From assembly GCA_965116475.1 (NCBI GenBank), contig OZ220691.1, forward strand, positions 1,920,001 to 1,984,000: a stretch of 64,000 bases of DNA. Direction: 5' to 3'. The position numbers were made by a program, and so were the translations under genes. Below, one piece after another: positions 1 to 64,000 of this stretch. The stretch's first letter is position 1; every line of letters starts with the position of its first letter. The DNA comes from Gemmatimonadota bacterium (GTDB taxonomy: Bacteria; Gemmatimonadota; Gemmatimonadetes; Palauibacterales; Palauibacteraceae). Below the pieces are notes generated by a model. It was not told the DNA's origin. It ran no database searches and saw nothing but the letters and a program-made list of their open reading frames with translations.

Positions 1-1750
1 CGGGTCGCTCGACGCGGATGAGGAGGTCATCCTCGATGTCAACCCGCTCGCCGAGGGCCACGACTACTACGCCGCCTTCCCCGAAGTCAGTTCGGAGGGC
101 GACCTGATGGCGTGGGCCGAGGACACGCGCGGACGCCGCATCTACACCATCCGGATCCGGAATCTCGACACGGGGGAGGACTACCCGGAGGCGATCGAGG
201 GCGCGTCCGGCAACATGGTGTGGGCCGAGGACAACCGGACGCTCTTCTATGCGCGGCGCGATCCCGGCACGCTGCGCTCGTACCAGGTCTATCGGCACCG
301 GATCGGCACCGACCCCGCCGATGACGTGCTCGTGTACGAGGAGGACGACGAGGAGTTCAGCTCACGCGTCGGCAAGACCAAGTCGAAGCGCTACCTCGTC
401 ATCTCCTCCTCCCACACCCTGATGGACGAGCACCGCTTTCTCGACGCGACGAACCCCGAGGGCGAGTTCACCCTCTTCCTTCCGCGCGAACGCGGGCACG
501 AGCACCGCTTCGACCACTTCGGGGACCACTTCTACGTCCGGACGAACCTCGACGGGGCCGAGAACTTCAAGCTCATGCGGACTCCCGTCGACGAGACGGC
601 GACGGACAACTGGGAGACGGTCGTCCCCCACCGGAGCGACGTCCTCCTGCAGGGGTTCGAGCTGTTCCGGAACTACCTCGTGCTCTCGGAGCGCGCGGGA
701 GGGCTCACGCGCCTGCGCGTCCGCGCGTGGGAGGGGGAGGAGCACGAGATCGCGTTCGACGAGCCGGCCTACCTGGCCTCGCTGTCGGCCAATCCCGAAC
801 TGGACACAGACATCCTGCGCTACGGGTACACGTCGCTCTCCGCGCCGCGCTCCGTCTACGACTACGACATGTCCACCCGCGAGCGCACGCTGCTCAAGGA
901 GGACGAAGTGCTCGGCGGCTACGACCGCGCGGACTACGTGGTGGAGCGGCTGCACGCCCCCGCCCGCGACGGCGCCGTGGAAATCCCGGTGTCCGTCGTC
1001 TACCGGCACGGTCTCGAGAAGGACGGCGACAACCCGCTCCTCCTCTACGCCTACGGCTCGTACGGGGCGAGCATGGAGCCCACCTTCTCCTCCACCCGCC
1101 TCAGCCTCCTCGACCGCGGCTTCGTCTACGCGATCGCCCATATCCGGGGCGGACAGGAATTGGGCCGCGCGTGGTACGAGGACGGGAAGATGTTCAACAA
1201 GAAGAACACCTTCACCGACTACGTGGACGTGGCGGACTTTCTCGTGGCGGAAGGCTACACGAGCCCGGAGAAGCTCTTCGCCCGCGGCGGGAGCGCCGGG
1301 GGGCTGCTCATGGGGGCGGTGGTGAACATGCGGCCGGAGCTGTTCCGCGGCGTGGTCGCGCACGTCCCGTTCGTCGATGTCGTGACGACGATGCTGGACG
1401 AGTCGATCCCGCTCACGACCTTCGAGTGGGACGAGTGGGGCAACCCGGCGGAACTGGAATCGTACCGCTACATGCTGTCGTACTCGCCCTACGACCAGGT
1501 GGAGGCGAAGGACTACCCCAACCTGCTCGTCACGACGGGACTCCACGACTCGCAGGTCCAATACTGGGAGCCCGCGAAGTGGGTCGCGAAGCTGCGCGCG
1601 ACGAAGACGGACGACAACCGGCTGCTGCTCAAGACGCACATGGATGCCGGCCACGGCGGCGGCTCGGGCCGCGACCGCCAGTACGAGGAACTCGCCTTCG
1701 AGTTCGCCTTCATCCTCGACCTGCTCGACGAGACTGCGCCGCGCCAGTAG
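1..1750 (+). CDS. ptrB: Oligopeptidase B / S9A prolyl oligopeptidase family (5' end outside window)
   Basis: GGSAGG nucleophile motif, DSQV and AGHGG catalytic Asp/His motifs, EWDEWGNP; frame open from the window start. Confidence 0.93.
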   Translation, partial: GSLDADEEVILDVNPLAEGHDYYAAFPEVSSEGDLMAWAEDTRGRRIYTIRIRNLDTGEDYPEAIEGASGNMVWAEDNRTLFYARRDPGTLRSYQVYRHRIGTDPADDVLVYEEDDEEFSSRVGKTKSKRYLVISSSHTLMDEHRFLDATNPEGEFTLFLPRERGHEHRFDHFGDHFYVRTNLDGAENFKLMRTPVDETATDNWETVVPHRSDVLLQGFELFRNYLVLSERAGGLTRLRVRAWEGEEHEIAFDEPAYLASLSANPELDTDILRYGYTSLSAPRSVYDYDMSTRERTLLKEDEVLGGYDRADYVVERLHAPARDGAVEIPVSVVYRHGLEKDGDNPLLLYAYGSYGASMEPTFSSTRLSLLDRGFVYAIAHIRGGQELGRAWYEDGKMFNKKNTFTDYVDVADFLVAEGYTSPEKLFARGGSAGGLLMGAVVNMRPELFRGVVAHVPFVDVVTTMLDESIPLTTFEWDEWGNPAELESYRYMLSYSPYDQVEAKDYPNLLVTTGLHDSQVQYWEPAKWVAKLRATKTDDNRLLLKTHMDAGHGGGSGRDRQYEELAFEFAFILDLLDETAPRQ

Positions 1751-1789
1751 TCGCGGTTCGCCGTGGTCGGCTGGAAGGTGGAACGACAG

Positions 1790-2230
1790 CTATGCCGGGT
1801 CCGACCCGAGTGGATGGCGCCACTTCAGGCCCTCGAAGCGGCTGAAGTCGCGGTCCGTCGTCACCCACTCGCACCCGCTCTCGATCGCCATGGCCGCCAG
1901 ATAGGCGTCCGGGACCAGGTTGCCCCGCGCCCCGGCCTCACGGCACAGCCGTAGGAAGATGGCCCAGTGACGAGCGCCGGGCGTTACTTCAATGCAGTTG
2001 GGCCGCTCACGGAGTTGCTCCGCGAACGCGGTCGCCTGGGACAGCCTGCTTGGAGTCTTGAAGACCTTCGGGTGCGTGACCACGCGGATGAACCCGCTGA
2101 GAACCAGCGGGCTCAGTCCGAACGCCGCATCGGAGTCTACCTCGGAAACCAGCCAGTCGAGGTATCGCGGATGGTCCGGAGCATCCTGGCGATGGGCGTA
2201 GACGAGGATGTTGACGTCGGGAAGGATCAA
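1790..2230 (-). CDS. vapC: VapC-family PIN-domain toxin
   Basis: N-terminal ILPDVNILVYA and C-terminal DAYLAA...TTDRDF PIN motifs; overlaps upstream antitoxin by 4 nt. Confidence 0.92.
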   Translation of the reverse strand: MILPDVNILVYAHRQDAPDHPRYLDWLVSEVDSDAAFGLSPLVLSGFIRVVTHPKVFKTPSRLSQATAFAEQLRERPNCIEVTPGARHWAIFLRLCREAGARGNLVPDAYLAAMAIESGCEWVTTDRDFSRFEGLKWRHPLGSDPA

Positions 2231-2475
2231 ACGCCGTCTTCCATGAGTTCGATGAGGGCCGCGGAATCGTCGAGGTCGACGCCGGGCTGGAGGCCGCCCT
2301 CCCCCGTGGTCACGAGGGTAAGCGGCGCCGGCGGGTTCGAAATCCGGTCTCTGTACCGCTGAAGCCGCTCCCGCAGGGATTGTGCGATCACGGCCGTCAC
2401 GGTCATCCCCGACTCGAGTGCGTGACGCTTTACCGCTCGCATGAGGTCATCGTCCAACCGAATCGTCGTCCGCAT
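2227..2475 (-). CDS. vapB: VapB/CopG-like ribbon-helix-helix antitoxin
   Basis: MRTTIRLDDDL RHH start, 82 aa, directly upstream of the PIN toxin. Confidence 0.88.
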   Translation of the reverse strand: MRTTIRLDDDLMRAVKRHALESGMTVTAVIAQSLRERLQRYRDRISNPPAPLTLVTTGEGGLQPGVDLDDSAALIELMEDGV

Positions 2476-2511
2476 GACATATACGCATACACTGATGGCG
2501 TCAATATGTCA
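2475..2511. promoter_or_regulatory. Candidate TA operator inverted repeat TGACATAT-N21-ATATGTCA
   Basis: Perfect 8-bp inverted repeat in the AT-rich segment abutting the antitoxin start. Confidence 0.5.
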
Positions 2512-2538
2512 ACGTGCCCGATGCTGCTACCGATACTG

Positions 2539-3549
2539 CTAGGGCATCGATGCCTGGGCGCGGACCCATTCGACGGCGGCGCGGTGGGTGCCGAACCAGA
2601 CGCCGGGCTTCGAGCGCATGTGCTCGATGAGTTCGCGCAGGATCACGATTCGTGACCGGTGTCCGATGTAGTGCGGGTGCATGGTGAGGAGGAACATCGT
2701 CCCCTCCTCGTACGCCACGTCGAACTCGTCCTTGTACACCTCCAGCACCTCGCGCGGGTTCGAGTAGCGGTCGCCGAGCGGGTTGAAGAGCGGGGCGTCG
2801 TCCAGGATCCAGTCCACGGGGAGTTCGACGAGGCCCGTGGGTTCGCCGTTCTGGTTGATCTCGTAGGGCCGGTCGTCCGCCATCAGAGAGGAGTCGTACA
2901 GGAAGTCCATCTCGAGCAGGAGGTCGAGCGTCGAGTCGCTGAAGTTCCACGACGGCGCGCGGTAGCCGACCGGGCGTTCGCCCATGAGTTCGGTCAGCCG
3001 CTCGACGGCCATGCGCAGCAGGCGTTCCTCCTCATCGCGCGGGAGCGTGGCGTTGCGCTCGTGGATCCAGCCGTGGACGCCGATCTCGTGGCGGCCCGAG
3101 GCCTGGATCATGTCGACCTGGTGCGGCGCGAGGCTGAAGCTGAGGGCGGGGCCGAAGAACGAGGCGGCGATCCCGTACTCGTCGAGCAGATCGATGACGC
3201 GGCCGAGGGCGACGCGCGAGCCGTATTCCCCCTGCGAGAGGCCGCCCACGTTGGTGTCGCCGTTCCGCAGCCAGACCGTCTCGTTGTCCACGTCGAAGGA
3301 GAGCAGCACCGCGACCCGGCCACCGTCCGGCCACGAGTCCGGGTTGAGGTCGCGCCCGGCGCGCACCCGGTTGACGGCCTCGAACACGCGCTCTTCGGAC
3401 CAGCGCCACGGCGGGTCGTCCGCCTCCTGCGCCGCGTGGGCCGCCACCGGAATCGCCACGGTCGTCGCCGGAGTTGCCGCAGCCGCCGCGCTGCCGCAAA
3501 GGACGATGGCGAGTCCGCGAGAGATCGAAGATCGTATCGGGCCGGTCAT
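2539..3549 (-). CDS. Secreted polysaccharide deacetylase (CE4/PuuE-like)
   Basis: SFDVD, HGWIHE, GYRAP, YDSS and LTMHP motifs; N-terminal signal peptide. Confidence 0.85.
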   Translation of the reverse strand: MTGPIRSSISRGLAIVLCGSAAAAATPATTVAIPVAAHAAQEADDPPWRWSEERVFEAVNRVRAGRDLNPDSWPDGGRVAVLLSFDVDNETVWLRNGDTNVGGLSQGEYGSRVALGRVIDLLDEYGIAASFFGPALSFSLAPHQVDMIQASGRHEIGVHGWIHERNATLPRDEEERLLRMAVERLTELMGERPVGYRAPSWNFSDSTLDLLLEMDFLYDSSLMADDRPYEINQNGEPTGLVELPVDWILDDAPLFNPLGDRYSNPREVLEVYKDEFDVAYEEGTMFLLTMHPHYIGHRSRIVILRELIEHMRSKPGVWFGTHRAAVEWVRAQASMP

Positions 3550-3717
3550 GAGGATTCCTCCGTTTCGGTAGTCATCTCAAGTCTGAAGGCTTATTTTAAC
3601 AGATTGCTCGTGAATCGGACGGACGGCGCCGATTCCGTCCGGCGCTGAGATCTGTCCCCGATTCGTGGGCTCGTCGCCGTGGTGCCGCCCCTCCCCTGAT
3701 TATGGCGACGACGACAC

Positions 3718-5325
3718 ATGACGACTACGACGGCCGAAATCGGCACCATGGACCTCAGCGCGCACGGGATCACCGTCACCCGCATAAAACGTAATCCCTC
3801 CGTGGGGGACATCTACGCCGATGCCCTGAGCGGCCGCGAACCCGGGGCGATCAAGGCGGCGAACGGAGCCCTCGTGGCTTTCTCCGGCGCCAAGACGGGC
3901 CGCTCGCCGAACGACAAGCACGTAGTGTGCGATCCGGAGACCGAGCGGGACGTCTGGTGGGGTCCGGTCAACTTCCCTCTCGAGCGCGAGAGCTTCCGCC
4001 GGAATCGCGAACGCGCGCGGGCTTTCCTGAACGCGCAGGATCTCCTCTACGTCATCGACGGTTTCGCGGGCTGGGACCCGGCCTACCGCCTCAACGTCCG
4101 GATCATCTGCAACCGCCCGTACCACGCCCTCTTCATGCACAACATGCTCATCCGCCCCACGCCCGCGGAGCTGGCGGAATTCGGCGAGCCCGACTTCGTC
4201 GTCTACAACGCGGGCCAGGAGGCGGCCGACCCGTCGGTCGAGGGCGTCACCTCACCGACGAGCGTCGATCTCTCCTTCGCCGACAACGAGGCCTGCATCC
4301 TCGGGACCGAGTACGCGGGGGAGATGAAGAAGGGCGTGTTCACGATCATGAACTACCTCATGCCGAAGCGGGACGTGCTCTCGATGCACTGCTCGGCGAC
4401 GACCGACCCGGAGACCGGGGCCTCGTCGCTCCTCTTCGGTCTCTCGGGGACGGGGAAGACGACGCTCTCGGCCGACCCGAACCGGCGGCTCATCGGCGAC
4501 GACGAGCACTGCTGGACTGACGCGGGGATCTTCAACATCGAGGGCGGCTGCTACGCGAAGACGATCGACCTCTCCGAGGAAAAGGAGCCCGACATCTACC
4601 GGGCGCTCCGCTACGGCGCGGTGCTGGAGAACGTCGTGCTGCGGGACGATGGGAGCGTGGACTGGTCGGACTCGTCGATCACGCAGAACACGCGCGGCAG
4701 CTACCCGATCGAGTTCATCGACAACGCGCAGGTGCCGTGCGTGGCGGGTCACCCGACGGACGTGATCTTCCTGACGGCGGACGCGTTCGGCGTGCTGCCG
4801 CCGGTGAGCCGGTTGACGCCCGAGCAGGCCATGTACCACTTCATCAGCGGGTACACGGCGAAGGTCGCGGGCACGGAGGTCGGCGTCACCGACCCGGTGG
4901 CGACGTTCTCGCCCTGCTTCGGGGGCCCGTTCCTCGTGTGGCACCCGGCGAAGTACGCTCGCCTCCTGGCGGACCGGATGCGTGTGCACGGCGTGAAGGT
5001 GTGGCTCGTGAACACGGGCTGGAGCGGCGGGCCGTTCGGCGTCGGCGCGCGGATCGACCTGCCGCACACGCGCCGGATGGTCGACGCCATCCACGCGGGC
5101 GAACTCGACGGGGCGCCGACGGAGCCGGACCCGGTGTTCGGGATCCACGTCGTGACGGAAGTGCCGGGCGTGCCGGGCGAGATTCTGCGGCCGCGCGCGA
5201 CATGGCCGGATCCCGCTGCGTACGACGAGAAGGCCGCGCACCTGGCCCGGCTCTTCAGGGAGAACTTCAGGGAATACGAGGACGACTGTCCGCCGGACGT
5301 GTGTGCGGCGGGCCCCGTGATCTAG
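3718..5325 (+). CDS. pckA: Phosphoenolpyruvate carboxykinase (ATP)
   Basis: GLSGTGKTTLS P-loop, LIGDDEHCW, FNIEGGCYAK, YAGEMKKG. Confidence 0.97.
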   Translation: MTTTTAEIGTMDLSAHGITVTRIKRNPSVGDIYADALSGREPGAIKAANGALVAFSGAKTGRSPNDKHVVCDPETERDVWWGPVNFPLERESFRRNRERARAFLNAQDLLYVIDGFAGWDPAYRLNVRIICNRPYHALFMHNMLIRPTPAELAEFGEPDFVVYNAGQEAADPSVEGVTSPTSVDLSFADNEACILGTEYAGEMKKGVFTIMNYLMPKRDVLSMHCSATTDPETGASSLLFGLSGTGKTTLSADPNRRLIGDDEHCWTDAGIFNIEGGCYAKTIDLSEEKEPDIYRALRYGAVLENVVLRDDGSVDWSDSSITQNTRGSYPIEFIDNAQVPCVAGHPTDVIFLTADAFGVLPPVSRLTPEQAMYHFISGYTAKVAGTEVGVTDPVATFSPCFGGPFLVWHPAKYARLLADRMRVHGVKVWLVNTGWSGGPFGVGARIDLPHTRRMVDAIHAGELDGAPTEPDPVFGIHVVTEVPGVPGEILRPRATWPDPAAYDEKAAHLARLFRENFREYEDDCPPDVCAAGPVI

Positions 5326-5338
5326 AGGAGGAAGCTCG

Positions 5339-6982
5339 ATGCGGCGACGTGATCTGATCCTGGCGGTGGGTCTGGCGGCGATGGTGGCCGGGTGTTCGAG
5401 CGGACAGCGGGACGCGCCGCAGATGGCGGGCGCCTCCATGGGCGGCATGGGCGCCGCGGCCGCGGCGGGCAACGGCGACGGGAACTCGACGCCGCTCTAC
5501 GGCAACCTCGGCCCGCACAATCGGCCGATCACCACGACGTCGGAGAAGGCGCAGGCCTACTTCGACGAGGGCCTGCTGTTCATGTACGCCTTCGGCACCT
5601 CGATCGCCGAGGAGTCGTTCCGCGCCTCGCAGGCGGAGGACCCGGAGTGCGCCTCCTGCTACTGGGGCGAGGCGTGGTCGCTGGCCCCGTACCTGAACGG
5701 CGGCATGTCGCCCGGCAACGAACGCTCGGCCCACGCCGCCATGCAGAAGGCGCAGGAGCACGAGTCGGGCGCGACCGAGGTCGAGCAGGCGCTCATCGAC
5801 GCCTTCGCCGTGCGCTTCGAGGCCGACCCCGAGCGCGCCAGGCGCCGCATGCTCGACACGCTGTACGCGCGCGAGATGGACAAGGTCGCGGCGCGCTACC
5901 CGGACGATCTGGATGTGCTCACGCTGCAGGCCGAAGCCTGGATGCTGCTGCGGCCCCGGCGCGGGGACGTGGATCTCGAGGCGAAGGACGTGAAGAAGAT
6001 CCGGCCCATCCTCGAGACCGTCCTCGCACGCGACATCAGTCATCCCGGCGCCTGCCACCTCTACATCCACCTCGTGGAGGCCTCGCAGGATCCGGGACTG
6101 GCCGAGGCGTGTTCCGACCACCTCGGAAGCCAGATCGCGGTGAGTCACATCCACCACATGCCGACGCACATCTACATGAACATCGGCCGCTGGGGCGATG
6201 CGGTGCGCGGCAACCAGCAGGCGTGGCACGCGGACCAGAAGGCCGCGCACGGCGGCCCCCCCGGCGTCTATCCCTCGCACAACCTGCACATGCTGCTCAA
6301 CGCCGCCGTGATGGACGGACAGAGCGCCGTCGCGATCCAGGCGGCGAAGGACCTGGCGGGGCACCGGGGCCCGTGGGGGGCCTACATCCCGCTCACCTAC
6401 GCCGCCTTCGGCCGCTGGAGCGAGATCCTGGCCGGCGACGGTCCGAAATCGGACGAAGCCATGGAAGTCGTCGCGTGGAGCTTCTCGCGCGGCCTGGCCT
6501 ACCTGCGGATGGGGCACGTCGACGTCGCGCAGGACCACCTCGAGGAGATCGACCAGGCGCTCGAAGACGCCGATCCCTCCGCCACCTTCCGCTACAGCCC
6601 GCTCGCCGACGTCGTCGCGCTGCCGCGCTCGATCCTCGCCGGAGAGATCCTGAACGCGCAGGGGAAGGCGGACGAGGCCGTGGCGGTGCTGAAGCACGGG
6701 ATCGAGAAGGAGGATGGGTTGATCTACTCCGAGCCGCGGGCGTGGCACATGCCGGTCCGCCATACGCTCGGCGCGATCCTGCTCGAGAACGACCGGACGG
6801 CGGAGGCGGAGCAGGTGTACCGCGACGCGCTCGAGGATCTGCCCAATCAGGGCTGGGCGTATTTCGGCCTCATGCAGGCGCTCGAGGCGCAGAAGAAGAC
6901 GGCGCAGGCGCAGGAGGCGCGGCGGGAGTTCGACCGCTACTGGGTCCGCGCCGACACCTGGCTGCGCAGCTCCAGGTTTTGA
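5339..6982 (+). CDS. TPR-repeat lipoprotein of unknown function
   Basis: Lipobox VAGC, AQAYFDEGL, HPGACHLYIH and HMPTHIY motifs, helical TPR-like repeats. Confidence 0.7.
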   Translation: MRRRDLILAVGLAAMVAGCSSGQRDAPQMAGASMGGMGAAAAAGNGDGNSTPLYGNLGPHNRPITTTSEKAQAYFDEGLLFMYAFGTSIAEESFRASQAEDPECASCYWGEAWSLAPYLNGGMSPGNERSAHAAMQKAQEHESGATEVEQALIDAFAVRFEADPERARRRMLDTLYAREMDKVAARYPDDLDVLTLQAEAWMLLRPRRGDVDLEAKDVKKIRPILETVLARDISHPGACHLYIHLVEASQDPGLAEACSDHLGSQIAVSHIHHMPTHIYMNIGRWGDAVRGNQQAWHADQKAAHGGPPGVYPSHNLHMLLNAAVMDGQSAVAIQAAKDLAGHRGPWGAYIPLTYAAFGRWSEILAGDGPKSDEAMEVVAWSFSRGLAYLRMGHVDVAQDHLEEIDQALEDADPSATFRYSPLADVVALPRSILAGEILNAQGKADEAVAVLKHGIEKEDGLIYSEPRAWHMPVRHTLGAILLENDRTAEAEQVYRDALEDLPNQGWAYFGLMQALEAQKKTAQAQEARREFDRYWVRADTWLRSSRF

Positions 6983-7025
6983 GGAGGCCGCGAACGGCTT
7001 CCGCGCGAGACCGGGCCGCACGCCC

Positions 7026-7907
7026 ATGATCGACTTCTCGCCGCCCGAGAGTCCGTACCGGGTCGGCTACGACGGCGACTTCGACATCGCCCGGGCGATG
7101 ACGGCGCCGCCGCCCGACGCGCTCCCCGTGCGCGACATGAGAAAGGAACTGAAGCGCACGGTTCGCAAGATCTCGCGGCTTCAGCGGCGTCTGCACGCGC
7201 ACCGCCACCACGCCGTGCTGCTGGTTTTCCAGGCGATGGACGCGGCCGGCAAGGACTCGACGTTGCGAGCGGTCATGACGGGCGTGAACCCCGCCGGCTT
7301 CCGGATCAACTCCTTCGAGGCGCCGTCCAACGAGGAGGTGAGGCACGACTTCCTGTGGCGCACGAACCGCCGGCTCCCGGAGAAGGGCCGGATCGGGATC
7401 TTCAACCGGAGCTACTACGAGGAAGTGCTCATCGTGCGGGTCCATCCCGAGTTCCTCGACCGGCAGAAGCTCCCGCGGAAGCTGCCGATCATGGAACGGT
7501 GCGAGGAGCGCTACGAGTCGATCCGGGATCACGAACGGCACCTGGCCCGCAACGGGACCGTGATCCTCAAGTTCTGGCTCAACATCTCGAAGGAAGAGCA
7601 GGCCCGCCGCTTCCTGCGCCGCATCGACCGTCCCGACAAGAACTGGAAGTTCAACCGCGCCGACATCGAGGAGCGGCAGCACTGGGACGATTACATGGCC
7701 GCCTACGAGGACGCGATCAACGCGACCGCCCGCCCGTGGGCGCCGTGGTATGCGATCCCCGCCGACTCCAAACCCTGGATGCGGCTTGTCGTCGCCCGGC
7801 TGGTGCGCGACCAGCTCGCCACCCTCGACCTCACCCACCCCGCGCTACCCGAAGAAGAACGCGCCGAACTCCAGGAATACCGCGCCGACCTCACCGCCGA
7901 ACTCTAG
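7026..7907 (+). CDS. ppk2: Polyphosphate kinase 2 family protein
   Basis: FQAMDAAGKD Walker A, FNRSYYEEVL, KNWKF, WYAIPAD. Confidence 0.93.
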   Translation: MIDFSPPESPYRVGYDGDFDIARAMTAPPPDALPVRDMRKELKRTVRKISRLQRRLHAHRHHAVLLVFQAMDAAGKDSTLRAVMTGVNPAGFRINSFEAPSNEEVRHDFLWRTNRRLPEKGRIGIFNRSYYEEVLIVRVHPEFLDRQKLPRKLPIMERCEERYESIRDHERHLARNGTVILKFWLNISKEEQARRFLRRIDRPDKNWKFNRADIEERQHWDDYMAAYEDAINATARPWAPWYAIPADSKPWMRLVVARLVRDQLATLDLTHPALPEEERAELQEYRADLTAEL

Positions 7908-8582
7908 TCAGCGGATGGTGGGGCCGCCGGTTCGGTTGTCGGGGACGAAGCGGTCGCGGGCGGGCATGTGCGTGTCGACGACCACCGCGGAGTCGACGAC
8001 GGCGTCCGCCGGCAGGAGATCGTTGAAGTAGAGCATGGCGCCGACGACCGCGTAGACCTCCTCGTCCGTCATCGTTCCCGGCAGGTCGAAGGGCATGGCG
8101 CGGCGCGTGTAGTCGAACAGCGTCGTGGCGTAGGGCCAGTAGTTGCCGACGGTGGAGCGCAGGCTGCGGTCGTTCGCGAACGGGAACTCGTCTCCGGGGA
8201 TGCGGCCCGTGAGGAGGTCGTTCGGACCCTCGCGCCCGGTGGGGCCGTGGCAGAGGATGCAGCGGTGGCGCTCCCACACTTCGAGGCCTTCCGCGACGGT
8301 GCCCTGTCCCGGGGGGAGGCCCGCGCCGTCGGGGCCGATGTCGATGTCCCACGCCGCGATCTGCGAAGCCGTCGCGGGCGTGCCGAAGCCGTACACCGGC
8401 TCGTCCGAGCCCGCCCGCCCGGTCGCCCCGACGCCCGGATCGGTCGTCGCGCCCGCAGCCGCGTCGGCTCCGGCGTTGCCGGCCTCCATGCCGGCCTCGG
8501 GATCGCCCGCGCCGCAGGCCGCCAGCCCCGGCGCGAGGGCCGCCAGCGTCAGTAGTCGCGAGACCACGTTGGCGCGGCTCAT
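7908..8582 (-). CDS. Monoheme cytochrome c lipoprotein (SoxD/SorB-like partner)
   Basis: CILCH heme motif, YWPYATTLFDYTRRAMP, lipobox LAAC; ATG at 8582 overlaps the upstream stop. Confidence 0.85.
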   Translation of the reverse strand: MSRANVVSRLLTLAALAPGLAACGAGDPEAGMEAGNAGADAAAGATTDPGVGATGRAGSDEPVYGFGTPATASQIAAWDIDIGPDGAGLPPGQGTVAEGLEVWERHRCILCHGPTGREGPNDLLTGRIPGDEFPFANDRSLRSTVGNYWPYATTLFDYTRRAMPFDLPGTMTDEEVYAVVGAMLYFNDLLPADAVVDSAVVVDTHMPARDRFVPDNRTGGPTIR

Positions 8583-9811
8583 ACCGGCGCGAACTCGATC
8601 GAGCCGTCGCGGGCCACGCGCCACCCGCGGATCGCGTTCGAGTGGTAGCGCGTGCCGGGTCCGCGCGCGTCGAGGACCTGCTGGCGGACCGGCTGCGTGT
8701 AGCCCGTCTCGTCGGTCGCGCGGCTCAGCAGGTGCGCCTCGCCGCCGTCCCACTCCCAGCCGTGGCGGAAGCGCGTCGTGCACTTGGGCAGCACGGGTTC
8801 CTGGAGCTCCGCGTCGTGCCACGAATCGCCGCCGTCCGTGCTCACCTCCACGCGCTCGATCAGACCCCGGCCGGTCCACGCATAGCCGGAAATCTCCACA
8901 AATCCCGGCTCCGACAGCCGCCGCGGATAGGTGGGGTAGGTGATGACCGACTTCGCATCCATCACGAAGGAGAACTGCCGCGCCGTCCCGTCCGGGAGCG
9001 GATCCGTGTACTTGGACGTCTCATCGCGGAACATCCCGGGGCGGTCGGAGAGTTCGATGCGCCGGATCCATTTCACGCTCGCGTTGCCCTCCCACCCGGG
9101 CAGGAACACCCGCGCGGGGTAGCCCTGTTCGGGCCGGATCGCCTCGCCGTTCTGGGCATAGGCGATCATCGCGTCGTCCCACGCCTTCTCCATCGGGATG
9201 CTGCGGCCCATGACCGCCGCGTCCGACCCCTCGGCGAGGAACCACGTCGCGTCCGCGTGCACCCCCACCTCCTCGAACAGCGTCGAAAGCGCGACGCCGG
9301 ACCATTCGCTCGTGCTGAGCAGCCCGTCGACCGACTGCGGCGTGTGCTGCGGGCTGGGCGACGGGGCGTAGGCGCCGCCGCCGTTCCCGGAGCACTCGAT
9401 GAAGAGCAGCTTCGAAACCTGCGGGAAGCGCTTCAGGTCTTCGAGCGTGAACAGCGTGGGCCGGTCGACCATGCCGTGGATGAGGAGGCGGTAGGTCGCG
9501 GGGTCGATGTAGGGGATCCCGTGATGGTGCCGCTCAAAATGCAGATCCGCCGGGGTCATGATCCCGTGCAGGTCCTGAAGCGGGGTGCGCGAGGAGCCGC
9601 CCATGGAACCGGAGAGGAGCTTCTCCGGCGTCTCGTGCGGCGACCGGGACCCGACCGTGACGGGACGCGCTCCCGGAACCTTCGTCGGATCCTGCGCCTC
9701 CTGGACCAGTCCGCGCGTTGCGCCGGCCGTGATCGCGCCCCCGGCGGCCGCGGCCGCCCCGGCGATCAGGGCTCGCCGCGTGAGTCCGGAGCTTTCGTCT
9801 CGGTCGTTCAC
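8579..9811 (-). CDS. soxC: Molybdopterin sulfite dehydrogenase, SoxC-like
   Basis: Tat signal TRRALI, LHFERHH, IECSGN Mo-ligand Cys, PEQGYPAR, PGWEGN, SRATDETG. Confidence 0.9.
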   Translation of the reverse strand: MNDRDESSGLTRRALIAGAAAAAGGAITAGATRGLVQEAQDPTKVPGARPVTVGSRSPHETPEKLLSGSMGGSSRTPLQDLHGIMTPADLHFERHHHGIPYIDPATYRLLIHGMVDRPTLFTLEDLKRFPQVSKLLFIECSGNGGGAYAPSPSPQHTPQSVDGLLSTSEWSGVALSTLFEEVGVHADATWFLAEGSDAAVMGRSIPMEKAWDDAMIAYAQNGEAIRPEQGYPARVFLPGWEGNASVKWIRRIELSDRPGMFRDETSKYTDPLPDGTARQFSFVMDAKSVITYPTYPRRLSEPGFVEISGYAWTGRGLIERVEVSTDGGDSWHDAELQEPVLPKCTTRFRHGWEWDGGEAHLLSRATDETGYTQPVRQQVLDARGPGTRYHSNAIRGWRVARDGSIEFAPV

Positions 9812-9963
9812 GTCGCCTCCGTTTCCGTCGGTCTCGTGCCCCGCTTCCGCCCGTCCCGCGCCCCGTTTCCGCCCCGTCCCGCGCCCCGTCCAGCATGTGT
9901 GCGCCGACCACAGTTGCCGCCGTCACGAGGGCCGGCAAGAGCGACCCCCGCGGCGGCCTGCCG

Positions 9964-11112
9964 TCAGCGCGACGCGTGCCACTCCCGCAGGATCTCCGCC
10001 TCGCGGTCCGCGGGGAGTCCCGGCCGCATCTCCGCCTGACGCTCCGGCGTACGGGAGAAGTGGAAGTCCAGCGTCGCCTGCGTCGTATCGGCCAGCGAGC
10101 GGAACGTCATCCCGTGCGCGACTTCGTTGGAGAGGTCGAAGCGCGCGAACCCTTCGGACCCCGGCGTCGGCGGCCGCCACACCGGCATCTCGGCGTAGGG
10201 CCGCACGCCGCGCTCGGCGAGGAACTCGCGCGGCACCCACGTGAACGTCGTCTCCGCCGTCGTCACGGCGCGGATCCCGTACAGGAGTTCCGCCATCGGC
10301 CGAGGCGTGGCGGGACCCACGAGGTTGAAGATGCCCGTGTGCCCGCGGTCCGAGGACAGCGCCATGAAGTCGCCGAGATCGCGCACGTCGATGATCTGCA
10401 CCGGGTCCGTCCCGTCGCCGGGAGACAGCACCTCGCCGCCGCGGTGGATCCGCACCGGCCAGTACGTGAAGCGGTCGGTGGGGTCGTCGGGGCCGATGAT
10501 GAGGCCCGGGCGGAAGATCCCGTAGCGGTCGGGGAAGATCCGCATCGCCTCGCGCTCGGACTCCGCTTTTGCGAGGCCGTACGGAAGCCGCGTGATATCG
10601 GCCGTCGCGCGGTCCACGCCGGCCGTTTCGTACGTGTAGGAGGGCACGGCGGACGTCATCGGCACGGTGGAGTGGCTCGCGTACGCCGACCGCGAGGAGA
10701 CGTAGTAGAAGTACCCGACCGAGTCGCGCAGAAACTCCCCGATGCTCGTCACCCAGTCGGGACGCGCCGTGGAGTTGTCGATGACGACGTCCCACGTCCT
10801 CCCGCGCAGCGACTCGAAGTCTCCATTCCGGTCCCCGACGAGTTCCTCGACGCCCTCGAACATACCGGGGCGGTTGCCGCGGTTGAAGATCGTCACTTCC
10901 AGCCCCTGTGCGAGCGCCGATCGAACCTGGTAGGGGCCGATGAACCCGGTCCCGCCCAGGATGAGCAGCGTGCGGGCCTGGCCCGCGGGCGCCCGGTTCG
11001 CGGACGGCCGAGGGGAAAGGGCGCGGGCCGCTCCGGGAACGCCTAAGCCGAGGGCGGCGCCCGCCGCAGCCGTGACCTTCAGAAAATCGCGCCGGTTCGA
11101 ATCAGTGGACAT
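9964..11112 (-). CDS. Tat-exported NAD-dependent epimerase/dehydratase family protein
   Basis: NRRDFLK Tat motif, ILGGTGFIG Rossmann motif, YGLAK; RBS GAGGAG upstream. Confidence 0.85.
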   Translation of the reverse strand: MSTDSNRRDFLKVTAAAGAALGLGVPGAARALSPRPSANRAPAGQARTLLILGGTGFIGPYQVRSALAQGLEVTIFNRGNRPGMFEGVEELVGDRNGDFESLRGRTWDVVIDNSTARPDWVTSIGEFLRDSVGYFYYVSSRSAYASHSTVPMTSAVPSYTYETAGVDRATADITRLPYGLAKAESEREAMRIFPDRYGIFRPGLIIGPDDPTDRFTYWPVRIHRGGEVLSPGDGTDPVQIIDVRDLGDFMALSSDRGHTGIFNLVGPATPRPMAELLYGIRAVTTAETTFTWVPREFLAERGVRPYAEMPVWRPPTPGSEGFARFDLSNEVAHGMTFRSLADTTQATLDFHFSRTPERQAEMRPGLPADREAEILREWHASR

Positions 11113-11124
11113 CAAAAACTCCTC

Positions 11125-12246
11125 TCAGTTCGCGGTGCCGTCGAGCAACTCGAAGATCCGCAGCACCGCCACGGGGTTCGCGCCCGGGCTGGCGATCCCG
11201 CCGAAGTTGTCGGCGTGGGCCGTAAGGTCGATGCGCGCCGCCGCGTCCTCGGCGCTCACCCCCTGGCCGTGGAGCGCGACGGACTGGTCCCACAGGTCCT
11301 GCAGGTAGGCCTGCAGGTGGTCGATCCGCTCCCGCTCCCGGTACGGCTCGCCGTGGCCGGGGATGATCCAGTCGAAGTCGAGCGCCTTCAGGCGGTCCAG
11401 CGTCTCGACCCATTCGTTCACGTACCCGTCGCCCATGTAGGGGAGACCGGCCGTGAGCATGTCCCCGGTGATGATCACCCGGTCGTCCGGCAGGTAGACG
11501 ATGACATCGCCCTCCGTGTGGGCGCGCCCGAAGAAGTGGAACTGGATCTCGCGTCCGCCGCGATAAAGCGTGAGCCGCTCCGAGAGCGTCGTGTTGGGAG
11601 GCGTGGGAACGACCTCCTGCAACTGCGCGTAGTAGGTCCGCTGCGCCTCCAGCGTGGCCTCCAGCTCCGCGCGCGCCGCCGCGTCCGTCATCGTGTCGAG
11701 CGTCGCCTCCAGTTGCTCGATCCGCCTGGGGATCGATCCCACAAAGAGTTCGTAGGAGCGGCCCGAGTTCGAGCGTCCCGCCGCGATCGCCGCCCGGGTC
11801 GCCTCGTGGCTGATGATCTCGACCTCCGGCGGATACACCTGGTTGCCGTGCGCGTGGTCGAAGTGCCAGTGCGTGTTCGCGGCGTAGCGCACGGGGTTGT
11901 CGGTGATCGAGCGCAGATCCTCGACGAGGGCGCTCGCCGCGGCGGGGGAAATGTGGGAATCCACGAGGAGCACGTCCGCCTCGTTCACGACCACGCCGGC
12001 GTTGGATCCCACGACGAGGTCGCTCGCGCCACGGGCATGGTAGACCCCGGGCACGACCTCCGTGAACGCGAAGTGGACGGCTTCCGTTGTCGCGCCGCCG
12101 CCCCCCGCCGCTTCGCCCCCGTCACCACCGTCATCCGGAGAGCACCCGGCAAAGAGCCACGCTCCCGCGAGGATGCCAGCCTGAACCACGCTCCGGGTTA
12201 CACGTTTGCCTCGCACCAACCGCCTCCTGTAGATCGTGGGGGACAC
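11125..12246 (-). CDS. MBL-fold metallo-hydrolase lipoprotein
   Basis: THWHFDHAHG, AHTEGD, TGD and IPGHG motifs; lipobox FAGC. Confidence 0.88.
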   Translation of the reverse strand: MSPTIYRRRLVRGKRVTRSVVQAGILAGAWLFAGCSPDDGGDGGEAAGGGGATTEAVHFAFTEVVPGVYHARGASDLVVGSNAGVVVNEADVLLVDSHISPAAASALVEDLRSITDNPVRYAANTHWHFDHAHGNQVYPPEVEIISHEATRAAIAAGRSNSGRSYELFVGSIPRRIEQLEATLDTMTDAAARAELEATLEAQRTYYAQLQEVVPTPPNTTLSERLTLYRGGREIQFHFFGRAHTEGDVIVYLPDDRVIITGDMLTAGLPYMGDGYVNEWVETLDRLKALDFDWIIPGHGEPYRERERIDHLQAYLQDLWDQSVALHGQGVSAEDAAARIDLTAHADNFGGIASPGANPVAVLRIFELLDGTAN

Positions 12247-12353
12247 CGTTCCCTTCGATCATACCACGTCGGCCAACCGCCGCTCAACGAGATGACCCCG
12301 CTCGCCGTGAAGCATGTTTGCTGCCTGACCCGTGATACGTTACAGTTCCCACC

Positions 12354-12392
12354 ATGATTCTTGGCTTTCGCCACCGAGGCCTCAAACGATGA
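12354..12392 (+). pseudogene. higB: 12-codon remnant of a HigB toxin ([12 protein letters not shown])
   Basis: Matches the typical HigB N-terminus MIxxFRHKGLKR; its TGA overlaps the higA ATG. Confidence 0.7.
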
Positions 12393-12673
12393 AGAACCCG
12401 CCGCATCCCGGCCTGTCCGTGCGCCACGATTGCCTGGAACCCCTGGGGCTCACCGTAACCGAGGCGGCGCGGAGGCTGGGTGTCAGCCGAAAGCAGCTTT
12501 CGGAACTCGTCAACGGCCGTTCGGGCATCTCTCCTGAAATGGCGATCCGCCTGGACAAGGCGTTTGGGGGTGGAGCTGACACCTGGTATCGCCTTCAGTC
12601 GGCCTACGACCTTGCGCAGGCCATGAAGAGGGCCGACCGGATCCACGTCGAGCGGATACCGGCCCCAGTTTGA
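12389..12673 (+). CDS. higA: HigA-family HTH antitoxin
   Basis: MKNPPHPG...[26 protein letters not shown]...[10 protein letters not shown]. Confidence 0.92.
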
Positions 12674-12698
12674 TGCTCGATCCGACGAACCAGACGCC

Positions 12699-13535
12699 CT
12701 AGGCGTCTCGACCGGATAACTCCAGCCGGGCGGGAAGCTCCGCGACGTGCGCCCGAACCTCGCGTTCGACGGGGCTCGCTTCGACATCACCTCGCGCTGC
12801 GGCTGTCGCCCGAAGCTCGGTGTAGAGTTCGACCGCGGCCTCGAGCGCGGCCACGCACGCGGCGGCGTCGACGTCTGCAACCGTCCGTTCAAGATCGGTC
12901 GCGAACGCGGGAAGCCGGTCCTCGATCCGGCGCACGCCGGTCGCCTCGACGCCGGCTCCGAGGAACGCCAGCGGCGCCAGCGCCACGGCCCGCAGAAACG
13001 TCAGTGCGTCCAGCGCCTCGAAGATCTCTCCGCGCTCGATCTTGTCGGCGACGTAATGCGCCCAGATCCAGAAGCGGTCCTCGATCCAGCCCGGATCCGC
13101 GGCCGGGTAGCGGGGGGCGGCGCGGCCGAAGGCGGCGCTCAGGCGGCCATCGACCTCCCACAGGATGACCGGATCCTCGATCCGTTCGTGCACATCGTCG
13201 AGCGACACGAACTTCAGGTCCACGTGCAGAAGCGGAGGACCGTAAAGACACACGAGCAGGCGCGGCTCTCCCACGTGCTCCCCCGTGAAACCCGCCAGAA
13301 ACGAGGCATCGAGTTCGGCGGCGACCGCCTGCCCCCGGTCGAGGATCTCAGGCCAGGCCCCCGGTTCCACCGCCAGCACGAGGTCGAGATCGGAAAACTC
13401 GTCGAACTCACCCGCGATGAACGACCCGCCCGCGGCCAGGCCGACGATGCCGTCGACCCCGGGTACCGCAGCGATCGCGCGCTCGAGAAACGCCCGGTGC
13501 CGGCCGGGCAGCCGCGCCAGACGGTCCTCGATCAC
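12699..13535 (-). CDS. Nucleotidyltransferase-domain protein (start may be 13568)
   Basis: GGSF...DEFSDLDL polymerase-beta-like NTase motif plus helical C-terminal domain. Confidence 0.75.
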   Translation of the reverse strand: MIEDRLARLPGRHRAFLERAIAAVPGVDGIVGLAAGGSFIAGEFDEFSDLDLVLAVEPGAWPEILDRGQAVAAELDASFLAGFTGEHVGEPRLLVCLYGPPLLHVDLKFVSLDDVHERIEDPVILWEVDGRLSAAFGRAAPRYPAADPGWIEDRFWIWAHYVADKIERGEIFEALDALTFLRAVALAPLAFLGAGVEATGVRRIEDRLPAFATDLERTVADVDAAACVAALEAAVELYTELRATAAARGDVEASPVEREVRAHVAELPARLELSGRDA

Positions 13536-13572
13536 CGAACCGCGGCGGCTGTGGCCCCGCCCTCCCATCTGA

Positions 13573-15294
13573 TCAGCCGCTGATTTCGTGCGCCTCGCCC
13601 GCCCCGCGCGGCAGGCGGATCCGCTCGACCAGCCTCTGCGCCTCCGGCGGCGGGGGCGGCGTGAAGCGGGACACGACGGTCGCCACCGCGAAGTTCACCG
13701 TCATCCCGATGGCCCCGATCCCTTCGGGTGAGATCCCGAACCACCAGTTCTCCGCGATGTTCGCAGCAGGGTTCACGAACTTGAAGTAGACGATGTAGGC
13801 GGCCGTGAGCGTGATGCCGCACAGCATGCCCGCGATCGCCCCCTCGCGGTTGAGCCGCTTCGAGAAGATGCCGAGGATGATGACGGGGAAGAACGACGAC
13901 GCCGCGAGCCCGAACGCGAAGGCGACGACCTCCGCCACGAAGCCCGGCGGATTGATCCCCAGATACCCCGCCACCATGACGGCCAGTCCGGCGCTGAACC
14001 GCGCCGCAATGAGTTCGCCCCGCTCACTGATGTCCGGGCGCCAGTTGCGCTTCAGCAGGTCATGGCTGATCGCCGCCGACAGCACGAGCAGGAGTCCGGC
14101 CGCCGTCGAGAGCGCCGCCGCCAGCCCGCCCGCCGCCACGAGTCCCACCACCCAGTTCGGCAGCCGGGCGATCTCCGGGTTCGCGAGCACCATGATGTCG
14201 CGGTCGATCGTGAGTTCGTTCCGGACCGGCGCGCCCGCCGCGTCCACGGCCTCCGGCCCCACGTACTGGATGAGCCCGTCCCCGTTGTGGTCCTCGTAGG
14301 AGATCAATCCCGTCGTCTCCCACTTCGTGAACCACTCGGGCATCTCCGCGTACGGCTGGTCCGTCACCGTGTTGAGCAGGTTCGTCCTCGCGAACACCGC
14401 CACCGCCGGCGCCGCCGTGTAGAGGAGCGCGATGAACACGAGCGCCCAGCCCACGCTGATGCGCGCGTCCCGCACCTTCGGCACCGTGTAGAAGCGGATG
14501 ATCACATGCGGCAGCCCCGCCGTCCCCACCATGAGCGCGGCCGTGATCGCCAGCACGTCGAGCGTCGATTTCGTGCCGTCCGTGTAGGCGGTGAAGCCCA
14601 GTTCCTCGTGCAGTCCGTTCAGCCGGTCGAGCAGGAACGTCCCCGTCTCCTGGTCCGCCGCGCCGAGCCCGATCTGCGGAATCGGGATCCCCGTGACCAG
14701 CATCGAGAGGAAGATCGCCGGCACCATGTAGGCGAAGATCAGCACGCAGTACTGCGCCACCTGCGTGTAGGTAATCCCCTTCATCCCGCCAAGCACGGCG
14801 TAGAAGAAGACGATCCCCATCCCGATGACCACGCCCCAGACGATGTCGATCTCCAGGAAACGGCTGAACACGATCCCCACCCCGCGCATCTGGCCCGCGA
14901 CGTAGGTGAAGGAGACGAAGATCGCGCAGATCACGGCCACGACCCGCGCCGTCTGGGAGTAGTAGCGCTCGCCCACGAAGTCGGGGACGGTGAACGCGCC
15001 GAACTTCCGCAGGTAGGGGGCGAGGAGCAGCGCCAGGAGCACGTAGCCGCCCGTCCACCCCATCAGGTAGACCGAGCCGTCGTAGCCCAGGAAGGAGATG
15101 ATCCCGGCCATCGAGATGAAGGAGGCGGCCGACATCCAGTCCGCCGCCGTCGCCATCCCGTTGGCGAGGGGATGGACCCCCTTGCCGGCCACGTAGAACT
15201 CGCTCGTGGAGTGGGCCCGCGACCAGATCGCGATCCCGATGTAGAGCGTGAACGAAAGCCCGACGAGCGTCGCCGTCCACTGGAGAACCGTCAT
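13573..15294 (-). CDS. Sodium:solute symporter (ActP-like)
   Basis: ATAADWMSAASF, GGMKGITYTQVAQY, GTAGLPHV; many TM segments. Confidence 0.9.
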   Translation of the reverse strand: MTVLQWTATLVGLSFTLYIGIAIWSRAHSTSEFYVAGKGVHPLANGMATAADWMSAASFISMAGIISFLGYDGSVYLMGWTGGYVLLALLLAPYLRKFGAFTVPDFVGERYYSQTARVVAVICAIFVSFTYVAGQMRGVGIVFSRFLEIDIVWGVVIGMGIVFFYAVLGGMKGITYTQVAQYCVLIFAYMVPAIFLSMLVTGIPIPQIGLGAADQETGTFLLDRLNGLHEELGFTAYTDGTKSTLDVLAITAALMVGTAGLPHVIIRFYTVPKVRDARISVGWALVFIALLYTAAPAVAVFARTNLLNTVTDQPYAEMPEWFTKWETTGLISYEDHNGDGLIQYVGPEAVDAAGAPVRNELTIDRDIMVLANPEIARLPNWVVGLVAAGGLAAALSTAAGLLLVLSAAISHDLLKRNWRPDISERGELIAARFSAGLAVMVAGYLGINPPGFVAEVVAFAFGLAASSFFPVIILGIFSKRLNREGAIAGMLCGITLTAAYIVYFKFVNPAANIAENWWFGISPEGIGAIGMTVNFAVATVVSRFTPPPPPEAQRLVERIRLPRGAGEAHEISG

Positions 15295-15584
15295 GCCGCG
15301 CCCTCCTCGTCACGCTCGTCGACGTCGAACGCCCGGTCCAGCCGGTTCATGAGGAAGACGTAGACGAAGATGAGGACGACGAAGACGTAGATCGCGCCCT
15401 GCTGCGCGAACCAGAACCCGAGCGGGAAGCCGGTCCCCGGAATCCGGAACGTGTCGAGCGCGTCCGCGAACACGATCCCGGCGCCGTAGGACGCCAGCGC
15501 CCAGATCGCGAGGAGGACCCCCACGTAACGGAGGTTGCGGCGCCAGTACGCCAGGTGATCGCGGCCTGCTGCGGGCTGATTCAT
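15291..15584 (-). CDS. DUF4212-type small membrane partner of the symporter
   Basis: YWRRNL and GFPLGFWFAQQGAI motifs; 4-nt overlap with the symporter. Confidence 0.88.
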   Translation of the reverse strand: MNQPAAGRDHLAYWRRNLRYVGVLLAIWALASYGAGIVFADALDTFRIPGTGFPLGFWFAQQGAIYVFVVLIFVYVFLMNRLDRAFDVDERDEEGAA

Positions 15585-15668
15585 GGGTCTCCCTTCATTT
15601 CGGCGTCGCCCAAGGCTGCGGCCCGGGTGCGCGGCGCGCCAGTGTCACGCTTCGCGCAGCGACCGGAG

Positions 15669-17372
15669 CTACCAGAACACGCCGAAGACGAGCCAGGCCG
15701 AGATCGCGGCGAGAACTCCGGTGTAGAGCGCCGGGCTGGCCAGCAACGGCACGCGTTCGCTGAAGGGGTGGAGGCGGACCGGGCCGAGTTCGCCGGAACT
15801 CTTCGCCAGCCAGTCGTCGGCGTCGGGGGGCGACGTATCGCCGGCGGGGGACCCACCGCCGCCGCCCGCCGCGGCACCGGCCGCCCGGCGCCAGCGCGGA
15901 TGGAGCGCCGCGAAGGCGCAGCCGGCAGCCGTGAACGCGACGGCCCACACGAACGCCTCCCACTGCCCGGTCAGCCAGGAAGGCAGCCACGAGATGTCGA
16001 CCACCTCGCGGTCCACGAAGCCGATGACGCCGTACAGCCCTCCGGTCGCGAGGCCGACGATCCCCACCCGGCGGTTCGTGCGCGTCACGGCGCCGACGAG
16101 GTAGACGATGAGGAGCGGCGTGACGAAGACGGAGGTGACCGAGCGGAAGGCGGCGAGCATCGTCGGCGCGCGCAGGATCAGCGGCAGGTAGGCGAAGCCC
16201 AGGATCAGGATCGCGACCGTCGCGATGCGTCCCGCACGGAGGTAGTGGGCGTCGTCGCGGTCCCGCGAGATGAAGCGGGCGTAGATGTCGCGCGTGAAGA
16301 CGGCCGACATCGACGAGCCCATCGAATCGAACGTGCTCACCGCGGCGCTCACGACGCCGGCCACGACGAGCCCCTTGGCGCCGACCCCGAGATAGGTGGA
16401 GATCAGGTGAGGGTACATCTCGTCGGGCCGGGCGAAGTCCGGGAACTGCGCCCGGCCGAACAGGCCGAGCATGTCCGTGAAGAGCAGGATGACGAGGCTC
16501 ACGCCCGCTCCGAGGACGCCGGCCATCTTCATGTCCCACAGCGAGCGGGCCCCCATCATGCGCTGGGTGGAGGTGTGGCTCACCGTCCACCACCCGGAGG
16601 AGATGAGAATCCACGCGATGAAGATGACGGCGGGCGACGTGGTTCCGTCCCGTCCCCGGAAGGCGCCCACGTGGACCAGGTCGGCGGCGGCGAGTCCCGG
16701 CGCGAGTCCCTCGGCCGTCGTCCCCAGGCTCTCCAGTTGCGCGACCATGGCGTCCCAGCCGCCCACGGCCTGCCACACGGCGACGCCCACCGCGAGCCCT
16801 CCTACCATCACGAGCACGCTCTGCAGCACATCCGTCGCCACGACGGCCCGCAACCCGCCCACGGCCGTGTAGATGCCCGACAGGACGACGAGCGCCACGA
16901 TCAGCGCCCAGGACAGTCCGGGTCTCAGCCCGCCGACCCCGACCAGCGTCAGGTGGACGGCCCAGATCATGAGCCCCAGCACGGAAGTCCGGTACTGGAT
17001 CTGGATCAGCGCGCCGAGGACGCGCGTACCCGGACCGAAGCGGTGCTCGAGGTACTCGGAGTTGGTGTAGAGTCCGGCCCGGTACATCGCGGGGACGATG
17101 ACGAACGTCGCGATCGTCACGCCGACGAGTCCGCCGAACGTGTGTGCGGAGAGGAAGTGAAGGCCCTCGCTCGCGATCGTCCCCGTGGCCGACACGAACT
17201 CCGAGTTGTCCATGTTGGTCGCGAAGAGGGACAGGCCGACCGCCCACCAGGGCAGCGCCCGCGAACTCAGGAACCATTCGCCGCTCGTGGAGGTGCCGCG
17301 CGCGCGCCGCAGCCCGTAGGCGATGATCGCGCCGTTCAGTCCGAGGACGATCAGCCAGTCCAGGGCGCTCAA
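15669..17372 (-). CDS. Sodium:solute symporter (SLC5-like)
   Basis: LPWWAVGLSLFATN, YTAVGGLRAVVATDVLQ; probable TTG start at LSALDW. Confidence 0.85.
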   Translation of the reverse strand: MSALDWLIVLGLNGAIIAYGLRRARGTSTSGEWFLSSRALPWWAVGLSLFATNMDNSEFVSATGTIASEGLHFLSAHTFGGLVGVTIATFVIVPAMYRAGLYTNSEYLEHRFGPGTRVLGALIQIQYRTSVLGLMIWAVHLTLVGVGGLRPGLSWALIVALVVLSGIYTAVGGLRAVVATDVLQSVLVMVGGLAVGVAVWQAVGGWDAMVAQLESLGTTAEGLAPGLAAADLVHVGAFRGRDGTTSPAVIFIAWILISSGWWTVSHTSTQRMMGARSLWDMKMAGVLGAGVSLVILLFTDMLGLFGRAQFPDFARPDEMYPHLISTYLGVGAKGLVVAGVVSAAVSTFDSMGSSMSAVFTRDIYARFISRDRDDAHYLRAGRIATVAILILGFAYLPLILRAPTMLAAFRSVTSVFVTPLLIVYLVGAVTRTNRRVGIVGLATGGLYGVIGFVDREVVDISWLPSWLTGQWEAFVWAVAFTAAGCAFAALHPRWRRAAGAAAGGGGGSPAGDTSPPDADDWLAKSSGELGPVRLHPFSERVPLLASPALYTGVLAAISAWLVFGVFW

Positions 17373-17466
17373 GGGATGGAGACGCTCCCGCTGCGAGGGT
17401 GCCGTGACGGCGCCGGGCCGGGCGCCACCGTAGCCGGCGCGCAGCCCGACCGTCAACGGCGGACGG

Positions 17467-18762
17467 CTATGCGGCGGCCGGCCGGGCCGGCGACGCCACG
17501 TCCAGCGCGCGGTCGAGATCCTCGATGATGTCATCGATGTGCTCGATGCCCACGGAGAGCCGGATGGTCTCCGGCCGCACGCCGACGCTCAGCTGCTCTT
17601 CCTCGGTGAGCTGCCGGTGCGTCGTGGACGCCGGGTGGCACGCCAGCGACTTGGCATCCCCGATGTTCACGAGCCGCTTGAACAGCTCGAGTGCGTCGTA
17701 GAACTTCACGCCCGCCTCGAAGCCGCCCTTCACGCCGAAGGTCAGGATCCCCGAAGCCCGGCCGCCCAGGTACTTCAGGGCCAGCTCGTGGTACGGGTCG
17801 CCAGGCAGTCCGGCGTAGCTCACCCACTCCACCGCCGGGTGGTCCCGCAGGTGCTTCGCCACGGCCAGCGCGTTCTCGGAGTGGCGCTCGATGCGGAGGT
17901 TCAGCGTCTGGATCCCCTGGATGATCTGGAACGCGTTGAAGGGTGAGATCGCCGACCCCGTGTTGCGCAGCGGCACCGTGCGCGCCCGCCCGATGTACGC
18001 GGCCGGCCCGAGCGCCTCCGTGTAGACGACGCCGTGGTAGCTGGGTTCCGGCGTGGTGAACTGCGGATAGCGGCTCGCGTGCTCCGTCCACGGGAACTTT
18101 CCGGAATCGACGATGGCGCCGCCGAGCGAGTTGCCGTGGCCGCCGATGTACTTCGTCAGCGAGTGCACCACGATGTCGAACCCGTGATCGATCGGCTTGA
18201 GGAGCGCGGGCGTGGCGACCGTGTTGTCCACGATCGTGGCGACGCCGTGGGCGTGTGCCACGTCGGCCACCGCCGCGAGGTCGACGATGTTGCCCGCCGG
18301 GTTCCCGATGCTCTCGACGAACACCGCCTTCGTACGGTCATCGATCAGCCTGGCCAGGTCATCCGGGCCGTCGCCCTCGGCGAAGCGCACTTCGATCCCC
18401 TGCTGCGGCAGCATGTGGGCGAAGAGCGTGTAGGTGCCGCCGTACAACTGGGGCACCGACACGATGTTGTCCCCCGCGGCGGCGAGGTTGAGGACGGAAT
18501 AGTTGACGGCCGCGCTCCCGGAGGACAGCGCGAGCGCCGCCAGGCCGTGCTCGAGCTGGGCAATCCGCTCCTCCAGCACGGCCTGCGTGGGGTTCATGAT
18601 GCGGGAGTAGATGTTCCCTTCGACCTCGAGGTTGAAGAGGTCCGCGCCGTGCTGCGCGTCGTCGAACTCGTACGCCACGGTCTGGTACAGCGGCACCGCC
18701 ACGGCGTGCGTGGTGGGCTCCGACTCGTAGCCCAGGTGGATCGCTACAGTTTCGTCTCTCAT
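17467..18762 (-). CDS. metY: O-acylhomoserine sulfhydrylase (PLP-dependent)
   Basis: YSRIMNPT, LYGGT, HSLTKYIGGHG PLP-Lys, NIGDAKSLACHPASTTH. Confidence 0.92.
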   Translation of the reverse strand: MRDETVAIHLGYESEPTTHAVAVPLYQTVAYEFDDAQHGADLFNLEVEGNIYSRIMNPTQAVLEERIAQLEHGLAALALSSGSAAVNYSVLNLAAAGDNIVSVPQLYGGTYTLFAHMLPQQGIEVRFAEGDGPDDLARLIDDRTKAVFVESIGNPAGNIVDLAAVADVAHAHGVATIVDNTVATPALLKPIDHGFDIVVHSLTKYIGGHGNSLGGAIVDSGKFPWTEHASRYPQFTTPEPSYHGVVYTEALGPAAYIGRARTVPLRNTGSAISPFNAFQIIQGIQTLNLRIERHSENALAVAKHLRDHPAVEWVSYAGLPGDPYHELALKYLGGRASGILTFGVKGGFEAGVKFYDALELFKRLVNIGDAKSLACHPASTTHRQLTEEEQLSVGVRPETIRLSVGIEHIDDIIEDLDRALDVASPARPAAA

Positions 18763-18879
18763 CGGTCTCCGTCTTCTCTCCGATTGTGCCCGGTTTTCCG
18801 GGCGGTGAATGTCCGCGCTTCCGGCCGATCGTCCATCACTGCGGAACGGCCGTGGACGCGGATCGGGACTTCGTGTCGA

Positions 18880-19920
18880 TCAGTCGCGCGCGCAGCTCGC
18901 GAGACAGAATTCCGCGTTGGCCAGACAGGCGCCGGCCGCTCCGCGGATGCCGTTGTGGGCGACCACGGTCATCGCCAGGTCGTGGGGCGGCGCGGCGCGG
19001 ATCCTGCCGACGCTCGCCGCCATCCCGCCGGCCGCGCCGATGTCCAGGCGCGGCTGCGGCCGGTCCGGTTCCGAGCGGACGATGAGCGGCCGTTCGGGAA
19101 GCGAAGGCAGCCGCGGCAGGGAAGCCGGAGCCCGGAACCCGGCGAGCGCCCGCGCGGCGTCCGCGGGACTCGCCGGGGATGCGAGCTTCAGAAAGATGTT
19201 GGCCGTGTGGCCGTCGAGGACCGGTACGCGATTGACGCTCACCGCCACGGCGATCTCCGCCCCCAGGATCTTGTTCAGTTCGGGTCCGATCTTCTCCTCT
19301 TCGCCGGGAATCCAGGGGATGGCGTTCCCCTCGATCTGAACGGAACCGACTCCCGTGAGGCCGGCGCCCGTCACCGCCTGGAGGGTGACGACCGTTGCCG
19401 TCTCGATCCCGAAGGCGTCCTGCAGGGGCGCCAGGGCCAGCGCCAGTCCCGCCACCACGCAGTTCGGATTGGCGACGAGGCGGCCTCCCCCGTCCGACCA
19501 GGGCTGTCCGGCGGCGAGGGCCAGCGCCTGCGGGTTGACCTCCGGCACCAGCAGCGGCACGTCCGCTCTCAGCCGATGCGCCGAGGCGTTCGTGCTCACG
19601 ATGTGTCCGGCTTCCGCGAGCGCCGGCTCGAGTTGGCGCGCCACGCCCGATGGGAGCGCGGAGAGCGCGATCCGGCACTCCGGCGGTTCCGTGGCGTCGC
19701 GGATCCGCAGGCCGGCGGCTTGGGTCGGAGGGTCTCCGCCGAGGCTCCAGCGCACCGCGTCGCCGTACCGCTCGCCCGCGCGCCTCCCGGACGCCGCGAC
19801 GGAGGCGAGCCGGAGCGTCGGGTGCCCGTCCAGCATGCGAACGAGCCGCTGGCCGACGATCCCGGTCGCGCCCAGGACGGCCACCGGCACGCGTTCACTT
19901 GACGGCTGAGTCACGCGCAT
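18880..19920 (-). CDS. asd: Aspartate-semialdehyde dehydrogenase
   Basis: VAVLGATGIVGQ, VPEVN, NPNC, QAVTGAG, RVPVLDGH, HNGIRGAAG. Confidence 0.92.
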   Translation of the reverse strand: MRVTQPSSERVPVAVLGATGIVGQRLVRMLDGHPTLRLASVAASGRRAGERYGDAVRWSLGGDPPTQAAGLRIRDATEPPECRIALSALPSGVARQLEPALAEAGHIVSTNASAHRLRADVPLLVPEVNPQALALAAGQPWSDGGGRLVANPNCVVAGLALALAPLQDAFGIETATVVTLQAVTGAGLTGVGSVQIEGNAIPWIPGEEEKIGPELNKILGAEIAVAVSVNRVPVLDGHTANIFLKLASPASPADAARALAGFRAPASLPRLPSLPERPLIVRSEPDRPQPRLDIGAAGGMAASVGRIRAAPPHDLAMTVVAHNGIRGAAGACLANAEFCLASCARD

Positions 19921-20690
19921 CGGGCGCGCTCCTCCCGGCCGTGGCCGGCGTCCGTCGGCGGGTCGTTTCTGCCGACCCAGGTGCCCGTTCCGCCGGGAGC
20001 CGCCACCCTGAAGGCGACTCGGTGCCGCTCGGCGAAGCTCAGCGCCCGGTCCTGTACGACTCCGGCGCCCGTTCGCCGGGCCTCGCTCCACGTTGTCCGG
20101 CGGATCGGCCGGACGTCCGGGAACCGTTTCGGGTCCGCGGGAAAGATCCCGTCCACGTCCTTCACCAGGCGGACCTCCGCCGCGCCGAGCGCGTGTGCCA
20201 GGAAGAGCGCCGTGAGGTCCGAGCCTCCTCGCCCCAGCAGTGACGTGATGCCCGTGGCGTCGACGCCCACGAACCCGGGAAGGACGATGACGTCGTGGGT
20301 GGCCAGGGCCGTCTCGATCGCGTGGGCGTCCACGTCCACCGGCTCGGCGGCCCGCAGCGGCCCCTGCGTGCGAATCGGCAGGCGCGAAAACGACATTCCC
20401 GCCGCACGCACGCGCGCCGTCACGAGGGCGAGGTGCAGCAGAGCGACCGACGCTTCCTCGCCGGTCGCCAGGAGCGACCCGATGAGATCGTCCGGCGGCG
20501 AGGGGGCAACTTCGCGCGCGGCAGAAAGAAGATCGTCGGTGGTGTCCCCCATGGCGGACACGACGGCAACGACCTTCGCGCCCGCGGCGACTTCAGCCCG
20601 GATCTCCTCGACCGCCAAGCGGTACGCGGCCGGACGCGCCAGCACGGACGAACCGAATTTGAGTACGTGAACGCGGCGAACTTCGCGCAA
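19911..20690 (-). CDS. Aspartate kinase, catalytic domain only
   Basis: VLKFGSS, VVSAMGDTTD, LGRGGSDLTA, KDVDGIFPADP; GGAGG RBS 7 nt before TTG at 20690; no ACT domain. Confidence 0.8.
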   Translation of the reverse strand: MREVRRVHVLKFGSSVLARPAAYRLAVEEIRAEVAAGAKVVAVVSAMGDTTDDLLSAAREVAPSPPDDLIGSLLATGEEASVALLHLALVTARVRAAGMSFSRLPIRTQGPLRAAEPVDVDAHAIETALATHDVIVLPGFVGVDATGITSLLGRGGSDLTALFLAHALGAAEVRLVKDVDGIFPADPKRFPDVRPIRRTTWSEARRTGAGVVQDRALSFAERHRVAFRVAAPGGTGTWVGRNDPPTDAGHGREERARCA

Positions 20691-20787
20691 TGAAACGCCT
20701 CCCCCCGAGTCGCGGTTCACACTCAGCGGACTCCGGAGAAGCGACGCCCTGACAACAGCTGCCGCGTAAGCAAAGCGCGGCGGGCGA

Positions 20788-20900
20788 CTCATCTACCAAC
20801 GGATCACATCCGTCGCAGGAGTTGGCACATCAGTGGAAGAGCCACCTTCCACAGGTTGCCCCGGTGTCTTCGGGCCTGTCCCTCGACCGGTCTCGATGAG
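20788..20900 (-). ncRNA. SAM-I (S-box) riboswitch upstream of the aspartate kinase-asd-metY operon
   Basis: Minus strand reads CTCATCGAGA..GAGGGACAGGCCCGAAGA..GGCAACC..GTGCCAACTCCTGC..AGATGAG; P1 is CTCATC/GATGAG. Confidence 0.9.
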
Positions 20901-20914
20901 CGTTGAGGGCGCGG

Positions 20915-20995
20915 AGGCTACAGGGTCGTGAACCGCGCGTCAAGTTTTTTCTTGACGCGGTTTTTCTTGACGCGCGTGCCCGGAGCCGGCAGGTT
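20915..20995. promoter_or_regulatory. Divergent sigma70-type promoter pair
   Basis: Minus: TTGACG(20943-20938)-N17-TAGCCT(20920-20915); plus: TTGACG(20967-20972)-N17-CAGGTT. Confidence 0.6.
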
Positions 20996-21004
20996 CGGCC
21001 GCTG

Positions 21005-21125
21005 CTCATCGAGACCGGCTGAGGGACGGGCCCTTTGAAGCCGGGGCAACCGGGGCGCGCGTGGTTGCGCGCATGCCCAGCGGTGCCAACTCCTGCGGAC
21101 CCTGGAACGGGATCCGAGAGATGAG
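21005..21125 (+). ncRNA. SAM-I (S-box) riboswitch upstream of metX
   Basis: CTCATCGAGA..GAGGGACGGGCCCTTTGAAGCC..GGCAACC..GGTGCCAACTCCTGC..AGATGAG. Confidence 0.92.
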
Positions 21126-21205
21126 GGGCGCACCCGCACGGGTCGGTCGGCTGCTCCGGAGTTGGCGTCGCGAACCACGAACGCGAGCCAGGACGGAGAG
21201 ACAGC

Positions 21206-22342
21206 GTGAACGCCGTACTGCCGGAAGGTCGAAGGGGCACGGTCGCGATGCCGACCGGGTGGACTCCGGAACTGATGGCCGGGACCGACGCCCGCTTCAG
21301 GGTGCGCTACGAACTCGCCGGGCTCGAGGACGCCCCGCTGCTCGTCGCCATGGGGGGCATCTCCGCTGACCGCCACGTCTGCGCCAACCTCCTGGACCCC
21401 GCGCCCGGCTGGTGGAGGAAGCTGGCGGGCCCGGGCCTGGCCATCGACACAAATCGCTGGCGGCTGCTCGCGATCGACTTCCTCGGATCTCCCGGGACGT
21501 GCGAGTCCATGGAGGCCGGCGACCCTTCGACGGAGTCCGGCGACTCATCGAAGGGGTCTTCACCCGACCGGACTCATCTCACGCCCGGAGACCAGGCGGA
21601 CGCCGTAGCGGCCGCGCTGCGCCACCTCGGCGTCGAGCGGGCCCACCGCATGCTGGGCGCCTCGTACGGCGGGATGGTCGCGCTGGCGATGGGGATCCGC
21701 CATCCCGCGCGGCTCGGCGGCGTCGTCCTGATCGGCGCGGCGCACCGCGGCCATCCGCAGGGCATCGGAATACACGCGGTGCAACGCTGGATCGTCGAGT
21801 TCGCGCTCCGGCACGGCCGGGGGAGCGAAGGCGTGGCGCTCGCCAGAGCGCTGGCGTTCACGACCTACAAATCCGCGGCCGGGCTCGACGCGCGTTTCCC
21901 GCACGACTGGGAGTGGGAGGATGGCGCCCCGGTCTACGCCGTCGGCCGCTACCTCGAGAAACAGGGACGCGAGTTCGCGGCACGGTTCGAGGCGGAGACC
22001 TATCTGACGCTGTCCGCTTCGGTCGACCTGTGCGACCTGCGGCCGGAGGAACTCGGCGTCCCCGCCTGGCTCATCGGGTGGGAGGAGGACACGCTGGTGC
22101 CGCCGTGGCTGCTCCGGGAGACCGCAAGCCGGATCGGCGCGCCTTCCCACCTGCGGGTGCTGAACTCCGACGCCGGGCACGACGCCTTCCTGCTCCACGC
22201 CCCCGACTACGAGGCGGCCCTTCGGACCTCGCTCTCGGAGCTGCCGCAGGGTTTGCCACGAGCCGCCGGGGATGCGCACGCAGCCGGTCGACTCGCGGGT
22301 TCAGCCGGTTGGCGCCGCCGCGACGGGAAGCCGTACGCATGA
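21206..22342 (+). CDS. metX: Homoserine O-acyltransferase (MetX, alpha/beta hydrolase)
   Basis: MGGISA, GASYGGMV nucleophile, YLEKQG, GHDAFL; downstream of a SAM-I riboswitch. Confidence 0.85.
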   Translation: MNAVLPEGRRGTVAMPTGWTPELMAGTDARFRVRYELAGLEDAPLLVAMGGISADRHVCANLLDPAPGWWRKLAGPGLAIDTNRWRLLAIDFLGSPGTCESMEAGDPSTESGDSSKGSSPDRTHLTPGDQADAVAAALRHLGVERAHRMLGASYGGMVALAMGIRHPARLGGVVLIGAAHRGHPQGIGIHAVQRWIVEFALRHGRGSEGVALARALAFTTYKSAAGLDARFPHDWEWEDGAPVYAVGRYLEKQGREFAARFEAETYLTLSASVDLCDLRPEELGVPAWLIGWEEDTLVPPWLLRETASRIGAPSHLRVLNSDAGHDAFLLHAPDYEAALRTSLSELPQGLPRAAGDAHAAGRLAGSAGWRRRDGKPYA

Positions 22343-24025
22343 AGGATATGCGGCGGTGTGCAACACCGTGTTGCGCGCCGTTCGCATGCGGGTCCCGGTC
22401 CCGACGTCTTCCCCCGTGTTGAGGTTGCGGCTGAAGCGGGGGAAACAGCTGCTCGTGATCTGAAGCCTGATCCGGTGGCCGGCCCGGAACACGTGGCTCA
22501 TCGGGTAGAGCCGAACCCGGAACTCCGCCGCCTCGCCCGGCTCGAGCAGTTCCGTCCGGCTCAGCCCGCCGCGATACCGCGCGCGCAGGATCCCCTCCGT
22601 GAGAACGAATGATCCTCCCGCCGGATCGACGTTCGTCACGCGCGCCACGAAGTCCGTGTCCCGCGCCGACGACTCGGCGTAGAGCACCACCTCGACCGGC
22701 CCCGTGACCTCCAGATCATCCTCGAGGACGCGCGACGTGTAGACGAGCACGTCCGCCCGCCGCTCGAGCGGCGCCTGCTCGACGGGTCCGCCCCGCATGG
22801 GCGTCTCGGCGTGGGTCGTGATCAGCCGGGAGGAGAGGTTGCCCCCGAGCGACGGCGCCGGGTCGCGCGGGTCGTACTCGAAGCGATCCGGCGGCTCGTT
22901 CCCCGGCGGCTCCGGGTCGAGCCAGGCTTCGTCGCTCCAGTTCGCGCGCCCGCGGCTGCGCAGGTACCACGCCGCCTCCTCCGTCCCCGGTGGCGGCCAC
23001 TCCGCGCCCTCCCGCCACCGGTTGGCGCCCGTCGTGAACCAGCGCAGCGGCGGATCTTCGCCGATCCCGTCGTCCACGCCGCGAAGCTGCCAGTCGAACC
23101 AGCGCCGCTCCTCCTCCCGCACGTCCACCCAGGCGTCCGGCCCGAAGTCGAGGTCCCCGACTGTCCTCATCTCCGGAACTTCGTGCGACCAGGGCCCGAT
23201 GAGCGTCCGGTTCTGCGCGCGGGCGCGGGAAGTCCCGGCTCCCGCCGTCATCCCCTCGTGGAGGCGCAGCGCCGAGCCCGGATACGCGTCGTACCACCCG
23301 CCCTGCTGAAACGCGGGCGCCGTGACGCGGTGGTAGCGATCCGTGACCCTGAGACGCCGCCAGTACTCGTCCCGCGTCGGGTGCTCGAGCCATTCCCGCC
23401 AGTACGGGATCTTCCGCCCGATCGCGCGCTCGTCCATCTCGATGATGGGCAGATGGGCCCAGAACTTCGGGTTCTGAAACAGGCGCGCCGCCTGCCTGCC
23501 GGTCACGATCGCGAGGTTCGTCTCCCAGATCGCGGCCGCGCCGAGCGAGAGGAGCAACTGGAAGGCGCCCCCGAGGTAGTGGCAGTCGCCGAAATAGTCG
23601 TCGCAGATCACGTGCGGGGCCATGCAGGTGAGGTGCGGGCTTCCGAGCGGCGCGCTGAGCCACTGCGTGAGGCCGCCGTAGCTGCGCCCCCACATCCCGA
23701 TCTTCCCGTCGCACCACGCCTGCCCCGCGAGCCACTCCAGGGTGTCGTACCCATCCTCGATCTCGGGGTGATACGCGTGGAACACGCCCTCGGACCTGAA
23801 CCGGCCGCGGCAGTCCTGAACCACGAACGCGTACCCGCGCTCCGCCCACCAGACGCCGTTCTCGATGAACACGTCCCGCCCGCTCTCGTAGGGCGTCCGC
23901 GTCAGGATCGTGGGGAACGGACCTCCCGAAGCGGGCAGATAAACGTCCGCCGACAGCCGCACCCCATCCCGCATCCGCCCCCGCACCCCATGAAGCAACC
24001 GCACCTCCCGCAGGGCTTCGCGCAC
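22301..24025 (-). CDS. CocE/NonD family hydrolase (no signal peptide)
   Basis: MRDGVRLSADVY, RTPY, QDCRG, GRSYGG, GWYD, GPWSH, FPRFSRNLNTG. Confidence 0.9.
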   Translation of the reverse strand: MREALREVRLLHGVRGRMRDGVRLSADVYLPASGGPFPTILTRTPYESGRDVFIENGVWWAERGYAFVVQDCRGRFRSEGVFHAYHPEIEDGYDTLEWLAGQAWCDGKIGMWGRSYGGLTQWLSAPLGSPHLTCMAPHVICDDYFGDCHYLGGAFQLLLSLGAAAIWETNLAIVTGRQAARLFQNPKFWAHLPIIEMDERAIGRKIPYWREWLEHPTRDEYWRRLRVTDRYHRVTAPAFQQGGWYDAYPGSALRLHEGMTAGAGTSRARAQNRTLIGPWSHEVPEMRTVGDLDFGPDAWVDVREEERRWFDWQLRGVDDGIGEDPPLRWFTTGANRWREGAEWPPPGTEEAAWYLRSRGRANWSDEAWLDPEPPGNEPPDRFEYDPRDPAPSLGGNLSSRLITTHAETPMRGGPVEQAPLERRADVLVYTSRVLEDDLEVTGPVEVVLYAESSARDTDFVARVTNVDPAGGSFVLTEGILRARYRGGLSRTELLEPGEAAEFRVRLYPMSHVFRAGHRIRLQITSSCFPRFSRNLNTGEDVGTGTRMRTARNTVLHTAAYPSCVRLPVAAAPTG

Positions 24026-24026
24026 G

Positions 24027-24677
24027 CTAGGTCGGGATGGCGGCGAGGATCTCGGCGGGCTCGGCGCGCGCGGTGTAGTCGGGGTCGGCGGAGGCGTAGA
24101 CGATCGTGCCGTCGCGGTCGATGACGAAAGTGGCCGTGAGCGGGAGTTCCCAGGACTCGTCGCCGTTGAAGCGGGCGAGGTCGATCCCGAGCCCGTCGCG
24201 GTACAGGGTTCGCAGGTCGCCGTCGACGGTGAACGTCAGGCCGTAGTCGCGCGCCACGCCGAGCCCGAAGTCGAGCAGCACGTCGAACTCGATGCCGTCC
24301 TCCTCGATCCAGCCGCGGGCGAACTCCGGGAGCTGCGGGGACAGCGTGACGAGACGCGCCCCCTTCGCCCTTATCTCTGGAAGAACCGACTGAAGAGCAA
24401 CCTGCTCTTCGCGGCAGTAGGGTCACCAGCGGCCGCGGAAGAAGCTGAGCACGACGGGCCCCTGCTTGAGGAGCGTCGCGAGCCGGACCGTGGGGCCGGC
24501 CACGCTCGGGCGCGCGAAGAGCGGCGCCCGGTCGCCCACGCCGGGGATGCGGTCGAGGATGCCGGAACCTCGCAGCGTCTCCGTTCCCGCGGCCATGATG
24601 GCCGTCGCGGGCGGGGGGCGCGCCGCTTCCTTCTCCGCGCGGATCTCGGCGAGACGCCGGTTGAGCGGCCCGCTCAC
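24027..24677 (-). CDS. Peroxiredoxin-like (AhpC/TSA) selenoprotein; TGA at 24423-24425 read as Sec
   Basis: Continuous frame GPVVLSFFRGRW-TGA-PYCREEQVAL...ATFVIDRDGTIVYA; GTG start overlaps the upstream stop; SECIS-like hairpin follows. Confidence 0.85.
24392..24410 (-). promoter_or_regulatory. Bacterial SECIS-like hairpin GAAGAGCA-GGT-TGCTCTTC
   Basis: Perfect 8-bp stem with GGU loop starting 12 nt after the in-frame UGA. Confidence 0.8.
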
Positions 24678-26308
24678 GGCGTGCCGGCGCGGAGGCGCCG
24701 CTCCCAGAAGTCGAGCTGGACGGTGCGGAGGTCGCTTCCCGCCTCGACCGTGGGCCCCAGCACGAGATGCGCTTCGGAGTCGCGCGTGTAGGCTGGCCAC
24801 GGCGGCAGTCCGGGACCGTTCGGGTCGCCGTTCGCGGCGAAGTTGACCCAGTAGGAGGACATCGTCTGCGCCAGCTGGCGGTCCACCGCCTCCCGTTCGC
24901 CGGGACCGACGTTGCCGAAGGCATAGACGATCTCGGCCGCGTGGTACGACTTGAGATAGTCCTTCGCGGGTCCCGGCGGCTCGTGCGTGAAGTAGTAGAG
25001 CCAGGCAGGCGCGCCGGCGGCTTCCGACGCCCGCGCCCACGTCCGCATCTGGATGCCGAACAGGGCGTCGCCCCGGCTTCGCATGAAGGCGTCGAAGATC
25101 TCCCCCTCCTCCTCCACGGGATAGGCGGCCTCGAAGCTCTCCGCATCGTCGCCGACGCGGCCGGCCACCCACTCGCGCCACGCGTCGAGCGTCTCCGGCA
25201 CGGATCTCGGGGACGAGAGCGAGGTCATCTCATCCGCGTTGAACCCGACGAGCACCGGGACGTTGTTGTGCGTTCCTTCCGCGAACGCCGTCGTGATGTC
25301 CGTCGGCAACACCCAGCCGTCCACGTTCTCCGCCGTCCTGAAGCCGCGCCCGGCCGGCGTGTCGAGCCCGGCCATCACGCTGGCGGCGGAGAGCCTCCGC
25401 ATGTCCTCCAGCGTCTCGGCCCCGAGCGCCCCGAGGAACGCCGCGCCGATCTCCTCGGCGGAGCGTCCGCCCTCCGGCGCCTGAGAGAGACGCAGCATGG
25501 GACCGAACCGTCCCCCGCTCTGCCCGATGGCGCCGTGGAAGAGTCCCGCCGCCAGCGGCGTGGCCATCAGCGTGTTCACGCTCCACGAGCCGGCCGACTC
25601 GCCGAAGATCGTCACGCGGTCCGGGTCGCCGCCGAACGCCGCGATGTTGTCCCGTACCCACTCGAGCGCGGCGACCTGGTCGAGGACGCCGTAGTTGCCG
25701 GACGAGCTGTGTTCGGACTCGGCGGAAAGGAGCGGATGCGCGAGGTAGCCGAACGGTCCGAGCCGGTAGTTGATCGTGACGACGACGGCGCCCTTCTCCG
25801 CCAGCGCCGTCCCGTCGTAGATGCCGGTGGAACCGGACCCCCGCGTGAGCGCCCCCCCGTGGATCCACACCATGACCGGCCGCCGCTCCGAGGCGTCGGC
25901 GGCCCCGGTCCACACGTTCAGGTACAGGCAGTCCTCCGCCGTCGGGGCGGGGGGACCTCCGAAGAAGGAGCCGGTGCCGTACGGCGTCTGCATGCACTCC
26001 GGGCCGAAGCTGTGCGCGCGCAGCGTCCGCCGCCCCCACGCTTCGACGGGCTGGGGCGGCTTCCAGCGCCGGTCCCCCACGGGCGGAGCCGCGAACGGAA
26101 TCCCCTTGTAGGAGCGGATGCCGTCGACGAGGCCGCCGTCGACGTTCCCGCTGGCGGTCTCGACGCGGGTGTCCTGCGCCTGCAGCGGCGCCCCGAAGCC
26201 GCCCGCGGCCAGGGCGACGAGCAGGCCGCCGGCCAGTGTGCGGGCCAGTGTGCGGGCCAGTGTGCGGGCCAGTGTGCGGGCTGGATGCGTGCGGAGGTCA
26301 GGGCGCAT
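24674..26308 (-). CDS. Type-B carboxylesterase/lipase family protein, secreted
   Basis: GIPFAAPPVG, EDCLYLNVW, WIHGG, FGESAG, YWVNFA. Confidence 0.92.
   Translation of the reverse strand: MRPDLRTHPARTLARTLARTLARTLAGGLLVALAAGGFGAPLQAQDTRVETASGNVDGGLVDGIRSYKGIPFAAPPVGDRRWKPPQPVEAWGRRTLRAHSFGPECMQTPYGTGSFFGGPPAPTAEDCLYLNVWTGAADASERRPVMVWIHGGALTRGSGSTGIYDGTALAEKGAVVVTINYRLGPFGYLAHPLLSAESEHSSSGNYGVLDQVAALEWVRDNIAAFGGDPDRVTIFGESAGSWSVNTLMATPLAAGLFHGAIGQSGGRFGPMLRLSQAPEGGRSAEEIGAAFLGALGAETLEDMRRLSAASVMAGLDTPAGRGFRTAENVDGWVLPTDITTAFAEGTHNNVPVLVGFNADEMTSLSSPRSVPETLDAWREWVAGRVGDDAESFEAAYPVEEEGEIFDAFMRSRGDALFGIQMRTWARASEAAGAPAWLYYFTHEPPGPAKDYLKSYHAAEIVYAFGNVGPGEREAVDRQLAQTMSSYWVNFAANGDPNGPGLPPWPAYTRDSEAHLVLGPTVEAGSDLRTVQLDFWERRLRAGTP
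26231..26278. repeat. 12-bp tandem repeat (GGCCAGTGTGCG)x4 encoding (RTLA)4 in the signal-peptide region
   Basis: Four exact units read directly. Confidence 0.9.
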
Positions 26309-26322
26309 GCGAAGCTCCGGAG

Positions 26323-26664
26323 TCAGGAGGGAGGCGAGGGGCTGGCGGGGGGCGGCATCTCCCCGTCCCAGCGGAAGCGCTTGAGCGAGATGCGTCCCCA
26401 CTTGTCGAACTCCACCCCTTCGTTCGCCAGCAGCTGGTACTGGATCATCTCGGAGTACGAGTCTCCGCGCGGGCTGATCTCGCCGCGCGCGTTGATCACG
26501 CGGTGCCAGGGGAGCGGCCGGTCGGAAGCGTAGAGCGCGTAACCCACGAGCCGGGCCTGTCCGCCGAGGCCGGCGAGTTGCGCGACCTGCCCGTAGGTGG
26601 CGACGCGCCCGGCGGGAATCCGGGCGACGACGTTGCAGATGCGCTCGTGAAGGTCCGAAGCCAT
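26323..26664 (-). CDS. Alkyltransferase-like protein (ATL/YbaZ, MGMT family)
   Basis: IPAGRVATYGQVA, ARLVG, PWHRV with Trp in place of the catalytic Cys. Confidence 0.88.
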   Translation of the reverse strand: MASDLHERICNVVARIPAGRVATYGQVAQLAGLGGQARLVGYALYASDRPLPWHRVINARGEISPRGDSYSEMIQYQLLANEGVEFDKWGRISLKRFRWDGEMPPPASPSPPS

Positions 26665-26751
26665 GGTGGTCGTCACTCGCTCGGTGGCGGGGCGTGGTGT
26701 CATCTTCGAAGAAGATTCCTGAACGCGTGAATCTTGGGGGGGCGGCAACCG

Positions 26752-28671
26752 ATGGACAAATCCCGGCTCGGGCGCGGTCTCGTACTGGCGGTGGCGCTCG
26801 CCGCGTGTACCGGAGATGGAGGCGCGCCCCCGACCCCGGTCGCCGACGGCCAGGGCGCGGCGGGCGCGGGCGCCGCCCTCAATCGATTCGCGCCGGACCC
26901 GGCCAATCCTTACGAGGCCCCCGAGCCGGAGCACGAGGTGCGGGTCGAGACGGATCTCCTGGTCCCGATGCGGGACGGGATTCGCCTCGCGACGGATCTC
27001 TACCTGCCGGTCGAGCCCGCCGACCGGGGTGATCGCCTTCCCGTCGTCATGATCCGATTGCCGTACGACAAGGCATCCTATCGGGCCGGCGCGATCTCTC
27101 CGGCGCGGTTCTTCGCGGGACACGGATACGCCGTCGTCGTCCAGGACGTGCGCGGCAAATACGCGTCGGAAGGGGACTATCTCCTGTCCGCCGCGGACCG
27201 CGAGGACGGCTACGACGCCGTCGAGTGGGCCTCGACCCGGCCGTGGTCGAACGGGAAGGTCGGGACCTTCGGCTGCTCCTACCTGGGGGAGAACCAGACG
27301 CAACTGATGACGCAGCGCCACCCGGCGCACGCCGCCGCCATCCCTCTGGCGGCCGGCGGATCGGTCGGATCGGCCGGCGGGCGGTACGGCTACTTCGGCA
27401 TCTTCGAGGGGGGCGCCTTCGGGCTCTCCGCGAGTTTCGGCTGGTTCCGGGGCAACGGCCGGAAGCGGCCGGGGGGTGAGCCGCCGCCACCGGTCGAGAT
27501 GTTCGCCGCGCTGCGCGAGCTTCCCACCATCGACCTCATGCGGAAGTACGGTCCGCCCGACCGGGACACCGACTGGGAAGAGGTCATGAGCACGCCGCTC
27601 GCCGACGAATGGTGGGACGGACTCGGATACCTGAGCGACGCGGACCGGTTCGACACGCCGGCGCTCCACGTGAACTCGTGGTACGACCTCGGCGCCAACG
27701 AGACGCTCCAGCAGTGGCGGATGATGCGGGACAATGCGGTGAGCGACCGGGGCGGCGCGCACCAGTACGTCATCCTCTCTCCCACCAGCCATTGCATGTC
27801 CGAACGGGCCACGGAACACACGGTGGTCGGGGAGGTCGACTTCGGCGACGCCCGCCTCCCGTACCGTTCGCTCTACCTCGCCTGGTTCGACCACTGGCTG
27901 AAGGGCGTGGACAACGGGATCACCGACATCCCCCGGGTCCACTACTACGTGATGGGCCGGAACGAATGGGCCTCGGCCGACACGTGGCCGCCCCCCGGAG
28001 CCGAGGCGACCCGCTTCTATCTCCGCGGCGGAGGGCACGCGAACACGAGGCTCGGCGACGGCGTCCTCTCCGCCGAGCCCCCCGCGGACGAACCCCCGGA
28101 CCGGTTCGTCTACGATCCCGCGGACCCCGTCCCCTCCCGCGGCGGATCCGTCTGCTGCACCGGGAATCCCGACGACCAGCCGGGCGCGTTCGACCAGTCG
28201 GATATCGAGGAACGCGAGGACGTCCTCGTGTACACCGGCGATCCGGTCGGAGAGGACGGCCTCGAGATCGCGGGCCCGCTCGAGGCGCGCCTCTACGTGA
28301 GTTCGAGCGCCCCGGACACCGACTTCACCGTGAAGCTCCTCGATGTCCATCCCGACGGACGGGCCATCAACATCGTCGAGGGCATCATGAGGGCGCGCTA
28401 CCGGGACGGATACGAGGAACCCGCCATGATGGAGGCGGGGCAGGTCTATCCGGTCCGGGTGGATCTCCATTCGGTGGCACACCGGTTCGCGCCCGGCCAC
28501 CGCGTGCGCGTCGAGGTCTCGAGTTCCAACTTCCCCCGCTTCGACCGCAACCTGAACACGGGCGGCAACAACTATGACGAGACGGAGTGGGAGGTCGCGG
28601 AGAACATGATTCACCACGCCGGCGACCGGGCATCGCACATCGTCCTGCCCGTCATGGAGACGGACGGATGA
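26752..28671 (+). CDS. CocE/NonD family hydrolase lipoprotein
   Basis: Lipobox LAAC, MRDGIRLATDLY, QDVRG, GCSYLG, FPRFDRNLNTG. Confidence 0.9.
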   Translation: MDKSRLGRGLVLAVALAACTGDGGAPPTPVADGQGAAGAGAALNRFAPDPANPYEAPEPEHEVRVETDLLVPMRDGIRLATDLYLPVEPADRGDRLPVVMIRLPYDKASYRAGAISPARFFAGHGYAVVVQDVRGKYASEGDYLLSAADREDGYDAVEWASTRPWSNGKVGTFGCSYLGENQTQLMTQRHPAHAAAIPLAAGGSVGSAGGRYGYFGIFEGGAFGLSASFGWFRGNGRKRPGGEPPPPVEMFAALRELPTIDLMRKYGPPDRDTDWEEVMSTPLADEWWDGLGYLSDADRFDTPALHVNSWYDLGANETLQQWRMMRDNAVSDRGGAHQYVILSPTSHCMSERATEHTVVGEVDFGDARLPYRSLYLAWFDHWLKGVDNGITDIPRVHYYVMGRNEWASADTWPPPGAEATRFYLRGGGHANTRLGDGVLSAEPPADEPPDRFVYDPADPVPSRGGSVCCTGNPDDQPGAFDQSDIEEREDVLVYTGDPVGEDGLEIAGPLEARLYVSSSAPDTDFTVKLLDVHPDGRAINIVEGIMRARYRDGYEEPAMMEAGQVYPVRVDLHSVAHRFAPGHRVRVEVSSSNFPRFDRNLNTGGNNYDETEWEVAENMIHHAGDRASHIVLPVMETDG

Positions 28672-29135
28672 CCCGGTCCGGATCACCGCCCCCGGCCCAC
28701 CGGCCGGACCTCGACGAAGCGGTCGAGACGTGGTCGCGCATGAACGATGCCTCGATCCTGCGCAGCGTCGCCGCCGTCATCCTGGGCTTCGTCGCCCTGA
28801 CGCTGGGCTCGGTGCTCACCGGCCGGCTGCTGCTGTCACTCTTCGGCGTCGAACCGGGGGCGGCTCCCGGCGCCGCGTTCATCTTCACGAGTCTCGGTGT
28901 GCGCCTCGCCATCACCGTCCTGGCGGGCTTCCTCGCGGCCCTGGCCGCTCCGCGCGCGCCGCGCCTCCATGCCGTCGTCCTCGCGGCGATCCTCGTCTTC
29001 TTCAGCCTCGCCTCGCTCGCCGGCCTCTCGGCCTCCGGCGACCCGTACGGCCCGGCATGGTATCCCATCGCGATGCTCGTCATGGGCCCCGCCGGCGTCC
29101 TCATCGGCGGGTCCCTCCGAAGGCGAAACCGCTAG
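28668..29135 (+). CDS. Hypothetical four-TM membrane protein
   Basis: Four hydrophobic segments; ATGA overlap with the upstream gene; start could be 28740. Confidence 0.65.
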   Translation: MTRSGSPPPAHRPDLDEAVETWSRMNDASILRSVAAVILGFVALTLGSVLTGRLLLSLFGVEPGAAPGAAFIFTSLGVRLAITVLAGFLAALAAPRAPRLHAVVLAAILVFFSLASLAGLSASGDPYGPAWYPIAMLVMGPAGVLIGGSLRRRNR

Positions 29136-29163
29136 CCGCGAGCTCGGGCCGCCGCTAGCGGAT

Positions 29164-32100
29164 TCACGGCCTCCCGCCGGTCCGGTCGGGCAGACCTCGG
29201 CTGATCAGAACCTCAAGGCCCGATTCGCCCGCCAGCGCGGACAGGGCGGTGTGAGGGTCACGGCGCGCGGACTCGGCCAAGGCTCGGATCGCGGCCATTT
29301 CACCCTTCGGGACGACGGCGCCGACCTCTGGATCCGAGAGGAAGGCCCGGATGCGTCCCGTTTCCCGGTCGCGAAGGATGGCCGCAGGGCGATCGGTCTT
29401 CTCGTCGAGAACCGCTGTTCCGCCCGGCCCCGAGAGCGTAATGCGCGCCAGCGCGTCTCCCCATGACGGTTGGACGGGGAGCGCAAACACAAACGACGCC
29501 ACGCCATCGCCGCCGGCGACTTCGTCCATGTCGAAGTCGAACCGGAACAACTCCCGGCCATCCGCCGTCTGCCCGGAGACCTCGTATCGACCTCCGGCCC
29601 GCGGCAGTGCCGGTGGCGCCTCGACGAAGAACGCCGGTTCGAGGAATGGCGTCCCACGCTCGTTGACTCCGCCCCACAGCAGCAGGGCGTCCGCTTGGGG
29701 CCAGAGGCCGACTGCCGGCTCACCGCCGGAACTGCGTCGAGCCTGAAACGCCTTGGTGAAGTGATACTCGCTGATCCACTTCGGTGGACCGCATTCGGAC
29801 ATCAAGTCAGGTGTGTCGGGCTCGATCAGCGAGCCGTTCCGGAAATCATATCCCCAGGCGCCGATCGACCCGTCGCCGTGGGGAAACGCGGGATCCACTA
29901 CGAACCTCGTCCCGCAGGGTGCGTGGTACAGCCCCATGTTGTGACCCAACTGGTTCGCGATCACCCACGGGTCCGCGATGGAAAAACTCGCAGGAAATCG
30001 GATGTAGGCGGCGCCCGTTCCGTCGGTACTCCCGGCCATGGTGCCCATGTAGTGGCCGCGCTGCCCCTCCATCGTCCAAATCACATTCGTGAGCACGGCC
30101 AGATCCCTTGCATTGTTCGTCAATACGACCGTCGGTTCGCGTACCGACACGTCGATCTCTCGGACGGGGAGCAGCGCGCGCACGGCCCAGAACAACTCGT
30201 CTTCTTCCGCAAACGTGCGCAGAATCGAGGAGTCGGGGGCCGCAAGGTAAAGGAACGGGATCACCGTGAGATCCAACCTCGGCATCCGTCCCACGTCCAC
30301 CGGAATGCGGCCCACCTCGGGGATGCGTCTCGCAAGGTTGATTCCGTCGTCGAGCGTCCGCTCGGGGTCGATCTCGATGACCATCTCGAGGCCGGGCTGG
30401 ATGACCCAGCCCGGAATCTCGACATTGGCCGAAAGCTCGAGCGAACCCTCCTCCGCTTCCATCGGGATGGGACTCGTTCCACCCAGAATCGTCGCCACGT
30501 GGGCCTCCACCCCGTCGACATGGAATCGGGCCCGCACCGGAGGGATGGTCTTGCCTCGTGCATTCGGGGCCGCCACAAAGACGCGCAGGAGCGCGGGCTC
30601 ATCGGCGACGAGAGGGACCGGGAACGCCAGCGACTGCACCGCCTGTGTCAGGTAGGCGTTCGATCCGGCGCACCGGGGCAGGCCCTCCGCCCCTGTTCCC
30701 GAAAGCCAATCCAGCAGATCCGCATCCGAGGGGGCGCAAAGCTCCGTGTGGCTCGCCCGGAGTCGCTTCAGACTGGCCAAGTCGACGAAGCTCGTCGGCA
30801 GCGCGCCCGAGAGCTGCCGATTGCCGGTCAGATCGAGGTGCTCGAGGTTCGCGAGCCTGCCCAACTCCTCCGGAACGGCACCGGACCAATCTCCGCTGCG
30901 CAGGATGAGTTCCCTGAGGCTGGCGAGGTTACCGAGTTCGGGCGGGATGGATTGGTCGAAGGGGTTTTCGCCGATGTTCAGCACTTCCAGGCTGGCGAGA
31001 CCCCCAAGCTCGGGCGGAATGCTGTCGAGACGGTTCCCCCGAAGGTTAAGTACCCGCAGTCGTGAGAGGCTACCCAGCTCTGAGGGGATCGGACCCGAAA
31101 GCTGCAGTACGATGCCCCGAAATGGCTCCGTGTCATGGCTGAGGTCCAGCACTCTGAGTCGGTCGAGGTCCCCGAGCCGGGCAGGAATCGAACCCCACAG
31201 ATCGTTGCCGCCAAGATCCAGTACTTCGAGGTCGGAGAGGTTTCCGAGCCGAGCCGGAATCTCCGCAATCAGCCCCATGTCGCTAACGTCGAGCACCCTC
31301 AACCTGGAGAGATCGGCGAGAGCATGAAGCTCCACGCCGTACCGCATCGGGTTGTCGCTGAAGTCCAGCACTTCGAGCTTCGACAACTGGCCCAGTTCGC
31401 GCCAGTAACGCCTGAGGCGGTTTCCGGAAAGTCGTAACTCGACGAGGTTTGAGAGGCTCCCCAGTTCCGGCGGGATCGCGCCGGAGAGGCGGTTGTTCCG
31501 AATCGAAAGATGTGTGAGTTCGCTCAGGTCGCCGAGTTCCGGCGGGAGCTCATCCACGAGGTGGTTGTCGTCGAGAGACAGACGGGAAAGATGGGAGAGC
31601 CCGCCGAGTTCGGAAGGAATCTCCCCGGCCAGATTATTGTGATCGAGCGTCAGCCCGACGATGCGGCCATCGTCGTCGACTTCGACTCCGTACCATTCCT
31701 CGGGCGGCGCATCCTCCAGCCAGTTATCGCTTCGGGTCCAGTTCTCGCCTCCGGTTGCGCGGTACAGGGCGGCGAGAACTCCGCGATAGGAAAGAGACGT
31801 ACACTCGGATCCTGTTCCATGATGCGAAGGAAGGGCCGAAATCCAGTCGCGAAACGACTCATCGGGAGGCGCACATAGATCCGTCCCGGCGTAGTGGAAC
31901 ACCCGGAGCGAAAGCCGGGTCATGGAGACGGTCAGCGCCCCCGAAAGCGCGTTCCGCCCTACACGAAGTGTCGACAAATGGCGGAGTCGCCACAGATCCG
32001 GCGGGAGGAGGCCCGTCAGGCCATTCCCGCTCAGGTCGAGCCCGGTGACCTGCCCGAGACTGTCGGCGGTCACGCCGTGCCATCCGTCGAGCGCCGCAAC

Positions 32101-32895
32101 GGCCTGCAGTCGCAGGGACCCCTCCGCTTGTATCGTCCACCACTCCACGTCCTCCCAACCCTCGGCGTGCGCCCACTGGTCCCCTTCGGCGGACTCGTAC
32201 AGTGACAGGAGAACGCGGGTATCCGCCGAGTTGCAGAACGGCCCGTTGTAATCGAGGGTGCCCGGGTTCACCTGATCCGCGGCGATGTCTTCGGCCCAGC
32301 CGATAAAGGCGGCCGTGCCGGGGGCGCAGAGACCATCGTTCTCCGAGAACCGGAAAGTGGCGGGATCCAGGTTCAGGAAGCTGCGCGGAATAGCCCCTCC
32401 AAGGTTGTTCCTGGAGAGCCGCAGGTGCGCCAGCCGGAGGAGCCTTCCGATTTCGGCCGGAATGGGGCCAGTCAGCCGATTGCCTCCGAGGTCCAGGTGC
32501 GTGAGGTCCCTCAGATGCCCGACGTCGGCCGGGATCGAGCCCGCCAGCTGGTTATGTCCCAGTGACAGCTGCTTAACCCGTCCTGCCTCGACCCACACGC
32601 CGTGCCAGTCGCCGAGCGGCGCGTCGGTGAGCCAGTTGTCGCGGTTTTTCCAGTTGGGGCCATCGGTCGCATGGTACAGGGCGACGAGCGCGGCCCGGTC
32701 GGAGTCCGAGTTCGCGGCCGAAACGGCGGCGGTCGCCGAGACCGCGCCCGATTCCGGCCGCTCCGTGCGGTCGGGCGCGACGGAGTCGTCCATACAGGAG
32801 AGAGCCAGCGCGCACGCCAGGCCAGCCTTGAGCAACGGGTGCCCGGTCCCGGTGGTCGACACTGCCGCGGGCCGCTCACGTCCCAGCGCTTTCAT
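29164..32895 (-). CDS. Large LRR lipoprotein with degenerate metzincin/M66-like C-terminal domain
   Basis: Many LxxLxLxxNxLxGxIPxELG repeats, ALxALYxATxG caps, lipobox ALSC, NQLGHNMGLYHAPCG. Confidence 0.85.
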   Translation of the reverse strand: MKALGRERPAAVSTTGTGHPLLKAGLACALALSCMDDSVAPDRTERPESGAVSATAAVSAANSDSDRAALVALYHATDGPNWKNRDNWLTDAPLGDWHGVWVEAGRVKQLSLGHNQLAGSIPADVGHLRDLTHLDLGGNRLTGPIPAEIGRLLRLAHLRLSRNNLGGAIPRSFLNLDPATFRFSENDGLCAPGTAAFIGWAEDIAADQVNPGTLDYNGPFCNSADTRVLLSLYESAEGDQWAHAEGWEDVEWWTIQAEGSLRLQAVAALDGWHGVTADSLGQVTGLDLSGNGLTGLLPPDLWRLRHLSTLRVGRNALSGALTVSMTRLSLRVFHYAGTDLCAPPDESFRDWISALPSHHGTGSECTSLSYRGVLAALYRATGGENWTRSDNWLEDAPPEEWYGVEVDDDGRIVGLTLDHNNLAGEIPSELGGLSHLSRLSLDDNHLVDELPPELGDLSELTHLSIRNNRLSGAIPPELGSLSNLVELRLSGNRLRRYWRELGQLSKLEVLDFSDNPMRYGVELHALADLSRLRVLDVSDMGLIAEIPARLGNLSDLEVLDLGGNDLWGSIPARLGDLDRLRVLDLSHDTEPFRGIVLQLSGPIPSELGSLSRLRVLNLRGNRLDSIPPELGGLASLEVLNIGENPFDQSIPPELGNLASLRELILRSGDWSGAVPEELGRLANLEHLDLTGNRQLSGALPTSFVDLASLKRLRASHTELCAPSDADLLDWLSGTGAEGLPRCAGSNAYLTQAVQSLAFPVPLVADEPALLRVFVAAPNARGKTIPPVRARFHVDGVEAHVATILGGTSPIPMEAEEGSLELSANVEIPGWVIQPGLEMVIEIDPERTLDDGINLARRIPEVGRIPVDVGRMPRLDLTVIPFLYLAAPDSSILRTFAEEDELFWAVRALLPVREIDVSVREPTVVLTNNARDLAVLTNVIWTMEGQRGHYMGTMAGSTDGTGAAYIRFPASFSIADPWVIANQLGHNMGLYHAPCGTRFVVDPAFPHGDGSIGAWGYDFRNGSLIEPDTPDLMSECGPPKWISEYHFTKAFQARRSSGGEPAVGLWPQADALLLWGGVNERGTPFLEPAFFVEAPPALPRAGGRYEVSGQTADGRELFRFDFDMDEVAGGDGVASFVFALPVQPSWGDALARITLSGPGGTAVLDEKTDRPAAILRDRETGRIRAFLSDPEVGAVVPKGEMAAIRALAESARRDPHTALSALAGESGLEVLISRGLPDRTGGRP

Positions 32896-35800
32896 CGCGT
32901 TCCGCCATCCCGGTCCGCCCCGTAAGGGAGGCCCCGGCTGAAGAGAAGCGTGAGGTCACTCCCGAGACCGCCGTCCGGGAGCGTCGTGACAGGCACGCCG
33001 TCGCGGATCGCAACGCCGGAATAGCCGGGAAGGACGGTCGTGCCCGGCTGGCCCCGCAGAATCGCGCGGATCGACCCCGTCGATGAATCGCGGAGGATTG
33101 CCGTCGGCCGATCGGTATTCTCGTCCAGGGTGACGGCCCCTCCCGGACCCGACAGAGTGAGTCGCGCCAGCAAGTTGGCCCACTCGGGCTCGAGCGGAAG
33201 CACGAAAGCAAATCCGGCCCCCCCATCCCGCGCGGTCGCCCGGGGCAGATCGAAGGCCAGCGAAAAGAGCGTCGTACCCGCGGTCGTGCTCCCGGTCAAC
33301 CTGTAGTCTCTTCCGGCCCGGGGCAGCCACGGTGGAGCGTCGACGACGAAAGCCGGTTCGAGGTGCGGCACCCCCGAATCCTCTACTCCACCCCAGAGGA
33401 GCAACCCGGGAGCAGCGCCGGGCATGGCCGTCACCCTGCCGCCGCCGTCCATTGCGGTAAGGTCAAGGGCGCGCGTGAAGTGGAATCCGCTGATCCACCG
33501 GGGCTCGCATTCGGACATCAGGTCGTATCTTTCCGGCGTGACGAGCGTCTGGTGACGACGGTCGTACCCCCAGTCTCCGATCGAACCGTCTCCGTTCGGG
33601 AACGCTCGACCGAACCAATCGGTTCGCCCGTCGCACGGGGCCTCGTTCAGCCCCATGCTGGAGCCCAATTGCTGTGCCATCACCCAGGGATCGAAGACCG
33701 CGAAGCTCGACCCCCGGGAGGCTGCCCCCGGCGGCCCCATGATCTCCCCGGCCATCGTTGCCATGTAGTGACCCACTCCACCCTCGATTCGGCGTATGGC
33801 CGCCGCCTCCCCCGCCAGCCTGAACGTGTGGTTGGAGAAAGTCGTCACCGGCGGGTGCACGACAGGTCTCAGTTCTCCGACCGGCAAGAGGGTCCGCAGA
33901 GGAAAAAAGATGTCATCGTCCGCGGCGAGGTTCGCGGTCAGGTGCAGGATGGACGAGTCCGGCGCCGCTCTGTACAGGAAGGGGATGACCGTGAGGTCGA
34001 GCGGGGGAACGGCCCTCACATCAATGCGCAGCCGACCGGCCTCGGGAAAGCGTGACGGAAGGTCCAATCCCCCTTGGAGGCTCCCGTCCGGATCGATCTG
34101 GAGCACCACTTCCAGGCCCGGCTGGATCACCCAGCCGGGAATATCGGCGTTGAGGGACAACCCCAGGGATCCCTCATCGATTTCAGCCGGAATGACGACC
34201 GTTCCCGCGGGCAAGTCCCGTGTCAAAACTTCGGTGTCCCCCCGGTAGAAGCGGGCGCGCACCGGGGGCATGGTCTGTCCTGCGACGTTCGGGGAAGCCA
34301 CGAAGACGCGAAGCAGCGCAGGCTCCCCCGCGACCAGCGGCACCGGCGCCGAGAGCGACTGCACCGACTGCGTCAAGTATGCGTTCACGCCCACGCACAA
34401 CGGGGTGGCCTCCGCGCCCCTGCCGGCGAGCCAGTCGAGGAAGTCCGGAGCCCTCGGGGCGCAGAGCCCGGTATCGTCCAGGGCAAGCTCCCCCAGTTCC
34501 GGAAGGGAGGCCAGACTCAAGGGCAGCGGTCCCGTAAGGTCCCGATTCGCGGCCAGATCCAGCCGCTCGAGGTTCGCGAGTTCTCCGAGTTCCGTGGGCA
34601 GGTTGCCCGACAGTTCGTTGTCGGCAAGCAGGAGTTCGCGCAGACTCGACAGGCTTCCCAGCTCGGCCGGAATCGAGTACCGCAGCCGGTTACCGCGCAG
34701 ATCCAGCACTTCGAGACTCGACAGACGGCCCAGTTCCACAGGTATCGCGTAGTTGAGACCGGGAGAGGGGTAGGCGGGGGGCTGTCGCATCCTGCTTAGA
34801 TCCAGCACTCTCAACGCGGCAAGCTGCCCGAGCTCGGGCGGGATCGGGCCCACGAGACGATTGCCGCTCAGGTCCAGGACTCTTGCGCGTCGCAGTTTCC
34901 CGAGTGCCCCCGGTATGGAACCGTATAAGTCGTTGTCGCTTAGATCGAGCACTTCCAGGTTTGGAAGGTCACCCAGTGTCTCCATGCTTACATTGTCGAG
35001 CCGGTTCTGTCCCAGCTTCAGGTCGATCAGGCTCTCGAGCCGGTGGAGTCCCCATATTCGGCCCACCAAACCGTTGTCCGTCAGGTCCAGCGCCTGCACG
35101 CGACCAAGGGAGTCGACGGTCACACCGTACCAGTCCGTTGGATCGGCCGCCGCGCCGACCTCCAACCACTCTTCGATTCCTTCAAGCCATCCCGTGGAAT
35201 TCGTCCAGTTCTCGCCACCCGCGAAGTAGTAGAGCGACTCCAACTCAAGCACGTCGGTCGCGTTGCAGAACGGCCCGGCGTAGGAGATCCGCTCCGGCGG
35301 CGCAGGCGAACGGTTACGGATCGCGCCCGCCCATTCGATGAAGTTCGTGGTGCCGGGCGCACAAAGGTTGTTGTTTCGCCCGAACCGGAATTCGAACAGC
35401 TCAAGCGAGAGAAAACTGCGGGGCACGCTGCCGGTCAGGCGGTTCGAGGACAGTTCCAGACGCATCAGTTCCCGCAGATTGCCGAGGCTGGCGGGAAGCG
35501 GTCCGGTCAGACGATTCCAGGAGAGATCCAGCTCCCTCAACGCGTCGAGCCCGTCGATCTCCTCGGGGATGGATTCTGTCAGGAGATTTCGGGAGAGGTT
35601 CAGCCTGGTCAGGCCGCCCAGGTTCCCCAACTCGGCCGGAATGGCGCCGGTGAGCCGGTTCCCGGACAGATTCACCGTGTGCAGCTTCTCCAGTCTGGAC
35701 AGTTCCTTCGGGAGCGGTCCCCCCAAGCTGTTGTCCGGGAGCAACAACACTTCGAGGTTCGCGAGGTCGCCGATCTCGGCCGGAACAGGGCCGTATAGAG

Positions 35801-36386
35801 CGTTCTTCCCCAGGCTCAGTTCGACGACCTGGCCGGCGTCGTCCACCCGGACGCCGCTCCAGTTCGCGACCGGGGCATCCGTCAACCAGTTGTCCCTCCC
35901 GATCCAGTTCGGCCCGTCCGTGGCCCCGTAGAACGCCTCGAGCGCCACCCGATCCGACTCCGCGCTCGTCACGAGCACTGCCGCGCTGCCCGAAGCCGAC
36001 CGGACCGAGGCGCTCACCGTCGCCGCCCCGTAGCCCACTGACGTGACCAGTCCTCCGGCGTCTACGGCCGCGACCGCCTCAGCCGTACTCGACCAGGTGG
36101 GAGTCACATCGCGCATGACCCGTCCGTTCTGATCACGGACAGTCGCCTCCAGACGCACGGTGGCGCCGAGCGCCGTAAACCGGATGGTGGGAGGGTCGAC
36201 CGAGACGGACGCAGGCTGGGGACGTGCGATCGGCTCGGCGGGACCATCCCCGCACGAGGCGACCGTCATGATCGCAACGCACGTTGCAGCGACCGCGCGG
36301 CCCGCCGCGCACCGCCCGGATCCGCGTGGGCGTCCGAACTGATCCGGGTTTCCCATGGCGATCTCCGAACCCCCTTTCGAGGCCAC
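32892..36386 (-). CDS. Ig-like + LRR lipoprotein with degenerate metzincin/M66-like C-terminal domain (start may be 36356)
   Basis: Lipobox VASC, WSSTAEAVAAVDAGGLVT Ig-like motif, LRR repeats, QQLGSSMGLNEAPC. Confidence 0.85.
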   Translation of the reverse strand: MASKGGSEIAMGNPDQFGRPRGSGRCAAGRAVAATCVAIMTVASCGDGPAEPIARPQPASVSVDPPTIRFTALGATVRLEATVRDQNGRVMRDVTPTWSSTAEAVAAVDAGGLVTSVGYGAATVSASVRSASGSAAVLVTSAESDRVALEAFYGATDGPNWIGRDNWLTDAPVANWSGVRVDDAGQVVELSLGKNALYGPVPAEIGDLANLEVLLLPDNSLGGPLPKELSRLEKLHTVNLSGNRLTGAIPAELGNLGGLTRLNLSRNLLTESIPEEIDGLDALRELDLSWNRLTGPLPASLGNLRELMRLELSSNRLTGSVPRSFLSLELFEFRFGRNNNLCAPGTTNFIEWAGAIRNRSPAPPERISYAGPFCNATDVLELESLYYFAGGENWTNSTGWLEGIEEWLEVGAAADPTDWYGVTVDSLGRVQALDLTDNGLVGRIWGLHRLESLIDLKLGQNRLDNVSMETLGDLPNLEVLDLSDNDLYGSIPGALGKLRRARVLDLSGNRLVGPIPPELGQLAALRVLDLSRMRQPPAYPSPGLNYAIPVELGRLSSLEVLDLRGNRLRYSIPAELGSLSSLRELLLADNELSGNLPTELGELANLERLDLAANRDLTGPLPLSLASLPELGELALDDTGLCAPRAPDFLDWLAGRGAEATPLCVGVNAYLTQSVQSLSAPVPLVAGEPALLRVFVASPNVAGQTMPPVRARFYRGDTEVLTRDLPAGTVVIPAEIDEGSLGLSLNADIPGWVIQPGLEVVLQIDPDGSLQGGLDLPSRFPEAGRLRIDVRAVPPLDLTVIPFLYRAAPDSSILHLTANLAADDDIFFPLRTLLPVGELRPVVHPPVTTFSNHTFRLAGEAAAIRRIEGGVGHYMATMAGEIMGPPGAASRGSSFAVFDPWVMAQQLGSSMGLNEAPCDGRTDWFGRAFPNGDGSIGDWGYDRRHQTLVTPERYDLMSECEPRWISGFHFTRALDLTAMDGGGRVTAMPGAAPGLLLWGGVEDSGVPHLEPAFVVDAPPWLPRAGRDYRLTGSTTAGTTLFSLAFDLPRATARDGGAGFAFVLPLEPEWANLLARLTLSGPGGAVTLDENTDRPTAILRDSSTGSIRAILRGQPGTTVLPGYSGVAIRDGVPVTTLPDGGLGSDLTLLFSRGLPYGADRDGGTR

Positions 36387-36518
36387 CGACCAGAATTAAA
36401 ACGAGCCGGTCACTCCGAAACTGACAGATGAATCTTGCCGCACCCATCGCCGTGGCGAACTATCCGCTGGGCCCACGGGTTCGGTCATGGGTCGCACCTC
36501 GGAGGGCGGGTTCGGAAA

Positions 36519-37643
36519 ATGAGACTTGAAACGCTGGCAGTGAAATCGGGCATGGACCCGGATGGGACGAGCCGGGCGATCGCGCCCCCGATCACCCTCT
36601 CGACCACGTTCGAGCGCGGGGAGGACGGGTCGTACCCCGGAGGGTTCGACTACTCCCGCAGCGGGAACCCGAACCGGGCCTTGCTGGAGGCGGCGCTGGC
36701 CGCGCTGGAAGGCGGGCCGGAAGCCGTCGCGTTCCCCTCGGGGATGGCCGCGACCTTCGCCGTCATCTTCTCGCTCGCGCCGGGGGATCACGTCGTCGCC
36801 GCGGACGACGCGTACTACGGGACCGGCGTTCTCCTGCGGGATTCTTTCGCCGAGCGCGGCATCGAGGCGAGCTTCGTCGACATGACGGACCTCGACGCCG
36901 TCCGGGCCGCCATGCGGCCGACCACCCGCCTCGTGTGGATGGAGACGCCGTCGAACCCGCTCATCCGCATCTCCGACATCGAGGCGCTCGCCTGCATCGC
37001 GCGGGAGGGCGCGGCGATCTCGTGCTGCGACAACACGTGGGCGACGCCGCTCCTGCAGCGGCCGCTGGATCTCGGCGTGGATCTCGTCATGCACTCCACG
37101 ACCAAGTACTTCGGCGGCCACAGCGACGTGACCGGCGGCGCGGTGATTGTCCGCGAGCCGGGCGAGACGCTCGAGGCGCTGCGGAAGATCCAGAAGGACG
37201 GCGGTCTCGTGCCCTCGCCCTTCGACGCCTGGCTCACGAGGCGCGGCCTCGAATCCCTCGCCGCGCGCATGGCCATGCACTGCGCCAACGCTCTGGAGCT
37301 CGCCCGCTTCCTCGACGCCCACCCGCGCGTCGAGCGCGTCCACTATCCGGGGCTGGAGGACGATCCCGGACACGCACTCGCCGCGCGTCAGATGTCCGGC
37401 TTCGGCGGCATGCTGTCCTTCGACGTCGTGGGCGGCCGGGACGAGGCGTTCGCCGTCGCGGCCAACGTGAGGGTCATCGCCCGGGCCACGAGTCTCGGGG
37501 GGACGCATTCCCTCATCGAGCACCGCGCCTCGGTGGAGGGCGCGACGACGCGCGCGCCCGAGAACCTGCTCCGCATGTCCGCCGGCCTCGAACACGTTGA
37601 CGACCTGAAGGAAGATCTGGACCGGGCCCTCGCCGCCGCCTGA
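36519..37643 (+). CDS. Cystathionine gamma-synthase/lyase family PLP enzyme
   Basis: YSRSGNP, ETPSNP, DNTWATP, HSTTKYFGGHSD, SLGGTHSL. Confidence 0.9.
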   Translation: MRLETLAVKSGMDPDGTSRAIAPPITLSTTFERGEDGSYPGGFDYSRSGNPNRALLEAALAALEGGPEAVAFPSGMAATFAVIFSLAPGDHVVAADDAYYGTGVLLRDSFAERGIEASFVDMTDLDAVRAAMRPTTRLVWMETPSNPLIRISDIEALACIAREGAAISCCDNTWATPLLQRPLDLGVDLVMHSTTKYFGGHSDVTGGAVIVREPGETLEALRKIQKDGGLVPSPFDAWLTRRGLESLAARMAMHCANALELARFLDAHPRVERVHYPGLEDDPGHALAARQMSGFGGMLSFDVVGGRDEAFAVAANVRVIARATSLGGTHSLIEHRASVEGATTRAPENLLRMSAGLEHVDDLKEDLDRALAAA

Positions 37644-37664
37644 GCTCCCCACAGCCGCCCAGGA

Positions 37665-37680
37665 CGTTCCCGCGGGAACG
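37665..37680. other. 16-bp palindrome CGTTCCCGCGGGAACG, copy 1 (extends to 20 bp, 37663-37682)
   Basis: Perfect palindrome; identical copy at 47749-47764. Confidence 0.8.
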
Positions 37681-37810
37681 TCTCAGCGAAGGGCGAGCCA
37701 GCAGTGGGAGTCGGTCGTGTCCGTGTAGTGCGGACCGTCCGGCATGGCGGGCGGCGCGTCGGGGCCGACGTGCCAGATCGAGGCCTGCGTTCCGTTCATC
37801 CGGTTGATCA
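37669..37810 (-). pseudogene. Duplicated, internally deleted 3' end of the sarcosine oxidase alpha/gamma gene
   Basis: 37688-37810 matches 39725-39847 at 116/123 nt; 37669-37687 matches 39442-39460 at 17/19 nt including the stop codon. Confidence 0.88.
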
Positions 37811-37827
37811 TCGTGGGGCGCGCCGGT

Positions 37828-39012
37828 TCAGTCGGAGCAGAGGTGGATGTCGCCGGGCGCTTCACCACGCTCCACGCGGTCGAGGGCCTCGTGCAGCGGC
37901 GGAAGCGTCCACTCGCCGATACGAGGGTAGGGATCTTCGAATCCGGCCCACAGAACCCTCTCGTCCGGGCCGATCCGCGCCACCGTGATGCGGTGGTCGA
38001 GTTCGTATTCCACCACGAACCGGCCGTCCCACGTGAAGACGTGCAGGAACTTGCCGAGGCCGTCGCGGTGCTCCCCGTCGAACACCGCGTACACGAGCCG
38101 GTCGGACACCACCACGTCCTTATAGGCATCCGTGCTCCTTGCGTGGTCGGGAAACAACCTGCCGTCGACGATCTCGAACACGGGCTCCGTGTGTCGCGGA
38201 CCGATCACCCGCAAGTACCGGTGCGCTTCCAGATCGACGAGGTCGACGTATGGCCTGGACCAGTAGACGACCGCCGCGCGGTGACCCGCCACGTCCATGT
38301 GACCTTCATTGTAGAGGCGAGAAAGCCTGGCGCTGCCGCCTGTGTCCTTCGGCAGGAAGGGGGGCAGCGTTGCCAGGCGGCTGCGGAGCCGACCGTCCGA
38401 ATCGAACGTGACCAGCGTGTGGTAGGCGAAGATGCCGCTGCCGATATAGCCATCGTCGAGCGGCGCGAGGCTGGAGATGCGTTCCGCCGCGTAGAACGGC
38501 GATTCGTCGAGGAACGTAACCGTTCCGGATGGCGCGTCGAAGCTGAACCGGCTAAACCTGCGGTTCACCTGATCGTAGATCTCCAGCGCGCCGGGACGTG
38601 CGGCGGACCAGTACATGCTGAGCGGCGTCTCGAACTCGAGGGGTCCGCGCCCCTTCTTGCCGAAGGCCTGTACGATCCGGCCGTCGCTTCGATCAACCAC
38701 CTTCATTCGGGGATCCGAGTAGGTGTCGGATGCCAAGAGATAGGCATCGCTCAGAGGGAAGAGACCCCACACGTATCCGAAGTCGTCCTCGCCTCCGATG
38801 CGTCGATCCAGCGTCAGGCGACAGTCGTTGAAGATCGGACTGCCGGAAGACACGGTGGGCGCCGCCTCCAACTGGACGATCAGAGGCAGGTACGCCTCTT
38901 CCGCGGGCTGCCTCTCGGGAGCCCCGCAACCGCCGAGAACGATCGGCAGGGCAGCGACTCCGAAGAAAGCGGCCCGGCTCCCACAGTGGGAGCCGGGCGC
39001 TCGGCGAAGCAT
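37828..39012 (-). CDS. Beta-propeller lipoprotein (TolB-like 6-bladed/BF3164-like)
   Basis: Lipobox LGGC, FGKKGRGPLEF motif, LHVFTWDGR C-terminal blade; ATG overlaps the peptide stop (TGATG). Confidence 0.75.
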   Translation of the reverse strand: MLRRAPGSHCGSRAAFFGVAALPIVLGGCGAPERQPAEEAYLPLIVQLEAAPTVSSGSPIFNDCRLTLDRRIGGEDDFGYVWGLFPLSDAYLLASDTYSDPRMKVVDRSDGRIVQAFGKKGRGPLEFETPLSMYWSAARPGALEIYDQVNRRFSRFSFDAPSGTVTFLDESPFYAAERISSLAPLDDGYIGSGIFAYHTLVTFDSDGRLRSRLATLPPFLPKDTGGSARLSRLYNEGHMDVAGHRAAVVYWSRPYVDLVDLEAHRYLRVIGPRHTEPVFEIVDGRLFPDHARSTDAYKDVVVSDRLVYAVFDGEHRDGLGKFLHVFTWDGRFVVEYELDHRITVARIGPDERVLWAGFEDPYPRIGEWTLPPLHEALDRVERGEAPGDIHLCSD

Positions 39013-39230
39013 CAATCGCAACCGAAGTTGCAGTACCACTCCGACCCGAGATCGTCATCGGGACACGGCGGAGTGAGGGTGCCCTGCGCGCAACCGTAGC
39101 CGGACTGCGCGCAGGCCTCGGAGACCTCGAGAATCGATCCAGCCGCGATGGCCTCGGCAGATCCCAGCCGGACAGGAAGCATGACCAAGCCCAGCACGAG
39201 GCACGCGAGCACGGCGAGTCGGGTCTTTAT
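39012..39230 (-). CDS. Small secreted Cys-rich peptide precursor (72 aa, apparent ATA start; alternative GTG at 39212)
   Basis: AAGGAG RBS 7 nt before ATA; KTR + hydrophobic signal, LEVSEACAQ, core with 4 Cys; coupled to the propeller gene. Confidence 0.7.
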   Translation of the reverse strand: MKTRLAVLACLVLGLVMLPVRLGSAEAIAAGSILEVSEACAQSGYGCAQGTLTPPCPDDDLGSEWYCNFGCD

Positions 39231-39275
39231 GTGCGAACTCCTTCAGCAAGGGTAAGGGGACTTTTGAAGCGCCCG

Positions 39276-39346
39276 ACGATACTCCCCCCCCCGTCGATAT
39301 CGCAAGCCTATACGCAGCATGGAGTCCCTATACGCAGCATGGAGTC
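39276..39346 (-). promoter_or_regulatory. Candidate promoter TTGCGA-N18-TATCGT with a G9 tract in the spacer and two exact 20-bp direct repeats just upstream of -35
   Basis: -35 at 39305-39300, -10 at 39281-39276, C9 at 39284-39292, CCTATACGCAGCATGGAGTC at 39307-39326 and 39327-39346. Confidence 0.55.
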
Positions 39347-39455
39347 GTCCGACCGGTGATCTTGGTGGACAGAATGGGGGCGGGGACCGTCGGTAACGAC
39401 ACGCGTTTATGTAAAATGACTTATGTAATCCATCGAACGAGCCCGCGGGAATATC

Positions 39456-42400
39456 TCAGCTTTCGAGCAGGCGAATCCGGTCGGTGAAGACACGCTCGCC
39501 GGCCGGGCGCAGGCCCGCGTGGCGGCCTGATTCGAGGAGCGCTTCGACGAAGGTCTGTCCGTACCCGCGACTGAACGCGAGGAGGACGGCGTCGTCTTGC
39601 CAAGTGACGACTTGGCAGGGGACATGGAGGATCGGACCCTGCGTGAGGAAGGGCCGGACGCGCGCCGGATCGAAGAGGTCGAGACTCGTGACGCTCTCCA
39701 GCACTTCGCGAACGGACCCTCCCAGAAGGGCGAGCCAGCAGTGGGAGTCGGTCGTGTCCGTGAAGTGCGGACCGGCCGGCATGGCGGGAGGCGCGCCGGG
39801 GCCGACGTGCCAGATCGAGGCCTGGGTGCCGTTCATCCGATTGATCAGCAGACCGTCGCGGACCGCGACAGCTCCCGGTTGGCGCGGCACGTCGAGGCCG
39901 AACGGCCGCACGGTCCGAATGTCGCGGTGCTGGATGTCCCAGCGCGCGCGGTGGCTGAGGTCGATGAGGCAGGCCTGGCGCAGCGCGTCGGTGGGGGCGC
40001 GGTCGGTTTCGTAGTCGAGCACCACGTTCCAGCCGGCCCGGCGCTCGGTGCGGGCGGGCGCGGCGTCGAAGCGGACCGGAGACCGGCGATGGGCCGCGGG
40101 CGCCGGCTGCGGTGGTACCTCGCCGGCCCGGGGCGGGCGCCCTTCGGGGGCGGTCCGCAGGCGCGTCCCTTTCGGATCGTGGAAGTGGGGAGGCACCACG
40201 GTCGCCGTCGAACGGACGGTCCGCCGGCCCAGCGATTCGTACAGGTCGAGCGAACGGCCCCGCTCCGCCAGCCGGTCCTCGACGAGCGCGAGTCCGTACT
40301 GCCAGCCCAGCGTCTCGCTGTGCCGCGTCGTGCACACGAAGCCGGCGATCCGCTCCCCGTCCACGACGAGTGCCCCGTCCCCGGGCCGGCGGACGGCGGC
40401 AGGAGCGGTCCCGGCGCCCGGGTCGCCGGACGCGGGGTCGTCGACGCGGAGTCCGACGAGCTTCAGCCGCCCGGTCTGCCCCTCGCAGTGGCGCAGCGCC
40501 GCGGCGCCCACCTTGCCGGAGGCCGTGTCCTCGCGGTCCCACAGCCAGCCCATGCCGATGTCGAGGAGGGTGACGCGCTGCTCGGACTCCGTCCCGATGA
40601 TCACGTGTCCCTTCTCGGCCCGCAGACAGCTCTGCGCTTCGAGCCCGAACGGGCGGATGCCGTACTCCGCTCCGGCCTCCCACAGCAGGTCCCACACGTA
40701 CCGGGCGCTGCTCGCGCGCATGTGCAGTTCATAGGACAGCTCACCCACGAACCCCAGGCGCAGGCACCGCGCCGCCACGCCGTCGCCGACCTCGATCTCG
40801 CGGCAGCCGAGGTACGGGAACGCCTCGTCCGACAGGTCCGTGCCCGTGATTCTCCCGAGCACCCGCCGCGCGTTCGGGCCGGCCACGTTGATGGAGGCGA
40901 GCGCGTCGGTGAGGTTCACGAGGTTGTAGTCCCATCCGTCGTATCGGGTGTGGAAACGGAGCCACTCGACCGTGGTCCCCGCCCGGTTCGAACTCGTCGT
41001 GAAGTAGAACTCGTCCTCACCCGTCCGCACGACGACGCCGTCGTCGATGATGTTGCCCGTGTCGTTGCACATCGCCGAATACATGCAGCGGCCGGGCCGC
41101 GCGCGCGTCATGTCGGAGACGTAGACGCGCTGGAGCGCGCGCAGGGCGTCGGGTCCCCAGATCCGGAACTTGCCCAGCGGCGAACTGTCCAGGAGGCCGA
41201 CATTCTCGCGCACGTTGCGGATCTCCTCCCGACACTCCCGGTCCGCGCTGAAGTAGCGCGCCCTCAGCCAGGGCCCCGCCCGCCGGAACACGGCGCCCCG
41301 CGCGGCCTGGTCGTCGTGGAGCGGAGTGCGCTTGTGGACGTCGTGGTTCGGGCCCGCGAGCGTCGAGAGGGAAGGGGGGATGACCGGTGGCCGCACCGTG
41401 GTGGCGGCGAAGCTGCCCAGCGGCCGATCCGCGATTTCGGCCATCGCCATGGCGAGGTTCTGACCCGGCACGCGGTACTGGCCGGGGCCGAGGCCGAAGT
41501 TCCCGAAGCGCTTCGCGAGTTCGGGCACGTCGAGGCCGTAGGCGGTGCACTGGGCCGCGTTCTTCCACGTGCCGTCTTCGTCAAAATCGAGGAACGCCTT
41601 GCGGCCGGGGGCGAGACGCCGTCCTGCGGCGGGTCCGCGGACGATCGAGGAGCCCCGGGCGGGCCCCGGCAGGTCGGCCAGGCGCGCGCGCTCCCGGGTC
41701 AGCGCGTCCCCGACGCTCGCGCCGCACTCCGCGGCGGCCTCTAGCCCCGCGATCCGCCCGGAACAGGCGAGCGCCTCGAGGTCGGTGAGCCGCAGGACGC
41801 CGCCCGCGGCGAACACGTCGGGTGGGAGGCGCTCGAGCTCGAAGGTCCGGGTGCGCTCGCCGTGGCGGAACCGCGCGCCGGCACACGAGAGGACGCCGAT
41901 GTCCGGCTGCCGCCCCGCGCTCGCCACCAGCAGGTCGCACGCCACGCGCAGCGCGTCGCCCGCCGCACCGCCCACCGCACCGCTCCCCGCGCCGCCCGCC
42001 GCCCGGGCCGCCAACTCGATTGCCCGCACGCGCCCCCGCCCGCGCACGCGGGACGCGGCCCAGCCCGGCCGGAAGTCGATGCCCGCGCCCGCCAGGGCGT
42101 CCACCAGCTCCGGGTCGTGCCCGTCGCGCCGCGCGTCGGCGACGACGCGTACGTCCACGCCGAGCGCGGCCAGATCCGCCGCCGCCTCGAGCCCGAGGTC
42201 GTCGCCCACGCTGAAGGCGGCGGCCGCGCCCGGCCGGACGCCGTACGTTCGCGCGAGCCGGATCGCCGTGTCGGCCTGCATCGCGCCCGGCCGGTCGTTG
42301 TGCTCGAACACGAGCGGCCGCTCGATCGAGCCGGTCGCGACCACGATCGTCCGCGCGCGGCACTCCCAGTGCACTTCCCCCCGTCCCCCTTCGGACGGCG

Positions 42401-43196
42401 CGTCCGGTCCCGGAAGCTGAAAGCCCGTGAGGAGGTTCTCCCCCCAGATCCCCGTCACCGGCGCGTGCCGGAACACGCGCATGGATTCCATGCGTTCGAG
42501 CCGGTCGGCGAGCGCGGACGCCTCCCCGGCGAGCGCACGACCGTCCCGCACCCGCCAGTCGAGGTGCCCACCCAGCCACGGCCGGCGCTCGAACAGGCAT
42601 ACGCGGAGGCCGAGCCGCCCCGCCTCGAGCGCCGCGGACAGCCCGGCCGGACCGCCGCCGACCACCGCCACGTCCGCGTGCAGGTAGCGCTCCGCCCGTC
42701 CCCCCGTGTATGCCCGTTCCCCCGCGCCCGTCCGCTCCGCCGCGTCGGGCCGTAGCACCCCCAGGCCGGCCAGCCCGCGCATCCGCTCCTGGAAGAACCG
42801 GGCGGCCCACGCGGGGCGGTGGAACAGCCGGTAGTAGAACCCCGCCGGCATGAACCGGTCGAGCCGGTCCAGGAAACCGAGGGCGTCAAAGCGCGGATCC
42901 CCGCGCACGTTCTGGGCGCCGACCTCCATCCCCTCGCGCAGCGGCGTCGTCCCCGCGGACTGGTTCGGCACGCCGTCGACCGAGACGAGCTGGCTCGACC
43001 CTTCGCCCTCCAGATCGTACAGCCCCCGGGGCCGGTGATACTCGAAGCTCCGGCCGAAGGTGCGGACCCCCGCCCCCCAGAGCGCCGAGGCGACCGTATC
43101 TCCCTCGAACCCCTCCAGCGCGCGCCCGCACCAGCGGAAACCGAGCGGCCGCGAGCGGTCGATCCGCTCCGTCGACGACGGCGGCAGCCGACTCAC
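39456..43196 (-). CDS. Sarcosine oxidase alpha-like subunit with fused C-terminal gamma-like domain
   Basis: GDTVASAL, RSFEYHRPRG, VVGGGPAGL, GcvT-like DDGVV, LGFVGELSYE, LRAEKG; extra ~170 aa after the folate-binding domain. Confidence 0.82.
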   Translation of the reverse strand: MSRLPPSSTERIDRSRPLGFRWCGRALEGFEGDTVASALWGAGVRTFGRSFEYHRPRGLYDLEGEGSSQLVSVDGVPNQSAGTTPLREGMEVGAQNVRGDPRFDALGFLDRLDRFMPAGFYYRLFHRPAWAARFFQERMRGLAGLGVLRPDAAERTGAGERAYTGGRAERYLHADVAVVGGGPAGLSAALEAGRLGLRVCLFERRPWLGGHLDWRVRDGRALAGEASALADRLERMESMRVFRHAPVTGIWGENLLTGFQLPGPDAPSEGGRGEVHWECRARTIVVATGSIERPLVFEHNDRPGAMQADTAIRLARTYGVRPGAAAAFSVGDDLGLEAAADLAALGVDVRVVADARRDGHDPELVDALAGAGIDFRPGWAASRVRGRGRVRAIELAARAAGGAGSGAVGGAAGDALRVACDLLVASAGRQPDIGVLSCAGARFRHGERTRTFELERLPPDVFAAGGVLRLTDLEALACSGRIAGLEAAAECGASVGDALTRERARLADLPGPARGSSIVRGPAAGRRLAPGRKAFLDFDEDGTWKNAAQCTAYGLDVPELAKRFGNFGLGPGQYRVPGQNLAMAMAEIADRPLGSFAATTVRPPVIPPSLSTLAGPNHDVHKRTPLHDDQAARGAVFRRAGPWLRARYFSADRECREEIRNVRENVGLLDSSPLGKFRIWGPDALRALQRVYVSDMTRARPGRCMYSAMCNDTGNIIDDGVVVRTGEDEFYFTTSSNRAGTTVEWLRFHTRYDGWDYNLVNLTDALASINVAGPNARRVLGRITGTDLSDEAFPYLGCREIEVGDGVAARCLRLGFVGELSYELHMRASSARYVWDLLWEAGAEYGIRPFGLEAQSCLRAEKGHVIIGTESEQRVTLLDIGMGWLWDREDTASGKVGAAALRHCEGQTGRLKLVGLRVDDPASGDPGAGTAPAAVRRPGDGALVVDGERIAGFVCTTRHSETLGWQYGLALVEDRLAERGRSLDLYESLGRRTVRSTATVVPPHFHDPKGTRLRTAPEGRPPRAGEVPPQPAPAAHRRSPVRFDAAPARTERRAGWNVVLDYETDRAPTDALRQACLIDLSHRARWDIQHRDIRTVRPFGLDVPRQPGAVAVRDGLLINRMNGTQASIWHVGPGAPPAMPAGPHFTDTTDSHCWLALLGGSVREVLESVTSLDLFDPARVRPFLTQGPILHVPCQVVTWQDDAVLLAFSRGYGQTFVEALLESGRHAGLRPAGERVFTDRIRLLES

Positions 43197-43495
43197 GACG
43201 AGTCTCCCCCGCGCGCCTCGCCGCCGCCGGGCCGGGTCTCCCGGTTCGTGGCTGGGTCGCGCCACGTCGAGAACCAGACGCCGCAGCCCGCCCCGTGGTG
43301 CCACCACTCCTCACGCGGCTCCGGACGGTTCATGCGAAACTGCGCCCAGCGGAAGTGCGCCTCCGCGGCGGCCCCGCGATCCGCGCCCTCCGCGGCATCT
43401 CCCTCGGCCGGTCTCGGCCCCCGCTCGGGTCCTCCGTACGTGAACTCGTACACGTCGCGCTTCCCGCACACCGGGCACGTCAACCGGAACGTCAC
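43193..43495 (-). CDS. Sarcosine oxidase delta-like subunit
   Basis: CPVCGKR..EFTYGG and WHHGAGCGVWF zinc-ligand pattern. Confidence 0.88.
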   Translation of the reverse strand: MTFRLTCPVCGKRDVYEFTYGGPERGPRPAEGDAAEGADRGAAAEAHFRWAQFRMNRPEPREEWWHHGAGCGVWFSTWRDPATNRETRPGGGEARGGDSS

Positions 43496-43514
43496 GGCAC
43501 CATCAGTCCCACTA

Positions 43515-44765
43515 TCAATCCCACTGTCCGTACTTCATGGTCGCGGCCGTTTCTCCCATGTAGCGGTTCTCCAGGAAACGGCGCAGCGCGAACGGCTTCA
43601 GGATCTCCGGCGCCTCCTCGCGCGCCATGAACTCGGCCATGTACTTGCCGGCCACCGGCCCGGACTTGAACCCGAAGTATCCCCAGCCCACGTCCACGTA
43701 GAGCCCCTCGTGGGCGAAGTTGCCGTCGAGGATCGGCGCCATGTCCGGCGTCATGTCCGCCAGCCCCGCCCAGACCCTCAGGAACCGCACGCCCTTCAGG
43801 CACGGCATGAAGTCCGTCAGCGCCTCCGCCTGGTGCTTGAAGTAGCCCGCGGTCACGTCCGTCGTGTAGTTCACCTGCGGGTCCATGTGCGCGCCCGTCG
43901 CGATCTCCCCCTTCAGCGTCTGGTTCGCATAGACGTGGTAGGCCCCGGAACTCACGACATGGTGCAGGAACGGCTTCAGCGGCTGCGTGACCATCGCCTG
44001 GATCGTGAGCGGGTTCACCGGCAGTTCGATGTCGAGCATGGCCGCGATCGCGGGCCCGTATCCCCCGGCCATGATCCCGAGCTTCCGGCACCCGATCGGC
44101 CCCGCGCTCGTCCGCACGCCCGTCACGCGCCCGCCCTCGGTATCGATCCCCTGCACCTCGACGCCCTGGTGGATCGCGGCCCCGTGCAGGCTGGCGCCCC
44201 GGGCCAGTCCCCACACCACCGCGTCGTGCCGCACCACGCCCCCGGGCGGGTGGTACATGCCGGCCTGGATCGGATGCGCAGGCCGGTCCGACACGTCCAG
44301 CGCCGGCACCAGTTCCTTGCACTGCCGCGGGTCGAGCAGTTCCGAGCGCACGCCGCAGAAGTTCGCCGTGTTGATGGAGAGCCGGAACGCGGCCACCGCC
44401 GCCTCGCTGTGCGCGAGGTTGAGGTTGCCGCAGTTATGGAACATGAGATTGAAGTCGAGTTCGTCCGTGAGGACGGGCCACAGCTTCAGGCCCTCGTCAT
44501 AGAGCGGGACGTTCGCCTGCGTGCGCTGGTTCGCGCGCACGATCGCCGTGTTCCGCCCGGACCCGCCGAACCCGATGTACTGGCCCTCGAGAACGGCGAT
44601 GTCCCGGACGCCGTGGTCCCTCGCCAGGTAGTAGGCCGTCGCGAGCCCGTGGATGCCGCCCCCGATGATCACCACGTCGTAGTGGCGGCGGAGCGGCCTC
44701 TCCTCCCACAGGCGGCCCGGCCGGAAGACCCCCGCCCCGAGTGCGGACTTCAGGCGCCGCATCAC
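43515..44765 (-). CDS. Sarcosine oxidase beta-like subunit
   Basis: IIGGGIHGLATAYYLA, GSGRNTAIVR, RHDAVVWG, GWGYFGFK. Confidence 0.88.
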   Translation of the reverse strand: MMRRLKSALGAGVFRPGRLWEERPLRRHYDVVIIGGGIHGLATAYYLARDHGVRDIAVLEGQYIGFGGSGRNTAIVRANQRTQANVPLYDEGLKLWPVLTDELDFNLMFHNCGNLNLAHSEAAVAAFRLSINTANFCGVRSELLDPRQCKELVPALDVSDRPAHPIQAGMYHPPGGVVRHDAVVWGLARGASLHGAAIHQGVEVQGIDTEGGRVTGVRTSAGPIGCRKLGIMAGGYGPAIAAMLDIELPVNPLTIQAMVTQPLKPFLHHVVSSGAYHVYANQTLKGEIATGAHMDPQVNYTTDVTAGYFKHQAEALTDFMPCLKGVRFLRVWAGLADMTPDMAPILDGNFAHEGLYVDVGWGYFGFKSGPVAGKYMAEFMAREEAPEILKPFALRRFLENRYMGETAATMKYGQWD

Positions 44766-44774
44766 GCCTGAGGG

Positions 44775-46094
44775 TCAGCCGATGACCGAGTAGGACGAAT
44801 CCGGATTCATCGTCCGCAGCCGGCTGAAGAACCCGAGGTTACAGTCCCGCCTCGTATACTTCATATGGAACTGGACCGGATCCGCGTCGTGGTCGCGCCC
44901 GTCCTCGACCTGCTCGATGAGTTCCGCCATGAGCTGGCCCGCGACCGGCGCGTTCTTGAACTGGTTCCCGGAGGTTCCCACCGCCATGTAGAAGCCGGGC
45001 AGGTCCGACTTGTCATAGATCGGGATCCAGTCGTCCGACACGTCGTAGAGGTCGACGAGTCCCTGCCGCGCCTCCGGCACCGGGAGTCCCTGCACCCGCT
45101 GCGCCTCGCGCAGGACCTGCGTCCTCCATTGATAACTGAAGGTATTGTCATAGTCGTCCGGATCTTCCACCCACTCCAGGTCGTCGCATGGCGGATCCTC
45201 CGAACCGATCAGAATGTGATTGCCGACTTCCGGCCGCGAATAACACCCGATATCGCTGTCGGAAATCAGCATCCCGACCACGTTATAGTCGACGCCCTCC
45301 GGCGCGGGCACGTGGCACACCTCCTGCTTCAGCGCGCGCGTCCTGATGTTCATCCCCTCCTCGACCCCCGCCATGCGGTTGATGACGAAGGAATGGGGAC
45401 CGCCCACGTTGACCACGACGGGCGCCCGCACCTCGGACCCGTCCTTCAGGCGGACGCCCGCGACCCTGCCGCTCTCCCGCAGGATCTCCGTCACCTCCGT
45501 GTTGAAGCGGAACTCGCCCCCGTGCGCCTCGCACCCGAGCTGCACGTTGTGGCAGCAGAGCTGCGGGTCGTTGATGTACCCGGACTCCGGGATGTAGAGG
45601 GCCCCGGCCACGTTTCCGCCGGAGGGCCGCCCGAACCCCGGATCCTCCTCCGTCACGGGAGGGCCGAACCGCCGCGTGTCGAGGAAGGAGAGCTTCTCCT
45701 TCATCCCCTCCGCGTCCAGGTCCTCGTAGGCGACGTGGAGTTCGTCGAGACTGGCCTTCACCTTCTCCAGGTAGTGATTCTTCTCCGTCTTCGTGACGAG
45801 GCAGCCGGTGTTGACGTAGCGCGCCAGCCCGGAGGGGTCCGGCACGCCGACGTACTTCCCCCAGTCGAGCCAGTAGAAGTAGGACTCGCGCGCCATGGCC
45901 ACGCCGTCGGGCGTCGAGTAGTGGAGACGGATGATGGCGCAGGTGTTCGAGGTCGACCCGTACCCGGCGGCGGGCAGCTTGTCGACGTTGAGGGTCCGGA
46001 ACCCGCGCCTGGCCAGCTCGAGTCCGGTGCAGACGCCGATGACGCCGGCGCCGATGACGATCGCGTCGTAGTCCCTGGACATCGCTTCACTCAC
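44775..46094 (-). CDS. FAD-dependent oxidoreductase (DAO/glycine oxidase family)
   Basis: VIGAGVIG, YDVSDDWIPI, GTSGNQFKNAP. Confidence 0.88.
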   Translation of the reverse strand: MSEAMSRDYDAIVIGAGVIGVCTGLELARRGFRTLNVDKLPAAGYGSTSNTCAIIRLHYSTPDGVAMARESYFYWLDWGKYVGVPDPSGLARYVNTGCLVTKTEKNHYLEKVKASLDELHVAYEDLDAEGMKEKLSFLDTRRFGPPVTEEDPGFGRPSGGNVAGALYIPESGYINDPQLCCHNVQLGCEAHGGEFRFNTEVTEILRESGRVAGVRLKDGSEVRAPVVVNVGGPHSFVINRMAGVEEGMNIRTRALKQEVCHVPAPEGVDYNVVGMLISDSDIGCYSRPEVGNHILIGSEDPPCDDLEWVEDPDDYDNTFSYQWRTQVLREAQRVQGLPVPEARQGLVDLYDVSDDWIPIYDKSDLPGFYMAVGTSGNQFKNAPVAGQLMAELIEQVEDGRDHDADPVQFHMKYTRRDCNLGFFSRLRTMNPDSSYSVIG

Positions 46095-46114
46095 CTTCGC
46101 TCAGCCGCCCTCGC

Positions 46115-47563
46115 TCAGCCGCCGATGCGCTCGTACACCGCGTGCGAGACGCGCTCGTTCCCGTCCGCGTCCGTGCTCCGGTACTCGTTGTCGATCCGGT
46201 TTCCGTCCTCGGACAGGACGTTGATGATGACCTGCGTGACGCGGCCGTCCCGCCGGCTCGTGATCCGGTTCGTGTAGCGGTCGACGACCTCCACCGCCGT
46301 CTCGACCCCGTCCCGTCCGGTCACGGGCCGGAACTCGCCATCGAACATCGTGTCGTAGCTCCACTTCGACTCGCCGCCGCGGGCGTTCGTCGACTCGACG
46401 GTGATCTTCATCCCGCCGTCGCCCCACGGTTCGTACGTCATGACGTTGAGGGCCGGGGCCGGCGCGTCGGAGCGCAGCTTCCACACGCCGTAACGGGGAT
46501 TGGCGCGGCCGGCGGCCGGATCCGCCGGGGTCCCGGGGTTGAACAGGAAGTAGTCGTAGATGGCGCGTGAGATCTGGGCGATCGTCGCCTCGCGCGCCGG
46601 GACCGGCCGCTCCGAGTCCTTCACGAACACCACCGTGATCACGTGCCCGGCGCCGTCCGGAAGGTAGATGTAGCCGACGTCGTTGGTGGTCCCGCCGATC
46701 GTCCCCGTTTTGTGCCCGACCGGGGTGCCGGGGGGCAGCACGCCCTTGATGCGGCCGGCGCCCGTCTGGACGCGCAGCATGACGTCCTTGAAGACCTCCG
46801 TGTTCTTCGAGCCCAGCGCCTCGCCCGCCCAGGTCATGGCGAGCAGGTGCGCCATCGCGCGGGGCGTCGACGTGTCGCGCGGATCGGTCGAGAAGGCCTC
46901 GCGCGCCGCCCCGCGCTCGGCTGCCGGCACCTCGGCGGCCCGTTCCCTGAACTCCGCCATGGAGATGCGGCCGTCCGCAGGCGTCTCGACGCCGGAATAG
47001 TCCCCGATCAGCGACGAGGTCGGCCGATCCACGCTCAGGCCGTCGACCCGGAGTTCCGCCATGCGCGCGTTCACCGCGTCGGGTCCGCCGGCCGCGGTGA
47101 GGGTGAGATCCGTCGCGCTGTTGTCGGAGATGAGAAGCATCAGTTCCATCAGATTCCGGAGGGAGAGGGCCACCCCGGGGTCGTCGAACAGGTTCGAGAT
47201 CGTGCCGCTGCCGGGATGGATGTCCGCGGGTTCGAGTTCGACCATGTCCGCCAGCGAGATCTCGCCGCGGTCGACCCGGGACAGGAGTTGCACCGCGATC
47301 GGAACCTTGTAGGTCGAGGCCATGGGGAAGCGCTCGTCCTCGTTGAACCACACCGCGCGCCCGGTCTCGATGTGAACCGCTCCGACGCCCACCGTGCCGC
47401 CGCTGCTCGGCGCCATGCGCTCGATCTCCGCCAGGAGACGGCCGAGGCCGGCGTCCCCCGCGGGCGTGACGGACTGCGCCGCGACAGGAACGGCGGTCCA
47501 CGGCCCGACCGCCAGGGCCGCGACGGCCAGGGTTGCGAAGTAACGACGTGTCCGGACGCGCAT
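46115..47563 (-). CDS. Class A beta-lactamase-fold serine hydrolase with C-terminal beta-rich domain
   Basis: Signal peptide, FPMASTYK (SxxK), SDN, HKTGT; omega loop DRPT rather than DRxE; ~125 aa extra domain. Confidence 0.82.
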   Translation of the reverse strand: MRVRTRRYFATLAVAALAVGPWTAVPVAAQSVTPAGDAGLGRLLAEIERMAPSSGGTVGVGAVHIETGRAVWFNEDERFPMASTYKVPIAVQLLSRVDRGEISLADMVELEPADIHPGSGTISNLFDDPGVALSLRNLMELMLLISDNSATDLTLTAAGGPDAVNARMAELRVDGLSVDRPTSSLIGDYSGVETPADGRISMAEFRERAAEVPAAERGAAREAFSTDPRDTSTPRAMAHLLAMTWAGEALGSKNTEVFKDVMLRVQTGAGRIKGVLPPGTPVGHKTGTIGGTTNDVGYIYLPDGAGHVITVVFVKDSERPVPAREATIAQISRAIYDYFLFNPGTPADPAAGRANPRYGVWKLRSDAPAPALNVMTYEPWGDGGMKITVESTNARGGESKWSYDTMFDGEFRPVTGRDGVETAVEVVDRYTNRITSRRDGRVTQVIINVLSEDGNRIDNEYRSTDADGNERVSHAVYERIGG

Positions 47564-47715
47564 CGATCATACTCCGTGGGTTCGTTTGAGCTGGGTCCCG
47601 CTCCAGCCGGTACGGTAGCCGTTGCGGAACGCGCGGACGAGACCACCGGGGCCGGGTCGCCCCGAGTGTCGGGTCGGTGGCATACTCCGCGATCCACGCA
47701 GGTGGGAGGGAGACG

Positions 47716-49089
47716 ATGCAGGGCAATCGGAACGAGGCTACCGCGAGACGTTCCCGCGGGAACGCGCCGCAGGATGCTGGGAGCTCGCCGCAGGATGCCG
47801 GGAGCGCAGAGCCGGCCGCGAACGGCGGCGCGCTGACGCCGGTCGAGCGCCGCGCCGTGGAGGCGGTGGACGCGGAACGGCTCTTCGCGGTGCTGGCCGA
47901 CCTCATCGCGATCGAGAGCGTCGCGAACCGCGAGACGCCGGCCCAGGAGCGGGTGGCGGAGGAGATGCGCGCCATCGGTCTCGAGACGGACGTGTGGGAG
48001 ATCGACTTCGAGCGGCTGCGCCGGCACCCTGCCTACACGGCCGACGTGGAGCGTCGCGAAGGACTCGGCGTGGTCGGGACCGTGGGACGCGGCAACGACC
48101 GCACGCTGATCGTCAACGGCCACGTCGATGTCGTCCCCGCCGGCGAGCTCGAGCGCTGGGCGCACCCGCCCTTCGAACTCACGGAGCGCGGCGGGCGTCT
48201 GTTCGGGCGCGGGGTCGTGGACATGAAGGGGCAGTTGTGCGGCGCGCTGGCGGCGGCGCGGGCGCTGCGCGACGCGGGCATCGAGCTGGACGGCGTGCTG
48301 CAGATCCAGAGCGTGATCGGCGAGGAGGACGGCGGCTCGGGGACGCTGGCCACGATCGAGCGCGGGCACACGGGTGACGGGGCGATCGTCGTCGAGCCGA
48401 CGGAGTTCGTCATCGCGCCCGCGCAGGCCGGCGCGCTCAGCTTCCGGCTCACCGTCCCCGGCCTCGCGGCGCACGGGGCGCTGCGCGAGGAGGGCGTGGA
48501 TCCGGTCGAGAAGTTCATCCCCATCTTCCAGCGGCTCCGGGCCCTCGAGGCGGACCGGAACCGCGACGTGGCCGACCCGCTGTTCCACGGCGAGGCGCTG
48601 CCGTACGCCCTGACCATGGGACGGCTCCGGGCGGGCATCTGGCCCTCGACCGTGGCCGAGAACCTCGTCGTCGAGGGACGCTACGGCGTGGCGCCCGGGG
48701 AGGACCTCGCCGGGGCGCGCCGCGCGCTCGAGGACGCCGTGGCCGAGGCCGCGTCCGGTGACGCCTGGCTGAGCGACCACTCGCCCACCGTCGAGTGGGT
48801 CGGGGCGCAGTTCGCCCCCGCCCGCACGGACGAGCGCACCCCCGTGGTCGGCACGCTGGCCGGCGCCGCGCGGTCGCTCGGCGGCACGGAACCCCGCGTC
48901 GGGGGCGTGCGCTACGGCGCGGACATGCGGCTCCTCGTCAACCACGGCCACGTGCCCACGGTGCTCTTCGGCCCCGGCGACGTCCGCGAGGCCCACCGCC
49001 CCGACGAGAGCATCCGCGCCCGGGAGCTGGTCGAACTGGCCCGCATCCTCGCCGTCACCGCCGTCCGCTTCTGCAGAATCCGTCCTTGA
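47716..49089 (+). CDS. ArgE/DapE family M20 metallopeptidase/deacylase
   Basis: NGHVDVVP, GRGVVDMKG, GEEDG, EPT, AHRPDE. Confidence 0.9.
   Translation: MQGNRNEATARRSRGNAPQDAGSSPQDAGSAEPAANGGALTPVERRAVEAVDAERLFAVLADLIAIESVANRETPAQERVAEEMRAIGLETDVWEIDFERLRRHPAYTADVERREGLGVVGTVGRGNDRTLIVNGHVDVVPAGELERWAHPPFELTERGGRLFGRGVVDMKGQLCGALAAARALRDAGIELDGVLQIQSVIGEEDGGSGTLATIERGHTGDGAIVVEPTEFVIAPAQAGALSFRLTVPGLAAHGALREEGVDPVEKFIPIFQRLRALEADRNRDVADPLFHGEALPYALTMGRLRAGIWPSTVAENLVVEGRYGVAPGEDLAGARRALEDAVAEAASGDAWLSDHSPTVEWVGAQFAPARTDERTPVVGTLAGAARSLGGTEPRVGGVRYGADMRLLVNHGHVPTVLFGPGDVREAHRPDESIRARELVELARILAVTAVRFCRIRP
47749..47764. other. 16-bp palindrome CGTTCCCGCGGGAACG, copy 2
   Basis: Identical to 37665-37680. 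Confidence 0.8.
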
Positions 49090-49092
49090 GCG

Positions 49093-50262
49093 TCAGCGAC
49101 TGCCGGACAGTTCGTACACGGCGACATGACCTTCGTGTGGGCTGAATTCGATCACGGTTCGCTCCGGATCAAGACCGAAGCGCAATTCATCGGGGAAGGC
49201 GGGCCCGTCGCTTGCGAAGAGGATCGAGCCCGCGTTCCGGCCCGACGCGTCGAATCTGTCGATGTGAAGATAGCCTTCCTCCGTCGGGGCTCCGGCCAGG
49301 GCCCACACCTCGCCATCGTTGCCGATCCGCACGTCCGCCAGCAGTTCCACCATGTGAATGGTCTGGGTCGTGCCCGGGGACGGGACGCCGTCGCCGGTCT
49401 CCCGCAACTGCCGACGGTACGCCTCCCGGAGTTCGTCCGGCATGCAGGTCTCAAGCGTGCGCATGTGCTCGCCACCTTCGAAGAGTTCGATGATGCCGCT
49501 CCAGGGGAAATAGACGGCCACAAATCGACCATGGGCCGCGATCCCCACGTCCACGAAGCTCGGCACATTGTATCGCCGGGCGTCGAGACTGTCCGACGCT
49601 GCCGACCAGTGCGCTCGACGCTCGCGCCCGTTCCAGGTTCTGCTGGTGAGCAGCGGCGCTTCCCGCGTGCGTCCGGACTGCAGATTGGAGACCCACACGC
49701 CGTGCCCGAGCCAGACCCGCCCATCGTCCGTGACGCCGGTATCCTGGGCTTCGGAGTCGAGGCGAAACGTACGTATGAACTCGCCGCCGCCGCCGAACCG
49801 ATGGACGGCGGGGGGACCCTTCTGGAGCACCATTAGGTCACCCGTCCCCGGCTCGGAGGTGGCGAGGGAAACAGGCTCTGCCAATTCCCCGGGGCCCGGC
49901 CCTCCACCGGCCCACGTCTCCCACGACGCCAGGTCGTCCGATATCCAGAGAAGCTCACGAGAGCGGGCGTCGAGCGCCGCATAACCGGCACGATAGGGGA
50001 TGAGATCCCGAAGCTGGCCAGGTGTCCATGGCACATCCGGGCTCACGCGCTCTCCACGATACCGGCTGGCTTCGAGGCCATCCGCCTGCAGGATGCGGGT
50101 GCCGCTCACGACCGCCGTATCCGCGACCGAGGTCACGCAGCTTCGAGGAGGGATGAACCCCCCGGGGGGTGCGTAAACTTCCTGGGCACGCGCTCGGCCC
50201 GTGGGCCATGCGAAGCTCGCCGTGAGAAGGAGGAGCGCTCCATACGCTCGGGTGGCATTCAT
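49093..50262 (-). CDS. Secreted beta-propeller-like hypothetical protein
   Basis: Signal peptide ending ARA-Q, GGGPGPGEL motif, blade-like repeats (VHRFGGGGEFIRTF, IDRFDASGR). Confidence 0.6.
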   Translation of the reverse strand: MNATRAYGALLLLTASFAWPTGRARAQEVYAPPGGFIPPRSCVTSVADTAVVSGTRILQADGLEASRYRGERVSPDVPWTPGQLRDLIPYRAGYAALDARSRELLWISDDLASWETWAGGGPGPGELAEPVSLATSEPGTGDLMVLQKGPPAVHRFGGGGEFIRTFRLDSEAQDTGVTDDGRVWLGHGVWVSNLQSGRTREAPLLTSRTWNGRERRAHWSAASDSLDARRYNVPSFVDVGIAAHGRFVAVYFPWSGIIELFEGGEHMRTLETCMPDELREAYRRQLRETGDGVPSPGTTQTIHMVELLADVRIGNDGEVWALAGAPTEEGYLHIDRFDASGRNAGSILFASDGPAFPDELRFGLDPERTVIEFSPHEGHVAVYELSGSR

Positions 50263-50409
50263 TGATCCGTACTCGCTCCGAAGACAACAGGTGGGGTACT
50301 GACCCGGAGCCGTACACCCGAAGGCGCCCCAGGTGCCCCGGCCACCGCGCCATCGCGATTCCCGCTCAGACGCTCCGCGCTGGCGTCTCTCACCGTGATC
50401 TTCACACTC

Positions 50410-50453
50410 GCCGCGGTTCAACCCGATTGCCGTCGTCAACCCGCGAGCCCTCG
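50410..50453 (+). repeat. 44-bp duplicated fragment of the amidase 5' region
   Basis: 40/44 nt identical to 51584-51627. Confidence 0.75.
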
Positions 50454-50592
50454 GGACCGCCGGGGCGCCGGGTTAGGTCCCTTCGGCACAGGCGTTTCGA
50501 CGAGGAATAGCAGCGCCATTTCGAGGAGGAGTAACGCAGGAAGGACGGATGCCCGGCGCTCGAATGGTCTTCAGGACTTCTGCGACACTGCA

Positions 50593-50994
50593 CTAGGAGG
50601 GATCCAGGACCGACACCCCCGTCGGCTCGAAGTGCCGAACATTGCGCGTGACGACCGTCAGCCCGCGCTCCAGAGCCGAGGCGGCGATCAGGAGATCCGC
50701 GTCCTGGCGGCCCAGTGCCTGAGAGAGGCGCCCCCAGCGCCTCGCCGTCGGAAGGTCCACGGGCAGAATACGGTCCCCATATAGCCTCATGACGTCGTCG
50801 AGCCAGGCACCCAGCGTGTCCGCGAAACCCGGATTGCGGCGTCGCTGCTTCTTGATTCCCCGCTCGATCTCGCCGATGGAAACCACGCTGAGATACAGGT
50901 CCCCCGTCCGCTGGCTCGCCACCCACCGGACGACAGGACGACTGCGTTCACGTTGGCGGAGCGCCGACAGAACGTCGGTATCGACCAGGAACAT
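50593..50994 (-). CDS. vapC: VapC-family PIN-domain toxin
   Basis: MFLVDTDVLS, LSVVSIGEI, DLLIAASAL, VTRNVRHF. Confidence 0.92.
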   Translation of the reverse strand: MFLVDTDVLSALRQRERSRPVVRWVASQRTGDLYLSVVSIGEIERGIKKQRRRNPGFADTLGAWLDDVMRLYGDRILPVDLPTARRWGRLSQALGRQDADLLIAASALERGLTVVTRNVRHFEPTGVSVLDPS

Positions 50995-51248
50995 CAGAAA
51001 TCGACCTGCCGGAGGCTCAAGGGACGCCGCTCGAATTCGCCATCATCGCGAGGAATCGCGAGCAGCACCTCCGCCAGGCTCGGTGCGGCCGCCGTCTCCG
51101 TCCGCCGGAGTCGCTCGTACTCCTCCACCGACACTACCACGACGGCCGGCTTCCCCCGCCGCGTCACGCGCTGCGGCTCTCCCGCCACGGCTGCCGCGAC
51201 GACCGCGCTGAACCGGTTCTTCGCATCATGTAACGGCCATTCATTCAT
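50994..51248 (-). CDS. Phd/YefM-family antitoxin
   Basis: WPLHDAKNRFSAVV, VTRRGKPAVVVVS. Confidence 0.92.
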   Translation of the reverse strand: MNEWPLHDAKNRFSAVVAAAVAGEPQRVTRRGKPAVVVVSVEEYERLRRTETAAAPSLAEVLLAIPRDDGEFERRPLSLRQVDF

Positions 51249-51260
51249 CGGAACTCCTAA

Positions 51261-51296
51261 TGTCCAACAGATATGTCTAGATTATTAGGTTGGACA
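51261..51296. promoter_or_regulatory. Candidate TA operator inverted repeat TGTCCAAC-N20-GTTGGACA
   Basis: Perfect 8-bp inverted repeat directly upstream of the antitoxin RBS. Confidence 0.55.
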
Positions 51297-51374
51297 GATT
51301 GTGCGGTCAAGTTGAGGCTGCGTACCCTTTTCAACGGCTGGTCAACTCGAGTTCCCCCGAGGACAGGTGCTGCC

Positions 51375-52955
51375 ATGTCTGCTCGCACGTCGATCGCAAT
51401 CCGCTTGGCCCTCTCATTCGCCCTGGCGTTCACGGCGGCCCCGTTCGCGCTCCACGCGCAGGCGTTCGCGGTCGAGGAGACGACGGTCGCGGACGTCCAC
51501 GCGGCCTTCCGGTCGGGCGACCTCACCTGCGAGGGCCTGGTGGAGAGCTACCTGGCGCGCATCGATGCCTACGACAAGCAGGGGCCGCGGTTCAACGCGA
51601 TCGCTGTCGTCAACCCGCGCGCCCTCGAGGAGGCCCGCGCTCTCGACGCGGCCTTCGCCTCCGGTGGACTCTCCGGGCCTCTGCACTGCGTCCCCGTCCT
51701 CCTCAAGGACCAGGTCGAAACGAGCGACATGCCGACGACCTACGGGTCGGCGCTCTTCGCGGGCTACATGTCGGAGCGGGACGGAACCATCGTCACGCGG
51801 ATGAAGGAGGCGGGCGCCCTCATCATCGCCAAGACGAACATGGGGGAGTTCGCCTCGCGCTACGTCGGCTCGGGGTTCGGGATCATCCGCAACGCGTACG
51901 ACCCGGGGCGGAACCCGAGCGGCTCCTCCGGCGGCACGGGATCCGGCGTGGCGGCGAACCTCGGCCTCATCGGCATCGGCGAGGACACGGGAGGTTCCAT
52001 CCGCGGGCCGGCGGCCGTCGCCTCGCTCGTCGGCCTCCGTCCCACGCTCCCGCTCGTGAGCCGGTTCGGGATGATGCCCGCCAATCCCACCACCGACACG
52101 ATGGGTCCGATGACCCGCACCGTGACGGACGCGGCCATCCTCCTCGATGTCATCGCCGGCTACGACCCCAACGACCCGGTGACGGCATACTCCGTGGAAC
52201 AGGTCCCGGATTCCTATGCGGCCGGACTCGACGCGGGGGCGCTGGCGGGCGCCCGGATCGGCGTCATCCGCGAGCCGATGGATCGCTCCGTGGACACGGC
52301 GTCTGAGGGATTCGAACAGGTGCGCGCCCGGATGGAGGCGGCGATCGGCACGCTCCGCGACCTGGGGGCCGAGGTATTCGATGTCGCCATCCCCGGGATC
52401 GAGCGGGTGAGCGCCGTCTTCGCCGCCAACTCCTACGAGACCGAGGAGGTGACCGACGCCTACCTCGCCGAACTTCGTGACCCGCCGTACCGCACGCTGG
52501 CGTCCATCCTGCTGAGCGGCCGCGTCAACCCTTGGCGGGCCGCCGGCATGGCCGATCTCCTCGGGAAGACGACCCGCGACCCCGGCTACCTCCAGTATCT
52601 GCTCGACCGCGAGCAGGTCCGGGAGGACGTCATTGCGACGATGGCGGAGCACGATCTCGACGCCTTCGTCTACGCCACCTTCGACCATCCGCCGGCCCCG
52701 GTCGCCGACGATGTGGAGACGAACCCCGCCCCGAACGACCGCTACGCCCTCGGCGACAACCGCTCGCTGAGCCCGCTGACCGGCTTCCCGGCGCTCACCG
52801 TGCCCGCGGGATTCACGGACGACGGCCTCCCGGTGGGTCTCGAGTTCCTGGGCCGCCCCTTCACGGAGGCGATGCTCCTCGGCTTCGGCTACGCCTACGA
52901 GCAGGCGACGAACCACCGCCGCCCGCCGCCCACCGCCCCGCCCCTCGGACGTTGA
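51375..52955 (+). CDS. Amidase signature family protein, secreted
   Basis: LKD, GSSGG, GEDTGGSIRGPA Ser-Ser-Lys motifs; signal peptide. Confidence 0.92.
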   Translation: MSARTSIAIRLALSFALAFTAAPFALHAQAFAVEETTVADVHAAFRSGDLTCEGLVESYLARIDAYDKQGPRFNAIAVVNPRALEEARALDAAFASGGLSGPLHCVPVLLKDQVETSDMPTTYGSALFAGYMSERDGTIVTRMKEAGALIIAKTNMGEFASRYVGSGFGIIRNAYDPGRNPSGSSGGTGSGVAANLGLIGIGEDTGGSIRGPAAVASLVGLRPTLPLVSRFGMMPANPTTDTMGPMTRTVTDAAILLDVIAGYDPNDPVTAYSVEQVPDSYAAGLDAGALAGARIGVIREPMDRSVDTASEGFEQVRARMEAAIGTLRDLGAEVFDVAIPGIERVSAVFAANSYETEEVTDAYLAELRDPPYRTLASILLSGRVNPWRAAGMADLLGKTTRDPGYLQYLLDREQVREDVIATMAEHDLDAFVYATFDHPPAPVADDVETNPAPNDRYALGDNRSLSPLTGFPALTVPAGFTDDGLPVGLEFLGRPFTEAMLLGFGYAYEQATNHRRPPPTAPPLGR

Positions 52956-52980
52956 CTCGACCGGACTTGCACCATCATCT

Positions 52981-53005
52981 TGTGCATGCGTCAAAATCAT
53001 GCACA
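52981..53005. promoter_or_regulatory. Candidate TA operator inverted repeat TGTGCATG-N9-CATGCACA
   Basis: Perfect 8-bp inverted repeat upstream of the antitoxin start. Confidence 0.55.
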
Positions 53006-53018
53006 TGCAAGAGGGGTC

Positions 53019-53300
53019 ATGTCGAGGATTCACTTCGTCGTCAAGGAAAGCGCCAAGATCCGCTACCAGGCGGAGGCGGAGCGTGAGGGAAAGTCTCTCG
53101 GGCAATGGCTGCGCGAGGCCGCCGATCAGAAACTGGAGGCCGCCCGTCCACGCCTGTTCACCGTAGACGAACTCAATGCGTTCGCCGCCGAGTGCGCCGC
53201 TCGCCATCCCCCCGGTTCCAAGGAGCCGGATTGGCCGGAATACAAGCGTATGATCGCCGAAGGGAAGCTCAGTTCGGCTAGGAAACTGGGTTTCCTGTGA
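53019..53300 (+). CDS. Putative RHH antitoxin
   Basis: RIHFVV strand + AEREGKSLGQWLREAA helices; GTGA overlap with the PIN toxin. Confidence 0.78.
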   Translation: MSRIHFVVKESAKIRYQAEAEREGKSLGQWLREAADQKLEAARPRLFTVDELNAFAAECAARHPPGSKEPDWPEYKRMIAEGKLSSARKLGFL

Positions 53301-53692
53301 TCTTCGTTGATGCCAACCTGTTCATCTACTTCGTTGGCACGGAGGATCCCCGACGGGAGCAGGCTTGGGACTTCTTCCGCCGGTCGAGGGAGCGGAATAC
53401 ACCGCTAGTCACGTCCGCCGAAGTTCTTCAGGAACTCCTCCACGTGTACGTGCGTCAGAACGAGCAAGGCAACCTCCATGCGGCGTTCGGTCTCGTGGAG
53501 GCGACCGTGAGCGAGGTCTGGTCCGTTCACCGTGAGGATGTCGAGATGGCCGGGAATATGGTCAACGCACATCCAGAACTCGAAGCGCGGGATCTTGTTC
53601 ATCTCGCGTGCTGCATCCGGCGGGAGCCTGAGGACCTCATGACGTTCGACCGGGCGCTGGCCGCGGCCTGGCGTTCCCGGTCGCCCCGGTAG
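53297..53692 (+). CDS. vapC: VapC-family PIN-domain toxin
   Basis: MIFVDANLFIY, TSAEVLQELLH, ARDLVHLA, TFDRAL. Confidence 0.9.
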   Translation: MIFVDANLFIYFVGTEDPRREQAWDFFRRSRERNTPLVTSAEVLQELLHVYVRQNEQGNLHAAFGLVEATVSEVWSVHREDVEMAGNMVNAHPELEARDLVHLACCIRREPEDLMTFDRALAAAWRSRSPR

Positions 53693-53718
53693 CCATGACA
53701 AAGAAGGAGAGCAGCGAG

Positions 53719-56700
53719 ATGACGGATTCGTCGAGGCGTGGCGCATCGCGCGTGCGGATGGCGCTCGTTTGGGGCGTCTTCATGGGAGTTCCCGGCCTCC
53801 TTCCTCCCGATATGGCGGAGGTTCGGGCCCAGGAGGTCGATCAGTCGCTCGTGGCGGAGGTCGTGGCCGGCCTCCCGCTGCGCGAGATCGGCCCTGCCCT
53901 CATGGGCGGCCGGATCGCCGACATCGCCGTGCACCCGCACCGGAGCAGCACCTGGTACATCGCGGTCGGCTCCGGCGGCGTGTGGAAGACGACGAACGCC
54001 GGCGTGACGTGGGACGCGATCTTCGAGGACCAGTCCGTGTACTCGATCGGCGACATCGCGATCGACCCCAACCACCCGGACGTCATCTGGGTGGGGACGG
54101 GGGAGAACGTCAGCGGGCGCCACGTCGGCTGGGGGGACGGCGTGTACCGCAGCCGCAACGGCGGGGAGACGTGGGAGAACGTCGGCCTCCGGGACTCTCA
54201 GCACATCGGGAAGATCCTCATCGACCCGCGCGACAGCGACGTGATCCTGGTGGCGGCCGAGGGATCCCTCTGGGCGCCGGGCGGCGAACGGGGGGTGTAC
54301 AAGTCCACCGACGGCGGCGACTCCTGGCGGCTCGTCCTGGAGATCGACGAGAACACGGGCGTCACCGACATCGAGTTCGCACCCGGCAACCCCGACATGG
54401 TCTACGCGGCCGCGTACGAGCGGCGCCGCAAGATCTGGGGACACCTGGCCGGCGGACCCAACTCCGGCATCTACAAGTCCACCGACGGCGGCGAAAACTG
54501 GCGACGGATCACGGCTGGACTCCCCGGCGGCGACGTGGGCAAGATCGGACTCGCCGTCACGCCGGCGAACCCCGAGGCCGTGTACGCGACCATGGAGGCG
54601 AACGACGAGGAGCGCGGCTTCTACCGGTCCCTCGACAAGGGGGAGAGCTGGGAGCGGCGGAACTCGTACATCTCCGGCGGCACCGGTCCCCACTACTACC
54701 AGGAGATCGAGGCGTCGCCGCACGACGCCGATGTCGTGTACCAGATGGACGTCTTCATCCAGGTCACGCGCGATGGGGGCGCCACGTTCGGGAACCTCGA
54801 GACGGCGCGCGACAAGCACAGCGACAACCACGCCCTGTGGGTCGACCCGGAGGACCCGCTGCACCTCCTCGTCGGCACGGACGCCGGTCTGTACGAGAGC
54901 TTCGACGACGGCCGCACCTTCCGGCACTTCCCGAACCTGCCCATCTCGCAGTTCTACAAGCTGACGCTCGACAACTCGGAGCCGTTCTACAACGTGCTCG
55001 GCGGCGCGCAGGACCTCGGCACGCTGTGGGGTCCCGCACGCACGACGAACATCGAGGGCGTGCGGAACCGGGACTGGTACGTGCCGATGGGGGCAGACGG
55101 CTACGCGGTCCAGATCGATCCCAGGGATCCGGACATCCTCTACCTGCAGACGCAGCAGGGGAACCTCTACCGCTACGACCGGGGGAGCGAGGAGGCGCTC
55201 GACATCCAGGCGCAGCCCGCGCCCGGCGACCCGCCCGAACGCTGGAACTGGGACGCGCCGGTCCTCATCAGCCCGCACAACGCCGACCGCATCTACCACG
55301 GCTCGCAGCGCGTGTGGGCGAGCGACGACCGGGGCAACTCGTGGACGGCGATCAGCGGCGATCTGACGACGAACGTGAACCGCTACGAACTGGAGTTCAT
55401 GGGCCGCGTGTGGAGCGTCGACGACCTCATCGACAACGGCGCCATGTCCAAGTACGCGACCCTCACCGGCATCTCCGAATCGCCGGTGACGGCGGGCGTG
55501 ATCTACACGGGGAGCGATGACGGACTCATCCACGCGACGGAGGACGGCGGGGCGAACTGGCGGCTCGCGAGCGCCCTTCCCGGCGTGCCCGAGCGGGCGT
55601 TCATCAACGACGTGGAGGCGTCGCAATTCGACGCGGCGACGGTCTTCGCCGTGGCGGACAACCACAAGGAGGGCGACTTCCGGCCGCTCGTGTTCGAGAG
55701 CAACGACGGGGGTCGGACGTGGCGCTCGATCGCGGGCGATCTGCCCGCCGGGACGATCCTGTGGGCGATCGAACAGGACCACCTGAACCCGAACCTCCTC
55801 TTCCTCGGAGCCGAGTTCGGGATGTACGCGAGCGTGAACGGCGGCGAGAACTGGCACATGCTTCCCGGTCCGACGATCCCGCACCGGGACCTGGAGGTTC
55901 AGCGGCGCGACAACGACGTGGTCGGGTCGACGTTCGGCCGCGGCTTCCAGGTGCTGGACGACTACACGCCGCTGCGCGAACTGGCGGGCGCCGCGACCAC
56001 GGCCATCGCCGCCGCGGAGGGAGGGGCGCTGTTCCCGGTCCGCGACGCCTGGTGGTACATCCCCTCCGTCCCCATGCAGGCGCGCGGCAAGCCGACGCTG
56101 GGGTCGGACGACTACACCGCGCCGAACCCGGACTTCGGGGCCGTGATCTCCTACTACCTGCCCGAGACCTCGACGACGGCCGCGGAAGTGCGACGCGCCG
56201 CCGAAGCCGAGGTGCGAGCGGCCGGAGGCGACGTGGCGTTCCCAGGCTACGACGTGTTGAACGCGGAGACGGCGGAGAGCGGCCCCCGGGCGCTGATCGC
56301 GATCGCCGACGGGGACGGCCGAACCGTGCGCTGGGTGACCGGCCCCGCCAGCCAGGGGCTGCACCGCGTGAGCTGGGACCTGCGGGCTCCGGCGCCCGAT
56401 CCGATCGACCTCACGGTACCCGGCTTCACGCCGCCGTGGGTGGGACCGCCCCAGGGACCCCTCGTCGCCCCCGGCGCATACTCCGCGCAGCTCGTCGTGG
56501 TCACGGCCGAAGGCGCGCGCGAGGTCGGACAGGCGCAGACCTTCGAGGTGAAAGCCGTGCCCACGGCCGAGCCCGGCACGGACTTCGGGGCCGTGGTCGC
56601 CTTCCAGAACGAGGCGTCGGAGTTGAGGCGCCGCATCGCCTCGGCGGGCGAGGAAGTCGGACGCGCCCGCGACCGGCTCCGTCACATGCGGGCCGCCCTC

Positions 56701-57051
56701 CTCGAGGCGCCGGACGCCCCGCTCGCACTGTTCGGGGACCTCGATGCGCTCGGCTCGAGCCTTCAGGACTTCTCGATCCGCCTCTTCGGCGACCCCGCGC
56801 GGCAGAGGCTCAATGAGTCCACCGTGCCCTCGATCTCGAACCGCGTGGGACGGGTGATCGGCGGCCACTGGGACACGCGCCAGACGCCCACGGCGACGCA
56901 TCGCCGCAACCTGGAGATCGCCGAGACGGACTTCGGCGCCTGGCTGTCGGAGTTCCGGAACTTCATGGACGGCGCCTTCGCCAACGCCGAAACCGCGCTC
57001 GAAGCGGCCGGAGCCCCCTGGACCCCCGGCCGCCCCCTCCCCGGCCGCTAG
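53719..57051 (+). CDS. Secreted BNR/VPS10-repeat glycosyl-hydrolase-like protein
   Basis: Repeated SxDGGxxW Asp boxes, GGRIADIAV, SQFY; AAGGAG RBS. Confidence 0.85.
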   Translation: MTDSSRRGASRVRMALVWGVFMGVPGLLPPDMAEVRAQEVDQSLVAEVVAGLPLREIGPALMGGRIADIAVHPHRSSTWYIAVGSGGVWKTTNAGVTWDAIFEDQSVYSIGDIAIDPNHPDVIWVGTGENVSGRHVGWGDGVYRSRNGGETWENVGLRDSQHIGKILIDPRDSDVILVAAEGSLWAPGGERGVYKSTDGGDSWRLVLEIDENTGVTDIEFAPGNPDMVYAAAYERRRKIWGHLAGGPNSGIYKSTDGGENWRRITAGLPGGDVGKIGLAVTPANPEAVYATMEANDEERGFYRSLDKGESWERRNSYISGGTGPHYYQEIEASPHDADVVYQMDVFIQVTRDGGATFGNLETARDKHSDNHALWVDPEDPLHLLVGTDAGLYESFDDGRTFRHFPNLPISQFYKLTLDNSEPFYNVLGGAQDLGTLWGPARTTNIEGVRNRDWYVPMGADGYAVQIDPRDPDILYLQTQQGNLYRYDRGSEEALDIQAQPAPGDPPERWNWDAPVLISPHNADRIYHGSQRVWASDDRGNSWTAISGDLTTNVNRYELEFMGRVWSVDDLIDNGAMSKYATLTGISESPVTAGVIYTGSDDGLIHATEDGGANWRLASALPGVPERAFINDVEASQFDAATVFAVADNHKEGDFRPLVFESNDGGRTWRSIAGDLPAGTILWAIEQDHLNPNLLFLGAEFGMYASVNGGENWHMLPGPTIPHRDLEVQRRDNDVVGSTFGRGFQVLDDYTPLRELAGAATTAIAAAEGGALFPVRDAWWYIPSVPMQARGKPTLGSDDYTAPNPDFGAVISYYLPETSTTAAEVRRAAEAEVRAAGGDVAFPGYDVLNAETAESGPRALIAIADGDGRTVRWVTGPASQGLHRVSWDLRAPAPDPIDLTVPGFTPPWVGPPQGPLVAPGAYSAQLVVVTAEGAREVGQAQTFEVKAVPTAEPGTDFGAVVAFQNEASELRRRIASAGEEVGRARDRLRHMRAALLEAPDAPLALFGDLDALGSSLQDFSIRLFGDPARQRLNESTVPSISNRVGRVIGGHWDTRQTPTATHRRNLEIAETDFGAWLSEFRNFMDGAFANAETALEAAGAPWTPGRPLPGR

Positions 57052-57082
57052 CCCAACGCCGCCGGGGCCTCGCCGTCGGTCG

Positions 57083-58795
57083 TCAGTGGCCGATGGCGAG
57101 GCCGTCCTTGCGGGGGTCTGACGCGCCGGCCCAGCCGCGCTCGAGCTTCATGACGAGCTGACCGCCGCCGAACGAGGCGCTCTCCCAGTCCACGAGTTCG
57201 TGGCCGAGCGCGCCCATGCCGGCTTCGAGTCCGTCGGTCAGCCGCTCGACCGCCACCCGGAGCCCGCCCATGTGGCGGAAGCGGGCCGCGTCGATCGCCT
57301 GCTGCGGGTCCATCCCGAACTCGATCATGTTGAGGACGACCTGCGTGTGCCCCTGCGGCTGCATCGAGCCGCCCATGACGCCGAACGCCATCAGCGGCTC
57401 GCCGCCCCGGGTCACGAACCCCGGAATCAGCGTGTGGAAGGGCCGCTTGCCGGGCGCCACCTGGTTCGGGTGCCCGTCCTCGAGCGTGAAGCCGGCCCCG
57501 CGGTTCTGCAGCACGAACCCCGTCCCCGGGACGACGACGCCCGAGCCGAACGAGCCGTAGATGGAGTGGATGAAGGAGACCATGTTCCCGTACCGGTCGG
57601 CGACCGACAGGTAAATCGTCTCCGTCGCGGTCGCGAATTCGCCGGGCTCGACCCGGTCGGCGGCCACGGCCGGGTTGATGAGCGCCCGCCGCGACGCGAG
57701 GTAGTCGGGGTCGAGGAGTTGTTTCGGGTCGATCTCCATGTGGTCGGCATCCCCGACGTGCCGCGCCAGGTCCGCGAAGGCCACCTTCTTGGCCTCGATC
57801 AGGTGGTGGAGGTACTCGGGCGAGTTATGCCCCATGCCCGCCAGGTCGAACGGCTCGAGCATCCCCAGCATCTGCAGGGCGGCGACGCCCTGGCCGGCGG
57901 GCGGCAACTCCCAGATCGTCCACCCCTTGTAGTCCATGGACAGCGGCTCGACCCAGCGCACCTCCATCGCCGCCATGTCGGCCGGCGTGAGATAGCCGCC
58001 GAGTTCGGCGAGTCCCTCGGCCACCCGCGTGCCCAGCGCGCCTCCGTACATGGCGGCCGGGCCCTCCGCCGCGATCGTGCGCAGCGAACTCGCGAAGTCG
58101 GGGTTCCGGAACCACTCGCCCGCTTCGGGCGCCCGCTCGCCGTCGATGAGGTAGGTCGCCGCGGCCCCCGGATCCGCCTGCAGCTTGCGCAACTGCCCCT
58201 GCCACTGGCCCGCGATGATCGGTGTGACAGGGAAGCCCTCCTCGGCCAGCGCGATGGCCGGCGCCACGAGGTCGGCGAGCGGGCGGCTCCCGTACTTCTC
58301 GTTGAGTGCGCCCCAGCCCGCGATCGCCCCCGGCACGGTCACCGCCCCCGGCCCCGAGCCCGGCACGCGGTCGTAGCCGTCCGCCCGGATCCGTTCCGGC
58401 GTCATGTGGGTCCCCGCGCGGCCGGTCGCGTCCAGACCGACGAGACGCCCCTCCTCCGCGGACCAGAAGAGCGCGAACAGGTCGCCGCCGAGTCCCGTCA
58501 TGTGCGGCTCGACGAGCGAGAGCACGGACGAGGCCGCGATCGCCGCGTCGAAGGCGTTGCCGCCGTCGCGCAGCACGCCGAGCGCAACGCTCGACGCCAT
58601 GGGCTGGCTCGTCGCGACCATTCCGTTCGGGGCGTAGACGGTGGACCGCCCCGCCATGGACCCCGGAGCATTCATCGCGGCCTCCTGACTTGACGAGTTC
58701 CTCCGGCTCTCCGCGCCCGCCGTGCCGCAGGCGGCGGCGGTCACGGGGAGAACGGCGAGGACGAGAGTCGTGGCAACGTCGCGCATGCACATCAT
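57083..58795 (-). CDS. ggt: Gamma-glutamyltransferase
   Basis: GGNAFDAAIA, VTVPG, ETIYLSVAD autoproteolytic Thr, KRPFHTLIP, GVMGG, SDPRKDG. Confidence 0.93.
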   Translation of the reverse strand: MMCMRDVATTLVLAVLPVTAAACGTAGAESRRNSSSQEAAMNAPGSMAGRSTVYAPNGMVATSQPMASSVALGVLRDGGNAFDAAIAASSVLSLVEPHMTGLGGDLFALFWSAEEGRLVGLDATGRAGTHMTPERIRADGYDRVPGSGPGAVTVPGAIAGWGALNEKYGSRPLADLVAPAIALAEEGFPVTPIIAGQWQGQLRKLQADPGAAATYLIDGERAPEAGEWFRNPDFASSLRTIAAEGPAAMYGGALGTRVAEGLAELGGYLTPADMAAMEVRWVEPLSMDYKGWTIWELPPAGQGVAALQMLGMLEPFDLAGMGHNSPEYLHHLIEAKKVAFADLARHVGDADHMEIDPKQLLDPDYLASRRALINPAVAADRVEPGEFATATETIYLSVADRYGNMVSFIHSIYGSFGSGVVVPGTGFVLQNRGAGFTLEDGHPNQVAPGKRPFHTLIPGFVTRGGEPLMAFGVMGGSMQPQGHTQVVLNMIEFGMDPQQAIDAARFRHMGGLRVAVERLTDGLEAGMGALGHELVDWESASFGGGQLVMKLERGWAGASDPRKDGLAIGH

Positions 58796-58799
58796 TCGG

Positions 58800-58838
58800 C
58801 TGATCCCCCTGACTGATCCCTCTGGCTGATCCCCCTGA
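58800..58838. repeat. 13-bp tandem repeat (CTGATCCCCCTGA)x3, middle copy variant
   Basis: Read directly; immediately upstream of the ggt start. Confidence 0.75.
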
Positions 58839-58876
58839 GGGTGACGGTCGGGCCCGCACCGGGCGCCGCACGCACA

Positions 58877-59818
58877 CTACGGCCTCCATGCGGCCATGGC
58901 ATCCCAGCGCGGGTGGCGCGTGAGGTTCACCGGCCCCGATCCGTCCGCGCCCATCGCGTAAACCTCCGAGTTCCCGTCCCGCTTGGTCGAGAACAGCACG
59001 TACTCGCCGTCCGGCGACCAGCGCGGCAGTTCGTCCACTCCGGCGCGCCCCGAGAGGTTGGTCTGGCCGCCGCCATCCGCCCGCATGACGTAGATCTCGG
59101 CGTCGCCGATATCCCGGTAGGACGTGAAGACGATGCGCGATCCATCCGGCGACCACGAGGGGGAACGAGCGCCACCTTCAACCGGGAGCCTCGCGAGCCC
59201 CGTCCCATCCGCCCTCATCGTCCACAGCGAGAACCGCCGACCCCCGTCCCGGTCCGAGGCAAAGACGATCCGGGCACCGTCGGGCGACCAGTCCGGATCC
59301 ACGTCGAAGGACGATGGGCTCCGCGTGAGGTTCACCGGATTCGATCCGTCCACGTCGATCACCCAGACCTCCGGATCCCCCGTCCGCTCGGAGACGAAGA
59401 CCACCCGCTTCCCATCCGGTGACAGGCGCCCGGAACGGTCGTTGGCCGAATCCCGTGTCACCGGCCTCGCGTTCGAGCCGTCCGCGTCCATCAGAAAGAT
59501 GTCGGGGTTCCCGTCGCGCCAACTCGTGAACACGATCCGCGAACCGTCCGGCGTCCAGCTGGGCTCGAGGTTCGTCTCCCCTTCCTCCGTCAGCGGCCGC
59601 TGTCCCGTCCCGTCCGCGTTCGCCACCCAGATGCGCATGTATTGCCCACGGATCGCGGTGAAGACGATCTCGCCCGCCGCGGGCGGCTCGGGGCCCGTGG
59701 CGTCCACGCACCCGAGCGCCGCCAGCGAAGCCAGCATCACGCAAAGGAGATTTCGCACGGCCTTGGCAGCTGCCATCCCTCGTTGCGTCCCTCCGGGGCG
59801 CGGACAAGCTTGCGCCAT
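58877..59818 (-). CDS. TolB-like PD40-repeat lipoprotein (start uncertain)
   Basis: Repeated PxWSPDGxRIVFxS motifs; lipobox ALGC. Confidence 0.88.
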   Translation of the reverse strand: MAQACPRPGGTQRGMAAAKAVRNLLCVMLASLAALGCVDATGPEPPAAGEIVFTAIRGQYMRIWVANADGTGQRPLTEEGETNLEPSWTPDGSRIVFTSWRDGNPDIFLMDADGSNARPVTRDSANDRSGRLSPDGKRVVFVSERTGDPEVWVIDVDGSNPVNLTRSPSSFDVDPDWSPDGARIVFASDRDGGRRFSLWTMRADGTGLARLPVEGGARSPSWSPDGSRIVFTSYRDIGDAEIYVMRADGGGQTNLSGRAGVDELPRWSPDGEYVLFSTKRDGNSEVYAMGADGSGPVNLTRHPRWDAMAAWRP

Positions 59819-59847
59819 GGCGGTTCGGATCGACCAGGGAGTCAAAG

Positions 59848-61152
59848 ATGAGACAAATCGTACGCTCGCACCAAGCCCTCCTGCCTGCGTTGTCCCTCTT
59901 TCTCGCCCCGTTTCTCGGGTTCGGTTGCGGAGGAGCGGCGGACGATGCGGGAACCGCGGCCGGCGAGGAGGCTTCCATGGACGAGGCCGAACTGGAGCGG
60001 CGCGCGCGCGAGATCCACGAGCGCGTGCTCACGGTCGACACGCACGACGACATCCCCTACAACTTCGCCACCCCGGAGGTGGATCCGCTCAACGCGGACC
60101 GGCAGGTGAATCTCGAGAAGATGCGGGCCGGCGGGCTCGACGTCGGCTTCTTCATCGTCTACGTGGGACAGACCGAGCGCACGCCGGAGAACTACGAGGC
60201 GGCGAAGCAGGGCGCGATGACGAAGTTCGAGGCGATCCACCGCATGACGAACGAGATGTACCCGGAGCAGATCGGCCTCGCCCACACCGCCGCCGACGCG
60301 GAGCGGATCCACGCCGAGGGCCGGCTCGTGGCGGCGATCGGGATCGAGAACGGGTACGTGATCGGGACGGATCTCTCCCTCCTCGAGCGATACCACGAAC
60401 TCGGCGCCCGCTACATCACGCTGGCGCACAACGGGAACAACGACATCGCCGATTCGGCGCAACCCAACTTCGGGTTCGGCGACACGCCGGAGGAGAACGG
60501 GGGCATCAGCGACTTCGGCGAGGAGGTGATCGCCGAGATGAACCGGCTCGGGATCATGGTCGACGTCTCCCATATCTCGAAGGCGGCCAGCCTCGAGGCG
60601 ATGGAACTCTCCGAGGCTCCGGTCATCGCGTCGCACTCCGGCGCCCACGCCGTGAACGCCCACCCCCGCAACATGGACGACGAGCAGTTGTACGCCCTGC
60701 GCGAGAACGGCGGTGTGATCCAGGCCGTCGCCCTCGGGGCCTTCGTGAAGTCGCCCCCGGAGGACCAGCAGGCGGAGGTTACCGCGCTCCGGGAGGAGAT
60801 CGGCTTCACGAGCTTCTCCCAGATGACGGACGAACAGCGCGTCGCCTTCCGCGAGGGGATGGCCGAGATCCGGTCGCGGTATCCGGCCGTGAACGTGGCG
60901 GACTTCGTCGACCATATCGACCACGCCGTCAACCTGATCGGCATCGATTACGTCGGGATCAGTTCGGACTTTGATGGCGGTGGCGGCATCGAGGGGTGGA
61001 GCGATGCCTCGGAGACCTTCAACGTCACGCTCGAACTCGTGCGCCGCGGCTATTCCGAGGAAGAGATCCGGCGACTCTGGGGCGGGAACACGCTGCGCAT
61101 CTGGCGCGCCGCCGAGGAAGTCGCCGCTGAACTGCAGCAGGCCGGGGGCTGA
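59848..61152 (+). CDS. Membrane dipeptidase (M19) lipoprotein
   Basis: VDTHDD, IENG, MVDVSH, ASHS, SSDFDGG, WGGNTLR. Confidence 0.92.
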   Translation: MRQIVRSHQALLPALSLFLAPFLGFGCGGAADDAGTAAGEEASMDEAELERRAREIHERVLTVDTHDDIPYNFATPEVDPLNADRQVNLEKMRAGGLDVGFFIVYVGQTERTPENYEAAKQGAMTKFEAIHRMTNEMYPEQIGLAHTAADAERIHAEGRLVAAIGIENGYVIGTDLSLLERYHELGARYITLAHNGNNDIADSAQPNFGFGDTPEENGGISDFGEEVIAEMNRLGIMVDVSHISKAASLEAMELSEAPVIASHSGAHAVNAHPRNMDDEQLYALRENGGVIQAVALGAFVKSPPEDQQAEVTALREEIGFTSFSQMTDEQRVAFREGMAEIRSRYPAVNVADFVDHIDHAVNLIGIDYVGISSDFDGGGGIEGWSDASETFNVTLELVRRGYSEEEIRRLWGGNTLRIWRAAEEVAAELQQAGG

Positions 61153-62894
61153 TGAGCTTCAGGGCCCTCGCCACGGTCTCCTCGCTGGCGCTCGCGGCAG
61201 CCGCCTGCAGCGAATCGCCGGGCGCAGCCGCCGGGGCGGAGGCTCCCTTCCGGGTCGGCGCGACGCTCGACGTCGGGGCGGCCCCGCACGGCATCCGGTT
61301 CAGCGCGGATGGCGACACCGCCTGGGTGGCCCTGAGCGGCGAAGGCGGGATCGCGGTCGTGGAACTCTCCGCGTCCGCCGTCGTGGCGCGCTGGGAGGCC
61401 GGGGACGCGCCGCTCGACCTCGTCCGCGTCGACGGCGGCTGGCTGGTGAGCCAGTTCCGGGATTCGACGCTCATCCGGCTTGACGACGAGGGCCGGATCG
61501 TCCCCGGCGCCGTGTGGGATGTCGGGGCGGGTCCGTCGCTGTTCACGCCCGGGACCGTGCGCGGAGAGACCTGGATCACGACCGAGTTCTCCGACCGGTT
61601 GTGGACGGTGGACACCCGCGAGGGAACGCCGCGCGAATTCCACGCCACCGGCGACCGCCCCTATCCCGCGGACGTGATGTGGGACGGATCCCACGCCTTC
61701 GTCCCCAACCTCGATGAAGGGTCGGTCTCCGTCATCGATCTCCTGAACGGTGAACTGGACGCCACCGTCGAGGCGTGTCCAGGCCCGCCGGGGGGCGCGC
61801 TCACGCCCGATCAGGTCACCTACATCGTCGCCTGCGGCGGATCCGACGAGGTGGCCTTCATCAACACCGCGTCCTTCGCCGTCACGGGCCGCGTCTCGGA
61901 GGGCCTCGGTCCCCGGCCGTTCTCGGTCGCGGTGCCCGCGGACGGCCGCCACGCGTTGGTCAACAACGCGGGCGGGAACACCGTCTCCGTCGTCGACCTC
62001 GAGTCCCGCGCCGTCGTGCAGCGGCTCGAGGTCGGCGAGCAGCCCATCGTCCTCCGCGTGCACCCGGACGGCGAGCGCGTGTTCGTGGCGAACGAGATAT
62101 CGGGCACGCTGGTCGAACTGGTGCCGACCGCGGGATCGACCGCGGCGGGTTCGCCCGCTCCCTCCGACTCTCCCTCCGATGGCGAGGCGGCGCTGACCGA
62201 GGTCGTCGTGCTCGGGATGATCCACTCGGGCCACGAGACCAGCGAGACGTTCAGCCTCGAGGTCGTTCGCGACCTGGTGCGCGAGATCGATCCGGACTAC
62301 TGGCTGACGGAAATCCCGCCCAACCGCTGGGACCGCGCATGGGCCGAGTTCGAGGCCGCCGGGACGGTCGAGGAGCCCCGGGTCCGCCGCTTCCCCGAGT
62401 ACATGGAGGGGCTCTTCCCTCTCTCCCGCGAACTCGACTTCGAGGTCATTCCCACGGCGGGGTGGACCGAACCGATGTCGGACTTCCGGGCCGCGTATCT
62501 CGACGCCTACTCACGGGACCCGGACCGGGCCGACCGGTGGGCGGAATACCGGGCGGCCGCGGAGGCCTCAGCCGAGGCGCTCGCCGCGGGCGCGGCGGAC
62601 GACCCGCGCTGGATCCACACCGACGCCTACGACGAAGCCTACGACATCCGCATGCGGACGTACGCCCGCCTGTTCGACGCGGATCTGGGCCCCGGAGGGT
62701 GGGACGCGATCAACGCCTCGCACTGGGCGTACATCGAAGACGGGCTGGACCGGCATCGGGGCGAGGGGGTTCGCTTCCTCCTCACCTACGGCGCGGGCCA
62801 CAAGGGGCCCTTCCTGCGCGAACTCCGGCAGCGCGACGACATCGTGCTCCTGGACGTGGGACCGTTCCTCGATCGGATAGCCGCTGCCCGCTAG
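61152..62894 (+). CDS. YncE/YVTN beta-propeller lipoprotein fused to a putative metal-binding alpha/beta domain
   Basis: Lipobox AAAC, YVTN-like repeats (VSVIDL, NTVSVVDL), linker, then VLGMIH..TE..YGAGH. Confidence 0.7.
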   Translation: MSFRALATVSSLALAAAACSESPGAAAGAEAPFRVGATLDVGAAPHGIRFSADGDTAWVALSGEGGIAVVELSASAVVARWEAGDAPLDLVRVDGGWLVSQFRDSTLIRLDDEGRIVPGAVWDVGAGPSLFTPGTVRGETWITTEFSDRLWTVDTREGTPREFHATGDRPYPADVMWDGSHAFVPNLDEGSVSVIDLLNGELDATVEACPGPPGGALTPDQVTYIVACGGSDEVAFINTASFAVTGRVSEGLGPRPFSVAVPADGRHALVNNAGGNTVSVVDLESRAVVQRLEVGEQPIVLRVHPDGERVFVANEISGTLVELVPTAGSTAAGSPAPSDSPSDGEAALTEVVVLGMIHSGHETSETFSLEVVRDLVREIDPDYWLTEIPPNRWDRAWAEFEAAGTVEEPRVRRFPEYMEGLFPLSRELDFEVIPTAGWTEPMSDFRAAYLDAYSRDPDRADRWAEYRAAAEASAEALAAGAADDPRWIHTDAYDEAYDIRMRTYARLFDADLGPGGWDAINASHWAYIEDGLDRHRGEGVRFLLTYGAGHKGPFLRELRQRDDIVLLDVGPFLDRIAAAR

Positions 62895-62921
62895 GCGAGG
62901 TCGCCGCAGTCGGCCGAGCCG

Positions 62922-64000
62922 CTAGTCTCCGAGCAGGTCCAGGATCGCGGACTTCGAGATCAGTTCCGAGAAGACGTGGGGCTCCCCGCCCGGCCGGTAG
63001 AGGACGTAGAAGGGGATGCCGTAGCGGCCGAAGTCGGCCAGGTAGCGGCCGATCGACTCGTCGCGCCGCGTCCAGTCGGCCCGCATGGCGATGACGTCGT
63101 GCCGTTCGAACGCGCCCGCCACCTCCTCGGTCTCCAGGAAGAGCGTCTCGTTGACCTTGCAGGTGAAGCACCAGTCGGCCGTCACGTCGACGAACACGTA
63201 GGTGCCCTCCGCCGCGAGGTCCTCGGCCCGCTCGCGGTCGAAGGGCTGCCACGCGATCAGGCGGTCCTCCGGCGCGACGCCGATCGTCGAGGGCCCCGCT
63301 TCGGAGCGCCCCGCGGCCACCGTGGAGACCGCCACCACGGTCAGCGCCGCCGCGGCGACCCCGGCGAGGCGGCGCCCTGCCCGCCCGCGCTGCGACCGGC
63401 TGGCGAGCCAGATCGCGAGCGCCACGGCCAGCAGCCCGATCTCGAAGAAGGCCACGCGCGGCGCCGACACCAGGCCCGACATAACGAAGAGGAGCCACAC
63501 CAGCGTCGCCGCGAGCAGGAACCCCATCACGACGCGGAAGGTCGCCATCCACGGCCCCGGCCGCGGCAGCACGCGCCCCGCTGCCGGGAACGCCGCCAGG
63601 AGCAGGTACGGAGAGGCCATCCCGGCGCCGATCGCCCCGAACATCGCCACCGTTGTGCCCGAATCCTGCGTGAGCGCGAAGCCGAGCGCCGTCCCCAGGA
63701 AGGGGGCGGAGCAGGGCGTCGCCATCAGCGTGGCGAAGAAGCCGGTCACCAGGTGCCCCGCGAGCCCCTCGGAGGGACCCGACGAGCCCACCTTGGCCAG
63801 CGTCCCCGGGAGGTGGATCTCGAACAGCCCCCACATGTTGAGCGTGAAGAGAAGGATCACGACCGCGAGCGCCCCGACGAACAGCGGCTCCTGGAACTGG
63901 ATCCCCCAGCCCACCGCGACGCCGGCCGCGCGCGCCCCGATCGCCGCCCCCGCCAGCAGCAGGAAGGAGAGGATGATTCCGGCCGCCGTGGCGAGGCTCC
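62922..64000 (-). CDS. dsbD: Protein-disulfide reductase DsbD family (5' end outside window)
   Basis: WGIQFQEP, ATPCSAPFLG TM motif, TADWCFTCKVNE thioredoxin domain. Confidence 0.88.
   Translation of the reverse strand, partial: SLATAAGIILSFLLLAGAAIGARAAGVAVGWGIQFQEPLFVGALAVVILLFTLNMWGLFEIHLPGTLAKVGSSGPSEGLAGHLVTGFFATLMATPCSAPFLGTALGFALTQDSGTTVAMFGAIGAGMASPYLLLAAFPAAGRVLPRPGPWMATFRVVMGFLLAATLVWLLFVMSGLVSAPRVAFFEIGLLAVALAIWLASRSQRGRAGRRLAGVAAAALTVVAVSTVAAGRSEAGPSTIGVAPEDRLIAWQPFDRERAEDLAAEGTYVFVDVTADWCFTCKVNETLFLETEEVAGAFERHDVIAMRADWTRRDESIGRYLADFGRYGIPFYVLYRPGGEPHVFSELISKSAILDLLGD

Follow-up and report, generated by a model that had tools for sequence, protein, structure and literature searches.

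A gene on the minus strand of the window (the whole 64,000-nucleotide stretch of Gemmatimonadota DNA analyzed here) encodes a predicted thioredoxin-fold redoxin and is interrupted by a single in-frame TGA. The conservation of this codon, a hairpin just downstream of it, and the presence of selenocysteine (Sec) machinery in the same genome suggest that UGA-85 is very probably decoded as Sec and that the locus is a selenoprotein gene. The first-pass annotation had proposed that one frame runs from a GTG start through the TGA to a TAG stop, giving 216 amino acids, and re-reading of the minus strand bore this out, the TGA being the sole interruption (Table 1). Translation with TGA as U yields SFFRGRW-U85-PYC88, so that the FFRGRW-U-PYC motif reported earlier was recovered in full.

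The host genome is a single contig of 3.62 Mb with 69% G+C. Pairwise dN/dS was 0.14 to 0.38 for codons 1 to 84 and 0.13 to 0.20 for codons 86 to 216, and these low values on both sides of the TGA argue for translation of both halves in this frame and for purifying selection on each. Across positions 22301 to 26401, sampled words were present at a fraction of 0.97 in the public sequencing run X1 and 0.37 in the RNA run X2, values that are not evidence of expression. The closest public proteins are C-terminal pieces of 118 to 134 amino acids, equivalent to 53 to 58% of the query, from Gemmatimonadales and Gemmatimonadota MAGs; those that have a name are annotated as “redoxin domain-containing protein.” Public annotations of sponge-associated Candidatus Palauibacter cut the Sec redoxin gene short.

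Table 1. Features in and outside the window (features outside it are given in coordinates of the host genome, G000, contig C1)
Feature	Coordinates	Strand	Remarks
Sec-containing Prx-like redoxin CDS (predicted)	24027..24677	minus	216 aa; start GTG 24677-24675, stop TAG 24029-24027
UGA codon, very probably read as Sec	24423..24425	minus	Residue 85, first position of U-P-Y-C
Putative SECIS hairpin	24392..24410	minus	5' arm 24410-24403, loop GGU 24402-24400, 3' arm 24399-24392
Carboxylesterase (type B), upstream	24674..26401	minus	Pfam COesterase 8.8e-108
CocE/NonD family hydrolase, downstream	22301..24025	minus	NCBIfam CocE_NonD 7.2e-131; Pfam Peptidase_S15 and PepX_C
Second Prx-like selenoprotein gene (predicted; L122)	G000:C1:2099436-2099912	minus	Outside window; FFYRGHWUPYC; TGA 2099783-2099781; Pfam AhpC-TSA 4.3e-30
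Candidate AhpD-like/CMD selenoprotein gene, CxxU (L120)	G000:C1:648497-649282	minus	Outside window; NACRYU; Pfam CMD 7.3e-12
Candidate AhpD-like/CMD selenoprotein gene, CxxU (L121)	G000:C1:228968-229825	minus	Outside window; LDCFYU; Pfam CMD 1.4e-9
selD	G000:C1:176319-177246 (L011:1499-1505)	minus	Outside window; split by one extra base
tRNA-SeC(tca)	C1:3530731-3530826		Outside window

Conservation of the UGA codon

We searched 41 related genomes for orthologues, 25 of them from the genus Candidatus Palauibacter (Gemmatimonadota) and 16 from its sister family. A full-length orthologue with exactly one TGA was found in 20 of the 25 genus genomes, at 65 to 100% identity, and all 20 kept both FFRGRWUPYC and the hairpin described below. 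The remaining five comprised one genome with an N-terminal fragment ending before the site, two with a paralogue only, and two without a match; a sense codon at the UGA site was found in none of the 25. With this query, none of the 16 sister-family genomes gave a match at an E value of 1e-10, which means not found and is no proof of absence.

A wider scan of one-genome-per-species contigs, with the single protein as the query, returned 80 loci, at which the codon in the UGA position was TGA in 34, Cys in 44, and ambiguous in 2. Thirty of the 34 TGA loci were 57 to 94% identical to the query and nearly all were labeled Gemmatimonadota, many of them Candidatus Palauibacter from sponges; the other four were labeled Candidatus Angelobacter, Terriglobia, Planctomycetota, and uncultured bacterium. 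One record labeled uncultured Deferribacteres (L060) contains a 68%-identical Sec orthologue with a hairpin of the Gemmatimonadota type, which may reflect a wrong bin label or gene transfer. All 12 full-length homologues in alignment A1 likewise have Cys in the UGA column (RGxWCPYC), these relatives being 43 to 51% identical and named “peroxiredoxin-like family protein” in Streptomyces, Bosea, Acidobacteria, and others. The first-pass annotation had anticipated Cys at this position in homologues, as is seen in both sets, and had also looked to relatives for retention of the UGA and the hairpin. Retention was complete among the full-length genus orthologues and partial in the wider set, in which 34 of the 80 loci have TGA and 44 have Cys.

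A conserved hairpin downstream of the UGA

A perfect hairpin had been reported 12 nt past the UGA, and it is present as described: GAAGAGCA-GGT-TGCTCTTC forms a perfect 8-bp Watson-Crick stem that starts exactly 12 nt past the TGA. The RNAalifold consensus of the 20 genus orthologues is this same 8-bp stem, with 98.8% of alignment cells paired. Pair 26-42 is A-U in 18 of these sequences, U-A in 1, and U-G in 1; covariation inside the genus is limited to a single pair and to two related sequences. With other phyla included (35 distinct sequences), 90.4% of cells are paired, and compensatory changes occur at two pairs, 26-42 (AU in 20, CG in 5, UA in 1, and UG in 1) and 32-36 (AU in 28 and UA in 3). 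The covariation score was reached by 0 of 500 shuffles, and controls slid along the alignment had only 35 to 59% of cells paired. The three lowest pairs are lost in 7 to 8 of the 35 wider sequences, leaving a 5-bp core, and the loop at one locus (L066) is GUC, not GGN. The acidobacterial and planctomycete genes have another stem sequence, GCGGAGCU-GGC-AGCUCUGC, placed at an equal distance and also bearing a GGN loop.

The codons of the 3' arm are frozen. Ala94 is encoded by GCT in all 20 orthologues and Leu95 by CTT in 17 of 19; in the two flanking genes, GCT accounts for 3 of 131 Ala codons and CTT for 7 of 100 Leu codons. Third-position G/C is 4/10 in codons 91 to 100, most other windows of the gene reaching 9 to 10 of 10, in keeping with the earlier remark that the codons at the hairpin are unusually AT rich. 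As a genome-wide chance expectation, counted on both strands and in any frame, there are 68,167 TGA trinucleotides, of which 92 are followed at this distance by a stem of at least 7 bp with a GGN loop, 38 by a stem of at least 8 bp with such a loop, and 4 by a stem of at least 8 bp built from Watson-Crick pairs only.

Folded alone, the 69-nt stretch did no better than shuffles (z = 0.16), and since single-sequence folding carried no signal, we relied on the comparative evidence. The single-sequence fold also contained an extended stem of 13 pairs, which is absent from the consensus and was dropped. An Rfam scan of the region matched no bacterial SECIS family; a match to the SAH riboswitch at 24462-24536 on the plus strand, antisense to the coding sequence, was below threshold (25 bits against a gathering cutoff of 37; E value, 0.025) and was taken as chance. 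In the same genome, selD and the paralogous redoxin gene have 7- to 9-bp stems with a GGA loop and GG 20 to 21 nt past the UGA, as here. The Sargasso Sea paper (PMC1088965) characterizes bacterial selenoprotein genes by a stem-loop that directly follows the UGA and whose small apical loop contains G, and both features are found at this locus.

Sec machinery and the selD frameshift

The first-pass annotation had reasoned that Sec insertion would call for selA, selB, selD, and tRNA-Sec in the genome, and all four were found: selA (491 bits), selB (372.6 bits), selD (236 bits, with a further N-terminal piece that contains a TGA of its own), and the tRNA gene listed in Table 1. selD itself has an in-frame TGA, in the motif GAGUACK. 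In this assembly selD lies in two frames that break at a run of five C residues (C1, about 176971-176978), and in 29 of 36 genus genomes it lies in one frame with one TGA. We compared the contigs of four public runs with the selD locus. One run (X3) had no cover at the C5 run, and the others had one base fewer exactly there, at depths of 35.4/35.4 in X1, 21.2/21.2 in the RNA run X2, and 5.1/8.8 in X4; X1 is possibly the genome's own source sample and hence lends no independent support. Because the extra base is missing from read-derived contigs, the frameshift seen for this strain probably arose as an assembly error in the homopolymer, and the Sec pathway is most likely intact. In five other genomes of the genus (G004, G009, G024, G045, and G018), the selD match has no TGA and lies inside a very long open frame of 749 to 985 amino acids, possibly an Ndh-SelD fusion of the kind described in the GOS paper (PMC2398784); in G004 and G009 the redoxin is still the Sec form.

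Other candidate selenoprotein genes

The product of the second Prx-like gene (Table 1) is 35% identical to the redoxin in the window, and its N terminus looks like a lipoprotein signal (...LALAVGSTAC...). A separate hairpin, GCAGCUC-GGA-GAGCUGC, accompanies the gene, and 21 of the 25 genus genomes yield a match with one TGA. A rough genome screen for a TGA followed by a hairpin in a coding context gave five places; it missed selD, one of its hits looks spurious, and it is no census of the selenoproteome. In this screen the two candidate AhpD-like genes each showed a 7-bp hairpin with GG 17 nt past the UGA. The Prx-like Sec pair, the two candidate CxxU genes, and the Sec-type selD point to a small antioxidant selenoproteome in this genome.

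Flanking hydrolase genes

The redoxin gene is tightly coupled to its neighbors, as the first-pass annotation had pointed out: the TGA stop of the carboxylesterase gene upstream (24676-24674) shares bases with its GTG start, and the GTG start of the CocE/NonD hydrolase gene lies 1 nt past its TAG. Among the 20 genus loci, the esterase gene is upstream in 16 and the CocE gene is within the 1.5-kb flank in 15; in three genus loci it lies about 0.8 to 1.2 kb farther off than in the window. Among the 80 wider loci, both neighbors are found in only 18, all with at least 83% identity, and they are absent within 1.5 kb from the other 16 Sec loci and from the Cys loci. The coupling is real but evolutionarily shallow. 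The setting had been called unusual for a selenoprotein; esterase and CocE genes do flank the redoxin gene here, but the arrangement is a feature of its closest relatives only.

It could be argued from this arrangement that the protein, while a real selenoprotein, is a dedicated redox partner of the flanking carboxylesterase and CocE/NonD hydrolase and not a general redoxin. The start and stop codons that overlap or abut, and the retention of each neighbor in at least 15 of the 20 genus loci, are consistent with such a partnership; the absence of both from the vicinity of the other Sec loci and the Cys loci, together with the greater distance to CocE in three genus loci, argues against it, and we regard it as unlikely. 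More doubtful still is the proposal that core Candidatus Palauibacter recruited the Sec redoxin into a translationally coupled carboxylesterase/Sec-redoxin/CocE-NonD unit, in which it would act as the redox component in the detoxification or breakdown, inside the sponge host, of ester-type metabolites or xenobiotics. If true, a selenoprotein would here be working alongside serine hydrolases, a combination that the parts of PMC1088965, PMC2398784, PMC13188914, and PMC5029168 available to us do not describe.

Several other genes lie close by. An ORF of 787 amino acids upstream of the esterase gene (26323-28686, minus strand) matches only the C-terminal O6-methylguanine-DNA methyltransferase DNA-binding domain, and since the match is confined to residues 679 to 758, the ORF is probably overextended. 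A third alpha/beta-hydrolase gene (21206-22342, plus strand) converges on the CocE gene. Two adjacent minus-strand ORFs, 29164-32895 (1243 amino acids) and 32892-36386 (1164 amino acids), encode many leucine-rich repeats (Pfam LRR_8 and LRR_14). Eukaryote-like repeat proteins of the leucine-rich kind are common in sponge symbionts.

Alternatives to selenocysteine insertion

The UGA might instead be read through without Sec, by near-cognate insertion of Trp or Cys or as a reassigned stop, or the two halves might be made as separate polypeptides. That we infer the identity of the inserted residue, and that selD is frameshifted in the assembly, would leave room for such readings. In the genus, however, TGA acts as a normal stop: it terminates the upstream esterase gene as well as 6 of 19 complete orthologues, which means that no reassignment has taken place. 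The genome has a complete set of Sec machinery genes, contigs built from reads do not show the selD frameshift, and the distance and GG loop of the hairpin are as in the same genome's selD and in Escherichia coli fdhF. As for separate halves, residue 85 falls in the AlphaFold2 model between strand E75-79 and helix H86-97, the active-site helix, so that a break there would sever the thioredoxin fold, and every one of the 12 full-length Cys homologues is a single chain. Taken as a group, these readings seem to us very improbable. A pseudogene or sequencing error, in which a TGC or TGT codon of a Cys-type redoxin gene had become a nonsense TGA with a chance hairpin nearby, would agree with the public gene calls, which treat the locus as broken and yield the C-terminal pieces noted above, and with the ordinary overall folding energy of the region, but it is scarcely credible given a TGA in every one of the 20 full-length genus orthologues (identity down to 65%) as well as at 34 of the 80 wider loci, dN/dS values of 0.13 to 0.38 on both sides of the TGA, compensatory changes in the conserved hairpin, and the rare GCT and CTT codons frozen within it.

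Predicted fold and proposed chemistry

Decoding of UGA-85 as Sec would give a 216-residue protein that matches Pfam AhpC-TSA (9.7e-25) and Redoxin (1.1e-17), with a score of 87.3 bits for PF00578 (AhpC/TSA) against a cutoff of 26. None of the curated NCBIfam models scored over its cutoff, the best being SelL_rel_redox (NF040769) at 36.2 bits against 120. The AlphaFold2 model (pLDDT of 94.9 over the whole length; pTM of 0.91) places a thioredoxin-type core after two long helices within residues 4 to 37 (H4-19 and H22-37). The nearest solved folds found by Foldseek are BCP/PrxQ/AhpE peroxiredoxins and ResA (E value of about 1e-12; TM score to the target of 0.8 to 0.87), and the best solved-structure match by sequence is ResA (4nmu; E value of 5.9e-9).

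The active-site motif is UxxC, U85-P-Y-C88, instead of the TxxC or TxxU of true peroxiredoxins, and in the alignment with BCP (2cx3) the Pro and Thr/Ser that precede the peroxidatic Cys of canonical peroxiredoxins are not found. R81 and Sec85 lie at the Pro and Ser positions of 2cx3, and T181 lies at its catalytic Arg in a weakly aligned second stretch (0.4 bits), which suggests that the peroxiredoxin catalytic set is not kept. The earlier description as “peroxiredoxin-like” is apt as far as the AhpC-TSA domain goes; judged by these alignments, the predicted protein is a CxxC-type “Prx-like” redoxin and not a canonical peroxiredoxin.

We propose that the gene product is a cytoplasmic redoxin in which Sec would take the place of the attacking N-terminal Cys of a CxxC motif. 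By the established bacterial mechanism, the mRNA hairpin would offer its GGU apical loop to SelB-GTP and Sec-tRNA(Sec), and SelB would hand Sec to the ribosome paused at UGA-85, after which translation would run on to the TAG. From what is proposed for the family, the U85 selenolate would attack a substrate disulfide, peroxide, or sulfenic acid, C88 would resolve the intermediate by forming a selenenylsulfide within the molecule, and the protein would be regenerated by a reductant of the thioredoxin type. Given Sec insertion, homology mildly favors reduction of thiol-disulfides or sulfenates as the main activity; direct hydroperoxide reduction is a possible but less likely main role.

Relation to known systems

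SelB decoding is the established mechanism for the SECIS element of E. coli fdhF, which has a bulged U with no counterpart in the hairpin described here. The first-pass annotation had placed the fdhF apex about 11 nt past the UGA, and in NC_000913.3 the stem-loop GGTTGCAGGTCTGCACC does start 11 nt past the TGA. The two elements share a stem-loop that starts 11 to 12 nt past the UGA, an apical ...GCAGGU..., and GG in the loop. They differ in that the helix here is a perfect 8 bp with a 3-nt loop and in that GG lies 20 nt past the UGA, against 18 nt in fdhF; the host proteins are unrelated.

Among proteins, the BCP/PrxQ/AhpE peroxiredoxins (2cx3, 5epf, and 3hjp) are the nearest solved folds, and C88 lies opposite the peroxidatic Cys of 2cx3, the differences lying at the Pro, Ser, and Arg positions given above. 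With ResA/TlpA/CcmG proteins (4nmu, 1st9, and 2b1k), the W-C-x-x-C motifs align, U85 falling at the first Cys of the ResA CxxC. The ResA/TlpA/CcmG proteins are membrane-anchored or periplasmic cytochrome maturation factors. The redoxin, unlike these, has no hydrophobic N terminus by eye and carries a helical N-terminal extension, and identity is about 20%.

The family to which we assign the protein has been in print since 2005 to 2008 (PMC1088965, PMC2398784, and PMC13188914). Table 2 of the GOS paper (PMC2398784) lists “Prx-like 1, pfam00578, UxxC,” with counts of 225 for selenoproteins and 2,740 for Cys homologues, a 2026 review (PMC13188914) lists a “Prx-like thiol:disulfide oxidoreductase, PF00578, UxxC” predicted with high confidence, and a survey in ISME J (PMC5029168) counts the family among bacterial selenoproteins. 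The string “Gemmatimonad” is absent from the text available to us of PMC13188914 and PMC5029168, and a literature search on selenocysteine and Gemmatimonadetes returned no paper about the combination by title. What is new here is the lineage and the evidence for shortened public annotations; the selenoprotein family was already known. The mechanistic gain is small, Prx-like UxxC selenoproteins and bacterial SECIS elements being textbook cases of bioinformatic prediction. The wider point is that marine-sponge Gemmatimonadota have a small predicted antioxidant selenoproteome missed by standard gene callers, and missed selenoproteins affect metabolic reconstructions and the proteomics search databases derived from them.

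By the PF00578-plus-UxxC definition, the predicted protein falls among the known Prx-like 1/Prx-like thiol:disulfide oxidoreductase selenoproteins. With these it shares the PF00578 domain, a UxxC motif with Sec first, abundant Cys homologues, and a bacterial SECIS element with a small G-containing apical loop, and it differs in its two-helix N-terminal extension, which lies outside the span of the nearest solved structures.
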